From NCBI GenBank assembly GCA_010093605.1, contig MU004183.1, positions 1,488,001-1,552,000 of the forward strand: a stretch of DNA of 64,000 bases. Direction: 5' to 3'. This DNA is from Lophium mytilinum. Lineage: Eukaryota. The position numbers and the translations under genes were made by a program. Every line of letters begins with the position of its first letter. Within the stretch, counting starts at the first letter, position 1. Below, in pieces: positions 1 to 64,000 of the stretch. The notes beneath the pieces were generated by a model. It was not told where the DNA came from. It saw only the letters and a list, made by a program, of their open reading frames with translations, and searched no databases.

Positions 1-67
1 CCGTTTCCTGTACCCTACTTCTTCTTTGTATCTTGTTTTTTCGATGCTTGCATAGATTGCTGTTTCT

Positions 68-673
68 TCACACCTTTGCCCTTGGCGACAGTAGAGCTAG
101 ACGCCGCCGGAGTGGGACTAACCTCGATCCGCCGGTATTGCTGCGGAAGCGCGTTAATATCCTCGGGCTGACGTCATTATAAAAGCAGCTTACCGTCCCA
201 TCAGGCGTCCGATTCTCGATGCTCAAAGGTATCATGCCCAGGCCTAAGACGTAAACAGTGGCCGCGGCCTCGGTCGATGCAGTCACTAGAGCAGTAATGG
301 GTGAAGACTCCGTCAAGCCAGGATTGTGTCTCGGCGAATCACGCTGATGGTCGCGCAGAGCCCCAGGGGTTATGAACGACTTCCCGCAGTCGCATCGGAC
401 GGGCATCCAGGAATCCTTTCCTTCCAGGCGGGTAAGCATCGGGGAACGAAGGTTGTCAGCCGGCATGGTCGAAGCAGTCACTAGGTCAGTGGCCGGTGAA
501 GGCTCCGTCAAGCCAGGTGATTTGTGTTTTGACGAGTCACGCTGATGGTCGCGCAGAGCCGCGGGGGTTATGAACGATTTCCCGCAATCGCAGCGAACGG
601 GCTTCGAGAGATTCGCATCTTCCGGGCGAGCAAGTATCGGGGAACGGAGGTTGTCTGCCGGCATGATGGACAA
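68..673 (-). CDS. Small protein with two tandem C-x1-C-x12-H-x6-H zinc-finger-like repeats; 3' end probably spliced
   Basis: Two copies of VRCDCGKSFITP(A/G)ALRDHQRDS.(K/R)H at 198 nt spacing. A branch/acceptor (TTAAC...CGCAG, ending at 141) suggests a last exon running to a TAG at ~15; the donor was not pinned down. Confidence 0.55.
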   Translation of the reverse strand: MSIMPADNLRSPILARPEDANLSKPVRCDCGKSFITPAALRDHQRDSSKHKSPGLTEPSPATDLVTASTMPADNLRSPMLTRLEGKDSWMPVRCDCGKSFITPGALRDHQRDSPRHNPGLTESSPITALVTASTEAAATVYVLGLGMIPLSIENRTPDGTVSCFYNDVSPRILTRFRSNTGGSRLVPLRRRLALLSPRAKV

Positions 674-1019
674 TTGAGAATGAGATTGAACAGAAAAGAA
701 AGAGAGAAACCTAGGTTGAGAGGGATGGCGGAGGGTGGAGCGGGACGTGGACGTGGGTTTCCCGCTAAGAAATTACGGCGTCACATGACTTCGCCCCCAA
801 TCAGTGCTATTGCGTCTCCTAACTTGCGAAATTGAACGTGAAAGGAAACTTTATGCACTGAATCCATTGTTTAGAGTTGGCCATGCAAAAATGGGTTACA
901 AATCTGCCATCATTCATACATACACACAGCAGCATCAAACCGTTCTGATTCCATCGCAAACCACAATGGATGTGTACTTAATCGCGGAGAAATACCTGCG
1001 CCCACAGGGAGCTTCTTCA

Positions 1020-1376
1020 GATGCCTCGCTGTGGCCTCAGTCTTCGTCATCAGTATGCGCAGCTTGATTGTCCTCAGGGTCCGAATTTGTAGTCGACGCC
1101 GATGAGCTCTCCTGATCTCTCAAAGGATTCCTTAGATTCCTCGCAGTGGTTTTGGACTTCGTCATCGGCATGTGCAGTTTGAACGTCCTTAGGGTCCGAA
1201 TCTGTAGTCGACGTCGATGAGCTTTCCTCATCGGAGCTCTCCTCATCGGAGCTCTCATAAGATTCTTTAGATGCCTCGCTGAGGCTTTGGTCTTCGTCAT
1301 CGTCTCGGTTTTGGGCTGCAAGTTCCGCCTTTGTGGGCGCATGGCGGCGGAGCCTGTTTGGGTCTTTGTTCACCAT
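1020..1376 (-). pseudogene. Acidic Ser/Asp/Glu-rich repeat ORF with a frameshift and stop in the distal repeat
   Basis: ATG at 1376 (MVNKDPNRLRRHAPTK...). Imperfect repeat units start at 1020, 1135 and 1270. The distal unit is 115 nt (frameshift) and has TGA where the other copy has CAA. Confidence 0.4.
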
Positions 1377-1585
1377 AATGGAGGAAGGTATGTAGTGTAT
1401 CCGATGCGTTGGATAGACGTTCTGCCAATTATGTCGGGACGCCGCAGTGATGGTTAAGGCAAATTGGGCATCCTTTGGAATCGCGCTGCGCCGCGTCAAA
1501 TGCCACTGATGATGCTCTTCTTCCACTCTTATAGCATTTCCGGGTAGCGATTCGTTTTGTGTTTGATCGTGCAGAACAACTTTCT

Positions 1586-2560
1586 TCACCCACCACCCTC
1601 CAAAATCCTTCTCCTCTCAACCTCTGCTTCCACCGCCTCAACAGTCATCGGAACCTTACCTCTCCCCTTCCCTTCGCCCCATCTCTCTTCTTCTCCCTTC
1701 ACAAAGCTTTCCATACTCAAGAGTCCCACTACCAAGAAGCCCAACTCTTCCCGGTCCGTATCAAATACCTCCCACCACTCATTATCCGGCAGCTGCACTC
1801 CTACCTCCCTCGCCGCGAGATATATCGCCGCAGTCGCGAGTGCCGGCGGTTGATGCGTGAGGTACAGTAGCTGCGGGCTCAACAATGCTGTATTGAGATG
1901 GGCGAATGCGCGTTTGGCGAGAGCGGACGCCTGTGGGTGCTGGAAGACGTCCAGCGTCTGGAGGTAATTGATGCACAGGGTGTATGGAAGCGCGACATGG
2001 GTGTTGAAGCCCAAGACGCGGAGGATGTGAGACTCGGTCTTCATAAGCGCGGCGCGCTGGGTGAGGTAGGTCCCTTCAGACAGGTAGTACGCGTCAGGGT
2101 TCTCAGGCGTCTTGGATGAGAAAAGTGAGGAGGTGAGGAGGCTGGTCGGGAGAGAGGAGAGGTAGGCATAGGCCGCCAGGATCTGGCGCGGAGATTTGGG
2201 GTATGGGGAGAGTTTTGCTATGAGGTAGAGGCTGCTAGCGGAGACGATCTGTGGGAGGTAAGCTGTGAGAGATAGCTTTAGTGAGGCGGAACCAAGACGT
2301 ACCTCTGTCCCATATTCTATGAGACTTCCACCCTCCGGACCTACCCAAAAGCGAGTAAAGAGAACAACTGCTTGCGCTATAATTTCTTGGGGTAGGCGGA
2401 GGAGCATCCCTGCAGCCTGCGTGAGGCTTGCGCCAGCGAAGCGGACGGAATCTTCGAGGTCGGCAGGAACACCATCGAGTTGGGACCCCGATGACGAAAG
2501 TTGAGCTGTGGTTGCTAGAGGGTTTACTAATTGAGAGTTTTGATTCGGTGTTGGAGCCAT
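1586..2560 (-). CDS. Cyclin L-like cyclin (one intron, 2249-2302)
   Basis: LVNPLAT..QL...S.LDGVP.DLE.S.RFAG..LTQAAG.LLRLPQ..IA.A.V.F.RFW N-terminal cyclin box and E..ILR.LGF..HV.LP, typical of cyclin L. ATG at 2560; GTACGT...CAG intron of 54 nt. Confidence 0.88.
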   Translation of the reverse strand: MAPTPNQNSQLVNPLATTAQLSSSGSQLDGVPADLEDSVRFAGASLTQAAGMLLRLPQEIIAQAVVLFTRFWVGPEGGSLIEYGTEVRLGSASLKLSLTAYLPQIVSASSLYLIAKLSPYPKSPRQILAAYAYLSSLPTSLLTSSLFSSKTPENPDAYYLSEGTYLTQRAALMKTESHILRVLGFNTHVALPYTLCINYLQTLDVFQHPQASALAKRAFAHLNTALLSPQLLYLTHQPPALATAAIYLAAREVGVQLPDNEWWEVFDTDREELGFLVVGLLSMESFVKGEEERWGEGKGRGKVPMTVEAVEAEVERRRILEGGG

Positions 2561-2593
2561 GTTGGTATAGGGAGTAAAGTTTGTTGTTGGAAG

Positions 2594-3067
2594 ATTTGTC
2601 GGGTGCAAAATAGCAGTCAATCCTTGGCACATTTCTCTGCCACACCACCCGATTTCTAAAAGATGAGGTTAAGTAAAAATAGGGCTATTACCTTTAAATC
2701 TCTCCAGGAGCTAGTCTATATACTCTTTACCCTATATCTAGAGTTTAGGCTTAAAATATAAGAGGGTAGAGAAGTTATTAAATAGTAAAGGTGGACTTAA
2801 AATATTATATTTCGCGGGCGGCACTTTCTCGGTGGTACTTCCAGCGGGCGGCATGCACCTCTTCTTACTACAACTAGAATTATACACTTGAAAATTATAT
2901 TAAGGAACTAAATCCTTAATAATATACTCTAGTAGCCTAGATGTACAACTTACTAGCTCTTAGGGTTGATTTTATTAATTATTCTTATAGTTGGTATTCT
3001 TTAGAATTATGTCGGTGTGGCAGAGACCCACGCCAAGATTTTGACTGCTATTTTGCACCCGACAAAT
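2594..3067. mobile_element. Foldback/MITE-like relic with ~65 bp imperfect inverted arms and an AT-rich, RIP-like interior
   Basis: ATTTGTCGGGTGCAAAATAGCAGTCAA at 2594 is the exact reverse complement of the sequence ending at 3067, and similarity continues through CTTGGC..TCTCTGCCACACC..TTCTAAA. Interior 2661-3000 is strongly TpA-rich. No target-site duplication was found. Confidence 0.7.
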
Positions 3068-3548
3068 GAGCTTCAGACACTTTTGAGTCCGAAGAACCCC
3101 CGCTAGCTTATCTGAGAACATTCTCTGCGTAGACATCGTCCTTCACTCCCTAAGTCGTGGCGAGGATTATGCATTCAAAAAGCTCCATTACCGGATTAGG
3201 ATCTGGAAAGTCACGTACGAATGGTTTACAAACGTTTCAATATCTTCTAGCTCTCATTTCATCAAATGATCCCTTTCTTCATCTCCCTTGAGCCAAACGT
3301 TTTGCCCGCAGTTCAGTAGCACACTTCTACGTATTATCAACACCGTTTCTCCAAGTCCTCATACTTGTCAATGTTTTCGCTAGCCGATTACCTACATTGT
3401 GCAGGTTTCCGGTCTTTATTTTTTTTAATCAACTGGCTCCGCAACGATTCAGAAACTCGGTCTATCATTTACAATAACAATGAAGCACATAATACATGCT
3501 TGAAATTCGGCACATATGTTCGAATTTGCTTCAATGCAGACATTCGCC

Positions 3549-5353
3549 CTACCGCCGCGACGGAATAAGTGGCAAAAGCACCCTTGACCCCGTACTCCCC
3601 CCCGCATGCACCGTTGTCCGTCCTCCAAAAACGCTCTCTGGTCTGTCCTCAGTACTCGTATGCAACCAAGGCCCCGACCCTTTCGCAACCCACACTTCAT
3701 GAGGCTTACCCACCACCTCCCGCTCGAAGTCCTTCCCGCTGATCTGCAGCGCTAGTCGAAAGCCAGCAGGCAGAATGACGCTCGTAGGCCAGATCTCGAC
3801 GTCTAGTTCATAGACTTCGTTTGGCTTCACGGGGAGAATTTCATCGTGACTATGGTAGGGTCGATAGGGAAGGCTTTTTGTCGGATCGAGCTTGCGATGT
3901 GAGGCCCGTAGCCAACCCTGAGCGAGCGGCGTGTGCGGGTCGACAGTGCCTTGGAAATCGACTTCCTTTCCTTCTGGAGAGAAAGCTTGGAGAGTTACGA
4001 ATAGATCCATATCTGCTGTTGATGATGAAGCGAAGAGCTTTGCTGCTAGGGGTCTTGTGATCTCGGATTCCGACTCTAGGGGAGGAGAGAGGAAGGTGAG
4101 TGGTTTGCCAAGTGCATCAAAAGACACTGACGATGGTGTTTCTGGTTCATTCCACGAGAGTACGGTCTCATCCCCAGCTGCCGAGAGGTGTATTTCAGTC
4201 CACTGAGTCGATGAAAGCGGCCACGCCTGTTCCCTCCGCAACTCAAAACTGTTTTGCTCAAAAGGCCGACGAAGCCGAAGCGAGACCGGCGCCTCCTCCA
4301 TCCACCCGTTCTCCACATCTTTCAAGAAGCAGTCCAGGAATCTTTTTTGGATATCAATTCCTTGTTCTAGATAGAACCACTCTTCATGCCGACCCGGATG
4401 ACATTCCAGCCACTTGTGCTTCGAAGCAGCATGCATGAAGGCCTCGAAATTCCCTCGAGGATGCAGCCCGAATCCCGCCAAGTTTGCCGCACTGAGAAAC
4501 GGCACCGTTACTTTCGACCAATCGACAGACCGCGTTTGGTGGAAATCGTCGTCCATAGGATGGTCTAAAATGGCTCTGGACATGTCTCGGCGATTCGTCT
4601 TCAGCTGCTCTTGACTCAATACAGTCTCGGGCTTGTCCGGGTCCGCTCCACTCGCGCTGGCATGAAGCCAGGGGTCTTGCACAGCGGATAAATTCCCGTG
4701 TTGAATCGATTGAACCTGTCGAGAATACCACGCCTCCAAGAAGCCATTGGAGAAGATACCCCCATGACGCGCAATGTCGCGGTAAAAGTCAGCAGCGCCT
4801 TCCCACGGAACTATTGCCGCTAGATGAGGTGGTCTAATGTTCCGATCAGCGCGATCTCTCTAGGTACACTACCACCAGAGTCTGGAAAGACTTACTGCAA
4901 CGCAGCCACCTGCCACTGATTGATCGCAAAGTACGATATCCCACACAACCCGACCTTCCCGCTACTCCATTCCTGGACTCCCGCCCACTCAATCGCATTA
5001 TAGTAATCCTTCGCCTCCCGCGGCGAAAAGACATCTAGATACCCTGGCGACCGTCCCGCACCTCTCGAGTCTACACGGATGACGACGTAGCCCCAAGGAA
5101 CCCATGTCTCTGGATCGACGGTCTCCCATGTCATGAAAGAACGAGAGGAGCCGGGCAAGATGTTGGGGTGGGTGGTGGTCAGCCATTCCCACTGAGCGGC
5201 GTATGCGGTCTTGTATTCAGCCCCTTTGCCGTAGGGGCCCATGGTCATGATTACAGGGTATAAGAGGGAACCCTTGGGGCGGAAGATGTCCGCGCGTAAG
5301 GTGGTATCGTCAGAGAAAATGGGGACGTCTCTTTCGATGATCATTTTGTCCAT
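3549..5353 (-). CDS. CocE/NonD family (peptidase S15-like) alpha/beta hydrolase (intron 4834-4895)
   Basis: LRADIFRP, PVIMTMGPYGK, GYVVIRVDSRGAGRSPG, nucleophile motif GISYFA, AIVPWEG after splicing, and C-terminal GWLRASHR / VEIWPT of the PepX_C-like domain. Confidence 0.9.
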
Positions 5354-5707
5354 TCTGATATGTGGGCGAGAAAGTCGCAAGTATTTGAGATCACGTGATA
5401 GTAGCGATGTAGGGGAGCATAGAAAACACTAGGCGTCCCTTTGTCGTCTCGAAGAAACTCGAATCTTATATACCAGCTAACCAGTCGTGCAAGGGTAGGG
5501 ATGTTACACGGAGTTCCCTCGACGATGCGGGGTCCAGGGCCCCCAGAAACCGAATACACTATATATCGACTGTTCGCGCTTAAATAATCGCGAAGGCCGA
5601 ACTTTCCTAAGGTCATGTTACTGGTCTATCTACTACACTCTCTGCACCTCGCGTTCGGATAAATCGATCCTCGGTCCCGATCGATACTAATCTCACTGTT
5701 GGAACAC

Positions 5708-7136
5708 CTACTTGCTTGCAGGAAGAAGCACTCCCGTACACTCACCAAACCCTATCCTCGCCTCCCCTTCCCCACACCATCCCTCCAACACGACTTCGTC
5801 ATGATCCTCCAGATACCCTAGGCTCGTCCCATCCTCGAACCGGATCGGCTTTTCGCCGCCTTGCGTCGCCTCGAATAGACAGCCGAGCTCGCCCTCGCGC
5901 TGAAATAGACATATCAGCCCGGTACCCGAACCGCGAGCAAAAGAACACTACGTACCTCTCCTGAGATCGTCCCCGAACCTAGCAAATCCCCTGTCCCAAG
6001 CCCGCAGCCCGCAGAAGCATGATGGGCGAGCTGTTGATACGGCGACCAGTACAACCAACGTAGATTACTCTTCGTAACCTGATACCGCTTCTGCTCCCGC
6101 ACAAGCGACGCCGTAAGCTCAACATCAAACGTCCCCACCTCCCGCTCCTTCCACCTTAGATGCTCAAACTCCACCGCGCTATGATCGTGCTTCGGCTCGC
6201 ACGCAAACGGCGCCAGCGCATCCAACGTAACCACCCACGGCGAGATGGACGTCCCGAACCCTTTACTATGGAACGGCCCCAATGGATTCATCTCAAACGC
6301 CTGGATGTCCCGACTCGACCAATCGTTCAGCAGTACAAACCCGAAAATGTGCTCACGCGCGTCGTCGATGCTCATCGTCTCCCCGTGTGCAATGGGCTCA
6401 GACACGAAATACCCCATCTCGAGCTCGAAGTCGAGTTTTTTCGATGCCCCGTAGACGGGGTTCCCGCTGCCTTTGCCTGTGTCGTACGTGACGCCTTTCG
6501 GCCGTCGGACGGGCTGCGGTGAGGGGATGATGCTAGAGACGCGGCCGTTGTAGACGGAGGGCGCGTGGAAGAAGTTCGGGGCTACGCCGCCGGTCATAGA
6601 GCTGCACTAGTGTGGATCTATTTAGTTAGGGGAAAGCGGAGGGGGGGTGGGGGGAGGGGGGGGGGACGAGTACGTTTTGGCAGTGCTCGAGCGAGCAGAA
6701 GAAGTCGGAGTAGCCGCCGATTCTCATGGGGAGGTGCATGCGGACTCTAAAGAGAGAGATGAGGCATAAGCCTGGAACGGTGCTGTTCTGGATTGCATCG
6801 ATTAGGTGGGCTCGGATGGCGGTTCTGGTGGCTGATGGAAGGGCGGCGAAGGCGTTTAGGGAGGGCTGTGGAGAGTGGTATTAGCTAAATTATAGGAATA
6901 TATTGTTGTTTGGGGGTCACCTGATTGAAGATGTCGTGGATGGCTTCGCAGCTGAGTGGGGCGAAGCATTTATCGTCCGAGGCTTTGGAGTGGAAGTACG
7001 ACGGCAGATCGAGCGCGTAATCGCCAATTGCAGTTGCACAGTGAGGTTCGGGGTTTGCATCTGTGGAGATCACGCCGAAGGGGATGTTGTGCAACGTGAA
7101 GGGTGAGCCTTCGGGAATAGTGACTTGGAAGCCCAT
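5708..7136 (-). CDS. Fumarylacetoacetate hydrolase-family protein (3 introns)
   Basis: SPFTLHNIPFGVIST, HLPMRIGGYSDFFCSLEH, YNGRVSS, LDFELEMG, GFVLLNDWSSRDIQAFEM.PLGPF.SK.F.TSISPWVV, GDLLGSGTISG, and a last exon ending RIGFGECTGVLLPASK*. Confidence 0.9.
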
Positions 7137-7327
7137 ATTGACTGAAACAGCAACGGACCAGGAGTAGAGCTTGACTTTCGACTGAGAATCAAGCCACGTG
7201 GGAATAGATGGGAGAGATTCTATTTATGCCATCGCATATTCGGGCACCGGATTATACCAACAAGCGATAGGTCACACACAAGTGCGGGGACCCGACGAGG
7301 TTCTCGGGATATAGTTGACAAAAGAAA

Positions 7328-7337
7328 TATATATAAA
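7328..7337 (+). promoter_or_regulatory. TATA box upstream of the cupin gene
   Basis: TATATATAAA ~170 bp before the ATG at 7500, followed by a C-rich leader. Confidence 0.5.
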
Positions 7338-7499
7338 TACCCCCAGTCTCCACAGCAAGAGCTACCCAACTACGTAATACACCCAATCCCTCATCCTCAC
7401 GACTTCCCCAAAATCCAAGCCGCTCTTACCCGCCCTCTTATCCCTTCAACATAACCCAAACTCGTTCCTCTCTCCAATTACTCTTCAACACCATCCCAC

Positions 7500-8154
7500 A
7501 TGTCTCTCCTCCCCGACCCCCGCCGCATCGTAACCGGCCACAACGCCGCCGGCCGCGCCATCGTCGTCGCCGACAGCACCGTCCCCTGCGAGCCCACAAC
7601 CATCGACTGCAACTTCGCCGTGCTCTACGAAACGCACGAGTTCCCCGCGTCGCTAGACACGTGGGAGGATCCAATCACAGCGCGGACGAAGAGCTTAGCG
7701 AACGACAAGGGTGTTGTGTTGAGGGTCGTGGACTTTCCGGCCAATACGAAGACGGTGCGTTCAGTCTAACCCAAATTCAAATCAAAGAGTAAGAGTGGAG
7801 GAGGGAGTGGGAGTGGGAGGAGATGTGTCACATGACACGAGTTTTTTGTGTTAGAGTATGTGCTAATGGGTGGTGTATGGCTGCTAGATCTACCATCGAA
7901 CCGAGTCGCTGGATTTTGGGATCCTGCATGAGGGGGAGATTACGTGCCATCTTGATGATGGTGTGCGTGTTGATATGAAAGCGGGGGATGTTTGTGTGCA
8001 GAGAGGCACGATTCATGGGTGGACGAATTACTCGGATAAGCCGGCGAGGGTGTACTTCATATTGACCGCGGCGAATCCGGTGAAGATTAACGGGAAGGAG
8101 TTGAGGGATGAGGGGTTTAGGAGGGAGGATGTGGAGTCAGGAGGGGCTAAGTAG
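7500..8154 (+). CDS. Cupin_2-type protein (intron 7755-7887)
   Basis: RRIVTGHNAAGRA start. After splicing it reads HRTESLDFGILHEGEI...GDVCVQRGTIHGWTN, the two cupin metal-binding motifs. Confidence 0.88.
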
Positions 8155-8935
8155 GTTGGTTGTGTGCGTGTGCAGGGCGCGGATGGAGGAGGTGAGGATT
8201 GGGGTGTGAGGGAAGAGAGGTTTGGCTCGCCGCTCCATGTGAGAGGAGAGGACCTCTTATGGTGCTAAAGATGAAGGAAATGGAAGATCGAACGTGCTTG
8301 ATATAGATCATCTGACGTCTTGCACCCGACTCTAAATTCTGATAGGATCATGGAGGCTTTCTTAGGACGCCTTAGACAAGAAAATAACACGCATGGGTAC
8401 TATATAATCCAGAGTGGATATGATAGTTGCGGATGAACTTAATTGTGTGAGGTTTCTCAATCCTTTGACGATGTGGGGACTCCTCCAGGATGCTATAGGA
8501 CTTCGTAGCCGAATGCGAAGTTTCACGCGGTCATGTCAGTAGTAGGGATCTCGCTCACAGTAACATAATGTCAAGAGAAGCAATAGAATCGGTCTAGTAG
8601 CTACACGAATCCAACCCCTTGTTGGCACGCTTGCTATGATTAAAGTGCCCAAAACCTTACCCAATCTGCCCTATCATCGACCAGAGAGGCTCTAGTATAG
8701 CAGTCAATGAGACCGCTTTGTGACGTCAGAGAGGAAATCAGACAGGAGAGTGACAGGGTAAAGAACAAGAAAGAAAAACCATAATGTAGAAGTGACACAC
8801 AGGGAAACAAAGAGAAGGTGAATACAGGAAGGAGTGACAAAAAGAGGAAATAGAATGCAACGGGGTAGTAAAGTCCGCACCAAACATAGCCGTGTCGTGT
8901 GTATCCGAACACCCACTGTCCTCCATGCTCCTGCC

Positions 8936-10080
8936 TCAGCGATTGTCTCTCGGCTTGTCTTCACTGGTATCTTCAATGACCTCCTCGGGAAGGTCATGCT
9001 CCACGCCCTGCAGCTGTTTCATCTTCGCCCACATGGCCTTCACAACGCTAGGCTTCACACGCCTAAGCCCCTGGCCTCTGAGCAGGCTTCCCCGGTTATC
9101 CTCTGGATCCCTATAACTCCACACCACCATTGCATTCTTCGGAATCGCCTGCACAAAGCTACGCAGAAAAGCTTTGAATATCCAGTGGACGTCTTCCCAC
9201 TTCTGCATGGCGTCATCACCCTCATAATGATTCGGGCCTCGGGTGAGGGATATAGTGAGGTGACGGAGTGAATGCATTTCGCCAAAGAGCGCCATCCAAT
9301 GCACCATCATGTCGACATCAGCTGTAGTGGCCAGAACAAGTTCTAGATGCATGCTAGTCATCAGGGAATAGTCCCAGCCAAAGGGTGAGATAAAGGCGGC
9401 GGGTCGGTTGATTTGCTCCCAGTTGCGGCGAGAAATTGTGATCGCGAAGGTATTCCGAGAGTAGAGGATGTGCTTTGCCTCTTGGGAAATCTGCTTGTTC
9501 GTTGCGAGGATAGCGACGTAGGCGAGTGGCTCGATTTTGAAAGCCTTCGGGATGACGGCTTTACCGCCCATGTGGATACGTTTGATGGAGTCGCGGTCTC
9601 GGCGCATCTTCCGATATTCGCGGATTTCCTGGTTGAGGAATATCCTAAGAGCCTTGAAGGTTGCGCTACTATCACGCTGGTTGACTAAGAGGAGCCTGCA
9701 AGCGTAGTTAGCCATGCCGTTTTGGGTTCCATAGAGTATGGGAAACCTACTCGTAGATCGAATTCCGGAGCTCAGCGGGCAGGTCAAGGAACCGGAACTT
9801 GCCCTTGGGCTTCCAGGCTAGACGGCGCCTATATGGGTTAGCGGATGGTATATTAGAAGGCGGCGTTGGGTGCTTACTTCTTCTTCTTCGGACGCTCATC
9901 GTCGGCATCCGTAAAGTCGTCATCGCTGTCAAGCAAAGCACTCATGTCACCACGGGCTTGACGCTCAGGGTTGCGCCGGATTTTAGCGACTAGAGCAGAG
10001 CAGGTGGGCTGGATATGCGGACGCGGCGTGCAAGCGGGCCTAGGGAGCGACTTTCGCGCGGTCTTCTTGCCACGCGCCAT
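8936..10080 (-). CDS. F-box-like protein with a histone H3-like N-terminus (2 introns)
   Basis: Three ORF pieces join in frame via GTAAGC...GCTAAC...TAG and GTAGGT...GCTAAC...CAG introns: MARGKKTARKS...KKKKRRLAWKPKGKFRFLDLPAELRNSIYELLL... There is also an IL.TNKQI..EA..ILY..N.F motif, common in fungal F-box-like proteins. Confidence 0.8.
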
Positions 10081-10855
10081 AGTAAGCCTTTCTGATTTGT
10101 GTGTGTTATGATGGGTAGGAGTACGGGCTTCCACGTTGACGACGGCGATCGGGATGGGAGGGTCGCCAAAAGGGTCTTACAGCGCTGCGTTATGAACGCT
10201 TGTTGATGTTGATGCTGTAAGGCTGGGAGTGGAAGCGTCGCCGCTGACGACAACAGCAGGTCTTTGAGCAACGCCAGACAGCTGCGGCGGGCGAATGCTG
10301 TGGAGACGGCGCGCTTTCGAAGGATATGGGGAGCTTGGAAGCCTTCGGACAGGGCTGGTGGATGCTGTTAGGTCTTGCCAACCCGTCAACAAAGATGTGG
10401 TGGTTGGTGGGTGAGTTGAAGGACTGCGGAAGTTGGCTGTCGGTAAATAGTAGCTTGAACGCGTCGCTACGCGAGAGCACGTGGCGACTTAACATCTCAC
10501 TTTCGGGGCGAAGTAAGGCCGGGTAGGCTTGGGCATTATCACGTTGTTGTTATGTTGCAGAAGCGAGGTTCGATGGGGTTTGTGAATGGCTGTGAGGAAC
10601 TAAGAAAAGAGCACGGCCGGGATGTCTGAGGAATGGTATAGATGTGAAGAAAGAAACAGTCGAAGTACCTCAGCGAGTATACTGATTGTCAAGCCTGTGC
10701 AACCACATCGCCCTCTGGCTTCTGACGGCATGTTGAGCCACTCTTGACGGTGGCATGATAGTATACTGCGATCAGAGAGATTGACAACACTAACTCCTGA
10801 TGCGCCAAATATGTGTATTGAGGTTGAATTGAAGAGAAGAAAACACCTAGCCAGC

Positions 10856-11983
10856 CTACCCATCATCCCCAACAACCTTAGCATGCCGAAAGTACTTCAT
10901 ACCTACCCAGGCCACGACCACCCACACCCAGGCCATCACGGCCGTCAGCACCATCAAGGCGGGATAGTACCCAACAATTGGCAGCGTAGGATCGTCCTCT
11001 AGCTCTGGCGGTGCATACGGCGTCTCACCAACATCCCATGCCCAGCTCCATACCCCCAGGCACGACCCCATGCCTACGACGAAGACAATCCACGTGACAA
11101 CCAACACCACCCAGCCCCACCATTCCGTCTCGCTGTAGTCCCATTCCTCTTCTAGTACCATGGCGGAGGGTGTATGTACGATGGGTAGCGAGGAGCCGTG
11201 GCTGCCTTTGTTGGAGCGGCGGCGCTGGAGAGAGGAGGATTGGTTAGGGGGTTGGAGTTGCACGCCGAGGTAGGAGGAGTTGTTTCCAGCTAGCGCGGGA
11301 CGAGAGAATGAGAGGCCTTCGTCGTCGTCGGTCGTAGATGCGTATGGGCCGACTGGGCTTGTAAGGGGCGATGCGAGGGCGCGAGGAGTAGGATGGCCGT
11401 CCTGGGAGAGATTGCTGTCGGTGCTCGTAGCGCTCGTGGTGAGGGAGAGCTTCTGCAACGGTGTCCAGCCGCTGTCTGACGAAGAGGCGTGAGATGGATT
11501 TTCGTAGCTGAAGCGGCGTGGGGTTGTTTCTTCGTCGGGAGACGGTGGGCTCATGTCATCGCGGAAGTCGACGGCGTGCTTGGAGGGGGATTTCTTCTGG
11601 TCCAAGATGGAGTTTCGACGCTCGCGCAGCTTTCCCGTTCCCAGTATCGCTGTTTTCCGCAACGACCCCTTACGCTTTCGCCCCTTATTTTGCCGCATCG
11701 CATTCGCCATAGCTGATGTTTTCTTGGGGCCTTCGTCGTTCTTTTCGGGGTCGGAAGGGTCGTCCTCTCGTTTCGGCGGTGGCATCGGAGGTAGCTCCTC
11801 GGTGGACGCACGTAAGAACAGTGGAAGCTTTCCCAAAATACTCCCAGAGAGACTTCTCTTATGGGACTTAGGGGCCGCGTCGTTGGTTTTAGCAGTTGTT
11901 TTGGCAGCTGTCGTTACGTTGCTCCGCGCGTCAGGAGCAACGCCATCGCCGCCGTTTGCTTTTGCGGCATGTCCATTTTCCAT
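10856..11983 (-). CDS. PIG-Y/Eri1-domain membrane protein with a long disordered N-terminus
   Basis: The C-terminus has two TM helices, WGWVVLVVTWIVFV...YYPAL...AWVWVVVAWVGMKYFRH, resembling the PIG-Y/Eri1 subunit of GPI-GnT. Confidence 0.7.
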   Translation of the reverse strand: MENGHAAKANGGDGVAPDARSNVTTAAKTTAKTNDAAPKSHKRSLSGSILGKLPLFLRASTEELPPMPPPKREDDPSDPEKNDEGPKKTSAMANAMRQNKGRKRKGSLRKTAILGTGKLRERRNSILDQKKSPSKHAVDFRDDMSPPSPDEETTPRRFSYENPSHASSSDSGWTPLQKLSLTTSATSTDSNLSQDGHPTPRALASPLTSPVGPYASTTDDDEGLSFSRPALAGNNSSYLGVQLQPPNQSSSLQRRRSNKGSHGSSLPIVHTPSAMVLEEEWDYSETEWWGWVVLVVTWIVFVVGMGSCLGVWSWAWDVGETPYAPPELEDDPTLPIVGYYPALMVLTAVMAWVWVVVAWVGMKYFRHAKVVGDDG

Positions 11984-12440
11984 GCTCTTGATGTTCCGAA
12001 CCCATCCGGTCGAGGTAATGGTTACCGGATTTTCGTCATAATGGGATCGCTGCTACCGGGGACGGAGATGGTTGCTTGGGAATTGCGGAGGTGGGAGTGC
12101 CAGGATGCGGAGGACGTCGCGTCCAACTTGTGCGCTAAGCGTCCTCCGTCTTAGCTGGAATTCTCTCAATTATCACCACATCGCAAACGATTCTCGCATG
12201 AGCACAAGGGACCAAAGCCTAGCTGTCATAGAACTAGACCACAGTCCCAGCTGAAAGCTCGTCACAGGCAATATAAGAAGATTGGGTTCATTGTTCGTAT
12301 TTTTAAATATACAGCCATTATGGACCACCCATGAGTTACCCAAAGACGCCCGGACACCCCGCCCAAACCGTCATTCCATAAACCGTGGAGACATCAGGCC
12401 ACCTTGATCGCGCTTAGTACCCGGAGCTTTCGATCTCGAT

Positions 12441-12804
12441 CTACTTCTTGGTGGTGAAGTCCGTCTCGAGACTCGACGCGCCAGCCTCAGCTTTGTTCTC
12501 TTGGCCGGCACGGTTGCAGGTGCATGCGCCTTGGGCGCGTTGGTCTGGAGGAGATATCGTTAGAGCGGGTTACACAACTGGAGGGGTAGAAGGAGTCGAG
12601 GTGGACAGAGTCAGACGAGGAGGGAAACATACTGCATGAGCATCTTGCGCCAGAGACGGCATTCTCAGTAGCCGCTTTCTCGCAGTTGCAGTGCAGAGCA
12701 GACTGCTTGCCGCACGAGCAGGTCGCCTCCTTCGCACAGGCGCATCCGTCTCCGGAAGAGCGGCCGCAGCAGGTCGCGGGGACAGTGCCAGTTGGTGCAG
12801 ACAT
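12441..12804 (-). CDS. Cys-rich metallothionein-like protein (Crd2/CrdA type; one intron)
   Basis: CCGR...CAC..ATCSCGKQSALHCNCEKAATEN...RCSC|NQRAQGACTCNRA...ETDFTTKK*, with CxC repeats; intron GTATGT...CTAAC...CAG. Confidence 0.85.
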
Positions 12805-13388
12805 GGTGAAGGTAGTGGGGTTGCTGGTTTTGTAGGTAGGTACTGTAGTTGAAAGAGAGCTTGCTAAGATCGATCAAGTTGTGGGGAGGACCGTACGTGT
12901 GTGTGATTGTATGGAGAAGAAAAGCAGCAAGAAAATGTAACCTTTATAGCTATCTATCATCGTCACGGAGGAGCTTGACTACTAGCTCTGGCCAATCAGA
13001 AGCGAGACATTACAAGTCAAAGGCCAAATTCTCACCTGACGCTCGTTTTGCCTCTCACAAGGATCTGCTGGCCGCGCTATTCACGCAAATCGGCGCCGCA
13101 AATCACAGGTGCAGTATTTGTAACTGAAAGTTTGACTTGGTTCGCTGGGTTTACGGTTCGTAGGAATTTATATCCTTATCAGATTCTGATCTCCCACGAT
13201 CCAACGCCATGTCTCAGTTTCAAAGGCCTCAGACACCAGACACTGCTAACAAACAGGATCAGCTGTGTTTAATGCTTGATTACGCCGAGCATTTTTTAAT
13301 ATAACCTGTTAAACTTGAACATGCCATTGAAACACCCGAGCCACTGTTACGATATCTAACAGGTATAGTCTAGTAATGCAAGTCTACC

Positions 13389-15311
13389 TCAATTAGCCAC
13401 TAATGGGTCATTCGATGCCATGAAGGGCGCCAGCTCCAGATGCACAGTTTCGACCCTCTCTTTCAACGGCGCATCCATAGTATCAGCTCCATGCTTCCGG
13501 AGCCCGCTTATGACAACGAGAGCGTTCATCCGGTCACGCTGCAATTGCACTCCAGCCGTTTCATTCCCTCCGCTTTCAGCTGCAAAGAGCTCCCTCAGGG
13601 AGTCTACCAGGCCCACATTGTCATGCTCGCCGGCTAGGAAGCTTGTCGTCCCTTCCGCCGACAACAGCATTAGCCCAAGCCCAAAGATAGCCTCCGACCT
13701 GACTTCCGCAAAGATCTGTTGCCGTGCAAGCCGTTTGAGAGGTTCGGCTACGAGAGGCGTCTGGTACATGCGGCGAAGAAGTTTAGTATGCGCCGCCGGC
13801 GTGTTGATGAGGCTCTTCAGCATGGCGACTATAGCTCTTCCGACCTCCACGTTGACGGATCTCATGCTCGTGCTCGGCAATGGGCCAGACGGTGCGAGTG
13901 ACTGGTTGATCATCAACTCCAGGATTGTTTGACGCGGTGGATCGAAAGTCGTGTCCTGCACAATCTCTAGTATGTAATATCTGACGTATCCATAATCATC
14001 GTCGACCATTTTGCAGAGTATAGCAGCTGCCTCACCGCGGACAGCGGGCGAAGGGTTGCCGAGCAGGTGGCAGGAAGCCCAGATGAGTCCTGCGTCCTCA
14101 AGGTACATACGATTGTCTCTTGGAAAAGCGAGATGTCGTAAGAGACCAGCGGTGACGTACAGAAGTGCGGGTTCTTGGCTCGTAAACAGTATCCCTATCA
14201 GTGGGCGATGCAAGCATAACAGGACCATTTCCTTGCAGACGTTGTCCGAGATGGCTAAGTTGCCCAGCATAGTACACGCGCAGATAGCTGATGGAGCTAA
14301 TAAGCTTGAGCCGCCCCCCGAGTATAGTGAGAGAACCTTGTCCGTTACTTCTCTCATGAATTCGCTATGCAAGTCGTATGTTTCGCTAAAAGCCTCTGTT
14401 GTAGATATTGCGCAGACACCATTGATCAGCAGAAGGGTGATCTTGAAAGAGGGCTCGTCATCTTGCTGGTCGACTGGGTGGTCAAGAGCCTGGTATAGTG
14501 CGCGTCGCACTGATGGATCAGCTGGTTCGATTTCCCAAAGGATATTGAGCAACCTCTCTGCTTCCGCTGGTGGCAGCTTCAACCGAAAGTCATTGTTCGA
14601 CAGGTAGGGAGTACAGATTTCAAGGATCTGGTCGGTGGGTAGGTTGATTAGGCCGGCTCTGAAAACAGCTTTAGGAGGCGAAATTGCATCTAAAAGATAA
14701 CTGAATGTGGATAACGAAGTGTCGTCAACAAGCTCGGAGGGCGAAAGTGACTCCAAAGTCAAAGCGATGAGCTCCCCTGCAGTCTCGATTCCACTCTCAG
14801 GAATCCTTTCCCTAGCAATGTAGCTAGCAACGATGTAATCAAGCCTCAATTTGGCCGCTTGACTTTCTCCAGGGGAATAGTCATAGCAGAGGTTGAACAC
14901 TGCGCCCAGGGCCGTTGTCGTCAACTCCTCAGTCGAGAAACAATCGATGAGACTCTCTAAAGCGTCGAGAGCAACTGAACGATTTGTGTCGTTATCAGCA
15001 ACAGAGTTGCCAATAATTCGCAAGTGTTGCTTCGCTAGATTGACCGTGGCACTTCCGGATTTGACCTTTTGAAGAGAATACTGCAAAATACCCGCTGTGT
15101 GGTAAGCGTCTCGCCAAATCTCTTCTTTTCCTGCTGCTGTCCCCAGAACTTCCAGAGCTTGGTGACAGATGTCGACGAGACCTTCTGCCTCGAACTCCGC
15201 TAGTCTCTTCGGGACGACTTCGAGGCCCTTCTTGCTCGCCCAAGAAGGGTCTGAGAGGCGTTCCTTTAGGACATCTAGGAAGCCTTCCGGGCTGTCGTCT
15301 CCAGAGTCCAT
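13389..15311 (-). CDS. ARM-repeat protein, SmgGDS/Rap1GDS1 (Bem4/Arz1)-like
   Basis: 640 aa uninterrupted helical ORF with LRIIGNSVADND.NR, AVFNLC.DY, MLGNLA.SD..C and AGLLRHLA.P..NR motifs. Confidence 0.7.
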   Translation of the reverse strand: MDSGDDSPEGFLDVLKERLSDPSWASKKGLEVVPKRLAEFEAEGLVDICHQALEVLGTAAGKEEIWRDAYHTAGILQYSLQKVKSGSATVNLAKQHLRIIGNSVADNDTNRSVALDALESLIDCFSTEELTTTALGAVFNLCYDYSPGESQAAKLRLDYIVASYIARERIPESGIETAGELIALTLESLSPSELVDDTSLSTFSYLLDAISPPKAVFRAGLINLPTDQILEICTPYLSNNDFRLKLPPAEAERLLNILWEIEPADPSVRRALYQALDHPVDQQDDEPSFKITLLLINGVCAISTTEAFSETYDLHSEFMREVTDKVLSLYSGGGSSLLAPSAICACTMLGNLAISDNVCKEMVLLCLHRPLIGILFTSQEPALLYVTAGLLRHLAFPRDNRMYLEDAGLIWASCHLLGNPSPAVRGEAAAILCKMVDDDYGYVRYYILEIVQDTTFDPPRQTILELMINQSLAPSGPLPSTSMRSVNVEVGRAIVAMLKSLINTPAAHTKLLRRMYQTPLVAEPLKRLARQQIFAEVRSEAIFGLGLMLLSAEGTTSFLAGEHDNVGLVDSLRELFAAESGGNETAGVQLQRDRMNALVVISGLRKHGADTMDAPLKERVETVHLELAPFMASNDPLVAN

Positions 15312-15435
15312 GACGAGTGCATCGATATCGATCTTCGTTTAACTCGCAGGGCCACCTTCGGCGGCGGTGTTGAGGAAGAAGGAGTGTAATCAGCTTTGAA
15401 AGCTCGAAGTTAGGCAGGCACTAGGCGAGAACATC

Positions 15436-15643
15436 TCTGATTGGACCAAGCTTCGAACATTTCTTGGACGTGACCATCAACAGATGCGCAGATGCCGCAG
15501 TCGGAAATGGCCCGGCAAGCTTGAAGACTGGTTATTACGGTGGGCTTACGATTTATGAAAATACTTTGAAGAGCTTCAGACGGCGGTAGAGCAGTCTACT
15601 CGATTGCATTTCCAACCTCCAACATCCATTTTTCTGATTGGAC
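15436..15643. promoter_or_regulatory. Two identical CCAAT-box 11-mers in a divergent promoter
   Basis: TCTGATTGGAC at 15436-15446 and 15633-15643, between the divergent ARM gene and DPM3. Confidence 0.4.
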
Positions 15644-15780
15644 TAGCTCTTAATTACATAAGCGATAGTTCTAAGCCCTGGAGATCTGTCTCGACGCGAC
15701 ACCATCTCGAATCCCAAGCTACCAATCCAGCTTATCTGTATATCAAAACCGCAAAGACACCCAGATCACCCAATCTCAAA

Positions 15781-16190
15781 ATGACACGCGCCCAACAAAC
15801 AATCTCCATAGCTCTCCTCCTCTCCTCCGTAAGGCTCCTTCCACACTCCCCTCAAACCACACAACTAACAAACCCACAGCTCTATCTCACCTGCTTCCTC
15901 GGCTTCGTGCCGTTCTCCCCCAAAATCCAGGACGAGATAATCCCAGTGGTACGAGAATTATCTCAACACGCCTGGACGTGATTTCGGGTTTCATACATGC
16001 TAATGCGACGGGGTGATCTCAGTTGCCTTTCTGGGGTTTGATCTCATTCGGCTCGTACCTCCTCTTCAAGCTTGGATACGGGGTGTTCACGTTCAATGAT
16101 GTGCCCGAGGCGCATAAGGAGCTGATGGCGGAGATTGAGCTTGCGAGGGTGGATTTGAAGGCGAAGGGGGTGGATGTAGGGAATGATTAG
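15781..16190 (+). CDS. DPM3: Dolichol-phosphate mannosyltransferase subunit 3 (introns 15829-15879, 15949-16022)
   Basis: Spliced product MTRAQQTISIALLLSSLYL...IIPVLPFWGLISFGSYLLFKLGYGVFTFNDVPEAHKELMAEIELARVDLKAKGVDV. Confidence 0.92.
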
Positions 16191-16486
16191 AGGATCAGGT
16201 CGGCCGGGGAGCGATGTAATATGGGAGGGAGTTTGGAGATGGAGGAAGAGCCACATCCTTCGTATAATCAAGAGGACAGTCAGGGCACGATTGGAGCAAG
16301 GAAGGCTTTCGGAGCGCCAGGGGCTGTGTGGTCAGGCGTAAGGGAGCTCTACGCCGAAATTCGAAGCTTCAAATACCGAGCAACGCGCTGTACGAAGAGC
16401 CATAATCAAGCATGTCCAATGTCCATTGCGACTTCAACGTTGACTCCAATATTCATAAATGTATGTATTCGATATTCAAGATATGA

Positions 16487-17282
16487 CTAACCCACACTTC
16501 CTTCCTGCAAATGCTTCAGCTTCAACTTTTTCTCAGTCCGCATAAACTCTCTTATGCCAACGGGTATATCGCCAAAAAGATCTTCTTTGCCCGTCCCAAG
16601 CTGCGCACTCCAATTCGCCTCGCTCCCGCCGCCATCATCGTCCATGCTTGTCGCCACATGCTGCGGCGTGCCCTCCGGTGCGACCATCGTCCCTGTACCC
16701 TCTCCGCGAACCCGCTTTGCTTGTAATGCCGCCCTCGCTTCTTGGGATTTTGCAGCCCATTCTTCTATATCGTCACGGTATACATCCCACACGCAGTTCA
16801 CACAGCCAGACATGCAGCAGTTGTCCGGTTCCGTGGGCCGCGGCGGGACCGTAACGCCCCCTATGACTACGGACGAGGCTTCTCTTTCCGCTTGACGCTC
16901 GGCTGGGCCAGCCAGACGCGAACCAAACACTATGCGTGCTTTTGCGAGAGTCTCTTCTTTCTGTGTTTTGGGGCGGGACTCGGGCGGGGTGGGGGCGGTT
17001 CCGGTCGCGGACTGGACTCTTGCAAGGGGTTGGGATATGAGGTCTTTATCATAATCAGTATGTGGAACCATTCTATGGTGCCAAAGCGGGCGTACCTGCG
17101 TAGAATCCTTGGATAGGGTTGGCCTGGCTACCGGGATTGGCGATATGGCCTTTGTAGCGCCGGGGTATCCGATTGCTGTTCTGCAGGCCTATGCTTCTGG
17201 AAGCTGTGCTAGGCCGTGATCTACTCATAGATTGTAGACATGAGGCGCAAATGAAGCTGCGAAGTGCCTGCGGGGGTGCCAT
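16487..17282 (-). CDS. Oxidoreductase-like domain protein (OXLD1/UPF0651), probably mitochondrial (intron 17044-17095)
   Basis: PPRPTEPDNCCMSGCVNCVWDVY and IPVGIREFMRTEKKLK motifs; Arg/Ser-rich presequence-like N-terminus. Confidence 0.88.
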
Positions 17283-17631
17283 GCGGAGTGACTAGTATCC
17301 GGTCCTCCGTACTGGGAAGAACGAGGGAAGCCTGGGGGATCCCAACCAGTTTTCTATAAGCTATGAAACTTGTGTTCGAGTCTGAAGCATATCGTGGGAG
17401 TGACAAAGCAAAGTGGCGCAAAGCAATGGTGAATGGCGAAGGAAAAGAATTCAAGATGAAAGCTTTCAACGTCATCCACGCTCGGGCCGATCTCCTCGGC
17501 AAGCCGTCCCGAAACATCAACACCACAACGCGTCTCTCTCTATCACTATTTTGCGCGTCGAACCTACACCCCCACCTCTTCGCCTACTATTCCCTACGAT
17601 CCTGCGGCGCATAAAGCATCGAATTGCCGCC

Positions 17632-19408
17632 ATGGATCCAAGATCTCCTAAAAGGCGGAAAACTACACCTCCCGACACAAATGCGACAGATACCCCCGCG
17701 AGGACTCCCACACGCGCTTCATTCCTATCCCCAACCAAAGCAAGCTTGGCACGCTTCAATCCAGGACTACTACCGCGGGCTGGCTCAGAGAGGGGATCGA
17801 AGAGCCGCGGCGCTTTGATCGGTCGCCGGACAGAAGCAGTGGATACAGATGAGCAGATATACGCCAGTGCGGGCGCGCACGCTGGAACACCAACGCTTGA
17901 GCAAGAGGACGACCTCCCACTTGCTTCAAATGAAGTGAGTGTGCGAGACACAAGCCAAGGAATATTGTATTCGTCACCGAGCAAGCGACCCCGCAGAGGA
18001 AGGACTACGTCCCCATTGCGACCGCAAGCTCCGCCGCCCATGAATACGGATGATACGGTTATGACGGATGCGCCTCTGGAGGGCGATACACAACTTCAAT
18101 CGGAGGTTGGGCAGCAGGAGGTGGTAGCGGAGGCGGCACCAGTAGATCCTGAAATAGAGAAAAAGCAGCAAGAGAAGGAGCAATTAGAGCGTGAGATGGA
18201 CGCGTTGCAGGAAGAGGTCAGGCAATACGAACGTGCTGTGGAGGTCAGTCGCAAGTCGTCATCTGGCGCACTCCCCGACGACTTCAGTTTCGACGAGCTA
18301 GTGTAAGAATAGTCCGATCTACAGGTACTGCACAGTAACTAACGAAGATGTTAGATCCCTGATAAACAATACGGATCCTTCAGTCTCGATGGTCGAGAAA
18401 CCAAAAGCTGCCCCCATCTCCTTGCTTCTCTCGTCTTTCTTGCCATTCTCAAAACCACCTCCAGCAACCACACAGTCATCTGCAGATGATCTCGACAAAC
18501 CGGTTCCATCTCATGGCCCTGTAGATCTGGACGATCCGCTCCCGTACCTCCGATTATTCACCCCGTTCACATACAAATCGCGCATTAGCATCCCAAATGC
18601 GCAAACTGATGGCTCCAATGCGTCAGACCTGTATCAATTCCACTCGATTGACATCCTAGAACCTCGAAAGCTTTTGATGGCCAAAATGAACATGACGATA
18701 GATGTTTCAAAGCAGAAACTTGTCAAGCTCTCCCTCGTACACCTTTCTCAATGGGCAGAACGAGAGCTAGGTACCTGGATCCGCAGGAAAGCGCGGGAGA
18801 AGGATCTGGGAGCTGTATCGTGGGCTCTTGGGTCTTACTGGGACATCTCTATCCGAAGAGCGGAATGCTGGCAGAAATGCCAGCGACTGCTTAATGACGT
18901 GGATAAGACGGGAGGTAAAGCTCTCCCGGGAGAGCGAAGAGGTCGTCCAGCAGCTCGCGACATCGGCAGTGACGAGGATGCTGAAGGGAGTACAGAGGAA
19001 GAGGATGCAGTTGCGGGCGTTGCGGCCGGTGGCGAGCAAGCTGTGAGAGGCAAGACCCTCATGAAGCGCAAAGCGGTTGTTTCACGGAAGCAACTGCTAA
19101 CGCATCTCGGGAGAGAGTCGTTGATCTTTGAGTCTTCGGAGATCGTGCTCAAGATCGGTTGGGACATTGGCTTTGACTGGACTGGCGAGGCGAAGTCTAC
19201 TGTCAAAGCTACTGCCGCTTTCCCCAGAGTTTGTAAGTGCCGATGACTCTCGATTCTAATCTAATCGTGCTAACATGTCTGCGATATAGGGCACGACGCA
19301 GATGCGAGGAACTCTCTAAAGAAGGTCCCAGCAACGTTCGATAATTTGGTCAGAGATCGAGGCGTTTACGAGAGCATCAAAGCGATGGTTGGGTTGCTAT
19401 TTGCTTGA
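17632..19408 (+). CDS. Probable CENP-P/Ctf19/Fta2-like inner kinetochore protein (introns 18303-18354, 19233-19289)
   Basis: Disordered N-terminus, then a coiled coil, then ELGTWIRRKAREKDL...RAECW and W.IGFDWTG...P..W...D....LKKVPATFDNLV...G....I..MV.LL, resembling the CENP-P double-RWD region. Confidence 0.6.
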
Positions 19409-20259
19409 ATTGATAATAATACCCCAAGAGGGCCTTCAGAGCCGCATACACATGGTCAAACCCCAAGAGGGTGATGCAGTGATTAGAACTGGTGCCAAGG
19501 TGCCAGCGTTTTGTTAGATAAAGGGGCGAAAGCGACTACGCGGAGTGGGACAATGCTGAGTCAGCACGCTAATTTCGATTCGTCTGGAGTGACTTCACCT
19601 CGTCCACTGCATCCCCAAACCTGCATTTGCAACGCCCCAAATTATGTTCTCGAGAACTTGACATCGTCTCCCGAATTTGCATGTCCTGTGGGGGCACCTC
19701 ATACGGTGGCAGGCAAACGGAAAATCATGGTATATCATGGTTTGATTGAGGCAAGTTGGATCTAGAGAGGGCGGGGACTGTGCCGATTAGGTATCAGTGT
19801 TCGGGTGGGTTTGACGCCGTCTGAGGTGGCTCAGAGAGCTTTTGGGCTTGCCAAAATGTCGTATTCCGGATTTTGATAATGTGATGAGGCACCTGTGACA
19901 GTGGCAGTACGTGTAATGAAGCTATTTCATGATGCTAATCTACAGTGTCTAGAAACCAGCAAGCCAAACGGCAGTCAATATCGTCCGGGACAGCTACCCG
20001 GATTCTCTCCATCTAATATCTCGCCGCGACGCTTTCAGACCTGCTACCCCACATAGGGGGTTGGAGCCTCTCTGACAGTGCGACACTACGAGCAAAGGGA
20101 ACAGGAAAAGTATGCAACATGAGGAGGAAAGTCAAAACCAGACCAGAAACAGCAGCCAAAAGAAAGAGACCCAAAATCAGACCGCAAACACTCTCAGCTT
20201 GACCCCGCTTTTAACACCTCCAGACGTCTCCAGTACCGCTATTATCACCCCCAAATCTC

Positions 20260-21450
20260 TCACTCCTCCAACTCAATCTGGAGTGCCCTGGCAGCGTCAA
20301 GCCAGTCGAGCGCCGCACAGAGCCTCGCGAGCTTCTTCCTGCAGTCTTGCCCCGAACTCATCCACTTGACCCAGCCCTCGTCGCCATACGGACGGCGCAC
20401 CGTGTAGTCCTCCAGCTCCTTCCGAAAGGCCGCAGGATCTTTCCTCCGTTCCGCCAATTTGGCCTGCAGGTTCTCGCACGACACAGACAGGTAGCTCTTC
20501 TCGCGTATCTTCTCCTCGATCTTCAGCTGGGGAGTGACATCGTCCTTGAGGAGGAAGTTGACGAGGTCGGTCCCGTTCTTCTTCGCGCAGTAGGCGGGCG
20601 TGAACCAGTCAAAGCCTCGCGCGAGGAGCTCCGCGGACATGCCTGGCTTGCCGGACTTGAACCAGGTCTTCGCTGTGTTGATGGTTTTCTTGAAGGGCTC
20701 GGCGATGCTTTGGGTGCTGGAGGAGGGCTTCGGGGTTGATGCCTTGCGCTTGGTGATACCCTGCGGCTTGGAGGAAGGCTGCGGGGCGGGGACCTTGCGC
20801 TTGCTGGTGGCCTGCGTCTTGGAGGCGGACTTCATGGCGGGGACCTTGCGCGCTGGAGGTGGGGACTTGGAGCTGCGCGTGGATGGTGGGTCGCTGCGGT
20901 GGTTGGGAGAACTAGGCTTGCAATGCTTCTGCGATGTCGAATCCTTCTTCTCGTCTTCCGTCTCTCCAGTCTTCTCGTCTCCCTTCTCACCAGCCTTTCC
21001 CTTCTCCTTCGTCTTCTCCGCAATCTTGGTCTTCGTAGCCGCACGCTTCTCTTCCTGCTTGCGCGCGTAGCGCTCCCGGCACTTCTTGTTCCGCTCCTGT
21101 TTCTTCTTTTCGTCCTCTTCGTCCATCCGCTTGCGGTCCTTTGCGTCCTCTACTTCCTGCGCGAGCCTGGAGTAGTGGCGTGCGTCGGCCCCGTTCTTGA
21201 TCTTGGGACGCTTAGCAGGAGGAGAGTCGTTGTGGCGGGCGACACGCTGTGGCTTCATCGCGAAGATGGCGTCACGGACTTTGGAGGCGTCCGGGGGGGA
21301 GTCAGAGGCCTTGCGCTTCGTGCCGGCAGCAGCAGAGGCAGTGCTGACCTGGGCGGTGGTGCCAGCGGCCTCTTCGGCGGGGATGGTCTTAGGGGTGGTG
21401 GCGGCAGCGGGCTTGACGGGAGTCGAGGTTGGGGTGGTGGAGGGAGACAT
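20260..21450 (-). CDS. Lys/Ser/Pro-rich hypothetical protein, likely nuclear
   Basis: Long ORF with strong GC3 bias from the ATG at 21450 (MSPSTTPT...), NLS-like KRK/KRPK motifs and a more globular C-terminal ~120 aa. No family recognised. Confidence 0.65.
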   Translation of the reverse strand: MSPSTTPTSTPVKPAAATTPKTIPAEEAAGTTAQVSTASAAAGTKRKASDSPPDASKVRDAIFAMKPQRVARHNDSPPAKRPKIKNGADARHYSRLAQEVEDAKDRKRMDEEDEKKKQERNKKCRERYARKQEEKRAATKTKIAEKTKEKGKAGEKGDEKTGETEDEKKDSTSQKHCKPSSPNHRSDPPSTRSSKSPPPARKVPAMKSASKTQATSKRKVPAPQPSSKPQGITKRKASTPKPSSSTQSIAEPFKKTINTAKTWFKSGKPGMSAELLARGFDWFTPAYCAKKNGTDLVNFLLKDDVTPQLKIEEKIREKSYLSVSCENLQAKLAERRKDPAAFRKELEDYTVRRPYGDEGWVKWMSSGQDCRKKLARLCAALDWLDAARALQIELEE

Positions 21451-22091
21451 CTTGAATGGTATGATGGCGATGCGGAAGGTGAATGATGTGTTGATAGGGT
21501 GTACAGAAGGCAGTAACGCGTGGTGTGATGTGTGATGTCTAGAGCTGCGAAGCTGTCTGTGTGTGTAGGATGAGGAAGGAAGAAGGTCGAGTCTGGAGTC
21601 GGAGACGCTTTTTGACCTGCTCGGCGCTAGCGTGGTTATTGTTCGGGGTGACAATGGGACACAATAGGCGTGCCCAAGTGAAGTGCGGATTGAAGGCAAT
21701 TCGCGGCTAGCGGAGGTCACGATAGCTGTTCGGCTTTGATATAGTGCTTCATTCACCGCGTGTGCCAAGATCAGGCGGTGGGAGGTAGGGAGCTGCACAC
21801 GTAAAAAGCCCCTTGGAGGGCTCCTAGAAGGCATGAAAATTGCTTTGACAATAGGAATATACCTTTGGAGGACCTCTTGGGGTTCTAGAAACTTATTTCG
21901 GCGATGTCATGTTCTAGATACACTGAATCAGGAGGGCTGAATTTGGATGAGATACAGAGAGTTATATCAGATATGCATATTCCACGTGTTTGAAACGCAA
22001 TCGAAAGAATTTGTCTTTCAGAGTAGCTAATCTTTGAACATTCAGGAGTTCTAAGAAGGTCGTCCATCACTTCCAATTGCTAGGGTTCGAC

Positions 22092-22577
22092 GTGCGATGT
22101 AAAGGACGATGTAGTGCATGTTAGACTGCCTTTTGACCTAGCTAATGTATTCTAGCTAGAGTGCTCCGTACAGTGGCGTCAAGCGAATTTTTTTACAGCT
22201 GATACAGTTGTATATCCGTCTGCCCAGACTCGTAACCCATTTATATACCCCTTGGTGCGATGTGAACAACAACATAGTGAATATTGCACTACCTTTTGAC
22301 CGAGCTAATACATGCTAGCTAGAGTGCTCCTTACAGTGGCATGAAGCGAGCAAAACTACAGCTGAAACGGTTGTATATCCGTCTAACTAGACTCATGACC
22401 TATTTATACACCCCTTGTGCGATGTGAACGACAATGTAGTGAATATTGGACTGCCTTTAAACCTGGCCAACACATGCTAGCTGGAGTGCTCCTGACAGTG
22501 TTGTTGAGCGAGCAGGACTGCAGCTAGACCGGTTGTATATCCGCGCGCCTGGATTTATTACCAGTCATATACTCCTT
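22092..22577. repeat. Tandem array of three diverged ~162 bp units
   Basis: Units start GTGCGATGT at 22092, 22255 and 22417 and share CTAGCT(A/G)GAGTGCTCC..ACAGTG, CAGCT and GTTGTATATCCG. Confidence 0.9.
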
Positions 22578-22599
22578 ATGCTTATTTAACCGCTTCATT

Positions 22600-23409
22600 T
22601 TACGCAGCCTCTTTGGTCCTTTTAGCTCGTTGATTCTCTACATCAACGGCCAAAGCCAGGTCCACAGCCCGTGATACAAACGGGCCCTCATCCTGCTCCG
22701 CAGCCTTCTCGTTCATGGCCTTCTCGTCCGCAGCCTTCTTACGCACCTTCTCCTTATTGGCGCGCCTTTCTCGTTTCTGCTGGTCCCGTTTCTGCTGGTA
22801 CCCCCAGACAGGTCCCTTCTTGGGGATATATCCTGGCATTTGTGCCTTAGGCTCCCACGAAGAATAGACTCGGTTCATGTTTGGCACAGCTGCCTCCTTC
22901 TCTCCGCGGCTCGGCAGTGACGCCGTGGTAGCAGCCGGGATCTCGACCACCTCATCGTCATCGACGTTGATAGCCAAAGATGGCGAACTTCCCTCAATGG
23001 TGTACGCAGGCGTGAAATGGCCTTGTGGGGGAAACACCGGCGGAAATTGAGGATAGTTATACGAATACTGGTTGTGGAAGTTGTTCGTATACGTGTTGTC
23101 TTGGACCGGAGCTGAGTGTGTGTAAAATGTATTGAACACATTTTGGTTGTAAGGAGAGTTATACACCACGTTCTGACACGGGGCGTTGGGGTTATTGCCA
23201 AAGTAATGAGGTGCCGTGGTCTGCTGCTGCTTTCCTTCGTCGGTTAAGACAGGCGGAGCAGCACAGGTGAGCTCGTTTATGGTGTCCGAGTCGACGCCGT
23301 CGAAGAAGAACTCGAGGGTGCCACCGTCACACATGGACGTCTCGCAGTACTTAACAGAATCTAGCAGCTCATCGAAAGAAGCAGTGTTTTCGACCGCAGG
23401 AGAGTCCAT
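22600..23409 (-). CDS. Hypothetical protein (acidic N-terminus, N/Y/P-rich middle, basic C-terminus)
   Basis: 269 aa ATG-initiated ORF with an upstream TATATAA (~23549-23555, minus strand). No family recognised. Confidence 0.55.
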   Translation of the reverse strand: MDSPAVENTASFDELLDSVKYCETSMCDGGTLEFFFDGVDSDTINELTCAAPPVLTDEGKQQQTTAPHYFGNNPNAPCQNVVYNSPYNQNVFNTFYTHSAPVQDNTYTNNFHNQYSYNYPQFPPVFPPQGHFTPAYTIEGSSPSLAINVDDDEVVEIPAATTASLPSRGEKEAAVPNMNRVYSSWEPKAQMPGYIPKKGPVWGYQQKRDQQKRERRANKEKVRKKAADEKAMNEKAAEQDEGPFVSRAVDLALAVDVENQRAKRTKEAA

Positions 23410-26400
23410 AGTGGCCTCGGCGGAGTAGTCAAAGGTCGTGTAAGTGTATTTAGAAGTGTAGTAGAAGTGTTGTGGCGAGTACAGCTAGTTAGAAAGTGTG
23501 GTGTTGGGTGTACGTGGAGAAGTAGAGAGGGGAATTTCGAAGACGAGCTTATATAGTGCAGGATCAGAGCGCTCACGATAGGGGTGGGGACGGCTAAGAG
23601 CCTCAACCTTGGTTCTCGCGACAGATTTGCTACGCGGCATAAACGAATCATGATTCATCGTGACCAAAGGTTTCGACATGATCCATGGCCATGCTTGTAA
23701 TGAAACAATCATAGAAGCCCAGCGACGTCTCTTATATGACAACCTTGGATTATCTTTTGGCGACAGGGGGTCCGATATTCCGTTCTTTGATTGAGGTCCT
23801 AGCCTAGGGCACATGAACATGTTTCTGCTTGGCTCCAACTTGCTCACTCGACACCACTGTTGGAGGTAGCATGGTTGCTGAACAGCCAGGTAGTCAAGAG
23901 ATAGTCTGATATGTAGTGCTTGAACCTCGACATGGCCGCTAGATCTTAGAAGTCTTGTGGGGGTACCCCAAGCAGTGGTGAACCAGTGTGCCCAGACGTA
24001 TTGCCTGTCACTGTACTTTAAACCGTGTTAGCATAAGACACTGTAAGACAAACGTGCGCGATGCAAAAAATGAACAGCTCAATGAGCTGAACATCGTGGG
24101 ACGATCCAGTGCATCATTCGACTTTTAACTCTTCGAGGTCGCCCTCTCTCACATCGGCTTTGGCGAGCGGCCGCCTCTCGCCCCTTTTAGAAACGTAGCT
24201 ACAAGACGAGTGTAAACCCTCTTAAGCGTATTCGAACGATGGTGTTGCGCGTAGTCGTCGGTGAAAATCTAGGTGGAGAGTATGATCTCGTCGTAGAGAT
24301 CGTTGATGGGGTTTCCATTGCCTCCGAGCTGGCCGACCTCATCGCTCCTTCTCTTCCGCCTTCCACCACATCCGGCATACCACCGATTTTTCGAGTTACG
24401 CCCCTCTCTTCATCCCCGCGAGGGAAAACCGCCCTACTGTTGCTATATCTGGCGCAGGATGCGGAGCACTAGAATCGTCCTTGAGTTCCTCCGATTCTTG
24501 GGGAGGATAGACAACTTTTTTATCCAGCCGCGCCGCAAGCTAGGCCTACCAGCATCATATGAGCAACAAAACATCCGGAGAGCCAGCAGCGACTATGGTA
24601 TAATTGAAAGCACATGATGAGACCCTTTCCGAGTAGGGGAAGGCGCTCTTGTGCCAGAGAGATGAAGGTTATTCGGGGTTTCCAGAGGCACCAGACCCCC
24701 GAACAGCCTCATCGGCATGATGCCCGCCACGAACACGGAGGACACCACCGTCGATAGAATGGAAAAGCTCATCGACAAGAGATGGCGACATGGCAAGAAC
24801 AGCGACATGTCCACCTCCGCAGCACCATCGCCGAGTGGCCACACGGGATTCTGATCGAGGGCCAATAGCGGATACGGCGTACACTGCTCCGCGGGTCGCA
24901 AGCAGTTCCGACAGCCCCAAATGCTTACGAGCGAGCGAGATATCATCCCGCAAGCGTCGCAGGCCTTTGTCTCCGTAAATCGGCTTGAATTTCGAGGTTG
25001 GTAACCCGGTATTAGATATCAGGTAAGCTTCCTCCAGAGCCACCGATACTGTACGATGGCTAACGTCAAGATCCTTGGAGATAGCTCCGAGACGTTCTCG
25101 TGGCTTCAATCGAAACGTTTTTCGAACAACACGACCTCCGAAAATGTTTCCTTGCCAATTCTGCGCACCGATCGACACCAAAAGTACGTTGGTCCCGCCC
25201 CAATATTGCGGAAGTTCCGAGCAGTCCATTTGGTCCATATACGGTCCGTACTGCTGGAGATACAGCTACAGGCTGATCCGTCCTTCCAGTTCACTTTTCT
25301 TCGTGCCGCATCGCGTTCGAAAGGGAGCCTTCCTGTGGAAAAACGGCGGTCTTATAAAAGAGATTTGGCTGCTGCGTATGATTATGATTTTTGACACTGG
25401 AGTGCCGCTATCTAGGAACATTTCGAGCGGAACAACAAGCTGGAGAGTACTCAAGAAGGACACAAAGTGCTGATGCAATTGGGGATGCGGAATAAGTGAG
25501 GCAAAAGGAAAATAGTGTTTTTACAAGAGTGAGGAAGTGAAGCAGATGAAAAGACAATTGAGCTTCAGTGAGTATGAAACTATAACTCTGGTAGACATAT
25601 ACAATGGCGCTGGTCAGCCTGGCGAACATCTCGCGGAGAGGCAAGTGATATCACGTGATTTCATAGCTTCAGAGATAGGGATCAGGTATCTCGTCTAGTC
25701 ATATGATAACCACTACTACTCTCCCTCTATAGCACTACCGGAGGCATTCAGGAACCCCGCATCAAGATGGTAGACAGCCCAACCGCGCACGAGGGTGTTC
25801 ACGTTCGCAATATTGCACAGCCATCTCATCTCATCTGCCAACATCAACTAATCACCGCATCGTCACTCATCCCAAAGTCATGGAAAGCATAAACAGTCCC
25901 CTCAAAGTCGCACTCGCACAAAACCTCCGCCTCTCAGTAACGCGACACCTTGGACCTGTCAAATCTCCACACGCCCGCAGGGAGACGTTATGGCGTAACC
26001 ATACCGTGCGCGCACCGCGAGTTCCCGACTGGCAACGACTCGCCCTCTCAACCTCACCGTCACTCGCAACTCCACTCCAGCCACCTCGCAACACAAACGG
26101 AGTGCCCGCGAGCAACCCGGCCGATTGGTGCCCGCATCGCACGGCCAGCAGATGAGACCTGGACCCAGCCCTCCGCAACACGTTCCACGGGTTGGACACA
26201 GATGCAGAACCACCCGCTACCTGCGGTGCGCTCGCAAGCGCCCGAGGATGGGATGCGAGGCGCTGCATCGGTCGGGCTGGAGGAGGCTGGGAGGAGAAAG
26301 AGTGGCGGCGGGGATAGGGATGTGAGGTGGGACGAAGGGTTTGAGGGCTCTGCTGTGGCACACTGCGGAGAGCGTGTGAAGAGAGGCCTGGATGCGCTGG

Positions 26401-29400
26401 TTCTGCACCCGGAGCACTCGGGTGAGTCCTCCGAGGTGGTGGCTGGCTTGTGGGACATTTGCTGCAGCGGCTCAAGAGATACCTAGAGACTGAGAGGCTG
26501 GGATTCTCGAGTCCAGATCCGCGACGTGGTACGAGAGCGAAGAAGGAAAGGAAGTGCGATCTGATGCACAGAGACGGGAGGGAAAGCATGACTCGCACCT
26601 CGCTGCGTATGTGCATGTGCGCAATGTGGTGCTCGTGTCGCATGTCAGAACTGCCATGTGGAGAGACTCGTCTTGACAGGTTCTGCAGCGCAAGACGTCG
26701 AGTGCTCGAGTAGTCTCACACGCTAGGCACGAGAATGGAAGCAAGCATGCAACGAGATGGAGCAGGATGCGGATCGCGCGAGGGGAAGAGTAGGCGTATG
26801 GAACATCCGATGGCTGATGCAGGTCGGGCTATCCGTCCGTCGAGAAGCACACCACATTGTCGTCGGCGGCGTTAAAACGGGTCGGGGGCCAGGAACGAGA
26901 CGAACATGCCACAGCTCGGCAGCTCTGCTTGGACCAGGAAGCCGCAAAGACGGCCCTCGCCGTCCGGCGACGAGGGGAGGTGTGGAGGGGTCCCGTAAGG
27001 CTGAGAGAGTCCCTGGAGTGCCTGGAGTTGTGGCGTTGGCAGTCCGACGTGGAGAGCAGCAGCCAGGGGGGGTGGCCGCTGTGTCACGTCGCACATCACA
27101 TGCAGTCGTCCCAGGCATGCTATTCCTGCATTTCCCTTGCACCGTGGTGAAGCGTCTTCGCATCAGACGACCGGCTTCATGAAGGAAGGCAGACATTTTC
27201 CCGAGCCGTGTTCATGCGCTGCCATCCGGAGGTTTCAGCTCGGTCGAAGATCCTCGCCTCTGGAGAAGAGCTTGCTTGCAGGCTTCCAAGACAGTGCAGT
27301 GTGAACCGCATTGCAGCAGCTTCGGAGCTATGAGACAGCAGTTCTCGTCGTTGCCGGTCGATTCGTCCTGCTGCAGAGAGATTCGCGCCTTGGCTGGGTG
27401 ATCGAGGCATCGCCCGCGTTTTGCATCGATTGGTTTTCTAGGCGGTCAGGTGCTTGCATCGAGTAGTTTCAGCTATTGTTGGTGACAAAACTGGGAGAGC
27501 TGAAGACGACTGCTGAATTTTGAACATTAAAATTGAAGACATAGTGCAGCATAAGAACCTAGGAGCCTAGCTGGAGCGAACCGTGGACAGTCTCGACAGT
27601 GAACAGCATTCTTGAGCTCCGGCTAGCACAAATCCAGGGCGCAAAATCGACGTGTCCAAAATCCGTGTGCAAATGTGTGCTCCCAGCCAATATTGCCATG
27701 AATCTACATAGCAAGTAAGCGCAAGCAAGTGAAGAATGTCTGTGAGTTGAGATATGTAGCATCGAGAGATAAGAAGTCATGAGTGGGAGGAAGCATATCA
27801 TGCTTCATCACGTGACGTACACAGTGCTATCGACGTGATTGGCCGACCGATTCGGTGCAAGCGCGTAGTGCGCCACTTCCCGTCGCGACTTCAACTCCAA
27901 CAACGACTTCAACAACCTCAAAAGACGATAAACAGTCTGATCCTACTCCGACAACGGTTACAACGTCTACTCTTCTTCGTGGTCCCCTTCGTGCTCCTTG
28001 GACCTTGGCAGAGAGCGCCTCACTTGATCATACAGCACCGCTTCCAAAGAGTCAAAACCGCAGAGCGTACACCTTTACGGATGATTCTGCAACATCTATT
28101 TACGGTGGTATCATACCTTGTTCGTTTCGACAATCTGTCAATTCGAGTCAATCGCGGTCGTTTTCTAAGCCGCAGCTACCACCTCCATACAGTCAGCGTC
28201 CAGATCTCTCCCCAGTCACGTCTTCTCAATCGATGTTTCCTACCAATAGTTCTCACTTTTCATATTGCCGCATCTACTCAAGACATGGTAAGTGTCCATC
28301 ATATTGCCTTATCGACACATGCTTGTCAGCATGTGGGCTCAGCATCAAAGTGACAACGTCATGAAAATGTGACAATGATCAACTTCCGGTATCATCAACC
28401 TTCATATCTATTGTTGGAAGCAGTCCATTACGGAGTACATCTGCTCTCTTTCAGAAGCGGTCAGATGAACAACCCTGGATGCGCGTCTTTTCTGCATGCC
28501 ACGAGGCATCAAATGCTCCTGTTTGCTCATAGGTCCTACCTGCCCACACGAGGTACATCATGATCTCTTCGACACTGCAGGATTGCCACTAGACCATATT
28601 TACGACGAGGTCACATGGGATAATCGCGAATTTTCTGTGACGGCTCCCCACTCCTCAAAGTCGCGGTCTGCAAACCACAGCATGAGGGTAGTTGACGATG
28701 CTATTGATATTGGTGACAAGGTCGAGAGGGCTCGGTCAGCTACCCTTGAGCACGCCGGCCAACTACAACCTTGCGCCTTTCTGACTATTATGCACTAGGA
28801 AAACGACACACAAAATTTCGCAGCGCCTAGAATAGGACTGTCTCATGTTTCAAGATTAATCATCTTTGCGATCTTCGAGCCTGGTCAATACGACGTTCTC
28901 AGCGTTTCTGACCAATAACGTGACTGCGAATAACTACTCCGCCGTCTGCTGGAAGCCTTGAGACGATGACTACAACATCAGCACCGTGCTCATCCCTGGG
29001 CTTGCGATATAGATAGACGCTGAGCCATGTTTAGATCGGCTGCCACGATACGGTCAACCAAGGTTCAGGATTCAGTCGGCATACCATGGTACGTTTTGGA
29101 ACGGACTCAGTCCGGCCTTATCTGCGCGTCAGAGATCCCGGCTCCCCCGTGGGATCGGTCTATCGTGGAGAAAATGGTGAATGGTAGAGCAAATGTGGAT
29201 CCAATGGGTTGGTGAAACCATCACGGAGTGCCGCAAATGGAATGTCCATCAACCAAGATCTGGAATTAACTCCGAGACAGCCAACATCCCACCCGGACTG
29301 CGAAAATGAGTTCCGAAGGATCACAGCCATATTGTTAGGAGAGTCGTGCTGTGCGCATCACAACTTTCAAAGAGCGTTCTGTGTAACTGAGGGCATTATT

Positions 29401-32400
29401 CCTTTCAATATGACTCTAAAGACCGCAGCCAGAATACACTTCTGCAGCCAGAGTATAGCAGACCGCAACAAGGCCACGGAGGGAGCTGACAACCAATGCC
29501 GACGGTCTAAAATGGGCGCTGCAGAACCGCTTATGCATGCTCGGTTTCAATAGCTGAACACGTCACGAATATCTATGCTGAACCGTGGATGCTATCGCGG
29601 GCGCTTGAGCAGGTCGTCGAATGGTTCAAGATCGAGCGAGCTACCCGGCTGAATCCAGCCAGCTAGATCACCGATTCGCTAGAACGATAATTATGGCAGC
29701 CTGCATGGGTCTAACGACTCCCGCTATCTCGGAGAAAGGCTGGCCTGATAACGCAGAGTGGTCGTAAACAGTGGCCAGTAGAAGCGCTGCGGCACGGCTG
29801 ATTTGAGCAGCCTCGTTTCAGAACTCTGATGTGAGATTCTTATTACCCCAGGCTTTACTGTGTACGATCGTAACCGCCGCTGCGCCGCGATTCCTTCTGC
29901 ACGCATTCCCCGTGCCACACCCGATGGCGGAGTCGAGTTGTTGGCATGCATTCAAGGCATGAACTACCACGAAGTTAAACGACGCCGACGAGGATCAAAC
30001 AGCCCGCCCAACCACAGCCGCAGAGTCGTGAGGAAGACTTGAAGTGCCGCGGAGGGGGCGGTGTGACGGCTATTTGCACGACATCTCTATGCATACTCCA
30101 ATCAGCGTGCTAGGGTGGAGCATGGCGGTTATTGTGAGACGGCTTCTGCATCGCAGCAACACCATCGGAACCATGCGTTGCGATGGCACCAGGGGACCGC
30201 GTACCAAACGGCCGCTGGCGATGTCATGATGGGAATCTTTGCCGCAGTCGTCGCAAAGATCGGTGCCTGTCCTTCAGATGGGCCTTCCAGAACTCTCTGG
30301 ACGACGATGATCATAGCGGCACAGCTGGACTGGCATCACACCAAGAGGCAGGCTGTTGCAGCTGGCGCTCTGCCCAGCCACCAACCGATGTCTTTCGATG
30401 CATGGCTCACCTTAGCGATGATTGGCACGCGAGACGCAGGTGTGGTCGCTGTTAGGGTTTGGGTGGGCATGCGAGAGTCAGGCTGGTACAGGACTTCAAT
30501 CACGATGGCGGGGTCTCGAATGGAGGGGCAGGGAGGGTATCGATAAGACGGGCCAGTGTGGAGACGAGCTTCGAAAGCGCAAGAACTGCCGCGTGTTCGG
30601 CTGCCCGCTAGTTCGCTGGCGTGGTTGGGGATGCTGGGAGGGAGCTGAGCGGTGAGGGTGACACGGCGGCCAGTTGTAGCGAAGCGCTGGGGAAACCATC
30701 GTGAGAGGTTGGGCGTTGCGGCCAGCCTAATCTTCGAGTCTTTGGGCTAACAGAGTCGATAGTGATCAGGGTTTCACGCAGAGGACAGCCTCCTCGACTA
30801 TCACTCGCTGTCACCGTTAGTAGTTGCTTGCAGCCGTCAGGGGGCCTTCAAGAGTGATCCCAGTATCAAAACGGCTCAGCCCAATATACGCATCGCGGAA
30901 ATAGCATCTCGCAGACCACGGCTGAAGGCTTCTGACAATCACAAGCAACACAGCAGCAGGCAGATGAGCTTGAATCACAAGGCTGGGATGGTGAAGGCCG
31001 TTGGACACAAGCAGCACACAACAATTTCGGGAGCAGCGACGTGAGGCACCCACTACCATGTGGCTGGAAAATTCGATAGGGATTCTATTTCGAAGGCCAA
31101 GCTGGGACGGTAGGGTGCTCCCATGGTTGAGAGAGGTCGATCCCGCTGGAATCCGCAAAAACTGGGCTTCTGGCGCTGCGGGACGCCTTGACTGGTTTCT
31201 TTCAGCAGCACGGATGACCCGGGAGCAAAAAACGCAGGTGCCTGCCACCAAGCAAGATCGCTTCCCAGCACGGCCGTCAGCCATGGACGCCTCCTGGCCT
31301 GGATTGCGGCCAGCGATGCACGCCGAGGCACACCAACGCTCAACGGGCATCGATACGGGCCCAAATTAACGCCTAGCTCGGCCGTCCTATTGGATTCATC
31401 AAGCGGTGGCGACTTGCCTTGCTGCATTGGGCGTGCCCATCGTGAGACTGGGCGCGAGTCTTTGTGGGCTCATCCTGATTGCGCAACCGGCCACGTTGTT
31501 GCTCGCCGAGACAGTCGCAGCGCCGTTCGCTCTCAGTTCGCCAGTTTGCAAGTCAGCTCGCCTCCTCACTCGCTGGCTGACGCTGCCGGGGGCGGCCCAG
31601 CGAGTTTGGTGACAGTTCTCGGGCGGGAAGATGCTCGTTGTTGAGGTCTTGTGACGAGTTATTGGAAGGCGACGATGAGCGGAACAAGATGAGCAAGGAC
31701 CGCAGAGTGGTGATTGGCGTGCCATGGAAATTTCTCCGTCTGCACGATCTCCATCTCGCCCGGACGGCAAACGGCTGGGCGTGTCAGGGCTGGCGCAACA
31801 GAGTTTGCTGTGGCGTGGCACCAGCGCTTTGTCTTGATGAGTGCTGCAAATTACTCACACGGAGACTGGCAGAACGCGTGGAGGGGATGACTAACACCGC
31901 CCGCCTCCGTTATGAGATTGGCAATATATTGGGGCGGCCAATCGTTCGGCGGCGTGAAACGGGGCGAGCAAATGTGGGTTGCACGCCGACAGCCTTCCAG
32001 AAGAGTCACCGCCCGCGAATCACCTCACAGAGGCCAGCTGTCCCTCCAGCACGATCGCCAGCTCTTGCAAGTTGCGCCAGATGCCAGAGGGGCCATGACC
32101 ACAGTCTCATTCGTCGTCAGCTGGAATGTTGCAAAATTAGACGGCACGGGCGGCGTTTGCACATCACCCATCATCCCTCCACCCTCCCTTCCTTTCTTTG
32201 TTTCGACCCAAAGGAATGCACCGGCTGGGTGGCAAGGCGAAACGTGACGCTGGGCGCCTGGGTGCTATGAATATGCCCCCCGGCAAAACTGCCCGCCACA
32301 TGCTGGGCCAAGAGGCGCCAGGCGAGGATAGCGAGCGGCGGGCGGCCGAGTTTAGGCAGGCGGGTGCCATGACTTGTTGGAACGATCGACAGCTCGCGAG

Positions 32401-34135
32401 CTGGTTTCGTCATAGCCTCGGTGCTGGCGAGCATGGCGTCGAGTTCTGGGACAAGGGCGTGTCATCGCTTTCGCTCTCTGCTGATGCTCGCCTCTCGGTC
32501 CAACCAGGCGCGCGATCCAATGCGGGATCGCCCATTCCCAATCTCGCCCACAACGGCAGCCTGTGCTCGCGACGAAGTGCTGCAACACGGGCGCCGGTGT
32601 GAGGCCTTTCGCTAGGTCAGGGGCCTCGAAGGGATCAGAGAGACCAGAGGCAGACGCCCATCCAGAGCGTTGTTGCGGCGCCGTGCAACGCTAGCCGGAC
32701 CGCTCGCAAAAGTGCATCGAGCCGCGTGCTGCTGCCTCTCCAGCTGCCGTGGCCGGGCTGACGCTGCTTGAGACCCAGCGAGCCAGTCAAGACAATCAAC
32801 AAGGAGCTGATTACGGCGGACGGCAGCGGCAAGCGTGACAGGACGAAAGAGATGGACCCAGGGCTGTGGAGCGCAGAGCAACGCGTCGACCGAGCCTCGT
32901 TCTGCGCAGCGTTGGTGGAGCCGTGAGCAGCCGCTGTGTTGCTCCCTTGAGCCCTCGCCGTGGAGTCGCCGGTCCCGAGCGCCTAACCGGTGTGGGCGTA
33001 GGGCGATGCATGCAGCTCGCTGGGTTTGTCGGGGGCTTCTGCTGCGCGGAGTGCGTCGAGCCCCAGCCGTGTGTCACTGAACGAGTGTCAAAGCAACCGG
33101 CCGCAGGCAGCATCGGCGCCACTGGACAAGCATCCGATGAGGCACCTGAAGGGACTCTCGACGTCGGAGAGCGCCTGGAGGGCATGACGATGCGAGGAAC
33201 GATCACTGATGGTGACGGAAAAATCGTGCTCACAGCTGATCGGCTTGGGCTGGAAAGGCCAGCCGGGCATCGGCATCTGTCTGTGCACCACCTTGTCCGC
33301 CCGGCTTGCTTCTCTCTCTCGCTGCCCGCTGCTTGCTGGCCTCGTCTTGTTCCGCTTCGCTGATGATGGCTGCATGCATGCTGCTGGGGCGGCTTGGTGA
33401 GCTCTGGTGGATGGCATGACACGGCGCTACAGAGGAGCCCCGGCCAGGGCGGCACCTAGAGGCGGGACCACGTCCTGCCCCAAGCTGTCAGCCCGCCGGT
33501 GTGCTCGGGGTGTGGTGAGGGAGTGCGCGTTGGGTGATGCAGGAGGGCCATGGATCACGATTCCTGCGCCAGGGCTGCCGTGAGTGGACGGCCCAAGCCC
33601 CCTCTTGCCTCCCACCGGGCGTTTTGTGGGCCCACTGTTTCTGCATGGCGGCGATGCACGCGATGCAAAACCCGCTGCTCTCGTCATAGTGCGAGCCTAG
33701 CGCGCTCCTTCCTATTTGTAGAGGGCTTGTCTCGCCCTGCAACGGCCCACTCCACGACCCAAGCCTATGCACCACTCATCACCCAGCCCCAGCCCACCCC
33801 GGCCACCACGCAGACTACATACATCATACTCACAGGCCTCTCCCAATCCACCACATCGACCCTACTCTTCACCACCCGCACTCCTTCACTACTTGTCTGT
33901 TTGCCCACGCTCCCTCAGCCTCCTCGTCGCCTCTACCTCCAGTCCTCTACCTCCTCTCGCCCTTTGCCACCTCGACTGCAGCCACTGTCCACCTCCAGCT
34001 GCTCTCTATCTCTTTAATACGTTGCTGTTCTCTTTTTCTTGAGCCGCGCACAGGATCCCTTTGGACCCCCCGGACTCTCTCTTCCTTGCGGCCTTAGCTG
34101 GATCGTGAGGACCCCCTCTCTCCAACCACCACAGC

Positions 34136-35506
34136 ATGTTGCCCACCCCGCCCGCATCGCCCACCCTCAATGGATTCTGCGCGCCGGAAGAACGTCTTGG
34201 CCAAATCCTGGCCGGTCGTCTGCAACTGACGGGCATCCTTGGAGTTGGCGCCTATGGAGTGGTGTACACAGCCGTGGACATCCACACAAACATTCCCTAC
34301 GCCGTCAAGGCGCTCAACAAGCTCGGCCTGGAGCCCCGCCAGCGGAAATTCCAGCAGCGCGAGATCCAGCTCCACCACCAGGCATCCGCCCATCCCAATG
34401 TGGTTTCCTTGGTAAAGATCATGGACTCTCCCGATTGCACGTATGTGGTCATTGAGTACTGCCCAGAGGGTGATCTGTTTTCCAACATCACCGAGCGAGG
34501 CAAGTATATTGGGAATGATGCCCTTGCCAAGCGGGCCTTTCTCCAGATCTTGGATGCCGTGGAGTACTGCCATTCCATTGGAATCTACCACCGGGACCTG
34601 AAGCCTGAGAATATACTCGTCACCGACCAAGGTATGACTGTCAAACTTGCCGATTTTGGACTTGCCACTGCCGACCACTTCACCTCGGATTTCGGATGCG
34701 GTTCGACTTTCTACATGTCACCAGGTAATTTTCCTCGTCTTCAGTCATTTCATCACAGCCCGAGTCAGAAACTAACCTCCCCGCCAGAATGCCAGACTTC
34801 CTCTCCCAAGGCCTACTCTTGCTACGCATCTGCTCCCAATGATGTCTGGTCCCTAGGAGTTATTCTGGTCAATCTTACCTGTGGGCGCAACCCCTGGAAG
34901 CGTGCCTCGTTCGAGGATACCACTTTCCGGGCCTACATGAAGGATCCCAAGTTTCTGAGGTCCATTCTTCCCTTGTCTGCTGAGCTGGATTCCGTACTCA
35001 AGCGTATCTTTGAGTACAACCCTGCCAAGCGGATCACCATTCCTGAGCTCAGACAATTGATTCTGAACTGCCCGAGGTTCACAACGAGGTCCGCAGCCCC
35101 CGCGCCACTCCCCTCGCCTCCCTTCAAGCCAGTGGACTATTCCAGAGATGCTGCCTTCAACGGAATCTACCAGGCCCAGACTGCCCCACCAGTCATGCTT
35201 CCCGCACCACTGTATGCCCCATCCCACCTGGAGCTCCCATATACGCAACACTCAACATCCTCTGGAAGCTCTGATTCGGACAACGATTCTGTGTTCTCTT
35301 CCAGTTCCTCAGTCTCGTCTGCCTCGTCAACTTCCTCCTTTACCCACGTTCCTGCGGCTCCAAAAGGTGCTTCCCGCGGCATCCAATCCTCATATGTTTC
35401 CCCGCCACCCACCGCATGGTACAATCCATTCCTCCAGGCGGCCAACCTAGTGAAGCACGTCTCGTTCCAACCACCAATGATGGCCGCCCCAGTTCACGTA
35501 TATTAA
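34136..35506 (+). CDS. Ran1/Pat1 (Sks1/Vhs1)-like Ser/Thr protein kinase (intron 34725-34787)
   Basis: [33 protein letters not shown]...[39 protein letters not shown]; Ser-rich tail. Confidence 0.93.
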
Positions 35507-38500
35507 CCGGACTTCCTGGATTTGGCCAAGCTATACGGACCATTCCTGAACGACGAAGTACGCTTCTTGCCACGATGTGTTTATATAGCCCCATTTTTTT
35601 TCCTTGTTCACAAAAGTCATGAAGAGATGAAAGCGTGTGTGGTTGTTGTCCCCTTTTCCCGCGACGGTGTTGGTGTGGTCTTTTTCATTCATCTGAGTCA
35701 AGGGCTCCAGGGTTGCGAAAACATAGATCTATCGGCGCATCCGGAATCCGTCGAGTGAGAAAGAGAACGATGTGCCCGGACTATACCCGGATGCCACCTA
35801 CTACCTGAAGAGGATACACTTTTACCTTCTTCCTGGATGGAGGATAGCCATGTTGAACGATTAGAAAACGTCCTCGGTTCTAGCGTGGTTCATCTCGGAT
35901 GGTTGTCTTATTACCGGTTTTCTTATTTACATTGGGAGGTTGTCAGTAAAGTCCAGCGTGCAAATGCCTAGATGGCGGTGGTGTTCTTCCTGCTTCTTGT
36001 TTCACGGAGTTGTCACCAAGCCGGGTTGTGGCTATAGGAGTGGAGTAAAGCTTGTGGTTCTTTTCGCATTTACATGGAGTTGAAGAGTACTGCCTACTTA
36101 ATGGTCTACCCACCACGGAGAGCATGGGAGGTCCTGCAGTGGAGATTTACGTTCATTCATGTCGTCATGACGACGGCCCTTCTTTTCCTTTCTCTCGAAA
36201 GATCTCGATACCAGAGCCACCTTGTTGGGCTCACTACTACGTTTTTTGTACGCTATATGCCTGGCTCGAAAGAGTTTGAGAAGCGAGGAGCGAGATGCTT
36301 GAGGATATGAATTAAAACACATACGTTTGTGACACGGCTGAGGTCGTGTCGCGCAAGCACACACACATGGACATCCTTTCTGATCTGCACAAATGCGTGA
36401 TTATTGCAAAGATACTATCCCACGTTCAAAACCACGGATTCGACTCACGTATCTTTCGTGATGCTCCACCAGGATACGATGTGGATACGTGCCTCCTGAA
36501 TATCCTATCCCCGGCGTCCCTCCGCTTTCGGAGTCGTCTCCACGCGCTACAGAAAGCACTTCTGCAGACCCTGGAAAGCCGGAGAGATTGCACTCCGCTG
36601 TGCTCTCCCACGATTGAGCTTCAGGTTAGCGAGCCCGCGAAGCGCACGTTCTGCCGGCCTACCTATACCAAGCTTGTCGAATCACCATCGGCGTTAGACT
36701 TTGACACCCGTCTCCATGAAGCCATTCCCAGCTCGGCCGCCCTACCTCACCTCCATCCATACAAGCGAGCATTGGGAGAGTCTGGATATGGATTCAGCCT
36801 AATGCCTAGTCATGCCACCTCTCTGACACCCATATGCGCCCAAAAGCAAACCAAAGCAACCACTCAGCTCCCGCGCCCCGCCGCCACCGCAGGCTGCGTT
36901 TGGCTGTTTGCTTTTCTTCTGCTCGGAGGAAGTGAGGCGTACTCGCTGTAGGTCAGATGACCCCCGAACCACCTCTCAGAAACTACTAGAACGCAGCGAT
37001 GCGATATGCGGGCTGCAGGCTGACCGGAAAGCAAGTCAGCGCAACGCAGCTCGCAGCCCCAGCCCCCGGTCAATAGCAAATCATCCACCCTCGACGCCAG
37101 CGCCTTCGCTTACCCGCCCGCCCGTCTCACTGCCTGCGCTGACCGGGCCTGGGCGAATGGTGGGGAGGTCTGAGATGTGAGAAAAACTTGCTTTTGGTGT
37201 CGTGGTTGGTGTTGAGGGGTTTTATTTTTTTCTTCTGAGACTGGCGACGGGTGTTGGGCGGCCAACCGGTCAGGGCTCCGCCCGCTGCGGCTGCGGCTGG
37301 GCGGGCTGGGCTGGAATGGGTGGTTGGGATTTGTGAGGCATATTGCTGTACCGAGAATTTGGCCGGGCGTCTGGTGAGTCTGAGATGCAGAGGTGCCAGC
37401 ACATGATGCCTGAGTGTTTTGGCGTGAGTGCTTGCATATTCACTCAGAGCTTGAATGGTGAAAATTGGATTTTGGGCAGAGGATAATTACGTCTGCTTGG
37501 GTAGGTCGGGATAGCGCGGCCCGGGGTGGGTAGGCTCGCAGATTTGTTGAAACCTCTCTATTGCTAGCCGTAACTTACGACCATTAGCGTGGCGCTAGCT
37601 TCCTTACTACCTCCTCCGCTGTCGCTTTATGTTCCTCATTCCATCAGACCACATTTAATAAACACTTCCTCATGGAGTGCGACAAAGGTCAATAACGAAG
37701 CGAACGATGCAACGTTCTCCTATCCCGTAGCCGCTCGCCGTCATGGAATATTGGATCTACAATAATCCTGGAAGTGCCACATACGCATTTCCCATGTGGC
37801 ACAGGCATGGATTGAGGCAGTGCCGCCGCCGATACGATGATGTGTGTGCATGGTGATCTATCTCTTCGTGCTTCTGCCTAGGTTCGAGGGTTGGGAAGCC
37901 TGGTCGGTGGGTGGAGAGGGTGTCGGGGGATTGGCCGGATAGAGTGTCATATCCGAGTGACTACGCATTATGTGTTGCTGGGGTTGAGATATTGGATGGG
38001 CGGGAGTTCGTGGGTGTGTGGCTGTGATGGTTTGTTAGGTGTGCCTAGCGGTTCACGGGGGAGATTGGTATGAGGCGCAGGCGGCAGCGATATTGGATGG
38101 ATGAGGGGGGATATTCACATGTGAGTAAACCTCTCTCTCGGCGAAGATACTTCGTAGTACTGCTCTTAAGTCCCGTGATGACCGTTTAGGGTAACCGGAG
38201 AGTTGCGAGATCAGTGTCCTTCTTGGGTATAGTCTTCACGTGACCTGATGAGACATGAGGCTCTTGTTTTGCTGTTGCTCTACAAAAAACTCAAATAAGC
38301 AAGGATATGCTGTTTGCCGCTTCACATAACTGCCATTTCCGTCAATTACCATCATCTCACCATCGGAAGTTTCAACCCCCTTCCCTGTTGACTACGCACC
38401 ACTCTCACTCCGTAGAATCCTCACACACGCACTACCTACTAGCGCAAAAGACGCTCAAAATGTTCAATCCCCCGCCCCATCCCACTTGCAATGATGATTG

Positions 38501-38574
38501 TCCGCAATACGCTCTCGGACTACATTGATCTTGCTCCCACCTTCCTCCCAATCCCTTCACATCTCTGTCTCTTT

Positions 38575-41500
38575 CTATAATACCGACGACGCCACTTCCT
38601 CCTTATATGCGGTGAGCAGCCTCGTAATAGCTCCATGTCCGTATCGCTTTGCCAAATTCATTGCTATCTCATACTGTGTGCTACAAGGTAATCCCCATTC
38701 AGGGTCAAGCCCCTCGTCTGATGGCACCTCGTCCGAATTACAATATGTATCTTTGACGCTAGAAATGTGGCCTCCTGAGTCATTATTTCCATAATCGTCC
38801 TTGTGAAATCGTGGGAGGTCTAAAGCGGCGCCGGCATTTAGTAGAAGCTGTACCATATCTATTCGACCGTATTCAGAAGCTAGTTCCAGTGCCGTCCTGG
38901 TTCTATGGAAACGGTAGTATCTCACAGGCAGATGCGTGTCGTATAATCTCTCCCACTCATAGCCGGAAGACACAGCGTCGACCGTAGTGGTGGCGCCGGC
39001 GCTGAGAAGTATATTGGCAATTTCAATGTACCCCTCGGTAGCAGCTAGATGCAATGCACTAAGGCCTCGAAGGCCCAGGGGGGCTTCAACGTTTGCTCCA
39101 GAAGCGAGGAGAAACTGGACCATCTCAGAGTTGCCTCTGCGAACAGCGCACTGCAGAGCGCTCAGATCAGATTCTATCCGGTTACCTTCCTCCGTATGAT
39201 TATTTTCCGGAGCCGTTTCTTCATAGGACTTTGAACATGGTGCGCCATTCAAATCGGCATGATAGTGTAGCAGGAGTTGTACAATGTCCATTCTTGAACG
39301 TCGAGCCGCGCGTGCAGCTGCAGAAATACCTGGGCCGGATTCGAAGGGTATGTTTGGCCTGGCACCAAGTTCAAGCAGCAGATGAACGACAGAAATGTGG
39401 CCCATTTCGGAGGCAAGCTCTAGGGGAGTCCCAACGATGTCCTCATTGTAACGATACCGGAGGTTAAGATTGCATCCAGCACGAACCAGCGCTCGAATAA
39501 TATTAGATTCGGAACCAATAACGGCAGCTTCAAGGATAGCTGGATTGTAGAGATCGGCTTTGTCGTAGGCATGTCTGCTTGTTGATATTGCTTGGAAGAG
39601 AATCTCTAACATGGGGATATTTCCCTTCTCCACGGCAATCGCAAGCGCTCCCCGATCGATTGGGGAGGCACCCCAATGAAGCAGCTTCTTCGTCAGCGTT
39701 GTACTGCTCGCACGAACTGCTTCTGCCAATGGCGTGCGGGGGCCAGGCTCATTGACATGGGCCCCGTATTCCAACAACAAATTAACCACTTGACAGTCCT
39801 TGAATGATATCGCCTTTGTCAAAGGTGTATGCCCGTTGATCGAGATGTCAATGTCTGTACCTCTGTCCAAAAGCCAATGGATAAGCCAGAGGATTTTCAT
39901 CTCCATGGCTTGAAACAAAGCCCGGCCGTCAATGTTTGCGCCAGAGTTGATGACTTCTTGAACAATATTATCTTTCCCTGTTCGGATTGCAGCCTCTAGT
40001 GGCGTAGAGGCATTGCTACGATGCGTCCCGTTGATATCAGCTCCGAGAGAAAGCAGGTATCGGAACATGCTCATATCGTCGTTCTTGATAGCTTTCGTGA
40101 GAGCGATCTCACCAGAGCAATCCTCGGCATTGACATTGGCACCTTCTTCAAGGAGCGTCTCAATCAGCATGGTGTTTCCTCCTGCTACTGCTACTGGTAG
40201 GACGCCCCGGGCATTTTGATCGGAGTCGAAGGGCGCTCCAGCCTGCCGTAGGAGGTCGAACATAATCTTGTCGTTCATTTCAATGGCCATTTCAAGCGCA
40301 GAGGAAAAAGTTTCGTGAAGAGAGTTCGCGTCTGCGCCATTGGCTAGAAGGTTCTGGACGACCTGATAGTCCTGGCATTCGACCGCAACTTCTAAAGGAA
40401 GCTCCCGAAGCCAAGTCCTCTGATTCACATCGGCCCCGGCATATAAAAGGAGACGAGTAATATCAAAGTTTCCCTTACGAATAGAGGATATCAAGAGTGA
40501 GTTGTTCTTGAATTTTGCTCCGGCTTCGAGTAACAAGCACACTAGGTCGATATGCTCCAAACTCACTGCACGATGAAATGCAAAATTCAAGGCTGAGGAA
40601 TGCTGTTTGCATTTACTTAAAGAATTCAGGAGGATAAGCTCCGTAAGCTTAACGTTACGCTTGCTCACCGGGATCTCTAAAATTCTGTGGTCGATTTCCG
40701 TTACTGACGATAGTAGAATCCTAACCAATTTCTCGTCTTCGCTTTCCAGAGCGGGGCTCAACATTGCCTCGGCAAAAGCTTCAACTGTAGGCTCTCTGGT
40801 GCTAAGAAGGGTTTCGAGATGTCGGAGATTCCCTGGGCGACGGCACCAATCGAGTGCTAGCTGCTCAAAAGCCTTCCTAGGGCCGCTGTGGCTGTCGCCT
40901 AGTTTGTTGCATAGAACGTATATGGCAAGTTTGAGAAGGTGAACCGAGTCCGACTTCGTAAGGCTGCGTGACAATCCTACCGGTGTGAGAACATCACCAA
41001 TGTCGTAGTCTGCCGGCGGTATGAATGCTGCGACGCGACCGTAATCGCCGGAGTGTCCGAGAAGACTTTTTATGTCGAACTCAGAGCCTCTGGGTACGTT
41101 AATGGTCAAATCGATGCCGGTATGCCCGAAATCAGCACTTTTAGGTGACATGGCTGAGGAGCCATCCGTTCGGGGAGACGCTAGTTGGGATCAGTATTTC
41201 AAGAGAAAGACCGATCTTAAGGCATAACGCACTAACCTTGTCGGAAAAAACGTGTCTGAAATCTTATACAAGGCAAAGGCCAGATGCACTCAAGAAGGAA
41301 TACAAGGTGATCGAAAGGAGGTGGCGTGCATACGAGCATTCCTTCTGGTGTTCTTGGTGAACTTGCTGACCCAAAGTCAGAGAACCATAATCTCAGCTGG
41401 GTTGCCTTCGTCTGGAGAAAGACTTGCCTGACTGGTATCTTTCGACTGTGGTGACAAAATTACACGGGCGAGCAATCTCTTTGAGGACCTTTTTCCTTGA

Positions 41501-41832
41501 AACCAACTCCCCATGCACAAAAATGTCACTCTCTTTGCCTTCTCTCTTCCGCCTTCGGTACTTCTCCCCGATGGTTCTCCATCGATTAGGGGGACCACCC
41601 TTCGGTGTATATTTTGAGAAGTTCCACTTTTTGAATTGGCGCTCATACTGGTTCTTTCTAGTGTTGAGTCAGTGATGTGATCACGAAATCAGAAAGAGGG
41701 CGATTACGTGGCCTTGAAGTCATGCTGAGTTCTCATAAGATCCATGACTTTCTTGAGGGTCTGCTTTTCTGATAGGTAAAGGTACTGGATGGTCTCCTTG
41801 TGGAGCTCCCAGGGAAGCGCTACGCCCGCCAT
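38575..41832 (-). CDS. Clr5-domain + ankyrin-repeat protein, ~1029 aa (introns 41658-41707, 41366-41427 GC-AG, 41181-41236)
   Basis: Exons 1-2 give PWELHKETIQYLYLSEKQTLKKVMDLMRTQHDFKATKNQYERQFKKWNFSK (Clr5 pattern). All exon phases are consistent. The last exon has many (T/S)(P/A)L..A...G...V..LL..GA..N ankyrin repeats. Confidence 0.85.
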
Positions 41833-44369
41833 GTTCTATCTCGGTGATTTTCTGCGCGGGAAATGGTGACAGAATATATTGAGCGTAGGCTTTCCAAAAA
41901 AACACTCGAAGTAACGGAAGGCTGAGAATTGATGATCAAGAACAATGTAGGCGGGAAAGCGCATTCAAAGGAAGCGCGGCTGGGTGGGGCAAGGCTGAGA
42001 AACCGCCTCGGAGAGCTGAATGCATGAAGATTGTTGGGACTAGCCAATGATCCACAAGCAACGCCCAGATTGATGCAGGGCTGACGTGCCGTTCCTGGGG
42101 TTGTCCTTCATTGGCCACGTCCAAAATCTTGCGTAGCTGATCTCATGGCCATTAGATTTACGGACCACACCAAGACGGGTACCCCTCTTAGTGATACGTA
42201 GTATGATTTTCCTCGACTTTGCTTGCGCTTTGCACATGTGGATGATATATCGGGCCACCTCACACGTATTCAGAAGATTTAGGACACGATGTAAATTTCG
42301 CGAGGGTCTAAATAGGGTACTGGAAGGCGCTAATATCTTAATGCATCAGGGACACCTCGGCCGTGCTTAGGCGAGTGAGGAGGAGCAAGAAATTGGCTGT
42401 TTAGAATAGAAAAGGACCGTTTGACGGCTGAAGTGGCGGAAAACAGGTCCAGCGCCAGAAAGACTTTGGTCATAAGCGCATCTATGGTTCGATATCTCAT
42501 TCAGCCATTAAGCGTTGAGGGTGAAAGTGATGAGAATTCGGATGGGACTTACCCAGGCGTACATAAATGCCAGACTTCATTTAACCGTCTAGGCAGATTG
42601 CCGAGACTACTGCTGTCTGATCGCGTCCCAAATTCTTGGGTATAGGTACAGTGAAGGACCGGAGAGCCGCCAAACATAGCACTAATGTTCTGGCGCAGGA
42701 CTCGACGTCGCACACCAGGAGATTGCCTCCCAGCAACATCAAATTCAATCGTAAGGACAACTTGGCTCCCCCATGAGAGGCATATGAGCGCAGCAGCACA
42801 AGCATGTGATCGATTTGCTCCATCGACCGAAAGGAAAATAGGGGTGACGGATTCAACCTGATAGGATGGTCAGCAAGTCCTTAGAACCATGGTCCAACAC
42901 CGTGCAACTTACAGTTGTAACTGACGTCCGACTTAGAACCCAACAAACCCACCCACATGCAACAACCCTAGCTGCCATACCCATATATGCAGTGAACGTG
43001 TAGTGCAGTAGACGAGAGATATGGTGGATATGCTGCAGGTCTGCGTCAGGTTCTGGCACTGTACGGTAGGCAGCGTGATGTTCTATGTTGAAGCGGTGGC
43101 CGCCGTGAGTGAGCTGGGGGAGATTTTCGCCCGGCATTCCACATTCCAATGTGTATACTCCCATCCACAAAACCAGCGAGACGGAAGAGATCTTTACGTT
43201 CCCACCTATCAGGATCAAAGTCGCCATAAAAAAGAACGGAACCGGATGATCGAGTGTATGAGAAGCAGCAAGTCCTGCTGCTAGCGACGGCACAGTCCGA
43301 CTAGGTATTAAAACCACCTCGCTAGAAAACGACGAAGTTACTAGGGACGACGATATAGCGTCCAGTAGCTGCAAACCATCAAAGAGGATTGCATGGTCGG
43401 CAATTGAATCAGAGGAGGCGCTCTAAGCGATGTGGCGGTGTGACATCCGCAAAGGGAGAAGAAAAAGGGAGAAGCGGTCCGTCCGGCTCGAGAATTTCCG
43501 AAAAGTTTTGGCGTAACGAGGGTGTTGAATCCGTAGCAGCATCGTCAGTCCTGGGAGCTAGTTGTGATGCGGGAGAAGATGAGCCTGAGTCAACAGTGGA
43601 CGGCGGCGGCATACCGCCAGCCGTCTGGGCTGAATTAATTCGGGTCGCGAGACGTGACCCGGATACCTTGTCAGATAGCCCATAAATTTTGCGGAATCAA
43701 CACACTTACCCTGCAAAGCGTAACTCGTTTGCGGGCGAGTTCGCGCAACACATGGCTGACATGACGACTAATCTGCTAGGAATTTAAAGGTGGAAATCTC
43801 CGTAGTGCTGGCGAAGCCGTTTTCCATAAACCTTGTACATATACTCTCCCGTTGGTGCGAGCTACAAAGTTGGCCCGCTGCCGTAGACGCTGAAACATAC
43901 GACTAGCCCGACGGCAAATGGAACTGGCTTCAAAACAACCGTGATACTTCTCATACTGCGAGAGTCGTTGAAGCACAGAACTAAGGTAAGAGATTTTTCC
44001 AAAGAGAAGAGGTCGGTTATGTCTTTCGAGCTGCCGGGGACAACCAAAAATCGCGAAGTACGAACAAATCAAGAGAGTGATCCCGAAGCGAAACATGGGA
44101 AACATTGCCTGGATGACAACTAATACAAAGGTGATAAGGAAGGAGTGATTTGAAAAGTCGTCAAGTATGCATTGACGACTAAGTATAGACGGGAAGTTAT
44201 AATGATGGGCAGAAGAAGAAGATAAGAAGACCACAGCGAATGGGTGGCTATCGTGCGCGGAGAGGAAGTGTAAGATAAAAGAAATAAGATAAATCGACGG
44301 GATGTAAGGTAAGCTAGTAGCCTGTGAAGGTCCTTCCCTCAACAAGCCCTTATATTTTGGCTAATTCTG

Positions 44370-44657
44370 CACTGCTCCAACTAATTCGAGCAGCAGGCCG
44401 GTCGGGCGTATTGGTAATTCCGCTACGAGAAACAACCTGCAAGGGCTGCGAGTTCGACTCCAGCCCTTGTCAGGAATTGACATTATGGCTTTCCCATAGA
44501 ATCGACTGCAAAGTCGCGCGGAAATGTTTCCTATAGATTCGACTGAAAAAGTCGCGCGGAAACACAATAAGTCCATCGTCACGGAGTAAACCGCCCGGGG
44601 TTTCTACACTCTCCCTCGAGGAGAGTGGTCTTTTGCTCCTTGATTGTTTTTATTTTT
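44370..44657 (+). ncRNA. Candidate Pol III structured RNA or tRNA-derived SINE-like element
   Basis: A-box-like GGGCGTATTGG (44404-44414), B-box GAGTTCGACTCC (44450-44461), several strong hairpins, and T-runs at 44631-44634 and ~44647-44657. It does not fold as an intact tRNA. Confidence 0.4.
44490..44563. repeat. Two adjacent 37 bp direct repeats, each self-complementary
   Basis: TTTCCCATAGAATCGACTGCAAAGTCGCGCGGAAA followed by TTTCCTATAGATTCGACTGAAAAAGTCGCGCGGAAA. Confidence 0.85.
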
Positions 44658-44829
44658 GCGCAATAACGCCACTGGGTCGATGCAAAAGAAGGAAAAGAGA
44701 TGAGGGCATCGACACGATAGGAATAATAGCAATAGAGTAAAGTAAATAGCTCGCAGCTTTTTGAATTAACACCTACATACACATATTTTACCACATCTTA
44801 GACCTTCTTACAGCGGCGCGCTATCTTTA

Positions 44830-46278
44830 TCACGATCCCGAATCGTTTTTTGTTTCAACCGCGGCTCCGATGTTTTTGTCCACCTCTACAGGCCACTTGC
44901 CCAAGCTCTCGTACCACTGAATCGCACTGCCAATCAAAAATGCCCAACTCCCCCAAAAAGTGCTACAGCTCGCCTGGTACTGCGCCCAGCTATGTGTATC
45001 GTATCCAAAAGCTGGACAAAGCGTGAACCCAAGTCCACCGATTGTATTCCAGAATCCAATATGCCAACCTAGCGTGCCCAGCGCAGGTTTATACCATTTC
45101 GACTGGGTCTCGATCATGAAGAGCAAGCCCGAGAGTATGAAGCCGGAGCCGCCCAGCACCTGCGGTGTCCAGTAGATGCCAGCCTCGAGCCCGGTGGAGA
45201 GGTGGTTCAGAATTCCAGGGAGCGCGGTAAAGCCGGAGATCCAGAAAACAGAGGCGGCGAGGAATTGGGTGAAGGAGGCGAGAAAGCCGAGGCTGTGGAG
45301 GTGGTGTGTTACGAAGTCGTGGGTGGAAGGCCACCATGTCCATGCCTTATCGGAATCGGTAGTACCACTGTGGGAGCTGGAGGTAGTAGAGCGCCCGACC
45401 AAGTTACGTTTGTTACTGTGATGATGCACACATGTTTTGCCTGAGGGGTGGAATTGTAAGGTATGGTCCTCCAGAGCTTGAGAAACGGCCCAGCCGAAGC
45501 AGCCAGTGCGAGATTCATTGATGCTCTCGAACAGCAGTAGTATTGAGCCAATTTCGAAGATTGTAGCGCCGATGAAGGCGGTAATTCCGCCGCCTGTCAA
45601 TTCCTCGTTTTTGAATTCCGTGGAGGGTTTTATGAGCGGGAGGAAGACAAAAAACGCGTTGATAACCCATACTACGCTACCGAGGGTGAATAGGACCGCC
45701 ACATCGTAAGATATGTCCCAGATGGGGTATGTATTGGCCATCCGAAGTATGCCCTGAGCCACACCGCGTAGAGAGGCGGTAGGCGCTGGCGTGGTGTACT
45801 TTGCGCTAGATTGGGCGTATGCAGGATTTACGAGGAGGGTATGTCGCCCTTTGCGGTTGTTACGCGAGGTCCATTTGTAGGCAACGCTGGATGCTGGTAG
45901 ATTCTCTTTTGTCGATTTATCCTGTACTTCAGACTCTTCGTCTTCTTGAGTGTGCGCGGAATGGGGCTCGACATGTTTCCCGAGCTTGGAGTTGGGGTTG
46001 AAGTGTGCGCTTGTTGGGTTCAGGAAGGATAATGGCCCGTTGACGCGGCTGGTATCGAGATCGAGGGATGAGTGGGATTCAAGTGGAATGTGTGAAGAGT
46101 GGAAGGCTTTGTTTCGTCGCGTCTTTCGCCGAGTTTGGTCGCCTGAGGAGAAGGACTGGCTGCGTTCGGGATGTTCAGGGTGAGGGATTGAGCCATCTGC
46201 TTGGTATGTCTGGCTTCGGCGCGTTATGGGGGTTGGTCGGGACGTGTCGTCGACAGCTGGTGTGGAGTCTTTCTCCAT
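44830..46278 (-). CDS. Conserved fungal integral membrane protein (~6 TM, YrhK-like segments)
   Basis: 482 aa ORF with a hydrophilic N-terminus, then WDISYDVAVLFTLGSVVWVIN, AFIGATIFEIGS, WHIGFWNTIGGLGFTL and TFWGSWAFLIGS. Confidence 0.8.
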   Translation of the reverse strand: MEKDSTPAVDDTSRPTPITRRSQTYQADGSIPHPEHPERSQSFSSGDQTRRKTRRNKAFHSSHIPLESHSSLDLDTSRVNGPLSFLNPTSAHFNPNSKLGKHVEPHSAHTQEDEESEVQDKSTKENLPASSVAYKWTSRNNRKGRHTLLVNPAYAQSSAKYTTPAPTASLRGVAQGILRMANTYPIWDISYDVAVLFTLGSVVWVINAFFVFLPLIKPSTEFKNEELTGGGITAFIGATIFEIGSILLLFESINESRTGCFGWAVSQALEDHTLQFHPSGKTCVHHHSNKRNLVGRSTTSSSHSGTTDSDKAWTWWPSTHDFVTHHLHSLGFLASFTQFLAASVFWISGFTALPGILNHLSTGLEAGIYWTPQVLGGSGFILSGLLFMIETQSKWYKPALGTLGWHIGFWNTIGGLGFTLCPAFGYDTHSWAQYQASCSTFWGSWAFLIGSAIQWYESLGKWPVEVDKNIGAAVETKNDSGS

Positions 46279-46803
46279 TGTTGTAAGGTCATGGGGTGTA
46301 GGTTGGGGACTGAAAGGCGAGGTTACGGGTGAACGTTAGTTTAATTATAACGGGCCGGCGAGGGCAAAGTGGATATCGTAATGCTTAGAGGTCAGAAGAC
46401 TCCCAGAGTTGATGAGGTGGAGCGTCACCGGCCCTAGTGCCAGGTGCCTGCCAAGTTCTCGTGTGACGGCGGGTGATCGGCATGTGGGCCCAGACTCTCT
46501 CTTTCAACATCATCGTTAGCTTCATATTTCATTGCTTCCTATACAAAGGTCGAAGAGGCCGTTTGGTGGGGTGTTAATTATGGAAACCCTTAGAGACGTC
46601 CAGTATTGGCCCTGTCCCCTGGGCACACACATCTCAGAATATGTTCCCCTCCTCGCTTCACTTTGGCATTTTGCAGTCGCTAGAACTTTTTCAATACGCT
46701 CTCAGATTATATAGAACTGTAACAAGTCAATCTAAATCCTTGGAACTATAAACAGCCTGACCCAATATATGTACATCAATAGTGAAACAAAGTTGCCCCA
46801 AAA

Positions 46804-49091
46804 TCACGATGTCGTTGAGTCCAGGAAATCAAACCCCTCGTAGTTGAATGGCTTAAAGAGCTCGTTCGAAAGATCAGCGCCTGAACTGCCTAGGAGGGTA
46901 TCAAAGTTTTCGAAAGCAGTATCGAAATTAAGCCAGTCGGGGGAGGAGTCGGTAAAATCGAAATCATTCATTGGGAACTGTTCCGCGCGCTCGCTGCTGA
47001 TGGGATGCTGACCAGGCATCTGTACGGGAGTATTGATGTTGTAATTCATCATTGGAGTTGGCGCTGAGGCATTGAGGCGTGAGTCGACTGACGAGTTCGA
47101 GTGTGTTTGACGCTGATTTGATGCCGAGCTTGCGGGAGTTGCAGAGGTGGCATTGCTGTTCTGTGCTGCCCCAGCTGGCGGCTGAATGGATCTAGGCCTG
47201 CTGCTATTTCGCTCGTCGTTACTCAAAGCTGCCATGCCTAGATCGGCCATAGCGCCTGCGGACCACCAAGCTGTTCGGAGGCGGTTTAAGATCTTGACAC
47301 ACTGTTTGAGTTCTTCCTTCGCACGATTTCGATGCATCTTAAGCCGCCGCTGTCGCCAATGTCGATACACTACGCTCATCGCTAGAGATAAAGCATATGG
47401 AACTATTGGTAAGGGTGGCAGAGATTCAGGAGGCTCGCTGGTTAGGATTGATATCACGCGAGTCGCTGATAGGCTCTGCCGAACGTTCGAGCCTGTTGCT
47501 CTAACCGGATCGTTGATCGAGAGCGATTTGTGAGAGGCCATCGCCATTGAGTGGTGGAACAGGGATAACAGAGCTAGCGAAGTCAGCCATGTCACCCGTA
47601 TTTAAAAACAAACACGTACTTATCATTGGACCTTCGAGTCTATCCTCTCCATCACCGACTAGTTCTTCGAAGCCCAAAAAGTCGTCGTCTTCCCATCCGG
47701 TCACCGCAGGATCTACACCAGGACGATAAAAGTCAATGACTTTGTCCAGCATCTTGGATATCTGGAGCCAAACTCCAAAAGGACTTTGTCGCTTTTCTTT
47801 GTTCATCTCCGTTGGAATCTTAGTGAGGCCGTTATCGGCATCGTTCATGATTAGAGGTCTTCCATTGATGCAAGCGTTGATTTTGTCAAGACTCCACAGA
47901 CACCAAAATATGTCATTATGGCTGTCGGAGGGCTCATCCCTTGTATGCTTCCATTGTCGGCCATATTGGAGACCAAAGGTGTGGGCATGATGGATAGCCT
48001 GGGCCAAATGCATGGAGGATTCTTCAGCTCCGTCAGGTCCTTCGCAGTGCAGTGAAATCAGGGCTAACACCTGGACAAGCACGATGCGATTGGTCTCTAA
48101 CTTTGCCTCTATTGAAGTGATGACGGACGTATAGAGTCTCTGAGAGAACTGTCGAGGGTTAAGAAGCCGTGGCTCATCGGAAAGAATTAGATGTGGTCGG
48201 GCTTCGACGTGCTTGGACGCTACAATAAAGATGGCTTGGAGCAACGTTCGTGACTCGGTGTCACTGGCGTATCTTGCTAGAAAGAGCTTTTCATCCAATA
48301 TCGGCAAGAGAGGCTGCACGTAGGTAAAATAGATGCGGAGTAAAGCTTGCTGGTCTTCTCGACTTGGTAGGACTGATACTCCGATAGCATCTAGATAGTT
48401 CTGCAAGGCTGCTTGAATTGCTGTTGATTTGGATGACGGGGGACTGGTGTCAGCAAGCGGCGTGTCAGGTGGTCCAGGCCGGCTTCCGAATGCTGGTTCT
48501 TGTTCGGTTTCTCGAACTTGGACCCACTGTCCCTGTGGGACGCAATGTGGAGCGGGAGGTTGCCCGCGGGCGTGGATCTCTTCCCGAAGAACGGCCTCTG
48601 GGTTGAGATAGCCTACAAAACTTGGCGGCGTTGCAGGTCTGGCGTTATCTAATGAGATCTGGGGGCTACGTTGTTGCTCGTTCCCTGAATCTGGGGTAAG
48701 TTCGTTGAAATGCGATGGAATCTCTCCAGAGTGGCCTGAGTGGTCCGTCCGGGAGGTTCCGGGGTCAGAAGTTGGAGGCCGACCATCAGGAGGACTATCG
48801 GTAGAAGTATCAAGAAGTACATCATCATCGAAAGTATGGCTGCAGCGCTTCTGGTGCGTTTGTTAGAGAGTTGCCACATCAAACTCGGATTATCTTACTC
48901 TGCGCTTCTTGCAAGCTTCACATGCCCGATGAACTGCATGAAGTTAATGAATGAACATGGCTGGTATCGTATGAAACGGTCTTACCTCTCTTCCGCTTCC
49001 GGAAGAACTCGTTACTGTGATGATAATGAGCCTTTTGTCACGACATGAGAGATTTTACTGACTTGGCGGCAAACGTGATCATGGTCGACAT
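46804..49091 (-). CDS. Fungal-specific transcription factor with a truncated Zn-cluster and Fungal_trans (MHR) domain (4 introns)
   Basis: Spliced N-terminus MSTMITFAANNEFFRKRKRVHRACEACKKRRKRCSH, then FVGYLNPEA, YF..VQPLLPILD, VQVLALISL and IFWCLWSLDKINACINGRP. Confidence 0.85.
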
Positions 49092-49728
49092 GTTGGCAGA
49101 GCTCAAAGCACTTAAAGCGTACGGCGCTATCGCAATATCAAAGGCTCGAGGGGCGGCGAAGAAATCCCCAACTGCATCAAAGGGCCAATATCGCGCGGCG
49201 GTATGGGGTGCTGGTGGTTCGAGGATCGCGATGCGATGTGGAGAGGATGGCGACGGTCGGTCATCCGCGACCCACTTTTTCTCCACGTCTTCCTTCGAGC
49301 TTCTAGGCGGTTTGCGGCTCCAGCGCCGAGGTGTCGGACCTTAGCGCCCCGTCCGCTCCAAAACACCATCCCCTTTTCTAATCACGTCCCTACTTGTGCA
49401 TTTAAGGTTTGCGTCGGTGAAGAATCGTGATTATGGGGCTAGATTTGGCCACGGTCTGACAGCATCGATACTAGTGCAGAGTCCTCCCAACACTTGTCAA
49501 CAATCCGCTTCGATTTCGGGGTTTGTGACTCTAGTCTGTACAACTTGAGTCTTTCCAGCTCTGGCCATTCCCTTGCTAGATATCTGCTAGGCCGGCTAAT
49601 CGCTCTGCAAACGCAGATGCTGTTCGGAGGAGCCCCAAACAGTTGCAAAGAAACCGTTCTCCGAGGCCCTGGGGTTGAGGGTAGCTAGAGTTTCAACCCT
49701 CGAATCGTCAAAAATAACCACTTCCACG

Positions 49729-50500
49729 CTATGCAGCCTCCTCTTCAATACTAGCAACCTCTTCTTGCTCTCGAAGCCTCTCCCGGACCGTCATCAGGGC
49801 CTTTCCGAGCAGGTTTTGGCCCCATTTGTGACGATTCCGCTCAGCTCCCTTCTCTGCAAAGCCGATGCCCCAAATCTTATCGAACGGAGAGGCCTACCAA
49901 TTCGTCAGCATCTTCCAACATTTCCGCCACATGCAACAACTCACCTCAACGAGCTCCCGATCCCCAGTCGCCAGCAGCAACTTCTGCAGCTCCTCTGCCT
50001 GCTTACTCTTAGTGAACTTATGCCAGTTGCCTTCCTCTACAATCCGCAACTTGTCTACGAGCTGTCAGCAAAGCCCACCCCAAGCGGCCATGAAGCTCAC
50101 TATCATCCCACACTTTTGCGTCAAAATCTGCCACCTGTCGCCCTAGAACCTTATGTGTCTTCGGGTCTGACTCTAGCAGCATCCGCTGCGCCACGTCCTC
50201 GTCCCCAAACAATCGCGCTTTTTCAACCATCATCCACATTTCCGCCGAGATGTATGATGTCCCCTCGTGCTCCCACTCGCTCTCATACCATTGCGATAGG
50301 AAGCCGTAAGCGTGGCCATATTCGCGCCAGAAAAAGATCGCGCCTGTGGTTTCTGCATCTGCTGTTGCGGAAGAAATGTTGGGATTCGTAGCGGCCGCTT
50401 TTCCTTTGCCTTTTGACTTTCTCATTTTGGTAGGGCTGAGACTGGTGGTATCTGAGTTGGTGCTAGTGGTTTTGGTGCTGCTGCGAGTCGAAGGTGCCAT
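49729..50500 (-). CDS. NADAR family (YbiA/DUF1768-like) N-glycosidase (2 introns)
   Basis: FLSQWY, Y.SAE.WMM.EKARLFGD, K.LGRQV..FD...W, GN..KF, LLATGDRELVE|ASPFDKIWGIG, WGQNLLGKALM.VR. Confidence 0.92.
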
Positions 50501-51452
50501 TGTGCGAGAGTTTCAAGTAAAGCCAGGAGAGGAAGAAAGAGTACAAATGTTAATAAGTATTCAGGCAGCCTTTAATCCTCTTGACTCAACCTTCAAACTT
50601 GGCACGGTGATGGTTGTGGCTGTGGCTGTGCAGCTCTGACTCCGCACTTCAGCCGCTCCCGAGGGTTGGTCCGAGGTCAAGAACGCCTAAAGTAGCCACA
50701 TTTCTAGCTTACAGGACCTGGGTTGCTTGATTTGGGTCCGGTTGGTGTTTAGTTTGACCGCTTGTTGGCGCCGTCTGACATCCCTCGATGAGTCTACAGG
50801 GTGAGAAATTACCTCGAAACTGCGGCTCAATCTAGCCTCTCACAGCTAATGTATATTCTAGAGGCTCAATATTAGGGCTGTGGAAAACACTTCACTCACA
50901 GGTGGCGGGGCACGCGGGGGTACTTCGACTTGCTATTGTGTGCCCCAAACAAGTCGGTCCGATGTCCTGATCCAGGCTATAGGAGTCGGAGCATCGAAGA
51001 AGGACTTTTGTGCAACCCTTAGAGGTGCTTCGTAGTGCTATTGGAGATAGAGGATCAGTTCCCCGCCACACCAGAGAACCGAATGTGGCGTAGTCATCGA
51101 CTTCGTCCTGAGGATGATGAACCGGAATGCTTTGAATGTTCCAGCGCTCCAAGTGTACAGTGAGCAGGAATCTGACAGGTAGTGCTATCGCTTTGACAAG
51201 GAGGATCTCACATTACAGTGACAGTTCGAAAGCTGCACCTGAGAAGTCGAGGTGACTCTACTCGTGACGATTGCTAGTTTCCCTACCGCCATTTCTAGAT
51301 TAGGCTTAGTGTGTTTCTTTGCTTGTACCTCTTACTGGACTCTAAGACTTTACGTCAACCCAAAACAGCACGCCTATCAAGGCCTGCGCACAGTGAGTAA
51401 TTCCAAGCCCGCTTCGAGTATCGCCTACTAGACGCTAATTGTTCCAAGGAAG

Positions 51453-52362
51453 ATGGCTTTGTACGCTCGGTGCTATGGCGCAGGCATCCCCTTCCTAGAG
51501 CTAGTTATTGACTGGTACATCACGGTACGGGCCAAATAGACCTTCACTTGATGAGGACACTCAGCTAATTTCTTTAGGACAAATGGGACTTCAATTCCAG
51601 CGAGTCGAAGGAAGAGCAAGGATTTCGCCTCGCTAAGGCCTTCATGAAGGCTGGAGACGCCGGACGAGCGATCTACTATAAGCGCTGCATCGACTGGTTC
51701 AGCAGCGGCAATCTGCCACCGGAAGTCACTGAGGAGCGCGTGGCCGAAGTTCCACACGATCTCCTCACAGAACAAGAGCGGGGTGTCAGTACCAGCTGGA
51801 ACAGCTGCAGCGCCATCATCCGTACAGCCTACAACGAGAATCCCGAGTCAAAGATCGAGGATATCGAAGCTGGCATCCACATATATCGCCTTCAAAATCA
51901 GGAAAGCGTCTTCGACGATATCAACAAGCATAACAAAGACTGGCGAGATATCGTCCCATAAATCACCTCCCTCTACGTCCCGTTCGAGTCCTGGAGTTTC
52001 GCTGAACAAGGATCTGGGCGGGGATGGGTCACGGTGATTGACGAAGAAGCGATTCGGACTGGCTGCCCGGCGTTTCATTTCTTGAACCAGTTCGGTGACC
52101 ACATCCCGGCTGCCGAGCGCCGCCTGCCAGCAGAACACGACTTGATGAGCAGTGTGCTCGGAAGTGCACAAACATGGATGGATATTCGGGATCAGGGGTG
52201 GGTGGCGCTCGTTCAGGTCCTAGACAGCATGGTGGATCCGATGGGCTTGGGCCATCGCAAGAACTTCGGAATGAGTTGGATCGAGTGGCGGCAGAGAAGT
52301 GGGACGAGGTCGAAGCAGCTGACCAGCTAGCAAATTGCACTGAACGTTCTCATGATGACTAA
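51453..52362 (+). pseudogene. Disrupted hypothetical gene (internal TAA, probable late frameshift)
   Basis: ATG 51453, an intron GTACGG...GCTAAT...TAG joining in frame to 51644..51961, and the same frame resuming after a single TAA (51959-51961) through 52330. A helix-like tail lies in another frame to 52362. Confidence 0.5.
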
Positions 52363-53214
52363 AGATAGCCTGTTCCTGCTCTTATATTGCATACCCGTGC
52401 GCGACCTGGAAAAAAAGGTAAGTTATATTCAACCTTCAAGATTTAAGCCCATAACACTCAGTGTCAGGCTCTTTAGTTTTAGCGATGAGGAAGTGACGGC
52501 TAGAGGTCTTAGTGTTGTCGAAGATTTCATCTAACGGTACAATGTTTTCTGGGCTATTTGGCGGTAGGTAGAGATGTCGTAGACGACCTGTGCTAAAACG
52601 AGACCTCAAATGTCTCACTCCTACCCAGTAATCAAAGTAGCGCATATCCATGTCATTGCCTCTACCCTTGCTATTCAGTTGGTAATGTGTTATTATTGCG
52701 CCAGGGCAAACTCATCTAAGGGCCTCCTGACGCCTGCAGCACGTAGTGGAGAAGAGAAGCTTTTTACTCTGCGATCTACTGGCGCATTACTTGCTTTCAC
52801 TGTGCTACCACCACCTGAGGTGGCCCGACATGGTATCAGACCTGTCAAAACAGCACCTCGTCGGTCATAATTCAGCCCTCTAGACAGCGATCCAAGACTT
52901 ATGAAATCTATTCTCCGACTCTCGGATAGTACTTTATGTATTCACGGCCTATGTTCATGAGGGCTTTTGAGAACCCACTTTCTCCGAAGATTCCTGAATG
53001 CTAATATTGCCCGTCATTCTCCTCGTGAATGCTCTGCGAAAGCCAGAAATCCCAGATATCTTAGAAATCACGCTACTCAGCGTGTCTGATCGACGGATTC
53101 CGGGCTGAGGAACAGCGCTTGCGGGCGCGAGGCCTGAATCAGCACTTCTGGAGTCGAAGTCGGTATCGCGGTTTGCTTCTTAACGATCAGAAAAGGTCTG
53201 TTGTACGTCATTGA

Positions 53215-53559
53215 TCAGAGAGGAAGCCAACCTCGCAAGTAAGCCTCAGACGTTATCCAGCTCATCGTTTCGAGACAGAACATTCGTTGCCGCTCCGGGT
53301 TCAATGGGGCGCCGGCGAGAGGCTCAGATACCCAGTATTGTGCCGTAGAATTGTATTCGGGGGCGCCATACCCCTCTGGCGGAGGCACGCTGGGCTTTTG
53401 GTCGCCTTTCTGGATATCGTCCAAGTCTTGCATTGCCTTCTTCTGCTCTGGGGTCATTCGATTTCTTCTTCGTCTTGCGTTGAGGTCTTCCTCTGCTCTT
53501 AGGGCTCTCTCCCTTTCTCGTTCTGCTTCGGCACCCGTCTTCCGTTGGTAGAGAGGCAT
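53215..53559 (-). CDS. Small charged hypothetical protein
   Basis: ATG at 53559 preceded by CCAAC; MPLYQRK...ERERERALRAEEDLNARRRR charged helix. No family recognised. Confidence 0.45.
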   Translation of the reverse strand: MPLYQRKTGAEAERERERALRAEEDLNARRRRNRMTPEQKKAMQDLDDIQKGDQKPSVPPPEGYGAPEYNSTAQYWVSEPLAGAPLNPERQRMFCLETMSWITSEAYLRGWLPL

Positions 53560-54270
53560 GTTGGAGTATTTGATAAGAAGTTCGTGTTGTGATGTAGAGT
53601 TCTTCACTTAGCTGGGAGAGTGGCGCCCGTTTTAACTGCGGGTATCTGCAGCAGGCTGACGTGTAATTTGGTATTTTGTGCCACGTGTTGCAGCAGTCAG
53701 CAGAGGCGCAGGCGGTGCTGTCTTGCTGGATGACGATGCTTCCAAGCGGCCTGACTCTCGTGGTGAAGGCAGGAGGTGAGTGAACTAACTCCAAATAACA
53801 ACGATTTCGGAATCAAACGGATTATGACACGAAATCGACATTTGCCATTGCCGCCGTCATGTTGCTAGTCGATTCTAGAATCAAGGCTGTGTCACGTTCA
53901 GTAAAGACGTGGATACGGTCTTGCCACTTACGCCCCCCAACACCAACCCCTGAACATCAGCATCTGAACACCAGCCCCTGATGCACAGTGTTCATTTGAA
54001 CTTCCGACGTACTTCGTTACTATATGAAGGACAAGAAGACACAAGCCGAATGACAGCTTAATGCCATGTCCTCGTTCGGCGCCAGTGCTCCGATGAGGGG
54101 ACACCTGAACACAAGGATACTTAGTACTCCCCTTGAGTGACCATGTGCTCGCGAAGAGCAATTTGTGAATCGTCGTGGACCCCGAGGGGCTTTATATATC
54201 CAACACTTACACTAAATATGGAGAGCGGTCGCCCCTAGAGGTGATGCTGAGAACTGAAATATCTTTCAGT

Positions 54271-55380
54271 ATGGACAGCCCACCCAAATCTCCCGCAATT
54301 GGCCATCCCCCTCCGGCCATCCAAATCACAGCCCCAGAACGTTCCCAGGACACCAAGCAGCAACAACCATCTTCAAGGGCACTACCACAGTATCGCCGTC
54401 GGGCGTTCCACACGCGGATGTTCCAGGAGCCGGAGTATGCGCTCAAGCAGCAGAATCCTGCGAGATATCTTGGATACCGTGTATTCTCCAGATGGGTTGC
54501 CTCGGATCAGACCTACTTCATTGTCCGGAAATTTCCAACGCTGAACGTTCGAGTTGCTCTTGTTTTACAGGACAGAATTGTGCAATTGGAAGACGAGTTA
54601 AATAAGTTAGATCAGGATTGGAGTAATGAATATTTCCAATATGAAGACCCCAAAAGGCCAGACGCAGACCCGAATCTGATACATAACGGGACATTTCGAG
54701 AAGATGAGAGCACCCACAGGGTTGAGCTGATCGATAAGATCGCTGACGCATTGGAGCGTTATAGTGAGTAAAGCGAGCACTCTTCCTATTCAAGTGATAC
54801 TAGTCCGCGATAGCTGACAGATGGCATAGACCGCTTCGTGAACTCGTACGCCCAACTAGCACGGCAACCCCCCGCCCGAAAAGACGACATAGACAACGTG
54901 GCGGCCTGGTTTGAAAACCACATCGGGGCAATCGCCATACCAGAGCGAGACTACATCACCCACTTAGAAGAGCTCATCGCCGTACAGCCAAAAGACCGCT
55001 CATGGTTCCGCGGTATCCTGGAAATGACTCGCTTTCTCAAGATGCCATGGATGCGGCACTTCTTTACCCGCATTCCGCTCGACAACAAAATCATCTACGA
55101 TGGTCGCGGATATTGGCAGAACGACCGCAATGTGGAGAAGTTTTCGTCTTGGGTAATCGCAGTGGTCGGACTAGGCATGCTAGTGGGTCCGATATGGATA
55201 CTCGCATTTGTTGCGGACTCTGCGAAGCGGCTAGGTGTGATTACGGGATTCATCGCGCTGTTCTTCATTCTTGTAGCGGTGGCAACAACGGCAAAAGTCT
55301 CGGAAGCGCTGGCATCAGCGGCGGCTTATTCGGCTGTGTTGATGGTGTTCATGCAGATAGGGGCGATCAAGGCTCATTAG
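54271..55380 (+). CDS. DUF6594 domain membrane protein (intron 54764-54829)
   Basis: GYRVFSRWVASD..YFIVRKF.TLNVRV.L.LQD.I..LE.EL..LD, three C-terminal TM helices, and terminal AAAYSAVLMVF. Confidence 0.85.
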
Positions 55381-55935
55381 CGGAACAAGTGAAAGGTTAA
55401 TGAATGTATGAGTTCGGACGTACTAACACTGGAACCTTAAAGATGCAACCGTCAGGAGAGTCTGAAGTATCTTTTCGAGTGCGCAATTGTACAGTACTAG
55501 GTCATAGCTTTCGGCACGTGGACATCTTACAGCTATGGCTCCATTCTTGCCTGACTGACGCCACTGTGAGGGGCGCCTTAGGTAGTAGGTGAAACCTTCG
55601 GCAAAGGGTAGTCTGATTTCCACTGCGTTGGTTCATACGTCGTATTTAGAGATTTAGCAGCCTATCGGGCTACCCCAAGCAGTCGCAAGAGTTGCCCAAT
55701 CTATGTCTTGGGACTGTTCACCAGCTCATTCAAGTCCTTTCATTCTGGCTAGGAAGGCTGAATCCAGATTGGGCCCCTTGGCAAAGCAATGAACACCATA
55801 ATACAACAGTCAAGGGTGCCTTACCTACATGCTTAGGTGCGCCATCGGAACTCCCTTTCGATCTACTTTGAAGTGTACACCTAATAATTGGTATAAAGTG
55901 AGTATCCCAACTCATTCTTTAACGAGACGCCACGT

Positions 55936-57126
55936 CTATAGGAAACTGCTCCGAGGTCTCTTCCTCGCTGCTTGTCTCGAGCCATCTCCAGTCGACTCCT
56001 GATCACCTCCCCACATCTCTCCAACGTTTCGCTTGGACGGCTTGCACTGTGCTTCGTCCTGATCCTCGTCCTGATCCTCGTCCTGATCCTCTGATGACGC
56101 CGGTCTGGCCCCTACCTGTGTCATTGGTACGGCGCTATCTTCAGGAAGAACCTCTTTCGTGACTTTCTTCAAATCCTTCATCACCTCCGCCATGAGCAAC
56201 TGCCGAGCCTCCTTGAAAGGTCGGATGGATTCCTCGAAGGCGGAATCAGATAGGGCAATGAGGTTCTTATTGAACTTAAGGAAAAGACCGATCCAATTTT
56301 GAGAGGAAATATCCTGCCAGCAGATCCTGGTGTCGCGTATCTGAATAAGCGCTTCTGCCTGGCTCATCGGGAGCTCTCCCACAACCTCAACTATCAGATC
56401 ACCGACGCGCAGACCGTTTGGGACTGTCCTCAACACTTGCATGTCAATGGGGTATTGACGATGGCGTAACTGGCTATGGAGAATACCTCGAGCCCAATCC
56501 TCAACGACGTTGAAAACGAATATCCAAAACTTCTGGCGATAATGGGAACCGAGAGTGGTGTGGTGGTCATGAAGAGGGTGTCCTAATCTTCTGTTGGAGA
56601 TTATTCCACTTTTCTCTGCCAATTCATCCCATTTGTTTAGGTACTCGACTGCAGCAGGTGGAGGCGTCAGATCGAGTCTGATATGATTGACGAACGGAGG
56701 GATTTGATGAATAGGATATTCCCAGAGGGGATCAATGAGAGTCGAAATTACCCCAGACATGCTGTAGCGCGGGAATTTGTACGATTTCGGTCCTCGGCCT
56801 TTGAAGAGTTGCAAAGTGATTTCCTTGATGCCGGGCCAGTCGCGGGCTGACATGTTGGCAACTGTTCTGAAATGTTCATTCAGAATGGCAAGCTTTCGAA
56901 GGCTCTCCGGAGAAGTTATAGGCTCGAAAATGGACGTATTTCGAGGGTCTGGAATCCAGCTCTTAAGTATGGCGTCGATGTCTCTATCAAAGAGGGTACA
57001 GACGCCTTGTAGTGGACTTGCTACCTCGAATCCCTCTTCAGTCGGCGCTAAGATGACCGTAAATGTCAGTTTAACGATCTCTTGCCGGAGTTCGGCTGGA
57101 AGGCTAAGTAGACGGGATTGTGACAT
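55936..57126 (-). CDS. F-box-like hypothetical protein
   Basis: 396 aa ORF beginning MSQSRLLSLPAELRQEIV, with a (DQDE)3 acidic repeat and a basic RKRPR tail. Confidence 0.7.
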   Translation of the reverse strand: MSQSRLLSLPAELRQEIVKLTFTVILAPTEEGFEVASPLQGVCTLFDRDIDAILKSWIPDPRNTSIFEPITSPESLRKLAILNEHFRTVANMSARDWPGIKEITLQLFKGRGPKSYKFPRYSMSGVISTLIDPLWEYPIHQIPPFVNHIRLDLTPPPAAVEYLNKWDELAEKSGIISNRRLGHPLHDHHTTLGSHYRQKFWIFVFNVVEDWARGILHSQLRHRQYPIDMQVLRTVPNGLRVGDLIVEVVGELPMSQAEALIQIRDTRICWQDISSQNWIGLFLKFNKNLIALSDSAFEESIRPFKEARQLLMAEVMKDLKKVTKEVLPEDSAVPMTQVGARPASSEDQDEDQDEDQDEAQCKPSKRNVGEMWGGDQESTGDGSRQAARKRPRSSFL

Positions 57127-58020
57127 CGCGACGAGGGACCTTTGAACAGAAGGAGGAACCAGATAGCGTGTTAAGGGATTATGATATTGTTGGTGGTGGT
57201 GGTAGTGGTGGGCTGAAATCTAAATTCGAGAACTGGAATGGGTTGATGGCAAAGGGTGATTTGTATCGAATATTACGACAAAATCAAGTTGCGGGTAGGA
57301 GACTTGGAGTGGGTGGTTGTGTGGGAGAGACTTTGCGGCAAATTAAATCAATGGAGTGCTTTCGTATTGATATATGAGACCATCAATACATTCACGTCGT
57401 TGTAGGAGGCAAGTCTCAACCACTTTTTACCATCCTCGTATACCAATTCACTCGCTGGCAAAGGACACCGGCCGTGCAAAGCCAAAGCAGTGAAAATCGG
57501 GCTAGCTTTTGACGAAGCCCTTACCTGCTACCTAGGGCACCCCCTACAGTGGTGTTGAGTGAGCAAAAGTGAAGCCGGAGCAGTGTGATATCCATATGCC
57601 CAAATTTAAGATCAAAGATTATAGAAGCTAGCCATGTCAGCTAGTCATGTCAGTGAGTCGAAGAGTAGATATCTGCTCTTTCTTACTATGTGCTGCAGGG
57701 GTCAGGAGCCCCTCAGATAGTTTTTCCATGTCGCAATAAGAACACCTTACTAATCGAATAACAAGGCTGCGGCCAAAGACCTAGATTGTCGCCACTATGA
57801 TTAATGGCTAGGGCACTTCGGCTTTGTTGCATCATAGCGGCCTAATACTAACTATACATTTCTAGAGTCTCCGCTTATAGAAGTCGTATGTCAGCATATA
57901 TAAGCCTGCTGATACTGCTACCCAATAGATATCAACGCCATGATCGAGAGGACTGCTCAGGCATATCCATCCAGCATGGTTCGCCAAAACGCCGTGCATG
58001 CAAAGTCATTTCTCATCCCC

Positions 58021-59595
58021 CTATGGAGTGGCTCTTCCCCTAGTTCTACCACCCGCTGCTTTGCCTTTTCCATCGTCAGTCCAATCCAACACCTTCCGGT
58101 GCCGCATATTCTGTGCCATCCGCCAACGGACATACAGCAGCACGGCATCTTTAACACCCACGAAAAGACAGCCGCCCACGATGCTTCTTCCCCACTTGGT
58201 TTGTAATAACCCCATAGCTTTGTTGCCGTTAGGTGTAGTCCAGGAATGCGGGAGCGCAAACCGTAGCACTTCGCCCACTCGCGCGGCGATGGACGGGAAA
58301 AGCAACGCGCCAATAACGGTGTCCGCAAAGGCAATTGGGCTAATGCCGGTGCGTCTAAGGCGGCGTCGAGGTACTGCCGGAATCTCAGGGGCTGGCGCCG
58401 CCTCGCCATCTTGTGGTGGTGCATTCAACGGTGGCGCAGGACCACGAGCGATAGGGACAGGAGGGTTCTCATCCGCACGGTTGTTGTCTGCTGCACCGCC
58501 GGCGTTCCAGTCTGCGAAGACGTCGAAGTCAATATCGACGTCCAGAACCACCCCTTGATCTCCCCAACCCTCCCCAACAACGACTTCCCCAATGTCAGCG
58601 TTGTCTGGATCCAGGGGTTCAGGTGGGGTGTCGCCAGTGTGGGGAGAGATTTCCTTGAGCCAGCGCTGTTCATGGGGAGCCCAGACTCGCTCGAAGTATG
58701 CGTTGTAAGCCCCACGGATATATGGGAGTAGGGAGATGGTAAGGGCAGCGGAGGGAGGCCAGTTGCCATTGTTCAACCCTTCAATAGGGGAAGATGTATT
58801 AGCAAAGAAGATTATAGGGATAACAGGGAGGATGCTATCGGCCCAGGACGTCCGAGATGCGATTAGCACTGTGGGAATGACAGGGAGGCCAACGGCTAGT
58901 CGCCAGTGGTCGCGCAGATGATTGAGGATGCGTAGAGGGATAGACTCCTCGTGGAGGTCTGGGATATCGTAGAGTGTATGAAGTATACGGAAGCCATCCT
59001 CGACCCCAAAAATCTCGTTGATAGCATGTACGCCGTACATGCGAGCTGTTTGGTAGCCGGCCGAGCCCAATATGAAGACCACGCTAGGTACGAGCATCAT
59101 ATGGCCCATGTGCTCGAAGGCCTTGTACGCGTCAACTATGCGACTCCGCGGTCGGGCGATCTGGATCTCCGTCTTGCACTGCGGACATAATATCTTGCTC
59201 CCTCGCTTCTCGTTCTCTACGTCGTTTATCCATGCTAGGAGGCACTTCTCATGCGCTACGAGAACGCATGGACACGGACTCCGCCATTCCGACGACATAG
59301 CATCGTCCTCGGTTTCGTCGTTGAAACATATCCAGCATTTACGAGGTTCGTTATCGGATTCGGGTTGTGAGGTCGCCACTGGTGGAGCTGGCTTCTGTTG
59401 GAGCTCGGAGGCGCCTATTTCGCGCTGGCTTTGGCGGCGATTTAAGAGGAGGGTTTGGGAATCCTCTGAGGTGGTCGAGAACGCCTCGCTGTCGGTGCGA
59501 GGCAGCTGCTGGTGACTGTCGGCTAAAGAGGATGCCTCATCAGCGCGGGGAGAGGAGCGCCTTTGGGAGGCTGGGCGCGGTGGTAGAGAGGCCAT
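58021..59595 (-). CDS. RING-CH (RINGv) membrane E3 ubiquitin ligase, MARCH5-like
   Basis: CWICF...WRSPCPC.LVAHEKCLLAWI...CPQC followed by TM segments, and R..VGGCLFV..KD...LY near the C-terminus. Confidence 0.88.
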   Translation of the reverse strand: MASLPPRPASQRRSSPRADEASSLADSHQQLPRTDSEAFSTTSEDSQTLLLNRRQSQREIGASELQQKPAPPVATSQPESDNEPRKCWICFNDETEDDAMSSEWRSPCPCVLVAHEKCLLAWINDVENEKRGSKILCPQCKTEIQIARPRSRIVDAYKAFEHMGHMMLVPSVVFILGSAGYQTARMYGVHAINEIFGVEDGFRILHTLYDIPDLHEESIPLRILNHLRDHWRLAVGLPVIPTVLIASRTSWADSILPVIPIIFFANTSSPIEGLNNGNWPPSAALTISLLPYIRGAYNAYFERVWAPHEQRWLKEISPHTGDTPPEPLDPDNADIGEVVVGEGWGDQGVVLDVDIDFDVFADWNAGGAADNNRADENPPVPIARGPAPPLNAPPQDGEAAPAPEIPAVPRRRLRRTGISPIAFADTVIGALLFPSIAARVGEVLRFALPHSWTTPNGNKAMGLLQTKWGRSIVGGCLFVGVKDAVLLYVRWRMAQNMRHRKVLDWTDDGKGKAAGGRTRGRATP

Positions 59596-59676
59596 GGGCC
59601 CTGCGAAGAGGTGGCAAACTACGGAGGTTCTATAAATGTGCTCGCGTGGTGATGAGGGTTATGGATGTGAGATGTA

Positions 59677-59880
59677 CCGTATTCTCTGACAATATACAGA
59701 AGCCACGCTTGGCAGCGCTATCTTAACCTTACTCGTTGAGCGAATCATGTCACGCCTATCGAGCTGATTTGTGGGCCTGTCGGCGCCCATCGGCGTCTGA
59801 CAGCTCGATTCCCGATAAACTAAACGCTTATAGGTTTAGGGGTGCCAAGAGTGGCTTCTGTATATTGTCAGAGAATACGG
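59677..59880. mobile_element. 204 bp MITE with ~44 bp TIRs and TA target-site duplication (Tc1/mariner-pogo type)
   Basis: CCGTATTCTCTGACAATATACAGAAGCCAC (30 bp) is perfectly inverted at the right end, with similarity extending to ~44 bp. Flanked by TA at 59675-59676 and 59881-59882. Confidence 0.85.
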
Positions 59881-60101
59881 TAGTCACAGGCAGATTAGAG
59901 ATGTGCGATGGGACGGCCATCTCGTGCAGGTGGTGTTGAACGTCATGGGTAGGCTCCACTCCGCCGAGGCTCCTCCGACAAGCTTTCACTAGCCACAGCC
60001 AATGTCAAACAACAATGAAACCTCCATGTTGAAACAGAAAACACCACGACAATGGAACTACCATCATATTAACACAGCCTGGCTAATACACAACTACAGT
60101 A

Positions 60102-62378
60102 ATGGCTGAAGACGTCCGGAGATCGAGGCGAGCCCGGCAGCCCAATAAGAAATACACAGTGGACCCTTTCGATGGTCTGGAAAAAGCTCTATATGCATCG
60201 AGTGACTCTGGCTCTAGCAGTACTTCCGCGCCTCCAAATGAAGGCTCGGATGATGACGTCGAATTCGAGGCACCTGCTGATGTCCCTGAGGAAGAAGAGG
60301 ACGACGCAGAGCTTCTCGAAGACGTTGTTCCATCGTCTGACACCGAACAAGAGACATTCAATGAACCGGACGACGACGAGACTGCTCAAGGCGACACGGA
60401 ACTTGACCCGCTCATTGGAACTGATACTGAGCGACTCGGAAGGCATCAAGTACCAAGCCGACGCGCTGTCATAGGCGCGCGTTTGCGCAACCTCAAGGGC
60501 GTCACATTTCGCACCGAAGTTCAGGCCAACACGCATACCCGAGGAGTTGACGAGTTCAGAACCAAGAGCGCGAAAGAGCAGAGAGTCTTGTACATGTTCG
60601 GCCCCACTAAGGAGGACATTGAGCCTGTTCTGAAGACTAGAGATAAGTGGCTCTGGGACCCGACTTTGCCCTCACGCACAGCTGGCGACGATGGCATAGG
60701 CGGCATGGGGCCTAGTTTCTATGTCTGTAAAGACGTTAGGGAAAAGGAAACGACCCAGACCCGAAGTTGGTACTTTGAACAAGGAGGAGAGGACGCTTTC
60801 GTTTCTGGACAGCAAAGCAAGCTCTTGAGCAGCGCGAATGCTCAGATATATATGCCGAAAACAGAGAGCAACTACCACAACTTCATCGCAGGCCCCGTGA
60901 ATAAACAGAAGCTATTTACGCTCAAGACAGGGCAGAGCGTGAGAATATCAGAGCCTTTCGAAGATGACAGGAGCGGTTTCATTCTCAATCTTGGGGCCAA
61001 AGTCCTAGATCTCCAATGGGCACCAACCGTTCAAGGATCTACACACTACCTCGCCGTAGCTGTAAAGCAGGACAACCCATCCATCAAAATCGGCTCAAAC
61101 TACAGATCACCTGCATACACTTCCCAGCTCCCGTTCCCCGCCTCCATACAGATATGGGCCTTCGAAGCTTTGGAAGACGGCGCCATGGACTCGCAATGTC
61201 CGCCCCATCTCGAAGTAGTCATATGCACAGATTGGGCCAACATAAAGGAGCTCAAATGGTGCCCAGTTGCCATGTCAGATACCACCGAATCCGACGATCA
61301 CACGACGATGCACCTAGGCCTCCTTGCCGCTATCTGGGGCGACGGCAAACTACGTGTCCTCGATATCACTTATTCAAAACGGACGTCCCCATCTTACCTC
61401 CACATCACCCGCTCCGCCTTCGAGTCATGCCCTACAAACACAGTATTCACATGCCTAACTTGGGTCTCTCCTCGCACCATCGCTGCCGGCACCGCCCTCG
61501 GCACCGTTGCCATCTACACTCTCGACTCTACCACCCTCTCTACCTCCGACCCACGCGCAGACGCAGTTCCCTGGTTCTACCAACCCATCCAAGACTCCTA
61601 CATACTCTCCATCGCCTCTGCCTACCCCTCCCGCCCCTCCTACCTTAGCACGCTCTGCTCCGATGGGCACATGCGCATCACCGACCTACGCAGTCCGTCA
61701 ATGGACGCCACAGGAGCTCCCCGCCAGCGCGTCTTCTGCCGCCCACTGATATGGTACGAACATAGCCAGGCTTTCGTCGCCGCGGACGAAAACTTCTACG
61801 TGCGTATACATGTGCTGCGGCGGTTTTACATGCACACCCTCGTCCTCCGGGCCCCATCGTTTGTGACCTGCGCAGCAGCAGGTACCGCGCATCCAATCCT
61901 CATGACTGGTAGTGCGGGTGGAGAAGTCATAACGAATAACCCTCTCCGACGAGCTCTCGACGTGAAATGCGAGAGCTGGCAGCAGTTGTGGTTCCAATAC
62001 GAGTACAGACGGCCGCTGCAACCGCCCAGCACCAACGGCAAAACATCAAGCTCGTCCGCTTCTCCACTCACTCCCCAAGAGATAGCATCGCAGCCATTGT
62101 CGCGTTTCATAACCGGCCACGAGCCCACCCAGCAACTCTTGCAGAGGCCCAATATCCATGCCTATCCAGCCTCAACCTCAGATTCAGACCCGACCTCAGA
62201 TCCTAAGGATGCCAACATCACGCCAGATGGTGGGCCGCTGCCGCCGACTATATACGAGGAGGAGCAGGCGGTTACAGCGTTGGCGTGGAATCCGAATGTT
62301 AGAGTGGGCGGGTGGGCGGCGGCGGGTTTGGGGAGTGGATTGGTGAGGGTGGAGGATTTGTGTGTGCAGACTGTCTAA
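60102..62378 (+). CDS. TFIIIC WD40 subunit, Tfc6/Sfc6-like
   Basis: Acidic N-terminus, then GFILNLG.KV.DLQWAP...YLAV, SIQIW, LKWCP, LGLLAAIWGDG.LRVLD, and terminal VTALAWNPN...GGWAAAGLGSGLVRVEDL. Confidence 0.82.
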   Translation: MAEDVRRSRRARQPNKKYTVDPFDGLEKALYASSDSGSSSTSAPPNEGSDDDVEFEAPADVPEEEEDDAELLEDVVPSSDTEQETFNEPDDDETAQGDTELDPLIGTDTERLGRHQVPSRRAVIGARLRNLKGVTFRTEVQANTHTRGVDEFRTKSAKEQRVLYMFGPTKEDIEPVLKTRDKWLWDPTLPSRTAGDDGIGGMGPSFYVCKDVREKETTQTRSWYFEQGGEDAFVSGQQSKLLSSANAQIYMPKTESNYHNFIAGPVNKQKLFTLKTGQSVRISEPFEDDRSGFILNLGAKVLDLQWAPTVQGSTHYLAVAVKQDNPSIKIGSNYRSPAYTSQLPFPASIQIWAFEALEDGAMDSQCPPHLEVVICTDWANIKELKWCPVAMSDTTESDDHTTMHLGLLAAIWGDGKLRVLDITYSKRTSPSYLHITRSAFESCPTNTVFTCLTWVSPRTIAAGTALGTVAIYTLDSTTLSTSDPRADAVPWFYQPIQDSYILSIASAYPSRPSYLSTLCSDGHMRITDLRSPSMDATGAPRQRVFCRPLIWYEHSQAFVAADENFYVRIHVLRRFYMHTLVLRAPSFVTCAAAGTAHPILMTGSAGGEVITNNPLRRALDVKCESWQQLWFQYEYRRPLQPPSTNGKTSSSSASPLTPQEIASQPLSRFITGHEPTQQLLQRPNIHAYPASTSDSDPTSDPKDANITPDGGPLPPTIYEEEQAVTALAWNPNVRVGGWAAAGLGSGLVRVEDLCVQTV

Positions 62379-63172
62379 ATCAGAGAAGAAAGTATATTGC
62401 TTTGATAGGCAGGATGCCGTGTTAGGGCACCCCTGGCGCTGGTGGATGGGAACATAGAGATAGAAGTTGGCGCTATCCGTCTGAATCGTGAGCTATAGTA
62501 TGGAACAGAAGGCTTGACTGGAAGAGAAGATAGCAATGGAGGATTGGGCTCCACTAAGCTCGGATTCATCAAAACAGATAGAGGCTGATGTCTCCTTCTC
62601 CGCCTGCATTTGGGCCTCTTTCCTGACAAGCACGTGACAGGCTCGTGACGAGGCCGGAACACCGAGTACATTCAGGTTCACGGCTTGCGACAAATAATCG
62701 AATTAATGACATACATACTCTATGGCCTGGGACGGGGTGGATGTTTGTCACCCTATGGAGGTTCGTCATCCATGGTGTGCAGCAATGGAAGTGGAAGCAT
62801 CAATGGAAGAGGGCCGGGAGCCGCATTGAAAACAGATCAGTTCGGTAGTGAGCATCAACGTGCTGAAACTGTTGAACACCGCCATTCGTAGAACATTCTC
62901 ACTGAGTATCTTTTCTCCGTAGTGCTCCCTTTCATCATGACCTCCAGCCCAGTGAGTAAAAAGATGAATAAAAAGAAATCAACTTCCTCTGGCGTATCGC
63001 ACTCACTCACAGCGGCAAAAAACTCGGGCCGAAGCCCTACTAAAAACCCCTTGCTACGAACAAGGAGTTTTTTGGTGGGACGGCGGCATACCGCCAGTCA
63101 CCACTGCAGCACTTCTGTTGTGCATGCAGGCCCGAAGGGCGGTGGAAGTGGATGTTGGGAGGTATATAACTA

Positions 63173-63822
63173 GGACGAGCTTAATTACCACCCCCCCATT
63201 CTCTCCGTAGCACCCCCCTTTTCTCTTCCTAGCACCCCCCCTATATTAAGCCTAGCTCCGGCCCGGATTAATGTTGTTTTACTAATTAAACACACTCGCT
63301 TGCCTCCGCATAGGCTGCATTATCTTGGCTAATAAGAATCTATTTACTCTATTAACTCTTGCAACTATTAGACTACTCTGCCAGCGGAAGCGCCTAGATG
63401 GCTACCGTCTAATTGCTAGCTACTGTCTAATTACTGCCTGAAAGGAACGCTAAATAGAGTATGCCTATATACTAAAACCTTATGCTAAATATCCTCCTAC
63501 TGCACCGGTTTCTTTACACGGAATAGCCTTGCGCCTAGAGGCTAATAAACTCTATACTATTCTCTATAGATGTGTGGCCGCTTTAAGGGACTTAGAGTAG
63601 CATAGTGTTAAGGTTATTATGTAGAGGAAGTAGTGTTAATATATTAAGAGTAAGTACGCTAGTAACGTAAATTCTAATTAAGCATAAGTAGGCAAGCGTG
63701 TAAGTTTAATTGGTGAGACAATATTAATCCGGGCCGGAGCTAGGCCTATTGTAGGGGGGGTGCTAGGAAGAGAAAAGGGGGGTGCTACGGAGAGAATAGG
63801 GGGGTGGTAATTAAGCTCGTCC
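63173..63822. mobile_element. 650 bp non-autonomous DNA transposon with ~120 bp TIRs and an 8 bp TSD (Mutator-like), RIP-mutated
   Basis: TIR GGACGAGCTTAATTACCACCCCCC...CCGGCCCGGATTAAT... inverted at the right end; TATAACTA directly repeated at 63165-63172 and 63823-63830; TpA-rich interior. Confidence 0.9.
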
Positions 63823-64000
63823 TATAACTATTGAGCCGTCGATAAAACTTGGAGTAATGATTAAGAACAGGTAGTGTAGATTGGAGCAAGATTGACAGCG
63901 ATTTGGGGGGGTTGCCACGTCATGAAGACCCCCCTGGCAGCATCGCAAGAGATGAGTACATGATGTAATTTCTAGAGACTGTGAATCAGACTCGGACTTT

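Follow-up and report, generated by a model that had tools for sequence, protein, structure and literature searches.

A histone H3-like N-terminal decamer on a probably nuclear, F-box-like protein of the DUF7730/2EXR family in Lophium mytilinum

Internal ARK[ST] mimics of histones include the G9a automethylation site, LIG1 K126 and the ARSK motif of influenza NS1; their H3-like stretches are internal or C-terminal and are centred on a K9-like lysine. A second group, the H3 N-terminal mimicry proteins (H3TMs) of Chen et al. 2021 (PMC8166343), is defined, in the parts of that paper drawn on here, by three sequence rules: (i) A, G, S, C, T, P or V follows the initiator Met, (ii) Arg stands at position 2, and (iii) Lys stands at position 4 of the processed protein, which together give an M-Z-R-x-K start. 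VRK1, BCL11A/B, SALL1-4, FOG1/2, TSHZ, MEF2 and PCLAF/PAF15 are named there as H3TMs, and the minimal motif is counted in 48 of 20,996 human proteins (PMC8166343). According to the same parts of the paper, all seven human H3TM peptides tested bound H3K4me3 effector domains in vitro, three human H3TM peptides were K4-methylated in vitro, and no in vivo evidence for K4me3 on H3TMs was found (PMC8166343).

Here we describe a minus-strand gene of Lophium mytilinum, located in a window of 64,000 nucleotides (the whole stretch of DNA that was analysed), whose product carries an H3-like decamer at its extreme N-terminus. Residues 1-15, MARGKKTARKSLPRP, are read from the minus strand of 10036..10080, and the H3(1-10)-like tip occupies 10048..10080 (start codon 10080..10078 plus ten codons, ARGKKTARKS). 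Residues 2-11 share 8 of 10 residues with the H3 decamer, in register right after the initiator Met and with G for T3 and K for Q5 as the mismatches, as the original prediction of an M-ARGKKTARKS start had it; past residue 10 the likeness stops abruptly. The H3-like decamer genuinely belongs to the encoded N-terminus. Ala2 follows the initiator Met in both the Lophium protein (P0001) and its orthologue from Mytilinidion resinicola (P0002) and therefore permits Met removal, and the M-A-R-G-K start of both predicted N-termini agrees with the Met-removal, R2 and K4 rules. Judged by sequence, the protein thus qualifies as an H3 N-terminal mimicry protein by the minimal definition, and not as a K9/ARKS decoy. 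It resembles the H3TMs in combining an M-Z-R-x-K start on a non-histone protein with a disordered N-terminus and a probably nuclear setting. It departs from those described in the parts of Chen et al. drawn on here (PMC8166343) in the length of its match, which covers 8/10 of H3 residues 1-10 where the three rules alone would suffice, in its host, a filamentous ascomycete, and in its carrier, which belongs to the F-box-like DUF7730 proteins and is neither a transcription factor nor a kinase; this type of tip is found in two species only.

Under three composition-based i.i.d. nulls, the probability of at least 8/10 identities at the fixed register was 9e-9 to 6e-8, and it was about 1.3e-7 to 1.7e-7 once the family's common MAR starts (4 of the 71 other family members that start with Met) were allowed for. 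A match by chance is improbable under an i.i.d. model (roughly 1e-8 to 1e-7 for a given protein), and per-protein values of 9e-9 to 1.7e-7 correspond to a chance of about 1e-4 to 2e-3 for a proteome of ~1e4 proteins. Of the 127,942 decamers in the six-frame translation of the window, the tip alone scored 8/10, none scored 7/10, and the runner-up reached 6/10 in one case. Because the i.i.d. probabilities are tiny and the next six-frame decamer matches at only 6/10, the match far exceeds chance for a single window or proteome; in a scan covering many millions of proteins it is within chance.

The gene comprises three exons, and the coding sequence spliced by script from the window reproduces the deposited 346-aa protein letter for letter. 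On the minus strand, exon 1 (9878..10080) encodes residues 1-67 and two bases of codon 68 and contains the H3-like tip, an invariant PACTPRPHIQPT block, an RRNPERQARGD motif, an acidic patch and the start of a K-rich NLS-like stretch. Exon 2 (9751..9828) encodes the end of that stretch (KRR) and WKPKGKFRFLDLPAELRNSIY(E), the first F-box-like helix, and exon 3 (8936..9695) encodes residues 94-346 and the stop, with a long-helix insertion, the second half of the F-box-like motif (approximately residues 150-175, 9452..9529) and then an alpha/beta repeat domain. Intron 1 (9829..9877, 49 nt) reads GTAAGC...CTAAC...TAG, and intron 2 (9696..9750, 55 nt) reads GTAGGT...CTAAC...CAG. A transcript contig, a single 3133-nt record that aligned in three pieces with 0 other letters, covers 8646..10500 of the window on the minus strand, ending at 8646 and continuing for another 1382 nt upstream of 10500; it comes from one run labelled RNA only as a guess, and the contig itself is spliced. 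On the same strand, a PIG-Y-domain gene lies directly upstream of this gene. Its joints lie at 9827/9877 (skipping 49 nt) and 9694/9750 (skipping 55 nt), both with CT..AC on the plus strand (cut +1), such that both introns are exactly absent and show GT..AG ends on the minus strand. The gene is therefore transcribed and correctly spliced in three exons, and because the contig skips both 9829..9877 and 9696..9750, the proposed joining of exon 1 to the F-box-like exon holds. In frame, no ATG stands between the preceding stop and the one at 10080, which lies in an A(-3)/G(+4) context, and no upstream ATG was found on the minus strand within 414 nt of it.

Behind the tip, the spliced product contains the other elements that had been proposed for this N-terminus, namely the acidic patch DSDDDFTDADDE (residues 51-62, 9895..9930, minus strand), the classical-NLS-like basic cluster RPKKKKRR (residues 63-70, 9822..9894, minus strand, spanning intron 1) and FLDLPAELRNSIYE (residues 81-94). 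The NLS-like and acidic stretches are conserved in M. resinicola, the former as RPKKKRR and the latter in part, as DSEDDIAAIDNE. In the AF2 model (pLDDT 79), residues 1-70 score about 50 and residues 80-330 mostly 85-98; the exon-1 part is thus modelled as disordered. We infer that RPKKKKRR may act as an NLS and that the protein is probably nuclear, because a disordered N-terminus with an acidic patch and a classical-NLS-like K/R cluster precedes the F-box-like domain layout.

With respect to the remainder of the protein, the Lophium sequence is a member of the fungal DUF7730/2EXR family. Pfam DUF7730 (PF24864) was the sole model to pass its cut-off (30.3 bits against 27, residues 81-252), with the M. 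resinicola protein just under it at 26.1 bits, while 2EXR (PF20150) scored 16.5 bits against a cut-off of 24.8, and F-box-like_2 (PF13013) scored 12.7 bits (E 0.13) against 21.6 for Lophium and 13.3 bits for M. resinicola. All three matches begin in exon 2. No F-box profile scored above its curated cut-off, and besides F-box-like_2 no F-box model appeared at E up to 1; at the same threshold, Pfam gave only DUF7730, 2EXR and F-box-like_2, and hence no histone fold after the tail. The nearest Atlas clusters are DUF7730, 2EXR and F-box-like_2 proteins, all from Ascomycota, 76 family representatives were recovered at E up to 1e-3, and the UniRef name of the orthologue reads 'F-box domain-contain...'. 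The Lophium protein resembles these three families in its above-cut-off DUF7730 score and its Atlas neighbours, and differs from them in its H3-like N-terminal extension, which is confined to the Lophium/Mytilinidion pair.

The AF2 model suggests a layout in which a disordered stretch of 75 residues, with the acidic patch and NLS-like cluster, precedes an F-box-like helix LPAELRNSIYELL, an insertion of ~50 residues, the second F-box-like half and short alpha/beta (LRR-like) repeats. Using VIA-align, the F-box and first repeats of FBXL3 (4i6j_B; Z 4.6, 135 aligned, rmsd 4.4), MAX2 (9kkx_C; Z 5.0, 138 aligned, rmsd 4.1) and TIR1 (2p1m_B; Z 3.9) could be superposed weakly on the model, as could six isolated F-box chains (9o04_G, 5ibk_E, 5k35_A, 1nex_B, 9cb3_A and 1fs1_C) on model residues ~77-175 (Z 3.4-4.5, rmsd 1.9-3.8, 40-47 residues); the top Z was 5.5, values of Z < 8 may reflect a common arrangement only, and TIM-barrel enzymes score alike. 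Foldseek returned nothing from the PDB at E up to 1e-3, its weak rows mixing xylanases with MAX2 and TIR1, and neither a profile of 63 family members nor the exon-1 peptide (phmmer) gave any hit among PDB sequences at E up to 10, so that the likeness of this peptide to H3 escapes a standard sequence search. The F-box-like assignment made earlier is weak: the Pfam F-box models stay under cut-off with only DUF7730 passing, and fold matches to F-box chains lie at Z 3.4-4.6. Relative to the F-box/LRR adaptors (FBXL3, MAX2/D3, TIR1, Skp2 and FBXL5), the Lophium protein shares the LPxEL...I..L helix followed by alpha/beta repeats, and differs in that its F-box-like motif is split by the ~50-residue insertion, its Z values are all < 8 and no F-box Pfam model is above cut-off. 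It may serve an SCF-type ubiquitin ligase as substrate adaptor, and no candidate partner protein was found among the neighbouring genes in the window. A full-text literature search for DUF7730 found nothing, the titles and abstract openings of literature on 2EXR gave no sign of the DUF7730/2EXR fungal family, and among the matches listed for histone mimic and F-box, neither term appeared in a title or abstract.

The distribution of the tip is narrow. The M. resinicola protein, 73% identical, is the sole close orthologue; a word-indexed search with exon 3 found just two proteins, those of Lophium and Mytilinidion, and a search with residues 1-50 returned the same two orthologues alone among 4 candidates. 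When metagenome contigs were scanned with the alignment of the two orthologues, 422 pattern stretches matched, of which tblastn confirmed 0. The next homologue (P0004) is 38% identical and has a different N-terminal start, and a search for relatives with it returned that protein alone. An M-Z-R-x-K start occurs in 0 of the 75 other family representatives, P0004 included, and the H3-like extension is unique to the orthologue pair among 78 sequences compared. Many paralogues start right at an M-x-[LI]-RRNP-x-R-K-C-K motif that is internal in the Lophium protein (residues 33-45), and the decamer sits on an extension of ~32 residues, found in Lophium and Mytilinidion only, ahead of this RRNP-type basic motif.

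Within the pair, M. resinicola keeps ARGKQTAR, replaces KS with YQ and then shows a 4-residue indel. It matches H3 at 7/10 positions (Lophium at 8/10), and the two species combined match at 9/10: the equivalents of A1, R2, K4, T6, A7 and R8 are kept in both, the T3 equivalent is Gly in both, and at residue 5 M. resinicola has H3's Q where Lophium has K, which hints that the common ancestor was even closer to H3. Of the H3 equivalents originally listed, R2, K4, T6 and R8 are thus retained in the orthologue, whereas K9 and S10 have become Y and Q beside the indel. The original prediction took as refuting a motif no better conserved than the flanking disorder, and this is what is seen: identity between the two species is 7/10 for the tip, 46/64 for the remaining disordered N-terminus and 197/271 for the folded part. 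With one orthologue pair at 73% identity, selection on so few as ten residues can hardly be detected or excluded. The PACTPRPHIQPT block beside the tip is conserved at 12/12, better than the tip itself, and residues 10-14 are the least conserved N-terminal stretch, with 1/5 identical.

Taken as a whole, the histone-decoy interpretation in the original prediction is partly supported. The reading that we favour, and to which we give an even chance of being correct, is that the tip is a young, lineage-restricted, fast-evolving basic tail on a probably nuclear F-box-like protein, with an H3 likeness that is not demonstrably under selection; such a tail might serve, for example, in nuclear targeting or in non-specific contact with nucleic acids or acidic partners. 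Its confinement to two species, with 0/75 other representatives starting M-Z-R-x-K, the change of KS to YQ and the indel straight after the tip, the tip identity that is no higher than that of tail or domain, the better-conserved PACTPRPHIQPT block, and the paralogues that start at the RRNP-type motif together with the recurrence of MAR starts (4/71) all point this way. Weighing on the other side are the improbability of an in-register 8/10 match under i.i.d. nulls, the Q5 of the sister species with its hint of an ancestor nearer H3, the six residues (A1, R2, K4, T6, A7 and R8) kept in both species, the probable nuclear location, which would put the tail where H3 readers are, and the low power of a two-species comparison at 73% identity over ten residues.

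Because the tip is found in two sister species only and its second half is not kept, a true histone decoy is possible but unproven, and the form it could take differs between the two halves of the tip: a K4/R2-type mimic is possible, and a K9/HP1 decoy is disfavoured. A functional mimic of H3(1-8), or a K4/R2-type H3TM, is a tentative alternative that we consider rather unlikely. After Met removal, a free A-R-G-K tip would be bound by readers of unmodified or K4-methylated H3 (candidates include PHD fingers, WDR5/Swd3-type WD40 proteins and RbAp48/Msi1-type chaperones), might be methylated by Set1, and would couple such readers to an SCF-like ligase or allow the adaptor itself to be regulated. 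Both species follow all three sequence rules given in the parts of Chen et al. 2021 drawn on here (PMC8166343) and, at 8/10 and 7/10, go well past the minimal rule; the likelihood of a chance match is small, the model shows a disordered tail that resembles that of H3 in this respect, an NLS-like cluster is present, and the seven-of-seven binding record of human H3TM peptides in vitro (PMC8166343) lends the idea plausibility. Against it stand the restriction to two sister species, the absence of the tip from P0004 and 74 other family representatives, conservation no greater than that of the surroundings, Gly at T3 in both species, and, from the same parts of that paper (PMC8166343), a minimal-motif base rate that is not small (48/20,996 human proteins) and the want of in vivo evidence for K4me3 on H3TMs.

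A more elaborate version, in which a nuclear SCF-type adaptor docks onto chromatin proteins through its near-perfect copy of the H3 N-terminus, seems to us doubtful. Here, a free A-R-G-K-x-T-A-R would fit pockets for H3K4 or R2 in PHD, WD40 or RbAp48-type proteins, Set1-dependent K4 methylation might act as a switch, and the bound chromatin proteins would be ubiquitinated or titrated off chromatin.

Capture from an H3 gene, by which the first ~30 nt of exon 1 would go back to a duplicated 5' fragment and the likeness to descent, is improbable. The low chance probability, the sharp break past residue 10 and the 9/10 match of the two species together would agree with such an origin; no H3 gene was found in the 64-kb window, however, and 30 nt is too short for a strong test at the DNA level.

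A K9/ARKS decoy, entailing Clr4/DIM-5-type methylation, binding of HP1-type chromodomains and an S10 phospho-switch, had also been put forward and is highly improbable. The Lophium protein does have ARKS at residues 8-11, and internal ARK[ST] mimics, among them G9a and LIG1, are known, but the sole orthologue has ARYQ there, followed by the indel, and residues 10-14, at 1/5, show the lowest identity of the N-terminus. Because the K9 and S10 equivalents are not conserved, being Y and Q beside the indel, the K9-type proposal is not supported; unlike in the G9a, LIG1 and NS1 mimics, the half that is conserved in the Lophium tip is the extreme N-terminus and not the K9-like half.

The notion that translation truly starts further on, at M46 or at ATG 9923, such that no H3-like N-terminus is made, is barely credible: the transcript contig extends upstream into the neighbouring gene and does not mark the transcription start, M46 is conserved in the orthologue and the ORF from ATG 9923 passes through intron 1 in frame with exon 2, but residues 1-45 are conserved (72%-class) between the two species with a single, in-frame indel, ATG 10080, in the A(-3)/G(+4) context noted above, has no other ATG for 414 nt before it, and a start at ATG 9923 by read-through of intron 1 is ruled out because that intron is missing from the sole transcript contig, which puts this ATG out of frame with exon 2.

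What the locus contributes depends in part on which reading of the young basic tail or its alternatives is correct. If the tip is functional, fungi and the ubiquitin system would join animal transcription factors and kinases as settings of N-terminal H3 mimicry, and the youth of the tip could show how such a mimic arises. Were the docking reading true, the Lophium protein would be the first case of a ubiquitin-ligase adaptor with an H3-tail mimic, and the mimic would be so recently born that its origin, possibly a fragment of an H3 gene, could still be traced. If the tip is incidental, it serves as a caution that an in-register 8/10 match to H3 on a probably nuclear protein is possible without excess conservation, and that catalogues of histone mimics built on minimal motifs therefore need phylogenetic support. 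Either way, the uncharacterised DUF7730/2EXR family gains a confirmed gene model and, as predicted by AF2, a confident structural model with a putative F-box-plus-repeat architecture.

The H3-like N-terminus proposed in the original prediction is present in the encoded protein. Translation of window positions 10080..10036 (minus strand) gives MARGKKTARKSLPRP, and residues 2-11 of the deposited 346-aa Lophium mytilinum protein P0001 (ARGKKTARKS, the tip) are identical to histone H3 residues 1-10 (ARTKQTARKS) at 8/10 positions, with the register kept directly after the initiator Met; the two mismatches are at T3 and Q5 (H3 numbering), where P0001 has Gly and Lys, respectively. Under composition-based i.i.d. 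nulls, the probability of at least 8/10 matches at this fixed register was 9e-9 with the composition of the whole family, 2e-8 with that of the family's N-termini, and 6e-8 with that of the tail of P0001 itself; MAR starts are common in the family (4/71 Met-started members other than P0001), and a semi-empirical estimate allowing for them gave 1.3e-7 to 1.7e-7. Of the 127,942 decamers in the six-frame translation of the window, 309 matched the H3 decamer at 4 positions, 28 at 5, 1 at 6, and 0 at 7, a roughly ten-fold drop per extra match, the tip being the sole decamer at 8/10. A match this good greatly exceeds what chance would give in a single window or proteome; in a set of many millions of proteins, chance alone is still expected to produce one now and then. 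The single 6/10 decamer, AEEKQTAKRS (36893-36922, minus strand), is not N-terminal and is taken as a chance match. Other open reading frames in the window, namely a large ORF with ankyrin repeats (38575-41190, minus strand, open over 871 aa), one for a protein kinase (34109-35506, plus strand), and an ORF of the fungal family of unknown function DUF6594 (54169-54771, plus strand), included none that was chromatin-related.

Chen et al. 2021 (PMC8166343) set three rules for H3 N-terminal mimicry proteins (H3TMs), namely that the initiator Met is removed and that the processed N-terminus has R2 and K4 (M-Z-R-x-K); such N-termini occur in 48/20,996 human proteins. As described there, 7/7 H3TM peptides tested bound H3K4me3 effector domains in vitro, unmethylated H3TM peptides bound NuRD, and three H3TM peptides were methylated at K4 in vitro; in vivo K4me3 on H3TMs could not be demonstrated by the authors. 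P0001 and its Mytilinidion resinicola orthologue follow all three sequence rules, and their likeness to H3 is far closer than human H3TMs require. That the tip is a functional mimic of this K4/R2 type is a live, though less probable, alternative. In its favour are the improbability of such a match by chance and the H3 residue at position 5 in the sister species; it is weakened by the restriction of the tip to two species and by a conservation no higher than that of the surrounding sequence. Among the papers listed in our literature searches, judged by title and abstract, none linked a histone mimic to an F-box protein, and no publication on DUF7730 turned up.

When 1.84 billion representatives were searched exhaustively with HMMER, 76 family proteins were recovered at E up to 1e-3, and none of the 75 other than P0001 had an M-Z-R-x-K start. 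Searching with residues 1-50 recovered only the two orthologues among 4 candidates, and 0/422 pattern matches were confirmed in a metagenome scan for further orthologues. The next closest homologue, P0004 (365 aa, 38% identical), has an unrelated start, aligns only from residue 28, and retrieved only itself when used as query. In an alignment of eight members, several paralogues start directly at M-x-[LI]-RRNP-x-R-K-C-K, which forms the very N-terminus of P0010, P0015, P0018, P0021, and others. The same basic motif, which looks like the ancestral head of the subfamily, is internal in P0001 (AKIRRNPERQARGD, residues 33-45, window 9946-9984, minus strand), and the H3-like tip therefore sits on a lineage-restricted N-terminal extension of ~32 residues. 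A distant family representative, P0072 (304 aa), starts with MARPRGTAR, sharing the MAR-xxx-TAR spacing of the Lophium and Mytilinidion tip with Arg at the position of H3 K4; the shared spacing could be coincidental or a remnant, in some family members, of an older N-terminal motif.

The sole close orthologue in the searched collections, that of M. resinicola (350 aa, 73% identical to P0001), begins with MARGKQTARYQVGRLPNK. It retains the A1, R2, K4, T6, A7, and R8 equivalents and has Q, as H3 does, at position 5; in place of K9 and S10 it has Y and Q, followed by a 4-residue indel. Identity was 7/10 over tip residues 2-11 (7/8 over residues 2-9), 1/5 over residues 10-14, 46/64 over the remaining disordered tail (12-75), and 197/271 over the domain (76-346), so that conservation of the tip, the check proposed in the original prediction, is not above that of its surroundings, in a two-species comparison that has little power in either direction. 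Adjoining the tip, PACTPRPHIQPT (residues 15-26, window 10003-10038, minus strand) is 12/12 identical between the two species and thus better conserved than the tip, although the model has this region disordered; the block holds a Thr-Pro site and may be a short linear motif. As another source of the H3 likeness, descent of the tip from a captured H3 gene fragment seems improbable. The decoy originally envisaged, with ARKS as a putative Clr4/DIM-5 methylation site and HP1 ligand, is very unlikely and finds no support, because the orthologue has not kept the K9/S10 half of the tip.

The gene model is correct. It comprises, on the minus strand, exon 1 (10080..9878), intron 1 (9877..9829; 49 nt, GTAAGC...CTAAC...TAG), exon 2 (9828..9751), intron 2 (9750..9696; 55 nt), and exon 3 (9695..8936, stop included), and the deposited protein, named hypothetical protein of Lophium mytilinum at source and DUF7730 domain-containing protein in UniRef, is the exact translation of the 1041-nt CDS spliced by script from the window. 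On minus-strand ORF reading, the frame opens for 68 codons and its terminating stop overlaps the GTAAGC splice donor. A 3133-nt contig from one public run (X1, whose 'RNA?' label is a guess and in which 0.87 of sampled words were present) aligns to the window with 0 differing letters and omits precisely both predicted introns (plus-strand ends CT..AC, or GT..AG on the gene strand). It therefore derives from spliced RNA in which exon 1 is joined to the F-box-like exon carrying FLDLPAELRNSIY, as the original prediction requires. The contig ends at 8646 and, on the other side, extends unbroken for 1382 nt upstream of 10500, so that it is fused with the upstream gene on the same strand (ORF 10856..11983, whose C-terminus matches PIG-Y; PF15159, 85 bits). 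This reflects transcripts that read through or overlap, or else a merge made during assembly. The long leader of such a merged transcript would hold five upstream ATGs (10495-10756). Downstream of an in-frame stop 33 codons away, the first ATG in frame is that at 10080. It has A at position -3 with G at +4, and is preceded by no ATG in any frame of the gene strand from 10081 to 10494; a mis-called start, with P0001 beginning elsewhere, is highly unlikely. An alternative ORF from ATG 9923 through intron 1 was rejected, as it loses frame once the 49-nt intron is removed.

Pfam places P0001 in DUF7730 above threshold (30.3 bits, cut-off 27); 2EXR (16.5 bits, cut-off 24.8) and F-box-like_2 (12.7 bits, cut-off 21.6) fall under theirs, and the F-box call thus fails at the profile level. 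Its ESM Atlas neighbours are Ascomycota clusters with DUF7730 and 2EXR, one having F-box-like_2 in 76% of members. An AlphaFold2 model built from 63 family sequences (mean pLDDT 79, pTM 0.71) is disordered over residues 1-70 (pLDDT about 50) and confident over 80-330, with a predicted order of helix (86-97), strand and long helix (106-135), loop, helices (154-174), and four strand-helix units. Foldseek returned no match to the model at E up to 1e-3, and VIA-align against 48,161 chains gave weak matches only (best Z 5.5), many of them LRR or F-box chains. These included the LRR domains of NLRP2 (Z 5.5) and NLRP9 (Z 4.6), the F-box and first repeats of FBXL3 (Z 4.6, 135 aligned, rmsd 4.4), MAX2 (Z 5.0, 138 aligned), and TIR1 (Z 3.9), with similar Z for TIM-barrel enzymes; six isolated F-box chains weakly matched residues about 77-175 (Z 3.4-4.5, 40-47 aligned, rmsd 1.9-3.8). 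Because these fold matches are weak and the family profile matches no PDB sequence, a predicted architecture of F-box-like domain plus short LRR-like repeat is plausible but not established.

Conservation between the two species extends to the RPKKKKRR cluster (RPKKKRR in M. resinicola) and the acidic patch, and this K/R cluster and patch suggest that P0001 is probably nuclear. In the most probable reading, to which we give roughly even credence, the tip would be part of a basic N-terminal tail that is young and evolves fast, carried by a DUF7730/F-box-like protein of probable nuclear location, with a likeness to H3 that is not demonstrably selected.
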